Notes under the pieces: model-generated
The model's database searches: none
What the model was told of the DNA's origin: nothing
The model's input: the letters and a program-made list of their open reading frames with translations, nothing else
Part shown: positions 1 through 64,000 of the stretch, in pieces
Position numbering within the stretch: position 1 is the first letter of the stretch
Layout of the letters: every line of letters starts with the position of its first letter
Assembly: GCA_021613535.1 (NCBI GenBank)
Contig: CP075493.1
Coordinates: forward strand, 4,836,001-4,900,000
Source: Adineta vaga
Lineage: Eukaryota > Animalia > Rotifera
DNA: 64,000 bases
Reading direction: 5' to 3'
Translations under genes and position numbers: made by a program

Positions 1-337
1 GCAAGATAGTTCTCTTTTTATGTTCACAAAATTAATCAAAAGCATACAGTACGACTTAAATGAAGCCAATTCCATTCATTTGTTATTTTATCAACATATT
101 TCAACCCGAAATACCAATGTTCACGAAGACCCAGTGTTTGACAAATCAATGAAAATATTGTATTACCCTTAGCGGATGCCTAAAATAAGTTTGGATTTAA
201 TGAAGAATAAGAAATAACAGATCGATATGTTCATTAAAAAAACTTACCTCAATAGTAAACTGTAGTTCCGCATCTAATGTAAAGATTTTACAAAAGTATT
301 CATCAGATTTTTTCTTTCTACTACTAAACACCGGCAT
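1..337 (-). CDS. Merlin/ERM-family FERM protein, 5' part (gene continues beyond window start)
   Basis: Not in ORF track. Manual splice: exon 1 (ATG 337) MPVFSSRKKKSDEYFCKIFTLDAELQFTIE|gtaagt; exon 2 ASAKGNTIFSLICQTLGLREHWYFGLKYVDKITNEWNWLHLSRT|gtatgc. Matches the ERM/merlin F1 lobe (TMDAELEF...CRTLGLRETWFFGL). The basic N-terminal extension is more merlin-like. Confidence 0.85.
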
Positions 338-736
338 GGAGCGAGAGAGAAAAAAAAATGGTTTCGAATGATTTTTTTCTAATAATATCTAAAAAAAGGA
401 TGACAACAACATTCTTTACTATTGTCTTATTCTTATCTATATTTCATTGTAGTATATTGAAGTGAGTCGTTTATTTAAACATTGATATTACCTACATAAC
501 AGTTAATCTTTCATTTTCTGCCTATACGTACGGAAGACTCATTTTTTCGTATGTTTTTTTCTCTCTTCTGTACGTGTATATATGTCTTTTCTTCATTCAT
601 TAACGTTTTTCGACAATCTCAGAGCGCGTGCGTGACATTATCGACGAGGAACAGAACCAATCGTTCTCTCTTTTCTTTTCGTATTTCGTTTCTGCTACGC
701 AAGAAACCACATGCCAGACATACCTTTGCCTATTTT

Positions 737-762
737 TTCTTCTTCTTCTTCTTCTTCTTCTT
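737..762. repeat. (TTC)n microsatellite
   Basis: About 8 tandem TTC units. Confidence 0.9.
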
Positions 763-1771
763 TTTCTTTTTATTTCTCATACCTATACGTTGACTTGTCG
801 CACATTGATGTAGATTTGTTTGTCACGAATATAACTTCATCAGTTGTTTTTATTATTATTATTAACATTAAAATATATCTTTTTGTAGAATTTGACGTAA
901 AAATCATTTAGAAGAAATACGTCAATAGCAAAGATTATTGACATAGATTTACATAGTTTACTCTTGAAAAAGAAAATTTATTCAAAATACTCAACATGAT
1001 GTGTGCAATCGACGAAGTTTCAATAGAATTTATCTTTTCTTTTTCTTCTGCCCACATTGAATACCAAACATAAATAACATTCAATTATAGACAATGACGT
1101 ATTTGAAAAAATTCTGACATCACTCTCTTTTCTTGTTCGATTAGTATTCGTAAAACTATTCGACGATTTCAAATATAAATATCAAACTCTCTATACATTC
1201 GTGAGTTTTTTATTACCATTCCAATTCATGACTAATTTCAACTTTACTGATATCTTATCTATCATTCATAATCATAGAGAAACACGAAGTTTTTCGTTTT
1301 TGTTAATATCATCATATATTGATTTTTCTTTTCTATTCTATTTGCATGTTTATTACTAGTGTAAGAGCAATTATCACTTAATGATGCGATGTGCACTTAA
1401 ATCATTGAAAAATCAAGATTTTTTTTATCAGTTTCTATATCAAACTTTATCAAAAGAGAGGTAAAAAATAGCAAGTGATACTTTTATCTCACATTTTCAT
1501 CTATAACGAAAAGTACTTTGGTCTGTTTGAAACACAGAAAATTCCATCTTCAGGTAAAAATAATCGAATAAGAAACTGACGTTGTTTTATAAGCTATACA
1601 TTATGTTGAAAGCTCGTCTATGACATAGAAAATATCCTTATTATCGAAGTAAATAGTCTTATATTTAAAAATAGGATGAAAAGTACGATGCATTTTTTTG
1701 TATTTTACTTGCATCAATCACAATCGCTTTTAAAATGTTAGTTGTCAATATTGATTAGAAGTCATCATAAC

Positions 1772-1805
1772 TGTTTGTTTGTTTGTTTGTTTGTTTGTTT
1801 GTTTG
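1772..1805. repeat. (TTTG)n microsatellite
   Basis: About 8 tandem TGTT units. Confidence 0.9.
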
Positions 1806-3269
1806 CTATGAATAATGAATGAATCATAGATGATTGTATTCATGGTCTTGTAATATTTTTTTCTAAATAAAAGATGGTCTGTAATGATTGAACTATCTTG
1901 GCATTGATTTGTTTCTTCGTACATCTTTGATAAAACAATATACATGACACACTCTGTCTCGGAACACTTTTCACAATTACTGAACTTCTTTTTTTCACAT
2001 TATGTTCACAACGACATGTGATTTTCTCTTGATGTTACCATTATATCGTCGGAATCATTCGATACATTTATAGTACCGATAGTCTTTATTGACAAATTAA
2101 TCATAGACTCAAACGATCAATTGACTGAACTTATAATGAATTTTCACGGATATATGATGATTTACTCTTCCATTTATCAAGTATTGGTATCTTGATTGTG
2201 ATTCATTTACAAAGGACATACAATACATCCAAAAACTCTGTTGTTTATCGTAGATTTTTAATATTTTCCGTCTATTTAAATATTATTTGCAAATAATTCG
2301 AAAGAGAAGAAATCGAATTCAATAATCAAACGTAATCCGATCGGAACTACTTCGATATATTGTCCATACTTTAACACGATCACCTATTGATCTTTCTCAC
2401 ACATTCTCATGTTATCTATTTCCTTCCAAATGAGAATATTGTCGGCAATTGTTTTATTTTAATAAAATCATAACTTCTATAAAAAAAAAGACAGCGGAAC
2501 CGGAACGAAGATCAATTCAAGATTGTCGGGTGTATTTCTAGTCAATATGTATATATTGACACCCAAGAAAATAGAGAAATGATACTCTTTTTCTTTTACT
2601 CGCTGTCTCTCACCTGATTGTCAATAACAGAGAGAGAGAGAGAGAGAAACAAAAATTCACATTTAACTGACAAATTTTGTTTAACTTAAACGCACGAAAG
2701 ATCACCACCATATGTCGATAGAAGTCAACAAGCGACGATGCTGTGATTGAGATGCAAATATACGTCGGATGGATGCGCTTGTCTCAACATATACCCACAC
2801 TATAGGGACATTGGACATCAAGAAGTTACATTTTCATTAAAAAAACTTACCATAAGACAATGCTCACGAGAGAAAGAGAGAAAGTTAATGCAGCTGATAC
2901 ACGACCATCTGGTCTCCCTTTTGATTAACTTTATTCGTTCTAAATCCTTCGTTTTTCTTTCTCCTTCTTACTGTCATCCGATCAGAGAGTAGACCGCCTT
3001 CGTTAAATCTCCTTCCTTTTCAACTAATGATCTGTTGACTTTCATTTTTTTTTGTCACTTGTCTATCAAGATGATTGAGGTAAGAATAGTATATAAAAAA
3101 ACTGCTCATTTTGTGTTCTTTTTTTTATGACAGTATCACACAAAATATATATATATATAGAGTGAGAGAAAGAGGGAAAAAGAGAAGAAAAAAAGAAAAA
3201 AAAGCGAAACACTGTGTAAAGTGTGTAACAAGTGAAAAGAAAACTCGAAAAAAAGAAAAGAGAGAAATG

Positions 3270-4451
3270 TTACAAATGTGTTGGATAATGATAATCATAA
3301 TAGTCTCCTGTTGTTCCTGTTGGTGTTGATGATGAACTTGGACTCGTTCCATGAAGATGATTAGTTGATGCCGATGCTGTTCCATTTCCTAATGGTGGTG
3401 TGACACGTTTTTCTTTTTGTCGTCGATTACAAAACCAAACACGAACAACTTCTTTTTCCAATTGCAATTGATCAGCTAAGTGTGCAATATCTTGAGCAGC
3501 TGGTTTGGGATTTCGTGCAAAATTGATTTCTAATGCTTGTTTGATACTCACTTCAATAGATGTACGTTTCTTACGTTTACGTCCACTAGCAGCAATTTTT
3601 TCCATGGAATTTGATGTGCCGGTTTGAGATTCTGAATCTTCTAACCATTTAGCTAATAATGGACGTAATTTACACATATTTTTAAAACTTAATTGTAATG
3701 CTTCAAAACGACATATTGTTGTTTGACTAAAAACATTTCCATAAAGATTGCCAAGTGCTAAACCAACATCCGCTTGAGTATAACCAAGTTTAATACGTCG
3801 TTGTTTAAATTGTTTAGAAAATCGATTTAAATCATTATTATCAATATGAATTTGATGATCATCGTCATCAATATTGTTATTGATTTGAAGTAAATTTAGA
3901 TCATTCTCATCCAACGATGACGATGTTGGTGGAGGTGGTGGAAGTGGAATTTGAAAATGATGATCAGGATCAGTTGCTGATGAACCATATGTTGGAATAA
4001 ATTGATGATTGGTTAAATAAGGTTGATGATGATAATTTGCCGATGGATAATAATGTGAAGGATTTGCTGACCAATAATCTTCAATTGATAATGAATGTTG
4101 TTTATGTGGATGGTGTTGCATAATAACTGGCCATGCTGTTCCATTGATCGGACTTGATGATGGTGGTGGTGGTGAAACACTTTTTCGATCAGTTAAATTA
4201 TTTGGACTTGTTGTACTGTTTCCTGTAGTAAATAAATAGTTATTATTTGGTTTCACATCAGTTTGTTGAAGAATTAAATCATTCGAAGAATCTGATGATG
4301 ATGGATAGAAGAATGTATTTGGTGTTGAAGATGTTGCTGAATCAAGTTGATGTTGATGATGAAATGGATGAATATGATGATGCGTATGAATATGATGATG
4401 ATGAAGAGCATAAGCTGCTGCGGCAGCAACGCTTGAAGGTGATGTTGACAT
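3270..4451 (-). CDS. POU3: POU class III homeodomain transcription factor (Brn/vvl-like), intronless
   Basis: POU-specific domain ([56 protein letters not shown]), class III-type linker ([17 protein letters not shown]) and homeodomain [11 protein letters not shown]. His/Pro-rich N-terminus. Confidence 0.95.
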
Positions 4452-7400
4452 GATTAAATAAAATCATGAACAAATCAATAACTAGATAATAAAACAAAAT
4501 ATAAAGAATTCTGTATTAATTTTCATGTTTTATTACAAAGCATTCTTTTTTTTCTTCTATGTTTAGTTAATACTTACGATGAGAAAAAGGGAGAAAACTA
4601 AAATCTCGTTGATCAATATGCAGTAGAAAATGCGCTTGAAAAGCAATGGAAATATGACTACTAAAAAACTGGCAATCTTTATTTGAATATCAATATGTGG
4701 ATAAGATAGCTGCTGGTACTAGTACTATTTTGGCATGCAAATGAAATTCAGATTTGCCGCCGTCCGATGCTTCTTCTGTCAAGGAGTTGCTCTCTTTCTC
4801 CTTTTGCGCACTAGTCGTGATGACAAGATAGCTTCTCTTTATTTGTGTATGTATGCATGCATGCAACAAGTGCATCGAACGAAAGGAAGCGGAGGAGAAA
4901 GAAAGAAAAAAAAACGATGAAGAAGAAGAAAGTCGGTTGGTTGATTGAAGGAATAGAAACTTGAATTTTTTTGATTGGATAGAATGACCTTTAGGGAGAC
5001 GAAGAATAAGCAGAAGAAAAAGAAAAAAGAATGATCGGATTTCTTTTTTTTTGTCGTTACCATTGCGTGATTGATGGATCTAATCGTATGTGTGTATACA
5101 AGACATTTCCTGTGTCACCATCACATAGGAAGACAAGAAGGAGAGAGAGAGAGCAAAGGAAAAAAAACTGAAGAAATGATAGTGAATGAGACAAACAAAC
5201 ATCTAGCAGATGGTCCGATCAGTTGGAGATCGACCATTTCTAATTAGACAAGTCTAGAAATACAACTCGAAAATGAAATTAGCTAGTTTTTCTTTCTGCC
5301 TAACTAGCCAAGATCAGAGACACGGGAAATTAGGTTAATCGAATTGTTCTTTGTCATTATTCTTCATATTCGATATAGTTGGTAAGAATAACAAAATAAA
5401 AAGAGAAAATAAGAGAGAAGAGTCGCTGGTCGACCGAGTGAAATCACAAGGCTTCTCTTATCGAAAGGAAAGAAGCTAAAACTAATCCTCTCGCACCTTG
5501 ACAAATATACAAACGACCTTTCCACACCTCTATTTCGTTTCTAATGATGGATTTGGACTTTTCGTTTCTCTCTCTCTCCCTCTCCTTTTCTTTATTAACC
5601 TACGTATATATTTATATTTTGACTGGTTTCTATTCTTGTTTGATTTTTCTCCTCCTTAGACACCTTGAAAAAGCATCATACTTCTCTTAACTCATCAAAC
5701 ATTTGGCACATTCGCCCACCTTAAAATAAATAGGAAATGAAACAAAATTAGTTCGAAGAATATTCAAATGTGTGCGCGTGCCATTAGATTCAATAATGAA
5801 CAAATAGAAAACTTGAATTTCTTTGTCAATGTGCATGATCACATTGTTATCTCTAGTCAATATGCAAATGTTCATTCTTCCTGTTTGATGCATTCGTATT
5901 TTTCTTTCTCAATTCAAACGAATAATATCTTTGTTACACATCAATGTTAATGTTATTCTCTCTTTCGATCTTAATATCGTTTTCAAAGCGCGTAAAAGAA
6001 TCGAACTCAATTGGACCACACATTTTTTATTGACATTTCTAAAGAAAAAAGTTAGTGAAGCAAACGGTAATCGAATTAGAAATATCCACCGACTGAATAC
6101 ATCAACATACGAGCGAGAGAAAAAAGAAAGAAAAACGCTACTTATGTCAACAATAAATGTTTAATTATTTGCTCATAGAAAAGAAAACTAGAGACACTAT
6201 GTGCATGTCAATGAGTACCGATCGGATTTCGTTTCGAAGATGACAGTAAGACGAAGAATAAAGTCAAGCATTTGTACATACATATACGAAGAGAGAGAGA
6301 GAGAAAGACGGATGAATTGAATTGATCTATTCATAAGTATATGCACAGATGAACAAAGGAATAACAAGACAAGACTATCAATCATATTGTAGAGAAGTAT
6401 GGCAGATGAGACCAATCAAGGGACCGGATGGAAATGGGTGGAGTCAATAGATAAAGACGTGACATACATGTAAAAATGATTTTTATCAAGTCAAAATCAG
6501 ATGTTTTCAATGAATGATCATCGAATTCGAACAAGTTGAAGCAAAATTCTATTTACTTGATGAATTAAAACCAGAAAGAAATGAAATAACGAAGAAAAAA
6601 TTAAATGAATCCTTCATTTAAATTAAATTATATAGCCTTTCCTTTTTTCTTCTCTAATCACATTATAGCAAATGATGACAAGCAATCATAAGGACCGATA
6701 TTTCAAACTTTACTCTGGCCTTTCTTTCTTTCTTTTTACGTTCTCGAAATATTCCATCTGCTTTTTATACGATATGTTGACTATTAAAGAAAGATAGATC
6801 AATTTCAAGTGATGGTACTCGGCGTTATTTTTTTTCTTTGTATTGCTTCACGCACGCACGACTTGTTCCGCCATTTGTATGTGTGCATGCTCGTCTGAGT
6901 GTGTACATATATATATATATGTCAGTGAACACTAACTACTAAAATAAGTGGCAAGTTGTTGTCAATACTAATGGAACGCGACCCATTTACTAGTTAGTCG
7001 TCGTTTATGACTCGTGTCAAATTACTCACTTCGAACTGTCATCAGCATGATTGCGATCAATAGAGGACGCCAATTGACGTTCAGTCGATGTGGTTGAATA
7101 AGATAGAATAGGGTATACATACTTTAGACGTCCTTCTAAAATAAAGTTTAAAAATTATATATAAAAAAAGGTCAAGTTTAAGAATTCAACTTCATATTAA
7201 AAGAATCGAACAAGAGAGAATGAAATGCAAACACTACATCAGACTATAGTTTTGCTTCTTCTTTAAATCTTAAGATTTATGAGAATTTATAAAGTGTTCT
7301 AAAAAAGAGTAGTAATATTTTGTACTAATTATCTAGATTTGATATTATACTATCACTTTCTCTTCGATCATGATAATTTATATTAGGAAAAGTGAAATTA

Positions 7401-8639
7401 TTTTCGGTTCATATAAAAAATCATCGCTCAACTTGCATTTGATCATAAATTTTCTCTCCTCATATAAATTGTACATATCAATATGTATAAGTTCAGCTCA
7501 GTGGATTCATCATCGTGAAATTTTAAGTTTACATACCATGTAATAGAATTGAAAGATATCATTGCTCTTCTTTGAAATCTTTCGTCTTGCTTCTGTCGAG
7601 AAAACTCGAGAAAGTGATGACGAAAAGAAAAGAAGAGGGGAGAGAGAGAGAAAGATGTAGAGAAAGGAATTATCATAAACCGAATGCAATAAAATGAATA
7701 TACATACTATTTGCATACATAACGGAGTGCGCGGACACAAGCTCCTGTTCGTCTCTCAACGATGAAGAGATGCAAGCAAGTTACGTTCACGGCGCAAGAA
7801 AGAGAAAAAAAGAATTTTTTTAGACATTGCCTAATAAGATCAAACTCGAATTTGAATATTTATATATATTCTCTTCTTATTTCATTACCTAGACTATTGT
7901 TCGACAAGCAATTGTCCGAAATGATAGAACAAGTCGTCATTCTTCCAATTGACATCTGATCAGAATAGAACGAAGAAGTTTCTCTGTTCAAATGAGAAAA
8001 ACTCTCTACTATAAAGACGAAATCAAATACTTACTCTAACTAATAAATGTGATCGTTGTTAGTGACAAGTCATATAAATATGTAGCTTTTCGTCTCGTCT
8101 TGCCTCTTTTTCTCTTTCTAATTGATTATGCATACATCATCTCTTCTTCTGTCGTCGTCGTCATCACATTATACGACTTCACACTGATTTTTTATGCATG
8201 TAAATTTTTTTTCTCACTCGCTTTACTTATAGACATCATATAAATATACATATATTCTAATCTGATCGTTGTTATTACTGTAGATCAAAAAATAGAAAGT
8301 AATCACATTCAATACGATATACATATATATATATTTACCAAAAGAAGAGCACTAGAATAATCCTTTTCTTGCATTTTAAATCATCAAAGATATTCTAACC
8401 AATACTAACATGTAAAAGTAAGTAGTAATAATGAAGTGAACTCGCAGTGTCTGAATATTGAACTGATTGGACCGTTCAAGTATTCGATAGATCAAATGAT
8501 CAGATTGAATACTAATCTAATTCAATTATCTCTCAACCGTTCTTGTTAAGTGATGTAAATATATTTAAGAACAGATGTTTTTCCTAACATTTTTATTTTG
8601 ATTATTTTTTATTGACATATTACAATTTCATATAGATAA

Positions 8640-9706
8640 TCAATCAAAACCGTCGTCATCTAACGTATTCCGACAAACACAAACAGCTAATATTAATGCC
8701 GTTAACTAGAACAAGTAAAAAAAAGGAAATAATCGAAATTTTAACTACAAAAAATTGAAATATATTTACCTCAAGTATTGCAATACCAAGTCCAACTGCA
8801 ACAATTAATCTTGAATAGAAATGTAAATATTCATTAATTGCTTGATAACAACCAAAACGATATGCATCACTTTCCAGACAGATTCCATTTAACAAACTAA
8901 TACAGCAGGATGAAGGTAGACGACGATCAAACAGTTTATAATCAAGATTATTATGAAAATCCGATGAATCATCAATACCACAACATGCAAACTGAAAACA
9001 AGAGATGTAGTTTAACATCGATTAAATATCCGCTTTTTTCAAAAGAGCTAAGAAATACATATCAAGATAACTTGATCACATACTTGCTTCTGAACAGAAT
9101 TCAAATCATGTTCAAATCGTTGTGGTTTCGAATAATTATAAGTTTGAATTCGTCTTTTCAATGTTTTTGGTAATCGAGTATCCCATTCATCACTCAACAA
9201 TACCGTATACATTGCAACAATAAGTTCACCACCCATGACCAATAAAATAAAGAAGACATACTACAAAAAAGAAACGAATTTCATTCATTATCACTCTTAT
9301 ATACATTGAAATTTGACTTACTAAACCAAGTAATAATCGAGATTCTCTTACTGAACCACAACATCCTAGTAAACCAACGATAAAAACAAGTGTACCAACA
9401 CCAATTAAAATATAACCAATATTAAGAAATGATGGTACAAGTCGAGAATCATAGGATAATAATGCAAATAATTCATGTAAATCACGTTTAAATAAAATCA
9501 GAATTCCACAACTTAAAAAAGCACCACCAGTCAACTAAAATCAATAGATAAAGAAAACAATCTTTCTTTTCATTGATTTATATTGAAATACAATCATCCA
9601 GAAATAATTTCATCTTTAGAATTCAATCATTTATATAAACAATGCTTACCCAGATGATTAAATTAAAGAAGAGTAGAAGATATTTCGCACATAAACAGCA
9701 GGTCAT
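8640..9706 (-). CDS. Tetraspanin
   Basis: Spliced: MTCCLCAKYLLLFFNLIIW..., GLLGCCGSVRESRLLL, CCG motif (FACCGIDDSSDF), PSSCC, GCY; four TM segments; ends ...RNTLDDDGFD*. Confidence 0.9.
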
Positions 9707-10918
9707 CGTTGTTGATTGTTAGAGAAATAAATTCTTCGTTTTTCTTAGAAAAATAACTGATGGCAAGTAAGTGAGACAATATTTTACTTTTGTTCTGCTA
9801 CAGTATAATTAGAATGAGAATATATATGTATATATACTGTTGCTATTGTTCGTTCACCTTGGACGACAAAACGGTGTACAGATAAGAAAAAGGAAGAACA
9901 AAAGCGAGTAAAGAGATGAATTTCATTCTTTCAATTTTTTTGTGTTCTCTGACCATTACACTTCAGTGTTAAGCCAATGTGCATATTGAATGAGATTCTT
10001 TAAGTGCTACTGTTACAGTCTGTTCTTATACTACTGTCACCCTCAATTAATAAAACAACGAGATAGAGACAAAGCGAATAATATAGAGATTAACCGACAG
10101 AAAATGAATGACCGGTCTCTTTCTTTCAACGTCAACGAATTGAAGTAGAAGAGAGAAGAAGAAAAAAATGATTTGTTTCCTTTTTTTTCCTTTAACAAAG
10201 GAAGTTGTTGTACTGTTCAGTATCATTATCATCGGAATGAGTAGAAACGGAAATGAGAAAGTCTATACATTGAAAAAAAAGTCTTATTGAAATTTCAAAA
10301 TATTCAATAGTAACATTGTCTATATCAAGAAAATCATTATCGATTTCTTTTCTAGATTGCGTTTGCATGACATATAAGACAATAATGTTCTCGATCTGGC
10401 ATACGAAGTACAATTAGAATTAATTATGTACAAATGATGAATAAGTTCTCCGGATATGTACATTTTTATTAATCTAGCATGGATAAATACAATGAAACAA
10501 ACATACATTTCCTTTCGGTCTTAGTCTCTTCATGTGAACTCATTTTAATTGATATCAAACAATGATCAGAATACTTTCGTAAGATTTATTTGAAAAAAAA
10601 AAGAAATTTTTACTGTCGACTAAATAGATAAGAATCAGAGCAGCTAAAATAGAATACTTATTTAAAGATTGTTATTGAGCATTGGAACGAACAATCCATG
10701 TCAATGTACTTCATTGTTCTAAATAAATAAATATATAAATAAAGATTGTATTAAAATAAACGATTGAAATCATGCAAAAATGATCTGATTTTAGATACAA
10801 TCATAATTATTCGTCAGTGTAGTAAGTAAACACACGTGTTTTCTCTTAGTTTTGAACAAAAAAATGTTTATTTCTGGAAAGTATAAATCATAAAATGGAG
10901 TCGTGTCCGAAGGCGAAT

Positions 10919-12482
10919 CTACATACCTTTTCGTTCTGTTGATAATTTTGGTGATGGAGCTCGTCGAGTAAATGTCACCCAAGTATAAACAAGACTTCCA
11001 AGTGCACTAAAACAAGAGAATCCAAATTCCAAATGTATTTCATCGCATATAGATTATACGATAGTTAAGTTTCCAATCTTATTTCAAAGGATAACGATGA
11101 GCGATCGATGAAAAAAGCTTTACCATCATTTATTTACTTACCTAATATTTAATCCAATAAAATTAACTATTGAAAAGACATAATCTCCACCAATAAACAT
11201 TCCAAAATAGGTAACAAATAAATTCTTTTTAAGCAAATGAAACAAAAATCAATATATATATATATGTATATATATACATCAATCCAATAGAGTCATACTT
11301 TGCAAGCACCGACAACCGTTGTCGTCAATGGAGAATTATAATTTGTACATAACATTGTCGAATAATTAAGTAAAAAACCCATTAGACACGAAAGAAAAAA
11401 AGCACAAATAAAGCCAATATCTCTATATTGATTGTAATTCCAAACCTAGAATTGAAAAAAAACTGAATAAATATTAAATCGAGAAATCTTGCCTACTTTA
11501 TGGAGATCTTCAGTTAACAAAGTGATAATAATCATTGGTCCAAGAAGAAGAAATGAATTATAAAATAGAAGACCATTTTGATTAAAATCCTAAATACACT
11601 CAATTATTCTTCGATATATATTCATTAAGAAAAAGAATCGTCTTTTACTTTATTAACTAATTTTTGTTTAATTACTACACCTTGAATAGCTGTACTAAGA
11701 TTATTTACAAAAAGGAATGTATAACCAAACCAATTAAAAGTTAAATCATCTCCAGACGCAATCAAAGCACCAATAACCATTAAATAAACACTTGCTTGAG
11801 CAATCAATGATACTCTTTCTCTTCAAAAATATATTCAAATAAGTTATTTTAAACGAACAAATCATTCATACTTTAATATGAATTGTTCACCAATCATTGT
11901 CATCCATATTGAAAAACGACGTATTGCTGTAAACATTGGTAAACTAACGAATAGAGTACATCTTTTGAGAAGATTAGTAATAAGAAGAATACCTCACTGC
12001 TTGTGTACCACCTAGACCGAATATGAGATTACCAAAAAAGAATATGGGTAATGGCATAATCTATGTTTAGTATAAAATCAAATTTGTAGCATAGAATAAA
12101 GACAAATTCTCACCTTATTCACAACATTTGTAGAAAATGGAGGAAAATATACGATATTGAATAAACGAGCGGTATAGAGTACAAGGATAGAAATGAGTAA
12201 CTGAATAAAAATCAAGGTTTTTATATGATAAATTGTCCTTATTTATGAATTGTATTTACCTGTCCGATAGCAAGTAGTTGAAATGAAGGAAATCTATAAA
12301 AATAGAATGATGTAAAGAATCTTAAATTTAGAAAAAGAAACATACCCATATGAAGTAAGCACGATTTTATTCACAACAGTGATTAGACCTGAGCAAATCC
12401 CATAGAAAAATGCGGAAAATAATCGTTGAATAAATGTAACATTTGAAGGTTTAGAAGAATCGGAGGAGGATTTTTGTGGCAT
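10919..12482 (-). CDS. SLC35D: SLC35D-family UDP-sugar transporter (fringe connection-like)
   Basis: Multi-exon: [72 protein letters not shown]. The 3' end is approximate because the stop overlaps a possible gtatgt donor. Confidence 0.88.
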
Positions 12483-14087
12483 AGTGATTTTGAATGAAAA
12501 GAGATGCAAAGAATTCAATGTTCGGTGGGCATTTTTTGACAAAAAAACGAGACGAAATCAAAATGATAATGATTTTATCGAAAAGAATATTCATTGGGTG
12601 GAATATATTATTGATCTATAAACAATACGGTTGTGACATCTGTAGGCGAATATTAACAAGTTTAATACAATTCAGAGAAGATTTCGAATCACATTTTTCT
12701 TTCAATCATTTTTGATTTATAATTCGTTACTTGATGGCATTGACATACATTCTCATTCTTAATTCAAATTTATCGGAAATACTTCTTGTCTCGTGATCAC
12801 TATCAATAAATAGGATATTCTAATTATTTAGTGTGTACAATCGTTATCACAAATAGTAACAGTTTAAAAAAAAAACACTTTCAAAAAATAATCAGAGATT
12901 GTGATAAACTTTGAAAACTTCATGACAACATGTCTACTTGATTTTCCTAAGATTTGCATTATTGAACTGTTGAAATTGATTAACTAGTTTTGAATGTACC
13001 GAAAATTCTTCTATCCAGTATTTATTAATGAAGAAGCTCTTACGTATTCTTCTCTACTCTTAATACTGTGCTTGGAAAAATGAGTTTGAAATCAATTATT
13101 GAACGCATTTTCATTCTTATTGTGCCAAATAAGATAACACTTAAAACATACAACTCAGAATATTATACTCTACTATAGAAAAAGCTCTTCTTCAAACGGT
13201 ATGTAAAACGAAAATATCTGGTATTATACACACAGTTACATGATCATTATGTTTTTTTGAAAATATTCCTTGAAAAATTGAAAACTACAAGAAGACTATA
13301 ATCATTGAATTAAATTACATAAATATTAAAATATTTATTTACTAAAATAGTTTAGTGGTATTGACGACGAAAAAAAAGTACTTTGAATCGTTGCATCTTA
13401 ATAAATAAGAATGATTCTTAAAGTAAAAGTTAACATCAAAATTGATTTTCGTTCGATATGTCTAAAGTTATTGACAAGATTGAACTTCGTAAATCTCATT
13501 TTGTTTTATCAACAGTCATAAGTAGGTAAAATTACATAAAAATAAAGCGAGTTGATCTCATAGTATCTTCGTAGTATCATAATAGAATCGATTCGATTAA
13601 TAAATAGGATTTGGGTGAAGTAGATTTGTGTGTACTCAATTGAGGATGAGGGTGGGCGAGTGTTGGGATATCTTCATTATTCTTATCACCTTACAGATTT
13701 TCAGTAAACTCGATGAAAAAACAAGTAAAACAAAATTATATCAGTTGATATGATTCAATATTTATCTCTTTCTGTCGTGTATGTATGTTTGTTATACAAA
13801 CGAAATGTATTATTTTTGACGTTCTATTTGAAGATGTGCGCCCTCTGTATGTGTATCGATCGATACGATATCATATTTTCGATTGGACAAATATATCGAC
13901 TTGATTGATTCAAATCCATCGTGAATAATGTTATGATTCATTTGTTCGTTTCTCTTCTTTGTCTGTTTGATCCGATCTATTGAAAAATGTCTAATTTGTC
14001 TTCATAAAAATATAATGTTAATATTAGTAATCATTAATTCATTCAATCACAAATAATATTTCGATTCAAATAAAATACTCAACGTCA

Positions 14088-15010
<923 letters not shown>

Positions 15011-15149
15011 AATTTCATTACGATCGTTTGTTTTTTTTGTATGACAAAAAATCGTTTTGTTTCTTCGTCTTTTTTCGTTCGTCTGATAAAATTTTTTCTT
15101 ATGAATATCACAATGAAATCGTTTTTTTTTCAGATTATGAAAAACTAAG

Positions 15150-18100
15150 ATGACAGGTGTCTATGATTCGAATACAAATATACGAACGTCAGATGTGAAA
15201 TTACAAGAGGTGAGAAGATAATTTTAAAAACTTGTTTTTTTTTAAATACAATGTACACAGTGTCTTGTATGTATCATTTCTATCCATCGATTATTGACAT
15301 TATTTAGGAAATCTTGTTTTGAGAATGTGGTGTATACAGATTCACAGATTGAAATGGTTTGTTTTTTCTTTTTGTGACATAAAATATATTGATTTATTAA
15401 CAATGATTGATCGAAAATTTCTTTCGTTAATAAGATTATGCACTAGAAACCAATTACGGAGTGTGTTTGTATAGTAAAATAATCAATTGAATATCACATT
15501 GTAATCTGCTATATAATGCTTTTATAATCATGTTTTACTATGATGAAAAAAACAGGTTTTGTTCACAATAGGAAAAACGTCGTTTATCATTATTACAAGA
15601 TTCATTATGTCGTTCGAATGCATTAACAAGTGGTATGGTTTCTACATTAGATAATTTCGAACGTAAATTACAATCATTAGATGAACTTGTTACACCTGTA
15701 TATGAAGCAACTAATGAATTACGTTTATTATTGAATAATGTTGATCAAAGTTTATCACTTGTTGATTCTGTTCTTCATTATTATGATATCTGTGGAGAAT
15801 TAACACCAACTGTTTCATCTGGTCCGGGTGGAGATTTAACGGATTATTTAGCTGAATTAGATCGTTTAGAAGATGCAGTTAAATATTTTAAACGAGTTAC
15901 TGCTGTAGCTGAACGTGAACGTGTAACACAATTATATGATATTGGAAGAAAACGACTTGTTGATGAAACTGATAAACTTATATTAAGATATGCAAATCCT
16001 TTATCACCGAAAGAAGTCATGGAATTATGTGAATCATCAACGACAGCAAATAATATGGATATTCATTCAATGCAAGGTATATCATGAATCAGAGAAATAA
16101 GTTTTTAATTATATTATATTGAAAATATTTTAGAAGCAGATATGGCAACATTAAGAAGAATTATTGAATGGTTTAGTTCACATGGTTTTCGACAAGGTCT
16201 TATCGATTCATATGCAACTAAACGAGGTACAATGATACGACGATCTATTCAACTGTAAGTTCGGTTTTTTTTCGTAAGTAAAAAAGAATATTTTCTATTG
16301 TAAAAACAAACTTTGTAGATTAGAAGAACATTTAAGAAAAACATCAATTCGTCGTGGTTCAACTAATCTACTTTCTGCAAGTCCTAATATGTCTCAACAT
16401 GGAATAACAGGTTCAAATACTTTGAGAAGACAAGGAGGCAAATTAGGGTAAGAAGCACGATTGATTACATTTTTTTTCTTCTTCTGTATATGAGCATTTC
16501 TCTTTATTAGACGGTTTTTTACACCGTAAGTGATATGATAGATACAGCTTCTTCTTTTAGTCTTGCGAACATCGTTATTTTACTAAAACGCTTTTTCTTT
16601 ATGATATTCCGCAGAGAATGAAAGCTTCTAAACAGGATCGTTCTATCTGCATTAGATACTTGATTTTTGATAAACTATACTAAAGAGAATCCGTTATTGA
16701 GTATATGTTTTGCTTATTTAGTGAAATGAGTCGTCGTTTAATGCGTTCACCAGCTGCACCAACTTTACCTCGTGGTACGAATGCTTCTCTATCAACTTCC
16801 ATGACAACTATGGATGATGGTGTAACATTTGAATCAAGTGATGATCGTGATACAGCAAATTATAAATTCTTACTCGATGCATTTATTGCACTCTTACAAC
16901 GTGATCGAGATTTACTGAATTATGTTTTTCCAAAAGAATTACAATCACTTGTATTTACAAAATTAATTGAATTACCATTAGTTCATATGCGTGAAGAGGC
17001 ACAGACTTTATGTGAATCAACTGAACGTTTACCACATAAATTAGATACAGGAAAATTTGCTATCTATGGAATATTTTCCATTTTAAAATGGTTTTTAAAA
17101 TCAAGACCAACATTTTCAAAACTCTATCAAGTATGTTCGATCTGTGAATGATGAATAAAAGTTTTCTTCATTGTACATAGGAAAGTGACATCGCTCGACG
17201 ACAACAATTCACTACACTCTCAGCCACTTTTGAACAATCTGTAAGAATAATCATTATTCAATCATATTCATCGAAATTCGTTTTAGGCTGTTACTTGTTT
17301 ACGTGGAATTATTGATGAAGTTCGATTAGATACATCACCGCCGAGTCAAGGTGGTAATGTTCATCCTTTAACATCCCATGTATTGGCTTTTATGGAAGGT
17401 TTACTGGCGTATGAAGATACAGCAACAATAATTGCTTCGATTTATGTAGAACAAGAGCAAGGTCAGAGTAAAACATGTAAAGTTCTATTCGTAATGTCAT
17501 TACAATTCTTGTAGGAATTAATAATATTGTTCCCTCGGGAACTGACAAAGGTCTTTATGATTTGGGTACATATTTCAGTAAGTTGACGTTCAAAAATGAA
17601 TTATTTAGAAAGAAGAATCTTGTTTGTTTAGCTCAATTGATTCGTTGGCTTCATACAAGTCTAGCAAAGAAATCAGATGGTTATACATCACGTCATGATA
17701 CAACTATTCGATCAATCTTTCTTTTAAATAATGTCAATTATCTTCTAAAACGTCTTGAAACGTATTTTAATGATCGATTCATTTTTCTTTTACAAATTCT
17801 TTTTTTCTATTTTATTTAGTTCACCGATATTTGCAATCATTCAACGTTGTCAACCTGATTTAAAATCTAAATATAATGATGATTTTCAAATGAGTTTAAA
17901 AGATTATACAAAATGGTATATGTTTATATTTTTCAATTGATATTCTTAATTTTCTTTTTTAGTTATACTCCGTTGATCATTGCTATTCAACAAATGCTTG
18001 AATATGATAATGTTAATCGTTTATCCGATGGAAAAGTTTGTTTATTTTTGAGATACTTTGTTTTTCTCTATGTGTCTATTTTTAGTTACGTGATCGTGAT

Positions 18101-18364
18101 CGTGAACAATTAAAAGAAAGTTTTGCATCGATCAATGCAGCTATTGATAATCTACGTCAACAATGTCAAGAATATATTGTTAGTGATGTTGATTTACGTG
18201 ATCGATTAAGAAATGAAGGAAAAAAATTAATCTTAGATATGTATAGAACTTATTATAATAAATTTGCCAATAAAGACTTTACTAAACATCGTGAGAAATA
18301 TATTCGTTATGATCCAACAATATTTGAATTAACTATTGATAATTTTTTTGAACATCGTTTATAA
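15150..18364 (+). CDS. EXOC7: Exocyst complex component 7 (Exo70)
   Basis: Exon 1 MTGVYDSNTNIRTSDVKLQE splices in phase to EKRRLSLLQDSL...MVSTLDNFERKL. Contains GGNVHPLTSHV, SIFLLNNVNYLL and C-terminal FTKHREKYIRYDP. Confidence 0.9.
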
Positions 18365-18460
18365 TTTGATTTATATTTAACTATAGAAATAAATTTCTTT
18401 TATTCGAATAAATATTTATTAATCGATTGTTATTCAATAGAATATATATTACATGATAAG

Positions 18461-21003
18461 TTATAGTTTTCGAGGTTGAATAACCTGTTTCATTCTTTGT
18501 TGATGTCGTAATTTTGCTTTCATACGTGATGGATCGAAAATATTTGAAAATTTTATAAATGCCAAATACATTATTACACCATGTATTGGAAGCATAGCAA
18601 TCATTAAAGCACCAGTTACCACTCCTACGGTTAGTTTACATATCTCTTCCTATTATGCGAATACATTAGATACAGATACAATAATGTAAATATATAACGC
18701 GAAACATACTAGATCTTTTGGATACATAACTGCAACTGTCGATTCAGTTGTTGTAACAGTTCCAGTTAGACTCGGTGGTGGGGAAGCTAAAATATAAATG
18801 AATTTTATATTGATAATTGTTCTCGAATACGAATATTATCAACTGAGAAACTTACAAGTTGTTGTAGTTACGGAAGTAGTTGAAGTTGATGTAGTTGTTG
18901 TTGGAGGTAGTGTCGTTGTTACTATGACTCCAGTAGTTGTCAACTATAATATAATCAACAGTTTAATATAAAATGATTGTTGGATATTCTTACGAGAGTA
19001 TTGATACTAGTCGTTGATGTTGGTCTTGTAGTGATTGTACCTGTTGTGAAAGGAGTAGTCGTCGTTGTCGTTGTTGATGATACTGCTGGATCCCAAATAT
19101 TGAATACCCAAAAGGTTTTATCAGTTATTGGAGCAGATTCTGGACCTATAAATATGAGTTATAATCTATACTTAAGCAATATTATTCATAAATCGATATA
19201 TACCACAAAACTCTGTTCCACTTGCTACACCTAAAAATTACAATCAGTAGTAGATGATGCAAATATTGAATCTAGTAATAAAAAACAACACTGACCGCTA
19301 TCCATAGTGACATAGTAAAAATGGCCAGGGATCCATGGTGCGACAGGAAAACGAATGACAGTAGTGTAACCAGTGTAGGTTATTTCAGGTGACCAACCAC
19401 AGTCATATTTAGCAACAAGTGCGTCATTAAGTGTCGCATCCCAAAAGTAAATAAATGTATCATTACGAGTTGGACGACTGACTGATTTTGAAGCTAAAAA
19501 ATGTGATGATAATAATAATAGCATGTTCTCGTTAGGTAAAAACAAAACCATTCGTCAAAATTTCGTAAAGAAAAAAGTACGTGATATGAATCTTACTTTG
19601 AATGGAAAATAGAGTATGATTTTGAAAGATAGTGCCAAGTGGTGATGCTGATCCTTGTACAAGTTTTGGTCGAATGACATCAGGTGATTCGAAACCAACT
19701 AAAAATGTAATACACCATTGATTTGATTGAATATTTGTATTATCGATAGCACCAGCACAAAATGGTTGTGGACCATACTGATCATAGGTGGGAATCCAAC
19801 TTAGAATTAGATGATAGATATCTGTTATGAAGAAATGAAGGAGATGACGTAAGCGACAAGATACGAACTCACTAGGACTCGGATTAAGAATAACACTCTT
19901 GGTCATACCAACAGGCGTACTGGAAACAAAGTCGGTAATCGTTTTTCCAGCACAAAATACTTGAACGATAACATATTCAGTAACATTGGAGCCAATAGGT
20001 GTACCAATGCAAGCTAATAAAATCGATGTTATAAATGTGAGAATGATGTAAGTTAAAATAGTAATTTACCTCGATTTGGTCGATTACCAATAATAGCCGG
20101 TGGTGTACTACAACCAGAGGGTGCACTATAACCATAGAAAAGAAATTGAAGTGGAATAGAACTCATTGGAGTTGTTGCTAGAGAGTCGTAATAATCTTCG
20201 ATTTGTAATGCAACAGCAGAATAGTATCCAGGTTGTGTAAGAGTAAAAACTATAGTGCAGTTGGTTTGAATAAGAAGAGCGCCAGAAAGACCTGAACATA
20301 CATCATAACATTCATCGTATGAATTGTAGTTGGGAGCTAGAGTAGACCATCGACAATTTAAGATATCGCCACCATCAAAATCAGACATTTGAATGACATG
20401 TACATGTTGAATGTTGACTTCTTTATAGATGATGGGAAGACTGACGGCAACAGGACTAGTATTCAAATAGCCATCAGGGCGAAGAAAAGTATTGATTCGA
20501 TTAGTCACAATCCATCCACCATTAGCACCGATAGTAAGATTTGCAAACCAACAGCATGAGGTAAATGCGATACTGAATGATATGCCAATCGGAAATGTTC
20601 GTGTTTCATATTTTTCTCCAGAACTAACATCAAGTCCTATGTTATAATCGGTACAATGTGTTGATGTATCCATAGTGTTAGGCCATGCACCAATAGAGAC
20701 AGGGACTCAAGAACAGTAGTAGTATCACCAATTAGACCTTTTGCAGCTATGGTTGGATCTGTACACATACATCCGGGATAAGTACGACGCCAAGAATATC
20801 GTTGACGTATCAGAAGAGTAACAGAACCACCCGAAGGAGTACTATTCAAAGGACGCCTAAGAAAACAAATCATTTTTGCTATGAAAAACAAGAAAGAAGT
20901 GCATTTTAACTGACCATGTAATTGTCCCACCACGAAAATGTGAAGCATGTATAACTGAAATAGAGCCAAGTACAACAATAAATATAAGTTGTATTGTCGT
21001 CAT
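18461..21003 (-). CDS. Type I surface protein with N-terminal HFRGGTI motif (Sib/'integrin beta-like' type), Thr-rich stalk and C-terminal TM; apparent frameshift near 20700
   Basis: Signal peptide then SHFRGGTITW; CCW, RPDGYLNTSPV, D-x-D-G-type motif, LQIEDY, PLQFL; Thr-rich exons 18860-19080; TM (VVTGALMIAMLPIHGVIMYLAF). The reading frame shifts within exon 2. Confidence 0.75.
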
Positions 21004-21708
21004 TGGTCCGTCACTAATACTGAAAAAATTCGATGAACAACGTCGCATATTAAACATCTACATAGTAAATATTTACTTAAATTGACAAAATCATTGTGCA
21101 TCCTAATTACCGACAATCAAACAAGGAGAGGAAGGTGTAAGCCAAAAAAGAAAATGCAAACGTCATACCATTATAGATTTTAATGGATATACAAACATAC
21201 TCTGAACTAAATTTGATTTCATGAATAAACTATTTTATTGCTTCCATTACTTAGGAAATTTAAGTAAACTTTGTAGTTATGTTTATTGTGGAATATTTTT
21301 ACACTCTTATAAGTTTTAAACTGCAATCTTGTTAGCAAACTAGTGTCTGTTGATTTACTTCAATCAATATTTGCTGATTCAAATGAAAACACGTGAAATT
21401 ACTTTTAATACTAACAGTGTCAGGCGGTGTTAGAATTAAGCGAAAATTGTCAGAAATAGTTACAAACAATGAGAAATGATTAGAAATCAGTTTGTTCCCC
21501 TTGTGATATCAAAGAAGAAATATCCTACGAAATAAAACCCATCATAGACAATATAGAACCATGTCTTATAGATTAAAGATAAGTTTATATACTTTTATTA
21601 ATTAATTACATTGATATAACAAGAAACAAAAAAGCCGATAATTTTGAGAGATTAATAAGAGAATGAGAGTTTGAGTTAAAAATATTTTGTTATTAGAAGT
21701 CATTTTCA

Positions 21709-24228
21709 TCATGCAACGTATTGAAATCGAAGTGCAACTTTGGGTCCAGCTGGTTTTGGTTGTTGAGTTCGTGCAGCTCGTTTTATTCTTGCTTTTTTCA
21801 GACGTTCTTCTTTAACTGGATCAATACGAAAGACATATTTAAGAATATCCATTATTAATACGAATGAACATGTTAATGCAAGAGCAGTTATGGCAACACT
21901 TGCAAATGATTTTGTCAAAGCTTTTTTCACTTTTAATGCATTTGTTTGATATTCACAATGATTACCGTAATAAAGTGATGGATCTAAACATACACATTTC
22001 CAAGCCAAATCGACTGTTTGACATCTTCCATTATTTGCACAACTGATATTAGCACATAAATCCAGTTTCAATTCACAATTCACACCACTAAAAGCTTGAT
22101 CACATTCACAGTAAAAGACTGTTGCATTATTTGCAGATACTGTAGAATTAACTTCGATACAGGTTCCATTATTCCTATTCATCGAAATATTCAAGTAGAA
22201 TTTTGATTTTAAAATGATGGAAATATCTTACCAACATGTATTTTCTTTACATATTCTTTCATCATTTTGACAAGTAAAACCTGAATAACCTGATTGACAA
22301 TCACATCTATATCCTGAAGGGAGAGTAGAATCCGGGAAGCAAGTTGCAGCATTAAGACACGGTTGTGACATAGCACACGAATCGGATGTAATATTACAAT
22401 AAGCACCTATACTAGCTCCTGGACAATAAAATGGTGGTGGTCGTGTGGTTGTTGTAGTTGTTTGTGATGTTGTTGACATATTTGAGGTGCTCGTACTAGT
22501 TGTAGTTGTACTACTCATATAAACAGTTGAAAGGCTTGCTGAACTGGTACTATTATTTACTGGACCATTAGTGCTACTACCTACTGACACACTACTACTG
22601 CTACTTCCAGGCAATATGCTACTGCTGGGTGTTGCACTGCTGCTACTACCACTACTGTTTGATGATCCAGTGATGCTGTTAGTAGGTGCTACACTGCTGC
22701 TACTACTACTGCTTGATGACGAAATAGCGTTGTTACTTGTTGTGAATGATGCGGACGTGCTTGTGGTGGTTGATGCAGAAGTGCTTGTGGTGGTTGATGC
22801 GGACGTGCTTGTGGTGGTTGATGCAGAAGTGCTTGTAGTGGTTGATGCGGACGTGCTTGTGGTGGTTGATGCGGAAGTGCTTGTAGTGGACGATGTGGAC
22901 TTACTTGTGGTGGTTGATGCAGAAGTGCTTGTAGTGGTTGATGCGGACGTGCTTGTAGTGGTTGATGCGGACGTGCTTGAAGTGGACGATGTGGAGGTGC
23001 TTGTAGTGGTTGATGTGGACGTGCTTGATGCGGACGTGCTTGAAGTGGACGATGTGGAGGTGCTTGTAGTGGTTGATGCAGACGTGCTTGTAGTGGTTGA
23101 TGCGGACGTGCTTGTAGTGGACGATGTGGACTTGCTTGTGGTGGTTGATGTGGACGTGCTTGTAGTGGACGATGTGGACTTGCTTGTGGTGGTTGATGTG
23201 GACGTGCTTGTAGTGGTTGATGCGGACGTGCTTGTAGTGGTTGATGCGGACGTGCTTGTAGTGGACGATGTGGAAGTGCTTGTAGTGGATGATGTGGACG
23301 TGCTTGTAGTGGTTGATGCGGAAGTGCTTGAAGTGGACGATGTGGACTTGCTTGTGGTGGTTGATGTGGACGTGCTTGTAGTGGACGATGTGGAAGTGCT
23401 TGTGGTAGATGATGTGGACGTGCTTGTAGTGGTTGATATGAATGTGCTTGTAGTTTCCTATAAAAAGAAATTCAAATAGTTTTAGTAATTACTCTTACAA
23501 AAAAAGATACTCTAATCTATCACAAAGTTTCTCATTGGTCAAATCCATAATTTGGGTGATTTTTTACATAGTGGCGAGAAAAAGATTAATATACGATATT
23601 ATTAACATTTTTGTTTGATCAGAACCTCTTTTATTGCATTTTATTCTAAATTTTTCCTCGTTACATTTCTTCAATTATAATTAAATAAACTTTTGACAAA
23701 ATATTTTTCTTCAGTTGAATAACGGAAAAAACGCATACACATACAAAATTTTCATAAAAATAAAAGCTTTTACTACTTTTCAAGTCTGTCAGATTTCTTT
23801 CGTCAAGTCAATATATATAATTGCAACTTTTTCATAGAAGAATATTTTCTTATTTATTTCTAAGCAACAGATTAACTTTTATACATTCTACTACATTCTG
23901 AACATTTATTATCTTTACCGTAGTTGTCGCTGTTGCTTGACAAGTATATCCATCGAAATCAATTGTTGTCATTTGTAAACATGACATATCATCTACGTTT
24001 TCATAGGAAGGCGAAACACAATTAAAAAGCGATACTTGTATTGTACTCGGTGCAACACATGTAAATATACTAAAATTCTGCCATTCGATTACAAACGGTT
24101 GAGTTTGTCCATTGACAAAATGAATCATATTTACTAAAAATCCGATTAACACAATTATTTCCTAATCAACATGTCAACTTACTGTAGGTGAAAATAAACA
24201 CCGTCAAGATTATTTTGAGAAAATGCAT
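21709..24228 (-). CDS. Mucin-like S/T-repeat plus EGF-repeat type I membrane protein
   Basis: Signal peptide MHFLKIILT|EIIVLIGFLVNMIHFVNG, Cys-containing N-domain, long S/T stalk, about 3 full EGF repeats (e.g. CAMSQPCLNAATC...CDCQSGYSGFTC), TM (SFASVAITALALTCSFVLIMDIL) and basic tail. Confidence 0.85.
22745..23455 (-). repeat. Coding minisatellite, 24-nt unit (about 29 copies), encoding 8-aa S/T units such as TSASTTTS and TSTSSTTS
   Basis: Plus-strand unit gtgcttgtagtggttgatgcggac with variants; GC-rich relative to flanks. Confidence 0.95.
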
Positions 24229-27200
24229 CTTTCTCTCCAACTAACTTTTTAACAAATGAAAGCAATTGTTTCTTTTTTTTTCATTTAAAAACACATCTGT
24301 TTTCTTCTGTCTCTCTCTCTTAATATATAATTCATTTCGAGAAAAAAACAACACTTTCATTATTTCCAAGAAAAAAAAGATATCAAATATGTAAGAAAAA
24401 GAATAAATAACTCATTTTTTTAAGTTACGTTTTGTTTTTGTCATAGTTCATAATGTTTCGCTTGACTATTTTTGCCATATAACTCACTGAAAACATTTAG
24501 TTGGAGAAATTATGATATTCTAGATGAAATATGATTTGAAAGATGTTAACACATTTACGAGGAAATCAACTGTCTGTTTCAATACTAACAAAGAATGAAT
24601 ACGATGACTCGATATAAATATTTCTTCTTTACTTTTAATCTATAGAATGATATTGCAGAATGCATATAATACGCGATGATATTTTCCTTTGCTGATAAGT
24701 TTTTCAACAAAGATTCGAATGAAATTGTTTTGTTATTACACATTCATATACTTGTAATATATCAAAATATTTAAAATATGAATCAAACGTTATTATATTG
24801 AAAATATATCTTTAGAAGTCCATAGAACAGATGTTCTTTCAATTATTCAAATTGATATTTCTAGCTAACAGCATTTCTCAATGATTATAGAGAATTTTTA
24901 TCTTATAGAATATATTTTCGATCGTAATACAATAAACACACATTCACTATTCGTATAATCTATAGAAGAAAAAAGAACAACATTGAATTATAAAATGTAA
25001 CACGTATTCCAGAATTCTCTACAGAATACTAATCATGATGTTCTTGATCGATCATTGTCACAATCTGCACGACGTGCTTTTTCCTGATATTATTCACAGA
25101 AGAAAAAAACCTTTTCAGAAATATTACTTTGTCTTTATATTTTATCAATATAAATTTTGCTCAATAGTTTATATCATTTACTCAATCAATAGAATTCTAT
25201 ACCATCTTAACAATGAAAAGAATTCTATAGACTATAATAGAATAATATATACAGAAAAAGACGAAGAATTTAATATAAAGAACATTTACAACAGATAGAG
25301 TAAGAGTTTTCTATACACATATACTTTTATTCATGAATGTTAACAGCGCCATCTAGGATTATTTATAATAATTGTCTTAATTTTTCAAGATGAAATAATG
25401 AAATAAAAATAGTAAATTATTTTTCAAAGAAAATCAATGACGAAAAAACTTGTGAATAAATGATTTTGATCCAATCATATGGCAATAGAACAAAGAAAGA
25501 AAGCAAAACGACATGAAATGCTTCTTCCATCCCAAATCAAATCAAATGAATAGATAAAACTCATCAATAGTTGTTCAAGTATTTCTCAATGAAATGATTG
25601 ATAAGAACAGATCAATAACAAATGGAACAAGAAAACATCCTTCTCAATAATTAAAAACCATTCAATTCAAAGCTAAAAAAGTAATCTATTTTATCTAAAG
25701 ATTCATTTTATTAATAACTGCTATAAATTCAAGTGATCCCTGATACCCTTTGTTTATGACAAATGACTTTTTACGTAGATAAGAATATTTTTAATTCCAA
25801 AAAGAAAATGCATACAACATCGAGAGAAATAGTATTCTATTTATTAAAACTAAGTGCATTTATTCCTATTCCTATGAGACTATCTCGAAATAAATTAATC
25901 ATCATTTTGTAACTCAAAATTTATATTTTCTCTTTTCATGCCATAAAATACAAACAAAGTAAGAAGTAGAATTTGCATTTTTCCAAGAAATTAGATGTTT
26001 GAATAGAATTTATGAAATAATCTTCTCATTAGTTGTCTTTGAATAACAAAAACATTTTTTTGTTCTTAATAATGAGTATAGATCAGAATAGATACTCTTA
26101 TCTTCAGCTGACTAGTCAGCATTCTTTCCAAAAATACTCCGTTTTCTTTTCTTATTTCTATCCTTTGAAAGCAGTCCCAAAAGAGATTAGAAAATATTAA
26201 ATCTCAGGTTTGTCACGATCTCTCTGAGCATAAATATTCGATCATATTTTTTGAATTATGCTTCATCGAATCTGTCGATGCATACGTAATTTCTTCCTTA
26301 ACGTGTGCTAGAGTTTGTAAGACTATTTATATATCTTGTTCACTACATCTCTTATTAGCAAAGGAGTGGCAGAAGAAGAAGAAAAAAATTTGTTACATTT
26401 CCTGATAAATAGGTAAATAGTATTTTTCTTCTTATTTCCATCCGAATGAATGACTCTTCAAAAGAAATGAAAAAACAAAGAATTATAAGTTTTTCATGAT
26501 ACTCATTCGCTAAGGAATGGTAAACCGTTACAGTACAGCTGTTCGTACTATTCTAGAAAATGCATTCAGAATAATAAAATTTGAATAAAAATAAGAAAAA
26601 ATATCTTTATTCACGAATGTATTAAGTTGACATCCAATTTTCTAACACAGATTTTCATACATTCTAATTGATTTTATTTGAATCCATATGACATATCTAC
26701 CATCGCAATGAAAGACAAATATAAAGAAAAAGAAATGAAGTTTTATAATGATCTTTTTGTCAAAATAGGTGAGTAGACGATGTGCTGATTTTCGAAAAAA
26801 CAACAACTTGGTTTATATTAGTTTTATACTTTACAAGTAAGTTGCATCGATTCTATTTCGAAACATTGATATTCTTCGAAAACGATCAACCTGACCTGTC
26901 CATAATTACTTGTTTTTCTTTCCTATCTTGAAATGGTATATATTCCATCGTATGCAGTGTATTTCGCGTGATGTATGCGCTGTTAACACTATTCAGTTCT
27001 TAATTTAGTGGAAATATCTCAATGATATATATATATATATGTATAGAGAATTGAATCTATATCGTAATTAGGAAAAGTTGTAATGATCTGGATAGAGATA
27101 ATTTTCTTTCTATTTTTAGTTGTCAATGTAGCAGGAACTTTCTCACTTTGATAAGACCAAAAACAATAAGAAGGGAAATAGAACATGTCAGATGATAGAG

Positions 27201-28545
27201 CTTCTTCTGTATACACTGTCATAACGTTAGCAACTGGTAGATATTCTTTCCGGATGCCAATGAAATACGGAATAGTCCTTGATTTTTCCATTAGCTTCTT
27301 CATGACATCAAGTAACTTCAAGGTAATAATAAAAAAATCTTATTTTGACAAAAGAAAAGATTGCTAATTAGTCAGTTTGAAGTTATTTCTCATATTGAGA
27401 GACCATTATGAACATTAGAATAAAAAAACGTTTTATTTAGATCTAATGACGATGCGATATTTGTTGCTGCTTTTTTTCTTGCTCAGTTGCTAATTTTAGT
27501 CATATGAAACATGTGAAAAACATAATTAAAAGGTGAAAGATGAATCTTTCAATCGTGAGACTTATATATTGCCTAGATGATCTTATTTTCTCTATTTACA
27601 AAAGCTTTTAGTGAAACATTAATAGAATAGAACTATCTGTCAATGTTCTTCACAGCATGATTTCCGAATATGACATTATAGATGTGCTTCTCTACCTTTG
27701 TGAACGGCATTAAAATAAGCAAGTATTAAAGGTGAGTAAGTTCGCAATCATCATATTAAAAAGGATCTGACGAGAGAGATGTGTTCACCATCTGTGTAGT
27801 TTTATCTGTCAAAATATGAAATTTTCTTTTTTTTTCTATATCAGTCAGTATAATACAAGCTAAAATTAAGCTTATATTTTCTTCATGGATTATTAAATTC
27901 TTTTTTTTGCTATTTTGTCTTCATTTTACTGTCGTCAAAGAAAATTATTATGTTTCTAGAATTGACGTTTCATTCGTACAGACTACATATCCGATTTATG
28001 GTTTCCTGATTATAGTCAATTCCATATCTTTTTTTCTAGTCAGATATTCTTTGAAAACATCAAAAATATCTATCTATCTAGTACAGGTACCATAATCAGA
28101 ATCGTGAGAAAATATTTGTTTATCTAACGAACAACTTGATAGAATTTCCTTTCTTTTTCGAAGAATAAGTATATTAATATTGCTGTTAGTAATGTTTCTA
28201 TATCTGCACTAAAAAAAACCTACTCATTTCAGGCATGATTAAATCTTTTCATCTTTTCAAGAAAATGAAGTTTTTTGAGATTGTCAAAAACGTTAATTAT
28301 GCATATAGACAGCGATTCATTCTATAACCATTCTTTATCACCTTATATTATTACATTATTTATAAATATGTTTTCATAGAAAGAGAAAAATAATCTTTTA
28401 AAATGACGTCTCTCTTTTTCGCATTCCCTTAGGAGATAATTACTTTCTCTTTTTACACGGATCGTCGCTCAAGCGATGTCTAGTAATATGAAATTGAGAA
28501 GCGAAGAGAAAAGACAATTCTACTATGTTTTATTTCTCATTTCAG

Positions 28546-31500
28546 ATGATGACAAACAAGTTTATCCTTAGATGGATAATCTTCTGTACATCTCTATCAT
28601 GGATTCATGCACAAAATAATCGATCAATAGATATGGTAGCTATTGCCAAGCCACATCCAAAAGGTACGCTAGTAAAATTTTATATAGAGCTTTTGTCGCA
28701 TAAAATCTAATTAATATGTAAATAAGTCAATTTCTTGAATTTTCACCTAAATAAGTTTAATGAAAATCTAGTAAACAAAGTAATTTGAATTTTTTGGACA
28801 CAGTATTTGCTTATAATTAAAGTAGTAAATTGAATTATCGAAAGAATCCAATCATCTAGTGAAGGTTATGTGTCTCATTCGTTATCACTTTTATGTTATC
28901 ATTAACGACTCAATTTCTAATGCGATGAAGAAAAAGTATACATACATGTATATGCTTAATCAAAAACTACAGGTATATTGATGAGTCAACTGATAGACAT
29001 CGAACACGATTGGAATAATTTGAGATGAAAGGTCCACATTCCTATGTCAAATAGAAAGAAGAATGAAGATTAAAGAAAATATCATTGAATATAACAGATT
29101 AAACTTCAGACATGATGAACTTTGAAACATTTGATACAAATCAGATGATATAAGAAAAATAAAAAGAAGAAATTTATGATATCTTATGAATTGTCATTGA
29201 AGATTTGACATTGTCTTTTAGTTTGTCGGGATATTCGTATAACAATATTTGAAGTTCGTCGAGGTCTTGATTTGCAAATGTTTGCATCTTGTGAGATCGT
29301 TATTGGTTCCATCATTTTTGCTCCAATGCCATTGACAACTAATATGACAACAACAACAATATCACCAAATGAAACAACTACAGCTTCAACACTAACATCA
29401 GACAATTTGGCACCTGTTCGTTTTCCTTATCTTCGTGAAGTTTACGGGTACATGCTTTTGGGTTACTCATCACTTCGTTCATTTTCTTCGATGTTTCCAC
29501 GTTTATCTGTTATACATGGTCGAGTACTTTATCATGGTTATGCATTAATTATAATGGAAAATTTACAATTAGATGATTTAGGTTTAACATCATTGATTAA
29601 TATTCGTCGAGGCAATATTATTATTGCACGAAATGCTCAATTATGCTACGCAAAAACAATTCGATGGTATGATATTATTGACAATAAAAAAGCACAAGTT
29701 ATTCTTCGACAAAATCGTGATAATTGTGCATTTTGTCCGACATGTCCATCTGCATGTTGGTCGCCCACACAATGTCAACATCAATGTTCATCGCACTGTA
29801 AAGGTAATTGCTTATCCGAACAAGTTTGTTGTCCTGATCAATGTGTCGGCGGATGTTATTATCAAAATGTGACAGCATCAACCAATTTAGTTTGTAATGC
29901 TTGTCGTAATATGAGAATTTATGCGACAGGAGAATGTGTACAACAATGTCCAGCACAGATGTTAAAGGTAAATGATAAAAATTTTCTCATCGAATGTAAG
30001 AAACATTCTTTTTTCTAGGTCGTGGACTCTCTATGCGTGACACGTCAAGAATGTACATCATTCTTCTTTGGTGAAGGCTATATCTTAGATGAAACAAATG
30101 AATGTGTACCAAAATGTCCATCCGGTTTTGATTTACTCTTAGGCACACGTTGTGTACGTTGTAATTCATCACCAGAAAATAATTATTGTCATGGCGCATG
30201 CCGAGAACAACATATACGTTCAATTAGTGATTTTAATTTATTAAGATATTGTTCACGTGTTCATACATTGAATATTTATAACATAGCAGCAGTTGAATCA
30301 ACGGATAATAATCTTTTAGATGCATTTAGTGCTTTTGCATCTCTTGAACAAATTGATCATGAATTTACTATTCATAATGTCAATATATTTTCATCATTAA
30401 GTATATTTTCTAAATTAAAACGTATTGGTATATCATCGAATGCAACAATAACAATTGAAGAAAATGATTTTCTTAGTGATTTATGGCCTTCAAAACATCC
30501 ACCACCGATTATGCAAGGAAATTTAAATATTGTTCGAAATGCACGACTTTGTTTAAAACGTATCGAATTATTTATTGATTATACAACTTCGATAGAAAAA
30601 GGTAAAAGCAAAGGAAACATAAAAGAAAAATCAAACTATTCATTTGGGTTGTGTTTTTGTTTTAGATTTACTAATTACAAATAATACATTTAATGAATAT
30701 GCGAATGGCTATTTAGCATCATGTGAATCAAATTTATTAACAATAACTGTTGATAAAATTCGTTCCTTAACAGCACAAATTGTTGTTGCTGTACCGAAAC
30801 AATTATTTTTTCGTTCAGGTGGAAAAGCTGATTATTTACGTCGACCATTTCTATCCGTCTATTACAAAGCAACTCAAACACGAAATGAAACACATTTTGA
30901 TTCAACACAATCTCATAAATGGTTGAGAATTGTCGAAAAAGTTAATTATAATCCATCACCACACGGTAAATATCGTTTTCATCATCATCATATCTATTGA
31001 CGCATTTTTAATCATTCAAGTATAACGAGAGATAATTTGTGTGTTATACATAACAACGACAAAAGAGGTTATTAATCAAGATGTCAATCATTTTATATAT
31101 GATTTGACATGAATTAAATTTCGATTAGAACATCGTCCTTCACACGAAAGATTGTTGTTGATTTAATAAATGAAATTTGTTAGATATTTGATAAAAAAAA
31201 AAAGAACTACTTCTTTTTTAGGTGGATCATTTACAATGAGTGTAGACTTATCGTCTTTACTCGGTGCAACATCGTATGCTGTTTATGCATCGATCACTTC
31301 CAATGTTAATACAGTTGGTTTGTATTCCACAATTGCATATTTTCGTACATTACCTCGTCAACCTGAACCAGTTTTGAATTTACGTGGAGAAGGATTATCA
31401 AGTAATTCAATTGAATTAATGTGGCAACCACCTTCAAAACCTAATGGTGAAATTGCAACTTACTTGATTTATTATGCACCAATAGAAGATCGATTACCGG

Positions 31501-34177
31501 TTGATAATTCGAAAATACTTTGTTTAATGAAAGGTAAATAATAGATAATCATCTTGAGAGGAGAGAAGAAAAGATGTTTTTGTTTAGATCGTTGGCATTC
31601 GGAAGTTTCTGTTTCAAATTCTGAATTGAATCTCACAACATCTAATCGATGTTCTCGAACAAAAACAAAATTAAATAGTATGATAGACAATGTAGATGAT
31701 AGTTTTTCAGAAGAACAAGAAGAAAATACTGGTATCGATCAAGTTGTGACGGATTTAGCTATTCTTGAACATCAATTAATCAATTCTGTAACAGAACGAA
31801 AAGAACCATTATATATACGTCCAGATTTAAAAGATACAATTATTAATGATTTAGATCATTATTTTGAAGATAAAAGTAGCTCTCTCAATGAACAATATAA
31901 AGCTGATGTATCTGTTGAACAGAAAATTGTTGAACATATTCCATATATAAGTACATTTAATCGAACGTCAACAACAACACGTATTATTATCAATGATTTA
32001 CAATATGCTCATATGTATATGTTTCAAGTATTTGCTTGTCATGATATTACACAACAAAGTAAATCAGATGCATGTAGTTTAAATGGAATTATTATTACTG
32101 TTCGAACAAAACCCGGTGATCGTATGTATTTTTAATCAAAGATTTGTTTACATGTGGAAAATTTTCTTTTTAGCTTCATTGGATTTAGTACGAAATGTAC
32201 AATTAACTTCATCTGTTGATAGTTCAATGCGATTATCAGCAGATGCAAAAACTGTCGGTTATCAAGTATCATGGCTTGACCCATTGACACCCAATGGTCT
32301 TGTTTATTTTTATACAGTACATGTCGATCAATACAGTTTAAATGGACCAAAAGAAGAACGTTGTGTTGGTCATAATATTCATTCGATAAATGTATCTCTC
32401 TTACCTAAAACACATTATCGTTTACGAATTGTTACATATACAATAGCAAGACTCAATCATGAATATGAAGATCATAAACAATTAACTGATGATACATATT
32501 TCTTAAATACAACTAATTTATACTATCAACTTTTCTTTACAACTGTAGATATACCGAGTAAGTTTAAATAATTGTTCAGTACTTATATATAACGAAAGAT
32601 ATATGATCATTAAGATCGTGAAGCCATTCGACAAAATCGAATTGCACTATTCATGATAATTATTGGTTCAATTATTCTTCTACTAAGTGTTATACTCGGT
32701 GCACCATTTTATTATTATAAATACAGTCGTAGTGATAATAAAGCATCAATATCGAAAAATCCAAATTATGGTTTGTCAATGATTTATAATAGAATTTGAT
32801 ATTCATATTTGTTTGTTTCTAGAATTATATACACCGGATCAATGGGAAATTGATAAAGATTCAGTAACATTAGATAAATTAATTGGTCAAGGACATTTCG
32901 GTCAAGTTTATCAAGGTGTTTTGAAATTATCTGATGGAACATTAAAATCATGTGCGGTTAAAGTACGTAAAGCAAAAATTCGATGTTTTTATCATGAAAT
33001 TTTTCTATTGGTTATGTTTTATTTAGCTACGAACGACACATCCAACAGATTTACTACAAGAAGCATCTATAATGAAGTTTGTTATTTTTATTTATTTCTT
33101 TTACTTAGAAAGAAAACGAATGACTCAATTTGATGATATTTTAGACAATTTCAATGTTACCATGTGATTCAATTGTATGGAATATGTTCACGTATACGAC
33201 CACCATATGTTGTAATGGAATTGATGGAAAATGGAGATTTGAAAAATTATCTCTATCGATATCGACAAAGTGAATTAAATGTAAGTTTAAAACTTTTTAT
33301 TCTTTTGAAAAAAGTAAGTAAACGTCAATATTATGTTTGTTTTTTAGCCAAATGGTCCAACATTACCAGAAGCAGCAATGATTCAATTAGCATTGGATAT
33401 TGCAGATGGCATGTATTATTTATCCGATCAAAAATTTGTGCATAGAGATTTAGCTGCACGAAATTGTCTTGTCAATGGAAATCATACGTGTAAAGTTGGA
33501 GGTAAGAAAATGAACTATTCATGCGTTAGTTACATACGATCTATTTGATATTTATTTTCTAGATTTTGGTTTAACACGAGATATTTATGAAACGGATTAT
33601 TATCGACGTGGTGGTCGAAGTTTTCTTCCAATTCGATGGATGGCTCCGGAAAGTTTACGCGATGGTCGTTTTGATACAGTTTCTGATGTTTGGTATGAAG
33701 GATATTTTTATATATTTGTCTTCTTTCTATCAATCTCGTTTTCTATTTCAGGTCATTTGGTGTTCTTCTTTGGGAAATTGCGACATTAGCTGAACAACCT
33801 TATCAAGGTTATGGTAATGAAGAAGTTGTACATTATGTTCGATATGGAAATATAACTTTGGAACGTCCAACAAATTGTCCGGAAATTTTGTAAGTGATAT
33901 TTTTGATTTCATGAAAATTTTTAATTGAAATACTTTTAGACATCGATTGATGCGTGCTTGTTGGACATTTTCTCCCGGTGATCGTATTTCATTTCGATCG
34001 ATTGTAGATGAATTAATTCCATATGAAAGCGAAGATTTTCATTTACATGCTTATTATCATACACAACCGAATCAAACACGACAAACAAGTTTACTTGATA
34101 GTATTCATAATGAAGAAGAAGATCTTCTATTAGCCGATGAAATTGATGATGACAATGATAATTCTCACCATTTATAA
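28546..34177 (+). CDS. INSR-like: Insulin/IGF receptor-family tyrosine kinase
   Basis: Signal peptide; L1 (VCRDIR...[10 protein letters not shown]), furin-like Cys-rich, L2, three FnIII, TM, NPNY juxtamembrane motif; kinase [37 protein letters not shown]. Confidence 0.93.
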
Positions 34178-34329
34178 TGACTCAATTGATTTTGTTTCAT
34201 TCTTTCGTGTATTTTTCGTTGCGAATGAATTCGATTCTTTTTCTCTTTCTAACTGTTATTTTATATTCATTATGTAAAGTGTACAAAGAAAATAAAGAGT
34301 AATATCAATTCTTTTATAGATAGTAACGT

Positions 34330-35547
34330 ATGAATCATACACAAGAATCGGAAAAAGTACTGAATTCTTATGGATTTTTTGTTTCACCCGATGAATTGAA
34401 GTAAGATGAAAAGAATCATATCTCTTTCATCGATTTTTGCTTATGTTTCAGTACGGAAGAAATTATAGATGCACGTGTTGCCCGTCGTCGAGAACAAAAA
34501 TGGCTGGAAATGTTTTCACAATGGCCTAAATTTATTCAATTTCGTTTTGATAAAGTGAAATCACGTTGTCGAAAAGGTATACCAGCATCTGTACGTGGAC
34601 AAGCATGGTATCATTTATCAATGGCCAAATATCGACAAGAAAATGAAGATCGAAATTGTTCGACAGGAAAATTATTTTCATATTATCTAACAAAAAAACC
34701 TGACTCACGAATTATTGATGATATTAATAAAGATTTACCGAGAGCATTTCCTGAACATGAAATGTTTCAAAGTGATAGTTGTGGGTAAATTATTCTTAAG
34801 AAAACCGCTCAGATGTCATAATATACAAAAAAATCGTTTGTTTTCTCTCTTCGCAGTCAACAAAGTCTATCGGATGTTCTGAAATCCTATGCGATTCATG
34901 ATCCTGAAGTTGGATATTGTCAAGCTCAAGCACCTATTGCCAGTGTTCTTTTGATGCATCTTCCACCTGAACAAGCATTTTGGGTATTTGTACAAATCAA
35001 TGAAGAATATGTAAAAGGATATTTCAGTGATGGACTAATGGCAATCAAAGTAGATGCAGCAGCAACAGAATTACTCATCCAAAACGTTTCACCGAAAGGT
35101 TACCGTTTACTTGTATGTATCGATCAAATCTTCTTCACAAAAAACAAAATTCTCTTTCTATAGCGTAAGCTTAGTGTTGATCCATTATTGTATACAATTG
35201 ATTGGTATATGACATTATTCTCTCGTACATATCCAGCACCACAAATCTATCGTATATGGGATATGTTCTTTTGTGAAGGTGTTAAAGTAATATTTCGTTT
35301 AGCTCTTATTATTGTACGTGAAACACTTGAAGTTGGTCCATCGGATTTAGTTCAACGAGCACATCGTTGTGATAATGATATGGATCTTGCTGCACTTATA
35401 AAACAAACAGCAAAACAAATTTCAGTCGATGATTTAATCGAAAAAATGAATAAACTTCAAATAAGTGATCTTGATCTTGCTCAAGCATGTAAACAAGCAC
35501 GACAGCAACTCACTGAAGAATTACGATCAAAACCAAAACGAAAATAA
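34330..35547 (+). CDS. TBC1D10: TBC-domain RabGAP, TBC1D10/EPI64-like
   Basis: RCRKGIPASVRGQAW, DINKDLPRAFPEHEMF (Arg finger), GYCQAQAPIA (Gln finger), RIWDMFFCEGVKVIFR. Confidence 0.9.
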
Positions 35548-35755
35548 TATTTCTATTTTTACAAAAAAAACAAAAGCATATTTTTGTGTGATACATATAT
35601 TTATCGGACTATTTGTTTTTAAATGTCTTTCAATTAAAGTGTAATAAATTGAAATTTCTTGAACAGTTCATGTCTAATTCGAAAATGAAAATTTGGAATT
35701 TTATTGCAAAAGAAAAATAATGTTATAAACATGAATATATTCACACATCATTTTT

Positions 35756-37062
35756 TCAATCGTTTGATAATGATAGTGCTGAATCTATCAAGACATTTCG
35801 ATGTGGAGATTTTAATGATGTCCTTCGTATGGATGCAAGTATAATAGTTGGTGATTTCTTTGATCGATGATTAAATGTCATATATATAAATGGATTTAAA
35901 CTACTTTGTGCTAAACATATCATTTGTAAAACACCATCAAGCCATGATGGAATACGTAGACGACCATTGGAATAGATTTCAATTAATGTAATCACAATAT
36001 AGGGTGTCCAACAAATAACAAAAACAATAATAATAGTCATTGCTAGTTTAACTGTTTTGATTTTGGCTGGTGAGGTTGCTGATGATGAAAGATATGTTGT
36101 TGTTGTTTGACCACGAATTTGTTGTATCCAAACTTTTGTTGATGATGCAACAACATGAATGATTTTTGTATACCATATTGTCATACAAACAGCAGGAATA
36201 ACCAAAACATAACAAGCAAATGTAGTAAAATAGACTCGACGTTGCCATTCAGCTGTATAACCTGTACTCGCACAACGAGATTTCGTTGGATTTTGTATCA
36301 TTGGACTTTGTTCGAAGATAAATAATTGTGGTATTGCTGCTATTAATGAACTTAACCAACATATAATTATAATACGACGTACACGTCGAAGTGCTGTACA
36401 TGATCGAAATGGACAACATATTGCTTCATATCTAAATTTGAAAAATTTCTTTTCATCATTTATAACTATCTTAATTTTCGAAAAAGATGAACTATGACCT
36501 TGAATAGAATAATGTTCTTTATCACACAGGAACTTTATCTCATTATTATTTCCGTATTCGTAATCTATGACAATGACGTCTTTTGACTATTAGCACAAGG
36601 TCAGCTGAACACACTTCCTGTCTACTATCACGCCACTCAAGAATACTTACTAACTTGTTTTTTTAAAATAAGTCAAACATATAATCATATAAAAGTCCTT
36701 TCATACCTATCATAGGTCATTGCGACATTAATAAATGTTGTAGATGCTAATGTAACAACTTGAATGTATAAGGTGACTTTACATGCAAGATTTCCCAGAA
36801 TCCATTCTTGATCGAATATTAAAAGAAATAATTCCGATGTCATAGTACAACAACATATAGTTAAATCGCCAATAGCTAAATTTAATATAAATAAATGTAA
36901 TCGAGTACGATGTCGTCGGCGACGACATAATAATTCAAAAATAATATAACTATTTCCAATTAATGTTATACACATAATGATCGATAAGATAAATATACGA
37001 ATGATCTTATCTGCTGACCATCGACGATGTGAGAGAAAGAAATTTGATGAGGAATTCTTCAT
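35756..37062 (-). CDS. Rhodopsin-class peptide GPCR, vasopressin/GnRH/CCAP superfamily-like
   Basis: GN in TM1, NLAIGDL in TM2, DRY split by the intron, AIPQLFIF, AKIKTVKL, CWTPY, NPFIY; two coding exons. Exact ligand class cannot be assigned. Confidence 0.88.
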
Positions 37063-37503
37063 GATAAACTGAAAAAGAGAAAGAAAAAATTCGTTTCTAT
37101 ATAATACTTCGATAATCTTGAATGAACTCGATTGATTTCAAGAAAAATAAAGCGAATTGAATCGATCGTATCTTAGACAAATCATACGTTAATTCATTCT
37201 TGAATAGAACAATGTTTGTGGATTTATTAGAAGACCAAACGATGAATAATCTCTTCATACAACTCATTGCTATCTCTATTATAATAGACTGGGATTGATT
37301 ACTTGAAAAAGAATACTGACAGACGAAGTATCCATCTGTCAAGTGCAAGTAAATGATTATTGTGAAAAAATATTCTAACATATATTTTCTTTTTCTCGAC
37401 TCAAAGAATCATTTCTTCTTCTTTTTTTCTTCTTATTGACAAATAACAAGAAGAAGAAGAAACATTTTTCTGACGATGCATAAATAATTCATTATCAATC
37501 GTT

Positions 37504-37531
37504 TTCTTCTTCTTCTTCTTCTTCTTCTTCT
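37504..37531. repeat. (TTC)n microsatellite
   Basis: About 9 tandem TTC units. Confidence 0.9.
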
Positions 37532-38999
37532 TTCCTATGTCTAGTTAGCAATGATATGTCAAATTGAGAGGTACTTCTTGCATTACTTCATCTATCAATT
37601 ATTTATTTTTATCAACAGAAAAATTCATTGTTTCTCAAAAGTGACACAATGTTTATTTTTGTTCGAACCATTTGTCTTTTTTTTAAAACAAAAGAGTATC
37701 ACGGCACAGATGTGAATATTTCATTAACAATGTGCTCTGACTGAATGAATAAATACTTTCGAATAGTTTTTCTTGTAATAAATTAAATATTTTTAGTACT
37801 TCAACAGCTTTCTCAATTTTTCTCTCGATAGATTAAAAATCCCATATGATTAACAGCTGATTAATAAAATATGATTATCGTATAATGAATTTTTCTGAAC
37901 CACTAACCGATAACGAAATTCCCTGTAGTAGTTACCCGTCCTTTTACGGAATATTTAAAGTCATTAGTTGTTTCTACTCTAAACTTTGAAGAAAATATAA
38001 TAAACTGTCATTTATCACGATATTGTTAAATGACTTTCTGTGTCTTTCAAACTGTCGAGGTCATTGTTTGGGCAACGTATCGCTTATTATTCAACAATCT
38101 TTACAAACAAAAAAGTGTACGTCAGCAGGGTCTTGTACTCTCAGAAAAAGCGCATGTACTCATATAATAGAATAATCAAGTTTTCTTCGATGATTCTATG
38201 TCGCTAACTGTTTCAATACGTCTCTTTTCTCTCTGCCCGGAATTTTTTTAATCGAATGTGTTTCTTGTTTAGATAAATAAAAGATTCTTTTCTATCTTAT
38301 ATTAAAATGAAAAAATACATTACTAAGCAATCGTGACATTCTTAAGATAAAGAAGTGCATATTTAGTATGCAAAACAATCAATCTTCTCATATATTCAGT
38401 AATAATCGATTCTCTGTAAAAGATAATACAATTCGAAGTACTTTGGAGAATTAGAATGATTGACATATATTCTCGAAATTGAATATGAATTCAATCAAAA
38501 CACAACACTGTTTATATTTTATTTATTTGTTACTGTTCATGTACAATTCAACTAAAAGCATATTCTTTCACTTTTCAGTAGTAGCGCCTAATTTTTTATC
38601 TTTAACATGTTACATGAGTCACTCGCAATACATAGTGATATAACTGATATATATATATATAAAAGGTGAGTTTTTCCTTCATTAAAGAATATGAAGATAA
38701 AAGTTGACTATTTTATTCAAATCAAACAATGCTTTGAGACATTATCAAGTCTGTTGTCTTATTTCAAGAACTATTCATTTCTTCGAATGGCATTAGTATT
38801 CATATAATTAAGATCGATATTTCTTACGAATGGTATTATTAATGATCATCTAATTGTGATAGTTATGACGAAACGAATCAATTTTAAGAATTTAGTTAAC
38901 CACGTAGATACGTGCGACATCTGAATGTGAAAAAGAAATATTTGATTCGCATGAAAAATCTGTGCAATCAACAGAAAGCTATCGCTAGTATTGACAACT

Positions 39000-39010
39000 A
39001 TGACATAGCA
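39000..39010 (+). promoter_or_regulatory. Candidate antioxidant response element (ARE) upstream of KEAP1
   Basis: ATGACATAGCA matches RTGACnnnGCA and has an AT-rich 3' flank; about 90 nt before the KEAP1 ATG. Confidence 0.45.
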
Positions 39011-39092
39011 TAAATTTGTACCGATGACAAATGCAAAAAGTTTCTTTTCGTTCTTTTCGAATTAAGTGGAAGAAAATCTAGAAAGCTTCATT

Positions 39093-41220
39093 ATGATTAA
39101 TGGGCAATCACAGCATTCAGTTGATGATTCGAACGACTTCGATCAATTATTTTCAATGAGTGAATTAGGTGAATTCGATATGGGAAAATATACAATGAAG
39201 ATTTTACCCAATTCCGATCGTCTTTATCAATATAAAGTTGATCGAGTAGCTCATCGATTAAAAGCCATGGATGATTATCGACAAGAAAAACGATTTTGTG
39301 ATGCAGTTTTATGTGTCAAAGGTGTACGACATCCTGTACATAAACTTGTTTTGGCATCAGCATCATCCTACTTTGCGTCGATGTTTACTCATGAGGATAC
39401 TATTGAAACAAGTACTTCAGACGATATTGATTTAACTAAATTAATTCCTTGTTCAGCAGCAATGAAGATCATAATAGACTTTATCTACACATCACAAGTT
39501 CAACTCAATGATAAAATTGTAAGAATTATAGCAGTAGGAATTTTTTAATAATTTGAAATTTCTCTGTCATAGGTTATGCCTGTTTTAACTTGTTCAATTC
39601 CAATTTTACTTGACGATCTGATAGAATTATGTGTTGATTATCTTCGTGATCAATTACATCCATCAAACTGTGTAGGATTATTTCTATATGGTAAACAATA
39701 TTTATGTCATTCATTGGTTAAAGCAGCTGAACATTATATTCACGAACATTTCGAAGAAGTTGTACGACATGAAGAATTTCTTTCTTTAAATTTAAATGAT
39801 CTGTGCTCAATATTTAAAAATGATAAAGTTAAAGTTCCTTGTGAATCGATTGTTTACAATGTAAGTACCCTTTTGTTTTTGTTCTGATCAGAGTACATTT
39901 CTTTCTATTCTATAGGCAGCCATGCAATGGTTTCGACATGATCCATTAAATCGACGAACACAACTTGAAGAAGTGTTGCCTTGTATACGTTTGCAACTTT
40001 TAGAACCATCGTTTCTTAATCGAGTATTGAGTTGTGATGTTTTTGCTCCACCTGATATGCAACGATGTCGAGAATATTTATCAAGTGTACATGCAAAGTT
40101 AACATCACATCGTTATTGTCATCTTCCACCACATCGTCAACCGATCAAACCGCTTGTTATCTGTAATTATTCGATATAAAAATATATAAAATTGACTTAC
40201 ATATTGTTTCTAGATTGTGCTGGTGGTTATTATAACAAATCAATTAGTGCAATGGAATGTTATTTTTCAGAAACACAACAATGGAAACGATGTGCTGATA
40301 TGCAAGTACCAAGAAGTGGAGTGGGAGTTGTTTCCCTTTTCATGAGAGTTTATGTTATTGGTGGACGACATAATACAAAGTAAATAAAACGTTTTACTTA
40401 TGGGAAAACAATATTGTTTTTTTTTCTGTTTCTCTAGAAATGAAAATAAAGATTGTCAGGATGTAGAACGTTATGATCCATTTATGGACAAATGGTCAAC
40501 ATTAACACCGATGCTATATCCTCGAAATCGACTTGGTATCGGTGCCATAGATCATAGTATTTATGCTGTGGGTGGTTCAAGTGGACAGCAAATACATCGT
40601 TCTGTTGAACGATATACTATAGGACCGGATGGTGACTCATGGGTAGAAGTTGCTTCAATGAATGTCGGACGTATTGGTCTTGCTGTTTGTACACTCAATC
40701 GACTTGTATATGCGATTGGTGGTTTTGATGGACATCGACGATTGGCTGATGTTGAATCCTATAATCCAGACGACAACGTATGGAAACGTGAACAGCCACT
40801 TCTCTGCGGTCGATCAGGTGCAGCAGCAGCTGCACTTGCTGAATGTATATATGTCGTTGGAGGTTATGCATCTGATGCTGTAGATGGATCAATGCAGCTC
40901 GATGTTGTTGAACGATATGACACAGTCACTCAACAATGGTCATATGTTCAACCGATGAATTGTCGTCGATCAGCACTGAGTTGTGTAATCTTAAATAAAC
41001 GTCTTTTTGCTATAGGTAACGATTCAATCAATTTCTTTCTATATGAAAAAAAGATTCGTTGTTCTATTTAGGTGGTTATGATGGCAAGAATTTCTCTTCC
41101 GTTGTTGAAATATACGATCCTGAAAAAGATGAATGGACGTATAGTACACCATTAACACGTGAACGAAGTGGCCATGGTAGTGCACTTACAGTTGAACCAA
41201 CATTAATCAATGATGAATAA
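39093..41220 (+). CDS. KEAP1: KEAP1-like BTB-BACK-Kelch protein
   Basis: BTB (HKLVLASASSYF), BACK and six Kelch repeats with KEAP1-type motifs AGGYY, VPRSG, GGRHN, PRNRLG, GGFDGHRRL, RRSA, GGYDG, RSGH. Start codon approximate. Confidence 0.85.
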
Positions 41221-41453
41221 TATTGCAGCGAACAAACACATAGTTCCTATTTTTTTTTAATACAGTTTGTACATGAATACAAAAATAAACGAACAAAAGA
41301 AAACGATAAATAAAACGAATAATCTTAATGAGATCTACGTATGATAAAATCAATCAGCTGATGATGTATTTCATTATCATAACGAATGATTCATAACATT
41401 CGTGTTACTATGTAATCTAGATCATTTGACAGAAGAATTCGAATGTCGTCAAT

Positions 41454-42416
41454 ATGCATTCATGTAACAATTTCTAGTCATTTCTAAATTTCATATCTTG
41501 TTTTTTTTTATTATCAATCTCTAGCACCCGTTCGTTTACCACGTTCAGATTCATTTTCTGCAACAACACAGTCCGATGAAGTTGCTTCACATATATTTAA
41601 GTCCGATACTTTCTTACGTGTAGCAATGACTATTCTGCCCATAACTGCTGCAATTATCTATCAAATGGATGCTCTATGGCAATTACAAGTCCGAAATATG
41701 TATGCAGGTTTAGCAAGTACAATCTTTCATATATTTTATTTTCTTCAATTTTACATTCATCTTGAATGTCATTCGAAAACAATCACGTATATTTATACAT
41801 ATATCTATCATATCATCATATGGATATTTAAAGTAGACATATTGTTTTTGATAATGAATAGAAATCAACGGAATATCTATTTTAGACTGGAGGTAATGTT
41901 GTCTACTTTATTTATCATCATCGTGAAAACAATATTTTTCATCAATGTATATTCGCTCTTCGAGCAATACAAGATACGTTATTTATATGTTCTGTATGTA
42001 TCTATAAAATACGTTCTTATGATCCACTTATTTGTGTTCAACATAAAGCTTTATTCAGTGTTATATCTCGTCTTGAAGTTATTCTTGCCATTCTTGTACC
42101 TATCTTTGCTCAAGAACATCTTGTTAAACGTACTGTCGCAAATATAAGTTTATTTATTTTATACGATTTCTTTTCGGTTTATTATCATTTATTTACACTT
42201 CGTTTAAAATGGGCACTTTGGTTGTTTGTGGTTTTTATTACGATTAGTGTTGTAAATGAATGGTTATATTTTGTTAATCATCAATGGCGTGTTTGTGATC
42301 AAATTAGTACGGGATTAGAATTCCTTGCTGAATGTGCTTGTTGTTTAGTTATCATTTGGCAATTTAAACCGTCCACTCTAATATTACCAATTAACCAATC
42401 TACAACAGTTGTTTAA
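41454..42416 (+). CDS. Uncharacterised multi-pass membrane protein
   Basis: ATGCATTCAT|gtaac...ctag splices in phase to MHSSPVRLPRSDSF...; several hydrophobic segments over about 5 exons; no family recognised. Confidence 0.6.
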
Positions 42417-42776
42417 AGAATAAACATTCTTATATGAATATAATAAATCATAGCAAATATATGATGGATATGTTCATTTAGAAAAAAATTCTAATCAGAA
42501 ATGCTTAGATCAAGAAAAAAAATGAGAATATCAATGAGTGACAAATGAATAACTCTCAAACAATTTAAATGTCATATGCTCTAGAGTTAATACCTAACAT
42601 ATGGTAAAGGTTAACTATCTTAAACGCACTATAAGCTCATTTTTCCTTGCTGATAATAAAACTGTTCTGATTCTTATTTTTCCCTGATTGATTCCATTCA
42701 ATTTATTAACTAATTGGTCAATTCGGTTTATTCATTCTCATAAGAAAAAAATACCACAATTCATATGTTGATAGAA

Positions 42777-44391
42777 TTAATTGCTAACACAAAATGTTAA
42801 TTGACCTTGAGCCTTATTTGTAAAATTTCGACAACCACCGCTATAGTAATCTGGAGCCGTTTGAAATGGTCCCTGTTTATTACATTGATCTATACCAAAT
42901 CCATAGTTTGCATGTGTATCCGATGTATAAACACAACAATTTCTTGAAATTCTTGTTTTATAATTCAGTCCAATAAATAGATTGGCTACACGTGATAGGA
43001 GTGTGTCAGATCCAAGAGAGTACCCATCGGCACATTCACCATTAGTACCATCTAAATAATGGCAATGATCTTGAAAAAAAGCTTCATTCAACGGACATCG
43101 ATCTATGATTTCAGATCCTGGTGATGATGAATTCATATCTGTAGTTACATCGCTTAATTAACACGAAAGAAAAAGTATAAAAATGTGTTCGTTTTTTGAA
43201 AAAGAGAAAAGAAACTTACACACATAAATTATCGATCATAAATACGGCTTTTTCTCGATTGTTATATTTGGATGCATAAAATGTAACTGTGTTAACATCA
43301 TACCAATTTAACTCAATGAGGTTAGAACTATTTTTCTCGATGTTAAACGATGCTTCCTTATAATAGGTAGATCCACGCTGTGCAATGATTGAAAATGTGA
43401 CATTATCATCCCATGCAGAGGAGACAACAAATGAATTAATATTGAATTTATTTGGTAAAGGTATGCGAATAGTCATAGAATCACCATTATAATTGGTTGC
43501 TACTCCTGTACCTGATGTTTCAGCAGAATAAAATCCACTTGCAGCATATTGTGGATAGGCTTCTATGTCGATTATATAAGCATTGAACCAGTTTAATCCA
43601 TAATAACCATCGGGAATTTGTGAAAATGTCGATGAATTTTCAAATGTAATTAAACTTGAATTCATGCAAACTAAATGTATGATTTTCAAATTTTATCCAA
43701 ATAAAACGGAAAGACTGTGTGAGTATCATAACAAAACTTACGTGGTTGTTGAGGAGTATCGGTAATTGTTGTAGTTGTCATTGGTGTAGTAGTTGAAGGT
43801 ATAGTCGTTGTAGTAGTGTTTACTATTCATAAAACGATTTATCATTATAGAATAAATCTCTTTTTCAACTAATGAAAAATGTTAGATTCTGTTCTGATTA
43901 GCGAAAATGATCAATTATTGAAATGTTTATCTCTAGTATCTCATTGTTACTTTCTTACTTGTTGTCGATGGACAAACTCGTTTATCGATCATTGATACAG
44001 GATAACAAAGTGGACGATGATTACATCGTGGATGTTGAACACAAATAGTATCGGTTTGGTCACAGGTATTATCTGAAGAATTACTGGTACAAGTTGAGAA
44101 CATGTTGTCCAGAGGAATCCACAAACACCGATATCAATAGCACCAATCATATGAAAACAGCCACAAGCACTATTTGTTGAGCATCGATCATATTGAGCAA
44201 TATTTTCACACAATTGTGATCTTACTTCAACTAATTAATAATGAAACAAATCATGTAGCGAAATAGCTATAATAATATGAATATCAAACCTATGCCACTA
44301 AAATATAAAAGATCAATAAATATCTAAAAAATAATAGTAGAATTTACCTGAGGAGAAGAAGAATCAAAGAACAGATAATATTTTTCATCAT
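42777..44391 (-). pseudogene. Mosaic secreted protein (Cys-rich domain, Thr linker, bacterial-like beta domain, Cys-rich domain) with a 1-nt frameshift
   Basis: Spliced signal peptide MMKNIICSLILLLLSGIVEVRS includes an 8-nt microexon at 44290-44297. One missing base at 44084/44085 breaks the first Cys-rich domain; downstream exons are intact. Could be an assembly error rather than a pseudogene. Confidence 0.65.
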
Positions 44392-44917
44392 AGTCAGATT
44401 TCAAATAAGACAATATCACGAAAGCAATCCTTTTTATATCATTTATACAGATGGGATTTGACATCATATTTTTTTAAACGCAAAAAACAGCGTATGTAAT
44501 GCTTTAATCCGTAGAAATTTGATATTCTTTCTATTGTTTCAAAGATATATACTTAATCAATATGACAAAGCTAATTTCTGTAAAACTAGACCAATAGTTT
44601 CTGTCCATTCTCGATTGTTTTTACTTTTCTACATAATTCTTCCCATGTTATTAATCAAACAAATCATTTCATTACAGATATTCAAATGACTTGCCTTACT
44701 AGTTCTTTCATCAATGATGAAAATAGTTGTGCAAGCACATAGAGCCTTGTATGAATATATATATGCATACATCAGAACCGATCATGGGTATGGGAAAACG
44801 TGAAATTGCGACACCTGCCGGATTTGACAATTAAAGAACAGTAATGATAACCAATGTAAATTTTAAACAAGAAAAGAAAAGTCGGTTACATTTCATTCAT
44901 AAAGTCTTTATTTTGTA

Positions 44918-45937
44918 ATGTCTCGTCTCTGTCTTTTAAATCATGACAAACAGATTTTTATAAATATAGACGAGAATATTGATCTTTCTAAACAATTCAT
45001 TGCAGCTACTTATCGTCAATTGGTATTAGCAACAAAATGTATGATTACTATTTATGATCTTTCGTCTATTCTTCTCAGTGAACAATTTACTAATTTGTAT
45101 GATAAAATTATTATTCCAAATCCTATTCTTGCCTTAACATCAACAATCGATCGAATTATTTATGTTTATCAATCGATAGATAATTCTAATGAATTAAAAA
45201 TATGTTCAATACCACCTTCTCAATTACCAAAACAATATTTTACACTTGAATCATTTGATATCAATGAAAGAATACATCTCTGTTCACTTGATGATGGAAC
45301 AATATTTCTTGCCTATGATACAAAGATCTTTTCATTAACAAATGATGATCATTGGTCATTCGATTCTAGAATTATGAAATTATGTAGTGGAAAAGAACAT
45401 GCTTTAGTTTTATTATCCGATGGACGAATATTTAGTTGGGGAAATGGTCTTCACGGTGCACTTGGTCATGGAGATCTTGAACCCTGTTCACAACCAACAC
45501 ATATTGAATCTTTATCTGATAATAACGGTGTTATTGATATTGCTGCTGGTGGATGGCATTCCTTAGGTAGATGATGCAAGAGAGAAAAGATTTCTAACAT
45601 GACGTTTTTATTTTTCTATTCAGCTTTGCTTTCGGATGGATCAGTAATGGCATGGGGTTGGAATAATGATGGTGCTCTTGGTTTAGAATCTTCCGATGAA
45701 GATAATACAGCAGGTGTTTTCTGTGATCCTATACTAGTAACATGTATACCATTAGATGTGGATTGTACGAAAATATCAGCTGGTGCAAGACATAGTGCAT
45801 TTCTTGGCTCAAATGATCATATTTGGTTATGTGGTTCGAATAAACATGGACAATTAGGAAATAAATCTACATTTTTAGTTGAAAAGAATACATCTATTTA
45901 TTGTCTATCTTGGTTTACTGTTCTAATTTGTTCGTAA
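44918..45937 (+). CDS. RCCD1: RCC1-domain protein, RCCD1-like
   Basis: RCC1 repeats SGKEHAL...WGNGLHGALGHG, IAAGGWHS...WGWNNDGALG, ISAGARHS...CGSNKHGQLG; two exons. Confidence 0.8.
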
Positions 45938-45947
45938 ATTTTTCTAG

Positions 45948-48924
45948 ATGGATGATGATCTTCGACCTGCACAGATTCGTCCTTTAGCTGGAACGACACG
46001 TCATCGTTTATGTGCTGGTCAAGTTTGTGTTAGTGTTGCATCGTGTGTAAAAGAACTTATTGAAAATAGTCTCGATGCACATAGTACACGTTTACAATTG
46101 ACATTTATTGCACATGGTGCAGATCTTATTGAATTAGTCGATAATGGTGATGGTATTCCCGAACATGATTTTGAAAAAATCGGTAAATATACAAGATATA
46201 TAAAATGTATTGCAATAAGACAAATGGTTTCCTTGTAGGATTGCGATATCATACATCAAAATTAAGTCAATTTGAAGATTTAGAACATGTGATAACCTAT
46301 GGATTTCGTGGTGAAGCTCTCTCATCGATTTGTATCTATGCGTCTGTCTTGATTCTTTGCTTTTCTTTCTAAAACATAATCAATGCTATTCTTTAGAGAT
46401 GTAACTATTGTTACGCGTCATGCATCTGCATCAATTGGAACAAAACTAATATTCGATGGTGAAGGACAAGTTATTTCTCGTGTTCCATGTCCTCGAGAAG
46501 TAAAACTTTTTGATTGTAAATAATCTTTTATTCGAAATTAGTTTTCTTCTCATTTATTAGACTGGTACAACAGTATCCATCCGTTCATTATTCAGTCGTT
46601 TTCCTGTTCGACGTACTGAATTACAAGCACATTCGAAACGAGAATTTTCTCAAGCATTAAATATCATTCAATCATTTGCGATTATATCTCGACAAATACA
46701 ATTCTTTCAAATATCTTCATCAGCAGATAATCATCCACCTTCACATCCATTATTAACATTAACTCCTTCAACTTCATTAAAAGACACATTAGGTCAAATC
46801 TTTGGACAAAAAATACTTGAAAGTATTATTCATATTGATGATAACAATGATGATGAAAATGATACAAATAAAGAATTCAAAGTAAATGATCATATTGAGA
46901 TACTTTTTTTTGAATAAGACTACTCCTATTCATTTAGTTTGATGGTTATATTTCTCGACCTCAACATGGTTCCGGTCGTTCATCAGCAGATCGACAATAT
47001 CTTTATGTTAATAATCGTCCTATTGATTGTGCACCTTTCTTACGAACAATAAATGATATCTATCGACAATTTAATCCTAATCAATATCCTCTCGTTGCAT
47101 TGAGTATTGAAGTACTTGATCGAAGTACACTTGATATCAATTGTACACCAGATAAACGAACAGTTTTTGTTGAACATTTATCGAATATGTGTGATCGAAT
47201 ACGAGTTATTCTAAATCAATTATTTGAAGCAAGTAGTAATGTTTATGTTGGATCAAATAAACGACCACAAGAAATATCAGAAACCAATGATTTACCAACA
47301 CCGCCAACAAAACAAATGCGAATTGAACGATTCGTTAAAAAACCTGTAAGGTTGTCAACATCATTGGTATTGATTCAAAGTAGTTTCTTTATTTTTGTTT
47401 TAGTCCCAATCTTCTGATATACCAGTTCTAACGACAAGTAATCCTTTATCAAAATTTTCTGGTCCTTTTAATATGGTATTTAATAGTATTGAGAATAAGA
47501 AGCATGTAGTATTTATTTTTGGTTTTTAGATTCGTAGTGAAAAGTCAAGTCCATCTTCATCGAAATTATCAACACAAGAACGAGCTCTATTCACATTTGA
47601 ATCACATAGTATCGCGAAAGATAAGTTATCTCTTTCGGAAAATGAAGAAGAAGATGAGGAGGAGGAGGAAGAGGAAGATTCACATGAGAATACATTACTT
47701 CATGGAAGTCCATCAAAAAAAGATTTCATCGATAAAATCAAACAACTTCGACAAAAAGATGAAGAAACTGAAATACCTGTATCAACAGATCATGATCTAC
47801 AAGTGTATACATCAACACCAGCTGTTAAAGAAAAATCTAAACCGTTCGAAGAACCAAAAAATATTGTACGTTAAAGTTAAACTTCAGTTATAAATCATTC
47901 GAGAAAACAACTTATATTACATTTTATTTCTAGCAAGTAACATCCTATAAATCATGTGAAATCAAAGTAAAATTTAGTATGGATAAATTGAAAGAAAAAT
48001 ATAGAGCAATGTCTGAAAAAGAAGATATTTCTTCAGTAATTTCCGATCATCGTTTTAATATACATATTGAAGAAAATCAAAATGAAGAAGCTGAAGATGA
48101 ACTTCGACGACAAATTGATAAAGCTGATTTCGAAAGGTTTGTCTATTCAATATTCTTCAAAAATACAATTGTTAACGAACTCTCATTTCCTATAGAATGT
48201 CAATCATTGGCCAATTTAATCGTGGTTTTATCTTAGTGACACTCGTCGATCATGCCTCACAATTATTTATTGTTGATCAACATGCTGCTGATGAAATTTA
48301 TAATTTTCATCGTCTTTATGAACAAACAACTGTTAGTCGACAACCACTTCTTCTTCCAAAACCGATACCACTCGATCCATCACGACAAGTTCTTCTTCAA
48401 CAACATTTAGATTTATTCAATCGTCTCGGGTAATTTTCAGAATAGAAAGTAAATTTCAAATCGAAATTCTATGTTCTAGTTTTGAGATTGAAATTGATGA
48501 GAATGAATCTCGTATTGATCGTCGTTGTCGTGTACTTTCATATCCAACTATATCCGGTGCTCATTCATGTGTATTTGGTATTGATGAAATCGATGAAATT
48601 CTTTCACATTTAACTGATTCAACTCAACAAACGCGTCAAGAAGAACATTATGAATCATCACGTTTACGAAAAGTATTTGCCTCGAAAGCATGTCGAATGT
48701 CCATTATGATTGGAACTGATTTAACAAAGAAGCAAATGATATCAGTTGTTCGACATCTTGCTCAACTAGCAAAACCATGGGTAATTTGCATAACGTGAAA
48801 AAAAAATCTTACAATTTTTCGTCTGTTTTAGAATTGTCCTCATGGAAGACCAACGATTCGACATGTATCTAATCTTACTGAAGTTACAAATGGCTTACTT
48901 TCTGATAAATATCATCCCATATAA
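45948..48924 (+). CDS. PMS2: MutL homologue, mismatch-repair endonuclease PMS2
   Basis: [72 protein letters not shown]. Confidence 0.95.
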
Positions 48925-49489
48925 TCAAGAGTTTTATATAGTTTTTTAATGATAAAAATTTCATGAATAGACCTTTTTTTATTGACTTTATGTATGAAAA
49001 TTGAAATTGAATAAATAACTATGATATAGAAAAACAACGTTTTCTCCAATTGATTGGTTTTAAGAGAAATATTCAAGAATTTAAAACATCTTGAAGAATA
49101 CATTACGATGTAAAGTACAGAGTTTAAACAAGAATACACAATTTTGTTTTAATGCAGACTAACTTTAGCAGTCCTTGAGAGTACATCTTTGACAATAATT
49201 TCACACATATTTTCAAAGCAATTGTTCCTAATTATATCGAAAATGTGACGATATAATAATCGGTATGAAGAGCTCAATGCCAACTAACGCCCCCTATAAC
49301 GGTGTTTTAATACAAGTGGATGACTATCAATACCATAAGAATGAAAATAATGTCTTGTATTCTGATTCATTCATTTTGTACTGTTGTACACGTTTTAGCA
49401 TTAGCAGACAGACAGCCACATCACTAGCATATCATTATCATTATCATAATATATATACAGTAAACGGCAATATTTGTTCCATCCATAAA

Positions 49490-52400
49490 ATGATTTCTTC
49501 GTCAGCTGGACCATTATCCTTACGCGATCGTCATATCGGTTAGTCTTAGTAAAACTTCTTTTCTTGAAAACATGTAAAATGTTATGTATCTTTTTTAGCT
49601 ACTCTCAAACAAATGCTCAATTTAAATACTTCTCCAATGACTGTATTGAAAACCACTGGGGAAGAATTAGCATGGAAAGTTTTAACATATGATGAACTCG
49701 GTCAAGATATCATTTCACCCTTATTAACTGTAAAAGAACTACGTGATTTAGGTGTGACACTACATGTGTATGTATTCATTTTTCGTCAATTTAATAAACA
49801 TCAATATATTCTGTACTTTCAGGTCACTAAAATCAGAACGTGATCCAGTCGATGAAATTGCTGCTGTGTATTTTATAATGCCAACAAGAGATAATATTAC
49901 TCGAATAGCAAAAGTAAAACGTTTTCAACAAAAAAAATGATGTTTATTATATATATATATATAATATATAGGATTTAGCTGATGGTTTATATGAATCATA
50001 TTATTTGAATTTTATTGCACCTATTCCACGCGATCTTTTGGAAGAATTAGCAACAGCTGCATTAGAATCAAATTCTCAACAGTGTATAACTAAGGTAAAT
50101 GAATATAAGAATGAATTTCATGACTTACAATTAAATTTTTTTAGATTTATGATCAATATCTCGATTTTATCACACTCGAAGACGAATTATTTTGTTTGAG
50201 ACAAACAGGAAGAAATAGTATATCGTATTATGGTAAGTAAGAACGTATTGTTGATTATAAAAATATCAATTAACATATATTTTGTAGCGCTCAATCGTCC
50301 ACAAATGCGTGATGACGAAATGGATGCAATCATCACAACAATTGTTGATAGTCTATTTTCCGTATGTGTAACATTAGGTATATAGAAAACATAAAATTTT
50401 TTATGTGAATCTAAAGTTTGATTGAAATTTTGTTTAGGTTCAGTACCAATCATTCGATGTCCAAAAGGTGAAGCAGCTGAAATCATAGGCGAAGTGTGTT
50501 TGATTCATTTCTAGATAAACTATTTCTAATTTGTATTCTTTTCCTCTTTCAGAAGCTTGATAAGAAACTACGAGAGAATCTACGTGATCCACGAAATAGT
50601 CTCTTTTCATCAGATTCCATGGCTACAGGAGCTTTAAGGTTAGTTAAACTATTTCTTATTCTTAAGATAATTATTCATTTCAATTAATTTTTATAGTTTC
50701 CAACGACCACTTCTTGTGATCCTAGATCGCAGTACTGATTTAGCTTCTCTTCTTCATCATACATGGACTTATCAAGCACTTGCTCATGATATCTTTGTAA
50801 ATCATCAATTGAATATAATTCAAGCCAATACAAATCATTTCTTTTCTAGGATTTTAAATTGAATCGAGTAGAATTTGAAGAAGTCGATGAATCTGTTGTA
50901 TTAAGTGATGGTCGACATCCATCAAAAAAACGTTCTTATGATTTGATTCCAACAGATCAATTCTGGAAACAACAAAAAGGAAAGTAAGACTAGAATAATC
51001 TTTTATTATCACAATAATCGAAGTTTTATGTTTTACTAGTCCATTTCCGAAAGTGGCTGAAGCAATTCAAGAAGACATAGAACGATATCGTCAATCCGAA
51101 GATGAAGTTAAACGACTTAAATCTCAGATGGTTTGTCTTTAGGAAAACTCTCATTTTTGACAATGAAATTTCATTTTATCTTCAATAGGGTATCGAAGGT
51201 GATGCTCAAGATTTAGCAATTAGTTTATTGAATGATACAACAAGTCGATTAACAAGTGCAGTGAGTTCTTTACCAGAATTATTAGAAAAAAAACGTTTAC
51301 TTGATGCACATACAAATATTGCTACGGCTGTTCTCGATGAAATTAAAGTAAATTAGTATTCTTTCTATTTTATAATTCTTTCTATTTTCTTTATATTAGA
51401 GACGAAAACTGGATATTTTCTATGAAACAGAAGAAAAATTAATGAGTAAACAAGTACAAGTAAACGATCATTATAAAACGATATTTTCCTTATTTTATGT
51501 TTGCAAATATTAATAGGAAAAATCTCTGATGGAAGTTCTTTCCGATCCTGCTGGTAAGTGAAAATTTTTCAAAATAATTAAACTCTACTATGAATTTAAT
51601 CTAGCTGGTACACCCGAAGATAAACTTCGTCTATTTTTAATTCATTACATCTGTACACCAACAATGACACAAGTATATGATCTTATGAAATTTCTTCGAT
51701 CAAAATATTTTTATCTTTCGAATTTTTAGGCAGAACTTGATCAATATACAGCAGTGTTACGAGGTTCGAAATGTACTTGTATAGATGCAATTAGTTATAT
51801 TAAACGGTGGAAAACAATCAGTAAAATGAGTGTTGTTTCACAAGCAAGAGAAGGTGGAATTACAACAACTATGGGGTAAGAAAGAAAGTACTGAGATGTG
51901 TACACACTATACTTAACATATGTTCTGATTTTTAGAATGTTTTCAAATTTGGTAAGCAAAGCTTCAAAATTTGCAATGGAAGGTGTTAAAAATCTTGGTA
52001 TTAAACAATATGTAAATAGATTTGTTTGTAGAATTATGATTTAATGAAAGTATGCATGTATTTCTAGAAATTACCAGTAACAAAAATTGTTGATAATCTA
52101 ATGGAATGTCGTTCATCACCTGAAACTGATGATTATCGTTATTTTGATCCAAAACTTCTTCGACCAACTGATGCGTAAGTGAAAACTAAATCTTTCTTTT
52201 CAATACAAAAAGAAAAACAATGAATGAAAATTCATCTATCGTTATCTTTTCTCCATAGCAGTAATTCATCTGAGGAACAGTAAGATAGATAAAAGCTAAT
52301 TCATAAACTAATACTGACAAACTATTCGAATGCATATCATTTTTCTTTGTTCATTTTGTTTTAGTGCAAATATTGCTCGTAATCGTCAAGGTTTTAATGA

Positions 52401-52625
52401 TGCCATTGTCTTTATGGTTGGTGGTGGTAATTATATTGAATATCAAAATTTACAAGATTATGCGAAACCAAGATCACCAGCACCACCCAAACATATTGTC
52501 TATGGTTGCACAGAATTGGTCAATGCATCACAATTTCTTGAACAAGTAAATTAATTATTATGTATAATTAAAATTAAGATTTTTCTTGGACTTTTTTTTA
52601 GCTTGCCAAATTGGGTCAATCGTAA
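49490..52625 (+). CDS. SCFD1: Sec1/Munc18-family protein Sly1
   Basis: WKVLTYDELGQDIISPLLTVKELRDLGVTLH, KLDKKLRENLRDPRNSLF, HHTWTYQAL, FMVGGGNYIEYQNL; about 20 short exons. Confidence 0.95.
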
Positions 52626-52806
52626 TCATCGTTATTCTTAGGATTCTCTTTCATTTTACCATTTCCTTTGGGTTGTTGTTGTGAATAAATTATTACGATT
52701 CTTGTTTTAAATGCTATTTTGTTCTTTTTCCTTCGTTTTATTCTTAAATCTTCATTTATAGATCATCGTTGTTTTCTTCTTCGCAATTCAGTTCATTTGA
52801 ATAACA

Positions 52807-53470
52807 ATGGTATGTTATAGAGATAATTTATTTCATACTGACATATTTGTTTCATTGTTTTAGTCGAAAAATTTCAAAGAAGAAGAGATTGATAGTAAGT
52901 TAATGAATCTATTTTGATGATCAATACTAAATGTGTGTGGATAGATTTTCGGCAATGTTTTCAATTATTTGCTCCACAAGGTTATGTTGATACGTCGGAT
53001 AAATTATGTTTTATAATGCGTTCATTAAGTATGGCACCGACCATTGCTGAATTGAAACGTTACTTTGCTAAATATAAAAAAGGTATTCGATAAAAATGAA
53101 GATTTCATCAATTTCGAGTCCGGAATTTTGTAGATGCTGGTGTTGTTGAATTTGATGATTTTCTCAAAATTGTTTTGGAACATCGTTCAACTGAAAATGC
53201 AGCTAATGAAATTTTAGCTGCATTTCAACAGTATGACACACAACGACTTGGTTATGTTGATGCCAAACAATTGAAATACATTTTAACAAATACGGGAGAG
53301 AAATTAACTGATCGAGATGGTAAATCAGAATAAATATACTATATTTATGAATTGTTCTCATTTTTCTAGTTGAACTTATGCTTCGTGAATTAAATGTCGG
53401 TTCAGATGGTCGTGTTTTCTATGATAATCTTGTTCATATGATGACACAACCATTAGCTGCACGTCGTTAA
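52807..53470 (+). CDS. CALML4: Calmodulin-like protein 4 (EF-hand)
   Basis: Not in ORF track. ATG|intron|SKNFKEEEIDNFRQCFQLF...MRSLSMAPTIAEL...EFDDFLKI...EILAAF...TNTGEKLT...YDNLVHMMTQPLAARR*. Confidence 0.82.
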
Positions 53471-54313
53471 ATGAACAATACTTTCTTAATAATAGGTATA
53501 AATATCTACAGACACATTCCATTGAAATCTAATACTAAACTTACTAATACTCATTGCAATCTACTCGGGATTTTTAGTGAAAAACAAAACAAATTGTTCC
53601 ATTTTTATCTGTTTTAATTTGTTGTACTTTTATCACATTGTCTCATAATAATAAATTGACTTTTTAGTATGAATATATAGATCAAATACCTACCTTTCAT
53701 CATTTACCTTTGTAACAACTATCAACCAGAATCATTTCTTAAATCTTTCCTCGAATACGAACTTTATAATTAACGTGAGTACTTCTGCTAGTAGAAGATC
53801 GGTGGTAGAACAATGGAATGGACACTCCTCAATCTAGTTTTCAATCGTTGTTAAAATCATCTGATATTATCGAACTCGCTCAATTATCAATGGCATGTTG
53901 TATTTGTTTGTGAGAAGTATCACTTCTATTGTCTTGTACATTGACAATAGTTTCATGTTTGATATTGACCATAATGAGACTGACATGCATCATTCTTACT
54001 AAACGCTTGATTTTGGAACGAACATTAGCTGTAACTAGGATAGTAACGTTTATCAGATGCAATATCAGGTTTTCACTGATCTTCAATTTATTATTTTCAT
54101 CCAATGCACTATTTTTACAATCAGTATGTGTATCCGTATATGATTGTTATCACATATAATAAAAAGTATCAAATCGCAGGTTATACAATTCATAATAAAA
54201 CATCTTTTTTCAACAGCTAACAAAACGTTTTATATCATTTTATTACTTGCATAGATACAACGAACAAAACAAGTACTTTTACCTGTTGTTATTCATTAAT
54301 TTAGCGATCAAAA

Positions 54314-55390
54314 ATGCCAGGAGGTAGACATTGTATGATATGTGACAAAGGTGGTATTATTATGTTATGTGATAGATGTCAACAAACATTTTGTGATAAA
54401 CATATCAATGAACATCGACAACAATCTTCTCATCAATTAGACTCTTTAATTCAAGAACATGATCTAATACAAGAAGAACTTAAACATTCATCGAAGAAAC
54501 ATTCGTTATTCAAAAGTATCGATCAATGGGAAAAGGAATCAATTGTAAAAATACAAACAACAGCCGAAAACGTTCGAAATGAATTACGACAAATGATTGA
54601 CGATGCGAACGAACGACTTGCATCTGCATGTCATGATGTTGTTAACAATCTTCAAAAGACTCGTGAAGCTCGACAATTTTGTGATAATGATCTCAAACGA
54701 TCAATGCAACAATTACAACAATTAAAAATGAAACTGGCTTCACCATTATCGGCTGATTTAATCGAAGATACAAAGTCCATCATTCATTTAATTAGTATTC
54801 AGGGAACAGATTTTATGCATAAGGAATTAGAAAAAACGAAAGTATATACCGTTTCAAAACGTTTACCAACAAGTGGTGGTATTCAAGAAAAGTTTGCCAA
54901 AGTTATCGGCTCTGCTATAATTAATGAAGAAGGTTTTCTTGTACGACATCATGGTCAAAATTCGACATTTGCATACATTTTCGGTGAACAACTCTATTCC
55001 AAAGGTAAACATACAATTCGTTTCAAAATCGAACAAAGTCAAATGCCGTATAATATCTTTTTCGGTTGTATTTCATCTCAATTTAATTCAGATCAAATTC
55101 ATTATGATTCACCATGGGTTGCAGGATGGTTTGGACACAACGAAGTTCATCATCATGGTATAACAAATAGAAATTCTGAAATGCATGGTTATGAAAGTAA
55201 TAAAATTGAAACATATGACGTCTTATCATTGACATTAGATTGTGATCATCGGCAAATTGAATTATATCCCGAACGTTCAAAGAAAATTCATGAATTAGCA
55301 GTTAATCTAGAAAAAGCACCTTTTCCATGGCAATTATTCGTCGTATTAACCTATAAAAATGATTCTGTAAGAATTTTACATAATAAATAA
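54314..55390 (+). CDS. Intronless B-box-like zinc finger, coiled-coil and SPRY/B30.2-like protein (RING-less TRIM-like)
   Basis: CxxC...CxxC...FCxKHxxEH, coiled coil (IDQWEKESIVKIQ), C-terminal beta domain (YSKGKHTIRFKIE, DVLSLTLDCD, PFPWQLFV). Confidence 0.8.
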   Translation: MPGGRHCMICDKGGIIMLCDRCQQTFCDKHINEHRQQSSHQLDSLIQEHDLIQEELKHSSKKHSLFKSIDQWEKESIVKIQTTAENVRNELRQMIDDANERLASACHDVVNNLQKTREARQFCDNDLKRSMQQLQQLKMKLASPLSADLIEDTKSIIHLISIQGTDFMHKELEKTKVYTVSKRLPTSGGIQEKFAKVIGSAIINEEGFLVRHHGQNSTFAYIFGEQLYSKGKHTIRFKIEQSQMPYNIFFGCISSQFNSDQIHYDSPWVAGWFGHNEVHHHGITNRNSEMHGYESNKIETYDVLSLTLDCDHRQIELYPERSKKIHELAVNLEKAPFPWQLFVVLTYKNDSVRILHNK

Positions 55391-56158
55391 ATTGAAACAG
55401 AATTTCATATGATTCATAATTAACTAGATAATTTAGATGTAATCATATTCTTTATTTTTTGTTCTTCATCATGTGTTAATAAGAGACATTTTCCTGCGAA
55501 GTAATTGACAAAAATGGCTACGAAAGTATGTGAGAACAAGTAATATTATGATGTATTTTGTACTGAACATTCATGTTAACATCTATCCCAAAGGAAAGAT
55601 TTTTACAAGTATTCAACGCTGCTATACTTGAAAATAATTACAAATACGTGTTCATTTGTGACGAACGACTATACTCTCGCTTGGTCGATATAGGATGTGT
55701 TGTATAGTAGAATTTGAAGGACAATGCCAACACTTGCGATGACATTTAGAATTTCATTTAGTGTAATTAAAACTTTTACTATCTACCTTTGAATAGCATC
55801 GTATTTATAAGTAGTTTATAATAGATAAGATTTCGTGACTGACATAAAAATGATAGTCATGCAAGCTCATCTGTTCGAGATAAAGATAAATTCTACTATT
55901 GACAATCTGTGCTCGTTTTTCTTGAACAATTATTCATTCTTACAATCTAATAATCCTTTACTGTATGGCATATGCCCATAAATAAAAGTCATAAAAGTTC
56001 ATTTGTCAATCAAAGTAACTCGTTATGTCAACGATTTCTGAGTAATTTATTCTAGAAAAATTTCAACAACAAAGAAAAATAATTAAATTAATATCACAGG
56101 ATGAAATAAGGCAAAGTAAATAATTCACAAAATAATAAAACATGAAAAAGCATAGTGA

Positions 56159-57753
56159 TTAACTCTTATTGGTTTGATGTGAATTGAAATGAGTTAAAAT
56201 AAATCCACTTGGTAGACAAGCAGCACCTGCATCTGCTCTCGGCATTTTCCTATGTTCTGCAATCTCTTTCCACGGTGTTTGACGAACAAAACGAATTAAT
56301 TTACATATTTTATTTTCACTTCTTTCTTTTCCAGCAATACCTTCGGTCATCATCGTTGCATTCGCACCGACAACATCAGCAAAATTCTTTAATTTATCAT
56401 CTAAGGACATTTTTTTTAATTCAGCTAGATTTTTATCATGTTTTTTATACCATAAATATGATTCATATAATTTCTTATCATCACCAATACGTTTTAAATC
56501 ATTTGCAAGTTCTTTAATTGAAGAATAATTGAAAATATTGATAAAAGAATGCTCTGGCATGTATCGTCGATGATCAGGTCGACCACTATAACTAGCAACA
56601 ATCGGTATTGAACCAGATTCCACTGCTTTCACTAATTTTTCCGTGACATAATCTGCACAATTGGAATTTTCGATTGCAATAACAAATTTATATTTCTTAT
56701 AAGCATTTGCATTGTCTACCATACGTGCACCATAACCTTGTCGATTATTTAAACATCCACCATACGAATCAACTTTGATTTCTTTCATCAATTGTTGAAC
56801 AAAATCTTGTCGACCATTGTGAGCCTGAAAAGAAACGAAGATATTCTAATCGAATATACTCAAAAGTTCACATAGTGAATCAAAATGAATTCTTTTCTTA
56901 TCAGATTAGAAGATATATTTTAAACTATACGAAAACATGTAAATATCAACTTACATTACAATTTGATATAATCCAAACAGCATATGCTTGTTTTTCTTTC
57001 TCTTCAAAAGGTACACTTGGTGGTGTTAATAAATCTATCAGATGTATATTCATATCGAAATAAGTAGCAGGCTCCGGATAACTATCATTTAAATTATATG
57101 TCATTATAAAATTATATTTTGCCCAAGCACCACCTGTTGAAGAATGTACTTCACTTTCCATAACATATGCCATCGTATATTGTTGACGTTCATTATTGAT
57201 TTGTAAACGATCAAATGGAATACCTGCACCGGCTTGACCATCATGTGAAATAATAAAGTCAACTTCTTCAACACGATTTTGTTGTCGAGTCCAAGTAAAT
57301 GTCGTACTCGATGATGCACATTCGACTTTTTCACCTTCATTTGCTCCGGAACCAAAAAATCCATTCCAATCAAGAACTAAGAAATGTGTTTTTAATGAAC
57401 GACCTTGTTCATCAACTGGCCATCCACTACTTCTAAAGAAATGAGGAAAAAAATGAATAGATGGCTTATTGCCTTTTACTATTTATCTAAGTAACAAGTA
57501 AATCATTCATGCATAGATCAACATACTTTTTTTGAGGAAGAATTTTTTGAATTATTCCTCCTGATCTGTTTGCAGGTTGTGGTGATGTACTTTTAATTTG
57601 AATGTCTATAGTTCTTGGAGGTTGAACTTGTTGTCGATGATTAAGATTGAATAAAATAAAGGCAATACTAAGCAATATACCAATTGTGAGTAAAAATGGT
57701 AATCGTCGTCGTGATCGACATATCGTTGATAAATGACGAATAACTAAACGCAT
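56159..57753 (-). CDS. GT10 alpha-1,3-fucosyltransferase-family protein
   Basis: Type II N-terminal TM; YVMESE, WIISNC, VDSYGGCLNN, YKFVIAIENSNCADYVTEKL, SFINI, YESYLWYK. Confidence 0.9.
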
Positions 57754-58353
57754 TGTACATATCGGTATAGAATGAAATTACTGAGTATTTTAATTAGCTA
57801 AGGCAATACATTGATAAGTGAGTATCTGCAAGAAAAAAAGAGAAAAAATAAAACCATCTTTTACTCATGTTTGGAGTAAGTTAGTTGACATCGAGTATGC
57901 ACGTTTTTTTTCTATATCGTTCTTTCACCTAGCTCGTGTACGTTATTAAAAAAATCTACCTTTTTTTTCTTCTCTCCTTCTCCTTTATTGATGTTACGAC
58001 TACGAAGTTTAAGGTGGTCTCGATAGTAAAATGTTCTGTTCTTTTTCTTTCTGTTGACATACTATATTTTGATGTACGATTAAAATTAAATCAATTTATA
58101 CAAATACTATTTTTCAACATGTGTAGTTTATCTTAATAAAATATTTTGTAAAAGAAATATATTCATCAATTTCATTCATCTAAATGGAACAATTATCAAA
58201 GTATATATATATATATATGATTCAATGCGCCATCTTTTGAATATGAAGATAAACTTGAGAAGAGGATATACCACAACAGTACATTCATTTATGGCTACGA
58301 AAAAAGTTTAAACATCATTAGATCATACTAGTACTTGAATATCGTGCAATAAT

Positions 58354-60065
58354 ATGTCATTGAAAAGTTTTCCAATCATTTTTATTAATATGGGTGGTGA
58401 AATGGTCTATATATTAGAACAGCGTTTATCTGCTCAAGAAATAGTTGACCAGAAAGCGACAAAAGGTAATCATAATAATGAATAATTGATAATTTAAGAA
58501 AGTGAAAATGATTTGCTTAGTAATCAATGATATTGTTAGTGCAATGTTTAATGGAAAATTTATTGAAGAATTATTTCGACCACAAGAACTCTATCCGAAA
58601 AAAGCAGTGAAACATATTTTTGAAAAAGTTGCGCATTCAAGTATTATGCGCTTGAATGAAGCAAGTATGGACAAAGTACGTTTAGATTTCAATTTCATTT
58701 CTAAATTCGAAAAAAAGATCATTCTTTTGTATATTTAGTTATATGATTTAATGACAATGTCTGTTAAATTTCAAATCATGCTTTGTCCATGTGCATCGGA
58801 TATAATGAAAGTGACATATAATCATGTTAATTCCATGCGAAAATTAGTTCGTAGTTCGGCAGTACTTGATCTATTAGATAAAGCATTTATTGCATTTAAT
58901 AAGGTTAGTAGTTTAATAAGAAGAAATCATGTATTACGGATGAATTATTTAGCAATATGAACGATTGAATGATGTTGAATGGTTCTTAATTCGTGATACA
59001 ATTCTATTCTACTTTCAAGATATTCATATTCGGGTAAAAAATTTAAGTTTGAAAATATAGCAAATTCATGTAGATGAAATATAGGTATCAATCTTCTTAC
59101 GAGAAAATTTACAAAATCAACAAGGTCAATTTATAATGAGTACAGATGGAATTGTTCCAACTGGTTTTCAACCACCCGGTGAAATTCGGTTTGTATTGAA
59201 CTTACCATACAGATTAATTCATTGCTTTTGGTTTTCTAATATAGAACATATAAACGTGGTCGTTTAAATCATACACATACATTTGATGCTGGTGAACGTC
59301 ATGAACCATCCGATGAAACACGTTCTTTTCGTTTGGGTTTGAATATGTAAGAAAAAATTGATTTTTGATAAATATCATTCTCAATCGTTTTTGCGTCTTA
59401 GTTATACGAAAAGTAAACATGCCGATACTAATTTATTGAGCGATACGGCTATTCGTCATTCAACTGTACCAGTCAATGCTTCATCTGACATCGTACGTAA
59501 TTGTTTATTAGCCATGGTTTAAAAAAGTAAACTTTTGTGTACATTTAGGAAATGATTCATCCTGATCCAAAAATGATTGCTCAATTAAATTTACTTTCTG
59601 ATCTTATTGGTAATAGTAGTGGTGGAGATTCTTCACGATCAGGTCTTGTCAAATTATCATTATTCGACGATGAAGAAGATGACGAAGAAGATATTCGCCC
59701 ATCGTAAGTATCTATGATATATACGTATGCAGTTTTTCTTGATAAAAAGATCTTCTCTAGACGTCAAACACGTTCTCAAACATCAACAAAAGATCAACGT
59801 CCGAAAAATGAAGATGTTACAATCGATGTATCAAATGTGAGTTTTCGAAAAAATAGACATACACGTTTGATAGATGCAATTTGTTTCCATTTAGCGAAGT
59901 CGAAATGCACTTTTATCACATGTTTTACATGATTTTGATTTTGATGATCAACCAACACGTCGAGGAAGAAAAGGTAATAATGACAATAAAAACGAGGATG
60001 ATGATGATGATGATTTATGTTCAATGATGGATCGCTTACCAAATAGTGGCAATAAACGACGTTAG
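58354..60065 (+). CDS. OSCP1: Organic solute carrier partner 1
   Basis: MSLKSFPIIFINMGGEMVYILEQRL, AHSSIMRLNEASMDKLYDLMTMSVKFQ, RVSIFL; acidic tail DDLCSMMD. Confidence 0.92.
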
Positions 60066-60433
60066 TATCCTTTTCTTTATGTGAAATATGGGCAATATAG
60101 TTTATCAAATTTTAAGTGAAAAAAAAATCAAAGTTTATGGTATTTTAAAATAGATGTTGTATTTGTATGTCTTTTATTATTATCTTGAAGAAATAAATAC
60201 TAACAAGATTTATTACTGACAACATTTTTTTAGAAGAATTGAAGAATGAACAGAATATTCTATCGAATCATCATTAATAAATTTTATTGGCAATCTGCAT
60301 AAGGAAAGCTCTTCTAGTCATTAACTTATTTGTTAACAAAATTGCATTACATTAAAGACACAAAAAAAACTTGACTTTAGAGTGAATTAACTAGTTAATA
60401 TACAACTATCATGGACATGAAAATTTAAAATCT

Positions 60434-61772
60434 TTATAAATCTTCCAAAAAATCGATATGCGCTGATGGTGAAGGTGATGCTTTATCTACAGTAACATCA
60501 TCAATGCTACTAATTTGACTCATACTTTCGTCATCATATTCGATGAGAATATCTTTATTTCCATTCGTTGATGGTTTTTGTATTGTCGTTCTTGTTCGTG
60601 GTGTTTCATCTCCATCTCCACCATTACCAATAATATCTTCGATATTCTTCAAATGATTTAATGCAGCTGGTGTTGCATTACGTCGTGAAAATAATGAGGA
60701 TGTCGTCGAATCATCATCTTCATTTGCACTATTATTATTAAAATTTAATAATGGTGGTGGTAATATATCAGAACTCTTCTTAACAGCAGTTTTATTTGAA
60801 TCAGTTGTTGTAGGTAATGGAAAATCATAAACTTGTTTACGTGGATTTTCTGAAGATGATGTTGATATTGAAGAAGAATTCGATTCAGATGGTGGAGATG
60901 TTGCACGACGAGCACGCGTAGTTACTTGACCATTGCGTGCCGATAACGGTTGCAATGGTGTACTAGAAAAGAAAACAAAAGATGAATTCTTATTGTTTAA
61001 AATAAACTTACACAGGCGATGTTTGTTTGATAGGACTTGTCTGTGGTATTAATGCTTGAGAACAAGCTTGTAACCATTTTAAACAGATTTGTTCATAATC
61101 GATTTTTGCCATAGATGTTGATGAAAATGGTAGATTTTTATTAAGGAAAGCTTCGAGTACAGTTGCATCAAATGCTGGTGAAAATAATGAACGAAAATGT
61201 TCTCGTACACGATTGATATCATTGATTTTTTCGGTTGAAAATTTCATATCAATTGATTGTTTTATATGATCTGGAAGAGAAGTAATTTTCTCGACCTAGA
61301 AGCAAAAAAGAATAAATACATGTTCGATTTCCATTCTAATCTTATTTGAACTTACTCGATGGTGACTTTGATTAATTAGGGCATGTAAAATTGGTTGAGA
61401 TTTATTGTATATTGCATCGAGATGTAATTCTTCTACTAATTCACTATGTGTCAATGGTGACGGATGATTAGGACCGGATGCTTCAACTTTAAAGACATCA
61501 TGAGTATATAATAATCGTGATTGTTCTAACCAATCAAGAACAAGTGCACGACATATACGACCTGTAGTACCTTCATAGCCAGGTGTATTTGTTACGTCAG
61601 ATGGATTGGCTGCTTTTTCAATTGTTTTAAAAACAGCAGCACGTAATTGAGCTTTTAAATGTGTTATTAAACCATCACGTTCAAGTGATTGATAGACTAA
61701 TTCACGTAGTTCAATATCATTTTCATTACGTTGATCAAGAAGATCATCACCATTGGTACTATCTACAGACAT
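60434..61772 (-). CDS. CEP43: FOP/FGFR1OP (CEP43)-like LisH centrosomal protein
   Basis: ELRELVYQSLERDGLITHLKAQLRAAVF, LisH-like LVLDWLEQSRLLYTHDVFKVE, low-complexity middle, C-terminal DVTVD...DFLEDL. Confidence 0.8.
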
Positions 61773-62052
61773 ATTCAATTTAATTAACCTACTGTGAATA
61801 AAATATGAACAACTCCATGACAACAATGGTCGAAGTTTCTATTGGTTGAAAGTTTTTATAAAATTATTGAATCATTTTTTCCCATGCGAATGTTATGTCA
61901 AAAAATTAGAATGAATCATATTTTTCGAAAGTTTTTACTTAAATATACATTTACTATAGATGTCACTAGATGAATTTCTACTACTCATTCTCATTCATAC
62001 TCAGCTAAGAAGGTTATTGATCAACGATTTCTTGTTATTTCAAATCTTATTT
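61773..62052. promoter_or_regulatory. Candidate compact bidirectional promoter between FOP/CEP43 and GDPD
   Basis: Head-to-head start codons 280 nt apart; inverted CCAAT (attgg) at about 61841. Confidence 0.5.
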
Positions 62053-63590
62053 ATGTCACTGCTTGTCGTATGTACAACGGTTGCAACTGTTTATGCAATA
62101 TCTTCGTTTGTTTTACTACGTAAACCACATTTGATCCATCGAAGACGTCGACCTGCATTTATCGCTCGAAATATCGCACATCGCGGAGGTGGATAATCTA
62201 TATTGATCGATGTTTTTCGTATAAAAAAGTCATTCTCCTTTTATTCTTATTAGGAGCTGCCGAATCGATTGAAAATTCTCTACTTGCATTTGACAAGTAT
62301 AACGAAAAAAGATTTTTCTTTTTCTGTCAGTGACAGTTCTTTTGTTTTTCTTTCCAGAGGATTAGCACATGGCGTAGAAATGTTGGAATTAGATTGTCAT
62401 CTGACAAAAGATCAACAAGCAGTTGTACATCATGATGCATCATTACAAAGAACAACAGATCATCTAGGATACATTAAAGATATTGAATATGATGTAAATA
62501 AGAAAGAAAATAATTTGAAAGCATATTTCATGAATTCATCAATCTTCTCTCTAGAAATTACCTCGTATCAATAGTAAAATACACCTTTATTATAATTCTG
62601 GTAGGAGTTTTTGGAAATAATCTTTAAAACTGTGTCTTCTTTTTTGTAGATATAACCATTTCAAGTGATAATAATAATACTTCAAATGATGACTTATTAC
62701 GTATTCCATTATTGAAAGCGGTTTTTGAACGTTATCCAACAACTCCAATTAATATTGATATTAAAATAAACGATGATGAGTTGATTAAACAAGTAAATGA
62801 TTTAAAAAGAAGAAAAAAACTTTCATTTTTATCTGATTTCTAGGTATCCAATCTAGTTCAACAACATCAGCGAGAACATATTACTCTATGGGGTAGTTTT
62901 AGCCATACAATATGTCGAAAATTAACGATACAAGTATTGTTTTCTTCTATATTTCTCTCCTTATCCATATTATCTTCTAGAATCCTCGTATTATTCGATT
63001 TTGTTCGTTAAAAGAAGCGGCAGGCATTGTTTTTGCATATTGGATTGGTCTATTACCATTTCTTCCATTGACACCTGGTATAGAATATCAAAAATAATTT
63101 AAAAATAACTCATATATTTTATTCATACAGGTGCTTTCGAAGTTCCTATTCCTGGTGAAGTCTTTCAGTATGAATAATAATAATCATATGATTTATCTTT
63201 GTCAATAGGCAAATCTTCTATTCCTTTAGAAAAATAACAGAACAAATAAATTGGAAATATAGAATTATTTTCTACTTACTCGAACGGTAAAGTTTTCAAA
63301 AAACTATCTATTTTTTTTGACAGGAGAACCATTTATCTAGAGCATTAAATAATAAATCGATGTTTGCACATCTTCAACGCCGTGGAATTCCCGTACGTTT
63401 TCTATTCGCTCTTTATATAATCTATAATCTACATTCTTTCTTTCGTTTTCAGGTTTACGTTTGGATATTGAATAATGATCAAGAATTTCAATATGCTTTT
63501 ACCAAAATGGGTGTTACGGGTGTTATGACTGACTATCCTACTCGTTTACAAAAATATTTAGCTACAAATCAACATGAATTTCTTCTATAG
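62053..63590 (+). CDS. GDPD1: Glycerophosphodiester phosphodiesterase / lysophospholipase D, GDPD1/GDPD3-like
   Basis: N-terminal TM, IAHRGGAAESIENS, MLELDCHLTKD, VVHHD, PINIDIK, VYVWILN, GVTGVMTDYPT. Confidence 0.92.
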
Positions 63591-64000
63591 AATTTCATTT
63601 TCACTCGCCGTATATTCTTATAGCCTCTCTAGTCATAAGATGAAACGGACAAATTTAGTTTTCTTTTTTATTTATTTATCTATTTATATTTTTTCTTATT
63701 AAAACATCAGTTGAAAATAAATCTTCTCAGTAGAATTTTGTCTTTGTTTTCTCTCCATACCTATTCGAATAATAATGATACGACTGATAAGCTTGAATTA
63801 TATTTACTTAATCTCAACCGCGAAGCATCCTTGCCGAGAAGAAAATACACAACATACTGGTTTTGATAAGTTGACTTGAAAGGTGCACGATAACAATTCA
63901 ATGGGCTTTTTTTTGCTTCTTCATTACATGAATATCAGCTGAGAGAAGAGGGCCGAACTTTGTATTCATTTATTTGATAAGAGGTCTATTTATTTATTCT

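Follow-up and report, generated by a model that had tools for sequence, protein, structure and literature searches.

A same-strand RCC1-like/PMS2 gene pair in bdelloid rotifers as a candidate operon without intercistronic DNA

How is a gene provided with a messenger of its own when its start codon lies almost on top of its neighbour's stop codon? This question is raised by PMS2 of the bdelloid rotifer Adineta vaga, whose ATG (45948), as can be read to the base, is found 10 nt past the stop codon of an RCC1-like gene on the same strand. An earlier sequence-only reading of the window (the whole 64-kb stretch of DNA that was analysed, to which all positions refer) took this arrangement for a dicistronic operon resolved by trans-splicing. 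The junction coordinates, the CTAAT motif, the spacer and the PMS2 start codon on which it was built were all confirmed on the sequence (Table 1).

Table 1. Coordinates of the RCC1-like/PMS2 locus of A. vaga and the evidence for each feature
Feature	Position	Strand	Remarks
TATA-like run AATATATATATGCATA	44754..44769	+	RNA contigs begin about 30-40 nt further downstream; candidate core promoter of the two-gene unit
RCC1-like 5' untranslated part	44795..44917	+	RNA contig starts; no SL at the start and no acceptor abutting the ATG
RCC1-like exon 1	44918..45566	+	216 codons + 1 nt; ORF; Pfam RCC1, RCC1_2, WD40_RLD; intron joint in RNA
RCC1-like intron	45567..45623	+	57 nt, GT..AG, phase 1; RNA joint 45564>45622 (cut +2) in runs X1, X2 and X5
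RCC1-like exon 2	45624..45937	+	Closes with TAA 45935-37; sequence, ORF, Pfam
CTAAT, putative branch-point-like motif	45923..45927	+	Within the last RCC1-like codons, 20 nt before the AG; sequence
Spacer ATTTTTCTAG	45938..45947	+	10 nt; pyrimidine tract and YAG acceptor abutting the PMS2 ATG
PMS2 (MutL-alpha endonuclease subunit)	45948..48924	+	11 exons, 10 GT..AG introns, stop TAA 48922-24; RNA joints
PMS2 exon end/next start, first five	46182/46239, 46341/46397, 46499/46561, 46881/46938, 47345/47404	+	RNA joints
PMS2 exon end/next start, last five	47475/47530, 47865/47934, 48136/48196, 48429/48480, 48780/48832	+	RNA joints
AATAAA	49010..49015	+	3' of the PMS2 stop; candidate poly(A) signal of the pair; sequence

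The corresponding A. vaga protein at NCBI (P0036, 802 aa) begins with MDDDLRPAQ, in agreement with a start at 45948. Its family is defined by the Pfam domains HATPase_c_3 (on A. vaga exon 1), DNA_mis_repair and MutL_C (orthologues), and its best named relatives are vertebrate PMS2 proteins (E about 1e-135 to 1e-139). In the endonuclease motif DQHA(x)2E(x)4E, the first Glu is retained and the last is replaced by His. This variant is found in 32/32 retrieved sequences with that form of the motif, including every named bdelloid PMS2 checked, and Glu occupies this position in the remaining 112 PMS2 proteins. The orthology of PMS2 is not in doubt. The upstream gene had been named RCCD1. RCC1 repeats are all that Pfam finds in it, its best PDB sequence matches are UVR8 and HERC2, and its nearest ESM Atlas cluster is 'RCC1 domain-containing protein 1' (0.96). 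Orthology to RCCD1 is thus a lead, not a proof, and since the ESM Atlas neighbour is the sole basis of the name, the gene is referred to here as RCC1-like. Both spliced genes were queried one exon at a time. No second copy of either gene was found in the A. vaga genome, where only distant paralogues are present (on C6 and C2), and since each gene is single-copy a comparison of ohnologues within this genome is ruled out.

The spacer between the two genes is the proposed acceptor at which a spliced leader (SL) would be trans-spliced to PMS2, and possibly also the point where the upstream mRNA is polyadenylated. There is no AATAAA near the A. vaga junction, the nearest AATAAA-like variant being AATACA at 45887. 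The flush-acceptor pattern before PMS2 exceeds chance: in the window, a YAG abuts only 3-4% of all ATGs, a YAG preceded by a pyrimidine tract only 0.5-0.75%, and only four sites of the latter kind open an ORF of at least 50 aa. That the two are separate genes, as the sequence-only reading had held, was borne out. A TAG (45945-47) in frame with PMS2 stands immediately 5' of its ATG and spacer length modulo 3 varies among bdelloids (1, 0, 0, 2, 1, 1, 1, 1, 2, 2), which together exclude an in-frame fusion or stop-codon read-through. Splicing in cis from the donor of RCC1-like exon 1 (GT at 45567, phase 1) to the AG at 45947 would yield G/AT GGA TGA, i.e. a stop; it was rejected because no such joint was seen in RNA, and indeed no cis joint of any kind into AG 45946-47 was found in any run.

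The order RCC1-like>PMS2 is kept in ten bdelloid lineages (A. vaga, A. ricciae, A. steineri, Rotaria socialis and six others), with spacers of 10, 13, 16, 19, 21, 26, 40, 44, 44 and 45 nt, the 10-13 nt from stop to ATG being those of A. vaga and A. ricciae. In the same loci, the gene that follows, Sec1, lies about 280-570 nt away. Comparing the spacers across bdelloids supported the acceptor: a YAG is flush with the ATG in 10/10 orthologous junctions, while the rest of the spacers cannot be aligned and the C-terminal tail of the RCC1-like protein also varies freely. AATAAA occurs in the spacer of two lineages only (L024 and L014), 11 and 15 nt upstream of the AG, and is absent from the other eight. 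In A. ricciae and Rotaria sp. Silwood1, gene predictors have fused the pair (P0224, P0042 and P0193), which is a typical artefact at operons (PMC7986045), and bdelloid annotations therefore need SL-aware correction. The exception is Didymodactylos carnosus, in which PMS2 is unlinked and has about 1 kb of DNA upstream to itself, so that a private PMS2 promoter has existed in the history of the lineage. This PMS2 also has a flush acceptor (ttttttgcag/ATG, at L017:5980), and the presence of the acceptor in the absence of linkage suggests that SL trans-splicing of PMS2 probably predates linkage. This fits a 'trans-splicing first, operon later' scenario.

Is the pair transcribed as a unit? The RNA evidence consists of assembled contigs rather than single molecules. 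In A. vaga, contigs from runs X1 and X2, which belong to the same single study, both begin at 44795. A spanning contig of 2395 nt with this start crosses 45935-45948 in both runs and is spliced at the RCC1-like intron and at six introns of PMS2. Contigs end near 48996 and RNA depth is 0 over the silent intergenic stretch 49006-49367, which together with the missing introns excludes contaminating DNA as the source of the bridge. In a second bdelloid, a contig of 3444 nt (L006, SRR5248432) contains a complete RCC1-like ORF and a complete 791-aa PMS2 ORF and has an AATAAA 5 nt from its end, and is thus continuous between the RCC1-like 5' UTR and the poly(A) signal of PMS2. A contig from another run of this species (L027) likewise crosses the junction. 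A related contig of 3613 nt is recorded in the database. Two contigs concern the end of the upstream message. One of 1158 nt was considered as a candidate RCC1-like 3' end and rejected, since it continues into PMS2; the other, from A. vaga run X5, stops at 45948 plus two unmatched, unread letters. No contig of a monocistronic PMS2 transcript is on record among the members of the bdelloid PMS2 cluster. A two-gene contig is, however, no proof of one molecule because overlapping transcripts would assemble alike.

The machinery for trans-splicing is present: the A. vaga genome has 42 matches to the rotifer SL (PMC3795323) followed by a GTAAAT donor, and none to a control pattern, and the SL is found on over half of all bdelloid transcripts (PMC1925144, which cites Pouchkina-Stantcheva and Tunnacliffe 2005). 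The sequence-only reading had pointed to two traces in RNA, of which contigs spanning the pair were found in two species, as described above, while an SL joined at 45948 was not seen in assembled contigs. In the contigs of four A. vaga runs there is no loose end at 45948. A scan of JGI metagenome contigs for the SL followed by ATG and PMS2 gave two matches, both due to chance as the rest of the SL is missing, and short PMS2 N-terminal fragments, sought as possible parts of SL-headed transcript contigs, all proved, where inspected, to be genomic exon-1 ORFs that enter the intron. De Bruijn assemblers clip dead-end branches shorter than k, and clipping of the 23-nt SL branch probably accounts for the missing joint; contig data can show the presence of an SL-PMS2 joint, not its absence.

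Anatomy, conservation, spanning RNA and SL genes thus all speak for the proposed dicistronic operon, the SL-PMS2 joint being the part that was not seen. On balance, we consider it probable, though well short of certain, that RCC1-like and PMS2 form an operon without intercistronic DNA, like those of Ciona and the SL1-type operons of Caenorhabditis elegans, in which PMS2 is resolved by SL trans-splicing. The pair would be one dicistronic transcription unit driven by a promoter upstream of 44795, and PMS2 would gain its capped 5' end by trans-splicing at AG 45946-47, where the 3' end of the SL, ...ACTTACCAAGAG (...CCAAGAG), would be joined to A45948. The spanning RNA has about 35 ATG triplets upstream of the PMS2 ATG (counted over two exon pieces), which rules out leaky scanning: scanning ribosomes cannot reach PMS2, which therefore needs a 5' end of its own. 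Each precursor would be turned into either the upstream or the downstream mRNA, never both, by competing processing routes, and the product of the upstream gene would be either the unprocessed two-gene RNA or an mRNA whose 3' end lies at the acceptor or close to it. By analogy, the end of the X5 contig and the AATAAA of two lineages may fit the 'AG + poly(A)' pattern of Ciona (PMC1488885). The idea that the two products compete, put forward in the sequence-only reading, likewise agrees by analogy with what has been described for Ciona operons of this class (PMC1488885).

The rival that fares best, which we regard as unlikely, posits two transcription units: PMS2 would have a promoter inside the body of the RCC1-like gene, SL trans-splicing at 45946-47 would take off its outron, the mRNA of the RCC1-like gene would end a little further downstream and the overlapping RNAs would co-assemble. 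Here the flush acceptor is expected equally, contigs do not separate one molecule from overlapping ones, and the D. carnosus gene has its own upstream region and a flush acceptor. Such a scheme, however, requires a promoter in constrained coding sequence in all ten lineages, as well as an RCC1-like 3' end that falls within coding exon 1 of PMS2 or beyond it, and no conserved signal was seen there. It is also difficult to reconcile with the unbroken 3444-nt contig of the second bdelloid and with a spacing kept at 10-45 nt when neighbouring intergenic distances are of several hundred nt.

Considerably less plausible is a stable dicistronic mRNA from which PMS2 would be translated, without any trans-splicing, by termination-reinitiation or internal ribosome entry. 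Spliced contigs spanning the pair, none of them with an SL, were indeed assembled repeatedly in two species, and the gap from stop to start is short (10-45 nt). Yet such an mRNA has no need for a pyrimidine tract and a flush YAG, the one invariant feature of the junction, leaky scanning is excluded by the upstream ATGs, and more than half of bdelloid transcripts bear the SL (PMC1925144). To our knowledge, reinitiation is furthermore not an established route in animals once ribosomes have translated an ORF as long as this one (about 320 codons). The least credible rival, mere tight packing of independent genes with an unused acceptor-like motif and bridging contigs due to occasional read-through, has in its favour a compact and AT-rich genome in which a YAG precedes 3-4% of ATGs by chance, but against it stand the YAG abutting the ATG in 10/10 lineages though the spacer varies freely, a 10-nt spacer too small to house a promoter or a 3' end signal, and bridging contigs that recur across independent runs and species.

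SL trans-splicing in rotifers has reportedly been known since 2005. Rotifer operons were listed as 'not determined' in a 2008 table (PMC2481426), a 2021 paper states that none had been reported (PMC7986045), and no report of a bdelloid or other rotifer operon was found in the searchable literature. A conserved two-gene unit with spanning RNA provides a concrete and testable example. If the operon is real, a further animal lineage would join the small set that has operons, which bears on the route from trans-splicing to operons. The position of PMS2 as the downstream gene may also interest those working on DNA repair in these asexual animals, which tolerate desiccation and radiation; no evidence was found in this analysis for a functional, rather than historical, basis for its pairing with the RCC1-like gene.

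How does the pair compare with known systems? Operons of Oikopleura and the standard SL2 operons of C. elegans are likewise polycistronic and SL-resolved with short intercistronic regions (23-30 nt and about 100 nt, respectively; PMC1488885). In these, however, a signal-bearing spacer parts the poly(A) site from the acceptor, and the 10-13 nt of A. vaga and A. ricciae are too short for this. Since intercistronic DNA is practically nil, the layout instead matches that of the Ciona and C. elegans SL1-type operons that lack it. The SL1-type operons (PMC1488885; PMC7986045, citing Williams et al. 1999) show scarcely any intercistronic sequence or none at all, and it is the general SL, not an operon-specific one, that resolves their downstream gene. 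They differ by a canonical AATAAA in the upstream cistron of the three characterised cases, where A. vaga has none near the junction, and nematodes possess SL2 as a class of its own, whereas a single SL is known from rotifers.

The operons without intercistronic DNA of Ciona intestinalis (Satou et al., 2006; PMC1488885) show the most extensive likeness. They too consist of same-strand pairs that are directly juxtaposed, one SL species serves monocistronic and operonic genes, and the upstream gene need not be trans-spliced. Most have no canonical AATAAA at 40 nt or less from the upstream poly(A) site, just as it is absent from 8/10 bdelloid spacers. Unresolved dicistronic cDNAs exist, and the two mRNAs have been proposed to be mutually exclusive (PMC1488885). 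The differences are that in Ciona the downstream SL and the upstream poly(A) site have been mapped to the base, whereas the bdelloid pair is known from contigs and genes, and that in bdelloids the upstream gene would have at most 10-45 nt for its entire 3' UTR. As rotifers belong to a different phylum (Rotifera, within Gnathifera) and their SL is unrelated, any likeness to Ciona would be convergent. More tentatively, and with rather more doubt than confidence, we suggest that bdelloids might have operons of the Ciona type, without intercistronic DNA and with one product per precursor, that this class would have arisen independently, and that the dose of a mismatch-repair endonuclease might in this way be set post-transcriptionally, by the balance between 3' end formation and SL trans-splicing.

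The RCC1-like gene and PMS2 occur in one copy each in the 100.8 Mb, six-contig assembly to which the window belongs (G000:C1:4836001-4900000), and every element that the sequence-only reading had placed at their junction (exons, intron, TAA, spacer, ATG and CTAAT) proved exact to the base. The upstream gene contains RCC1 repeats and PMS2 exon 1 contains HATPase_c_3, while full-length PMS2 orthologues, whose best named relatives are vertebrate PMS2 (E about 1e-135), also possess DNA_mis_repair and MutL_C (all Pfam). The top protein match for the PMS2 gene is P0036, an NCBI record from Adineta vaga. The name RCCD1, previously given to the upstream gene, agrees with the nearest ESM Atlas cluster of its protein (score 0.96), but the best PDB matches are UVR8 and HERC2 and support for the name is weak. 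A GAA/GAG repeat (47636-47686, + strand) encodes an acidic run in the PMS2 linker, and the RNA contigs of all runs break there.

Features at the RCC1-like/PMS2 junction of A. vaga (window coordinates)
Feature	Position	Strand	Source and remarks
RCC1-like exon 1	44918-45566	+	window sequence
RCC1-like intron, 57 nt, phase 1	45567-45623	+	window sequence
RCC1-like exon 2	45624-45937	+	window sequence; stop TAA 45935-37
RCC1-like to PMS2 spacer ATTTTTCTAG	45938-47	+	window sequence
PMS2 ATG	45948	+	window sequence; in-frame stop TAG 45945-47 directly 5'
CTAAT	20 nt 5' of spacer AG	+	window sequence

Relatives were found by an exon-by-exon search, after which the encoding contigs were retrieved. 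The RCC1-like gene directly precedes PMS2 in nine further lineages (ten with A. vaga), with stop-to-ATG spacers of 10 nt in A. vaga, 13 nt in A. ricciae, 16, 19, 21 and 26 nt in the retrieved contigs L015, L022, L006 and L014, 40 nt in Rotaria socialis, 44 nt in both L023 and L024, and 45 nt in A. steineri. All ten spacers close with a pyrimidine-rich stretch and a YAG flush with the PMS2 ATG; in the window as a whole, a flush YAG precedes 3-4% of ATGs, and 0.5-0.75% when a pyrimidine tract is also demanded. This 3' splice site exactly at the PMS2 ATG is the sole invariant feature of the junction. Nothing else is constant: the stop position, the C-terminal tail of the RCC1-like protein and the spacer length modulo 3 all differ between lineages. 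This excludes read-through and also an in-frame fusion, against which the sequence-only reading had argued from the A. vaga junction. Public gene models nevertheless merge the pair into one protein for A. ricciae (P0224, 1093 aa; P0042, 958 aa) and for Rotaria sp. Silwood1 (P0193, 1113 aa) and are probably wrong; in A. ricciae (L021:2501-6436), a stop codon and the 13-nt spacer stand between the genes. Such fusion of neighbours is a known artefact of gene predictors at operons (PMC7986045). Elsewhere in the window, only the ATGs at 28546 (+), 61960 (+) and 21057 (-) combine an ORF of at least 50 aa with a pyrimidine tract and a flush YAG, and these may be further SL acceptors.

RNA spanning the two genes, as foreseen by the sequence-only reading, is present at the contig level in A. 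vaga and in a second bdelloid. The A. vaga evidence consists of assembled Logan contigs, which inform on presence, not absence. Study P1 contributes runs X1 and X2, whose RNA nature is clear: 11/11 introns of both genes are gone at GT..AG borders, and the depth over the silent stretch 49006-49367 is 0. One 2395-nt contig in each begins at 44795, about 30-40 nt 3' of a TATATATA run and 123 nt 5' of the RCC1-like ATG. The RCC1-like intron is missing from it, and it passes unbroken over 45935-45948 and extends into PMS2 across six spliced exon junctions. In the second bdelloid, the Logan contig L006 (run SRR5248432, 3444 nt) comprises a 29-nt leader without SL, a complete 323-aa RCC1-like ORF, a spacer of 21 nt that closes with tttcag, a complete and uninterrupted 791-aa PMS2 ORF and a 46-nt trailer, with AATAAA 5 nt from the contig end. 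That it is spliced RNA follows from its 90% cluster, in which the genomic fragments continue into intron 1 of PMS2 (P0228). A contig of a different run, L027, likewise crosses this junction, and a further contig of 3613 nt, whose RCC1-like protein is nearly identical, has been recorded. In A. vaga run X5 (study P2), the RCC1-like exon-2 contig stops at 45948 plus two unmatched letters. A contig of X5 agrees with the window only from 44751 (+), after 107 unlike letters just 5' of a TATA-like run; as there is no AG before 44751, the mismatch resembles strain or haplotype variation in the promoter region more than a splice joint.

The genome holds 42 matches to SL (at most one mismatch) versus 0 for the reversed control, and a GTAAAT donor follows the SL match in every SL RNA gene locus read (L008-L013). 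A 23-nt SL branch, being shorter than k=31, would probably be treated by de Bruijn assemblers as a dead end and clipped wherever read-through RNA exists. In the assembled contigs of the A. vaga runs, there was no cis joint at AG 45947 and no SL-like loose end (GGCTTATTACAACTTACCAAGAG, the rotifer SL; PMC3795323) at 45948 or at the RCC1-like 5' end.

As had been claimed from the sequence, 10 nt is too short for a promoter or a 3' end signal, and transcription must therefore cross the boundary for either product, an argument also made by Satou et al. for Ciona operons without intercistronic DNA (PMC1488885). About 35 ATGs precede that of PMS2 on the spanning RNA, so that PMS2 cannot be translated from it by scanning and needs a 5' end of its own. 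Since, in addition, the acceptor is invariant and no cis donor joins there, SL trans-splicing at the PMS2 ATG would be the economical explanation of the flush acceptor. A PMS2 promoter inside the RCC1-like gene, with the outron then trans-spliced, would use the same acceptor, and a two-gene contig does not show a single transcript; this alternative is less likely than the operon. A stable dicistronic RNA that served for PMS2 translation and dispensed with trans-splicing would accord with the spanning contigs, would have to contend with the same upstream ATGs and is unlikely. Mere tight packing of the two genes is unlikely as well. Sec1, the next gene, is about 280-570 nt distant in loci of the same pair, so the close spacing is particular to RCC1-like/PMS2. 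The Sec1-family gene of the window (ATG about 49490; 49435-49700, +) has no flush acceptor, its RNA contigs appear to begin about 55 nt 5' of the ATG after the zero-depth gap, and, in contrast to PMS2, it seems to be a usual gene driven by a promoter of its own.

In Didymodactylos carnosus, PMS2 has no RCC1-like neighbour, and a minus-strand Roquin gene lies about 1 kb upstream. An in-frame ATG 21 nt 5' of the annotated start directly follows ttttttgcag (L017:5970-6003) and may be the true PMS2 start, with a likely SL acceptor there, which suggests that PMS2 trans-splicing is older than the RCC1-like linkage. In the PMS2 motif DQHA(x)2E(x)4E (48275-48310, +), the final Glu is replaced by His in 32 retrieved sequences, among which are D. 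carnosus and all other named bdelloid PMS2 checked, and is kept in the other 112 retrieved PMS2 proteins. The motif is described as metal-binding, and the change may be common to all bdelloids.

The proposed operon with trans-splicing is thus partly supported, by conservation and spanning RNA but not by an SL-PMS2 junction, which was not seen in the assembled contigs; on the first two, the pair is well supported as an SL-type operon without intercistronic DNA. This class is known, and no rotifer member was found published in the literature searched, nor any report of a bdelloid operon. Rotifer operons were entered as 'ND' in a 2008 table (PMC2481426), and a 2025 paper counts rotifers loosely, with no data, among the groups that have trans-splicing and transcribe genes as operons (PMC12460157). 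In Ciona operons without intercistronic DNA, the upstream poly(A) tail directly follows the acceptor AG, mostly without AATAAA, and a precursor is proposed to give rise to one of the two mRNAs at the expense of the other (PMC1488885). The fit to this 3' end pattern is weak: A45948 at the X5 contig end could be where a poly(A) tail begins, and AATAAA lies 11 nt (L024) and 15 nt (L014) before the AG and is absent from the other eight of ten spacers. Among the three features of the Ciona operons, SL on the downstream gene is not found here, none being joined to PMS2 in the assembled contigs, and the other two are present, namely unresolved dicistronic RNA (at the contig level) and the lack of intercistronic DNA.
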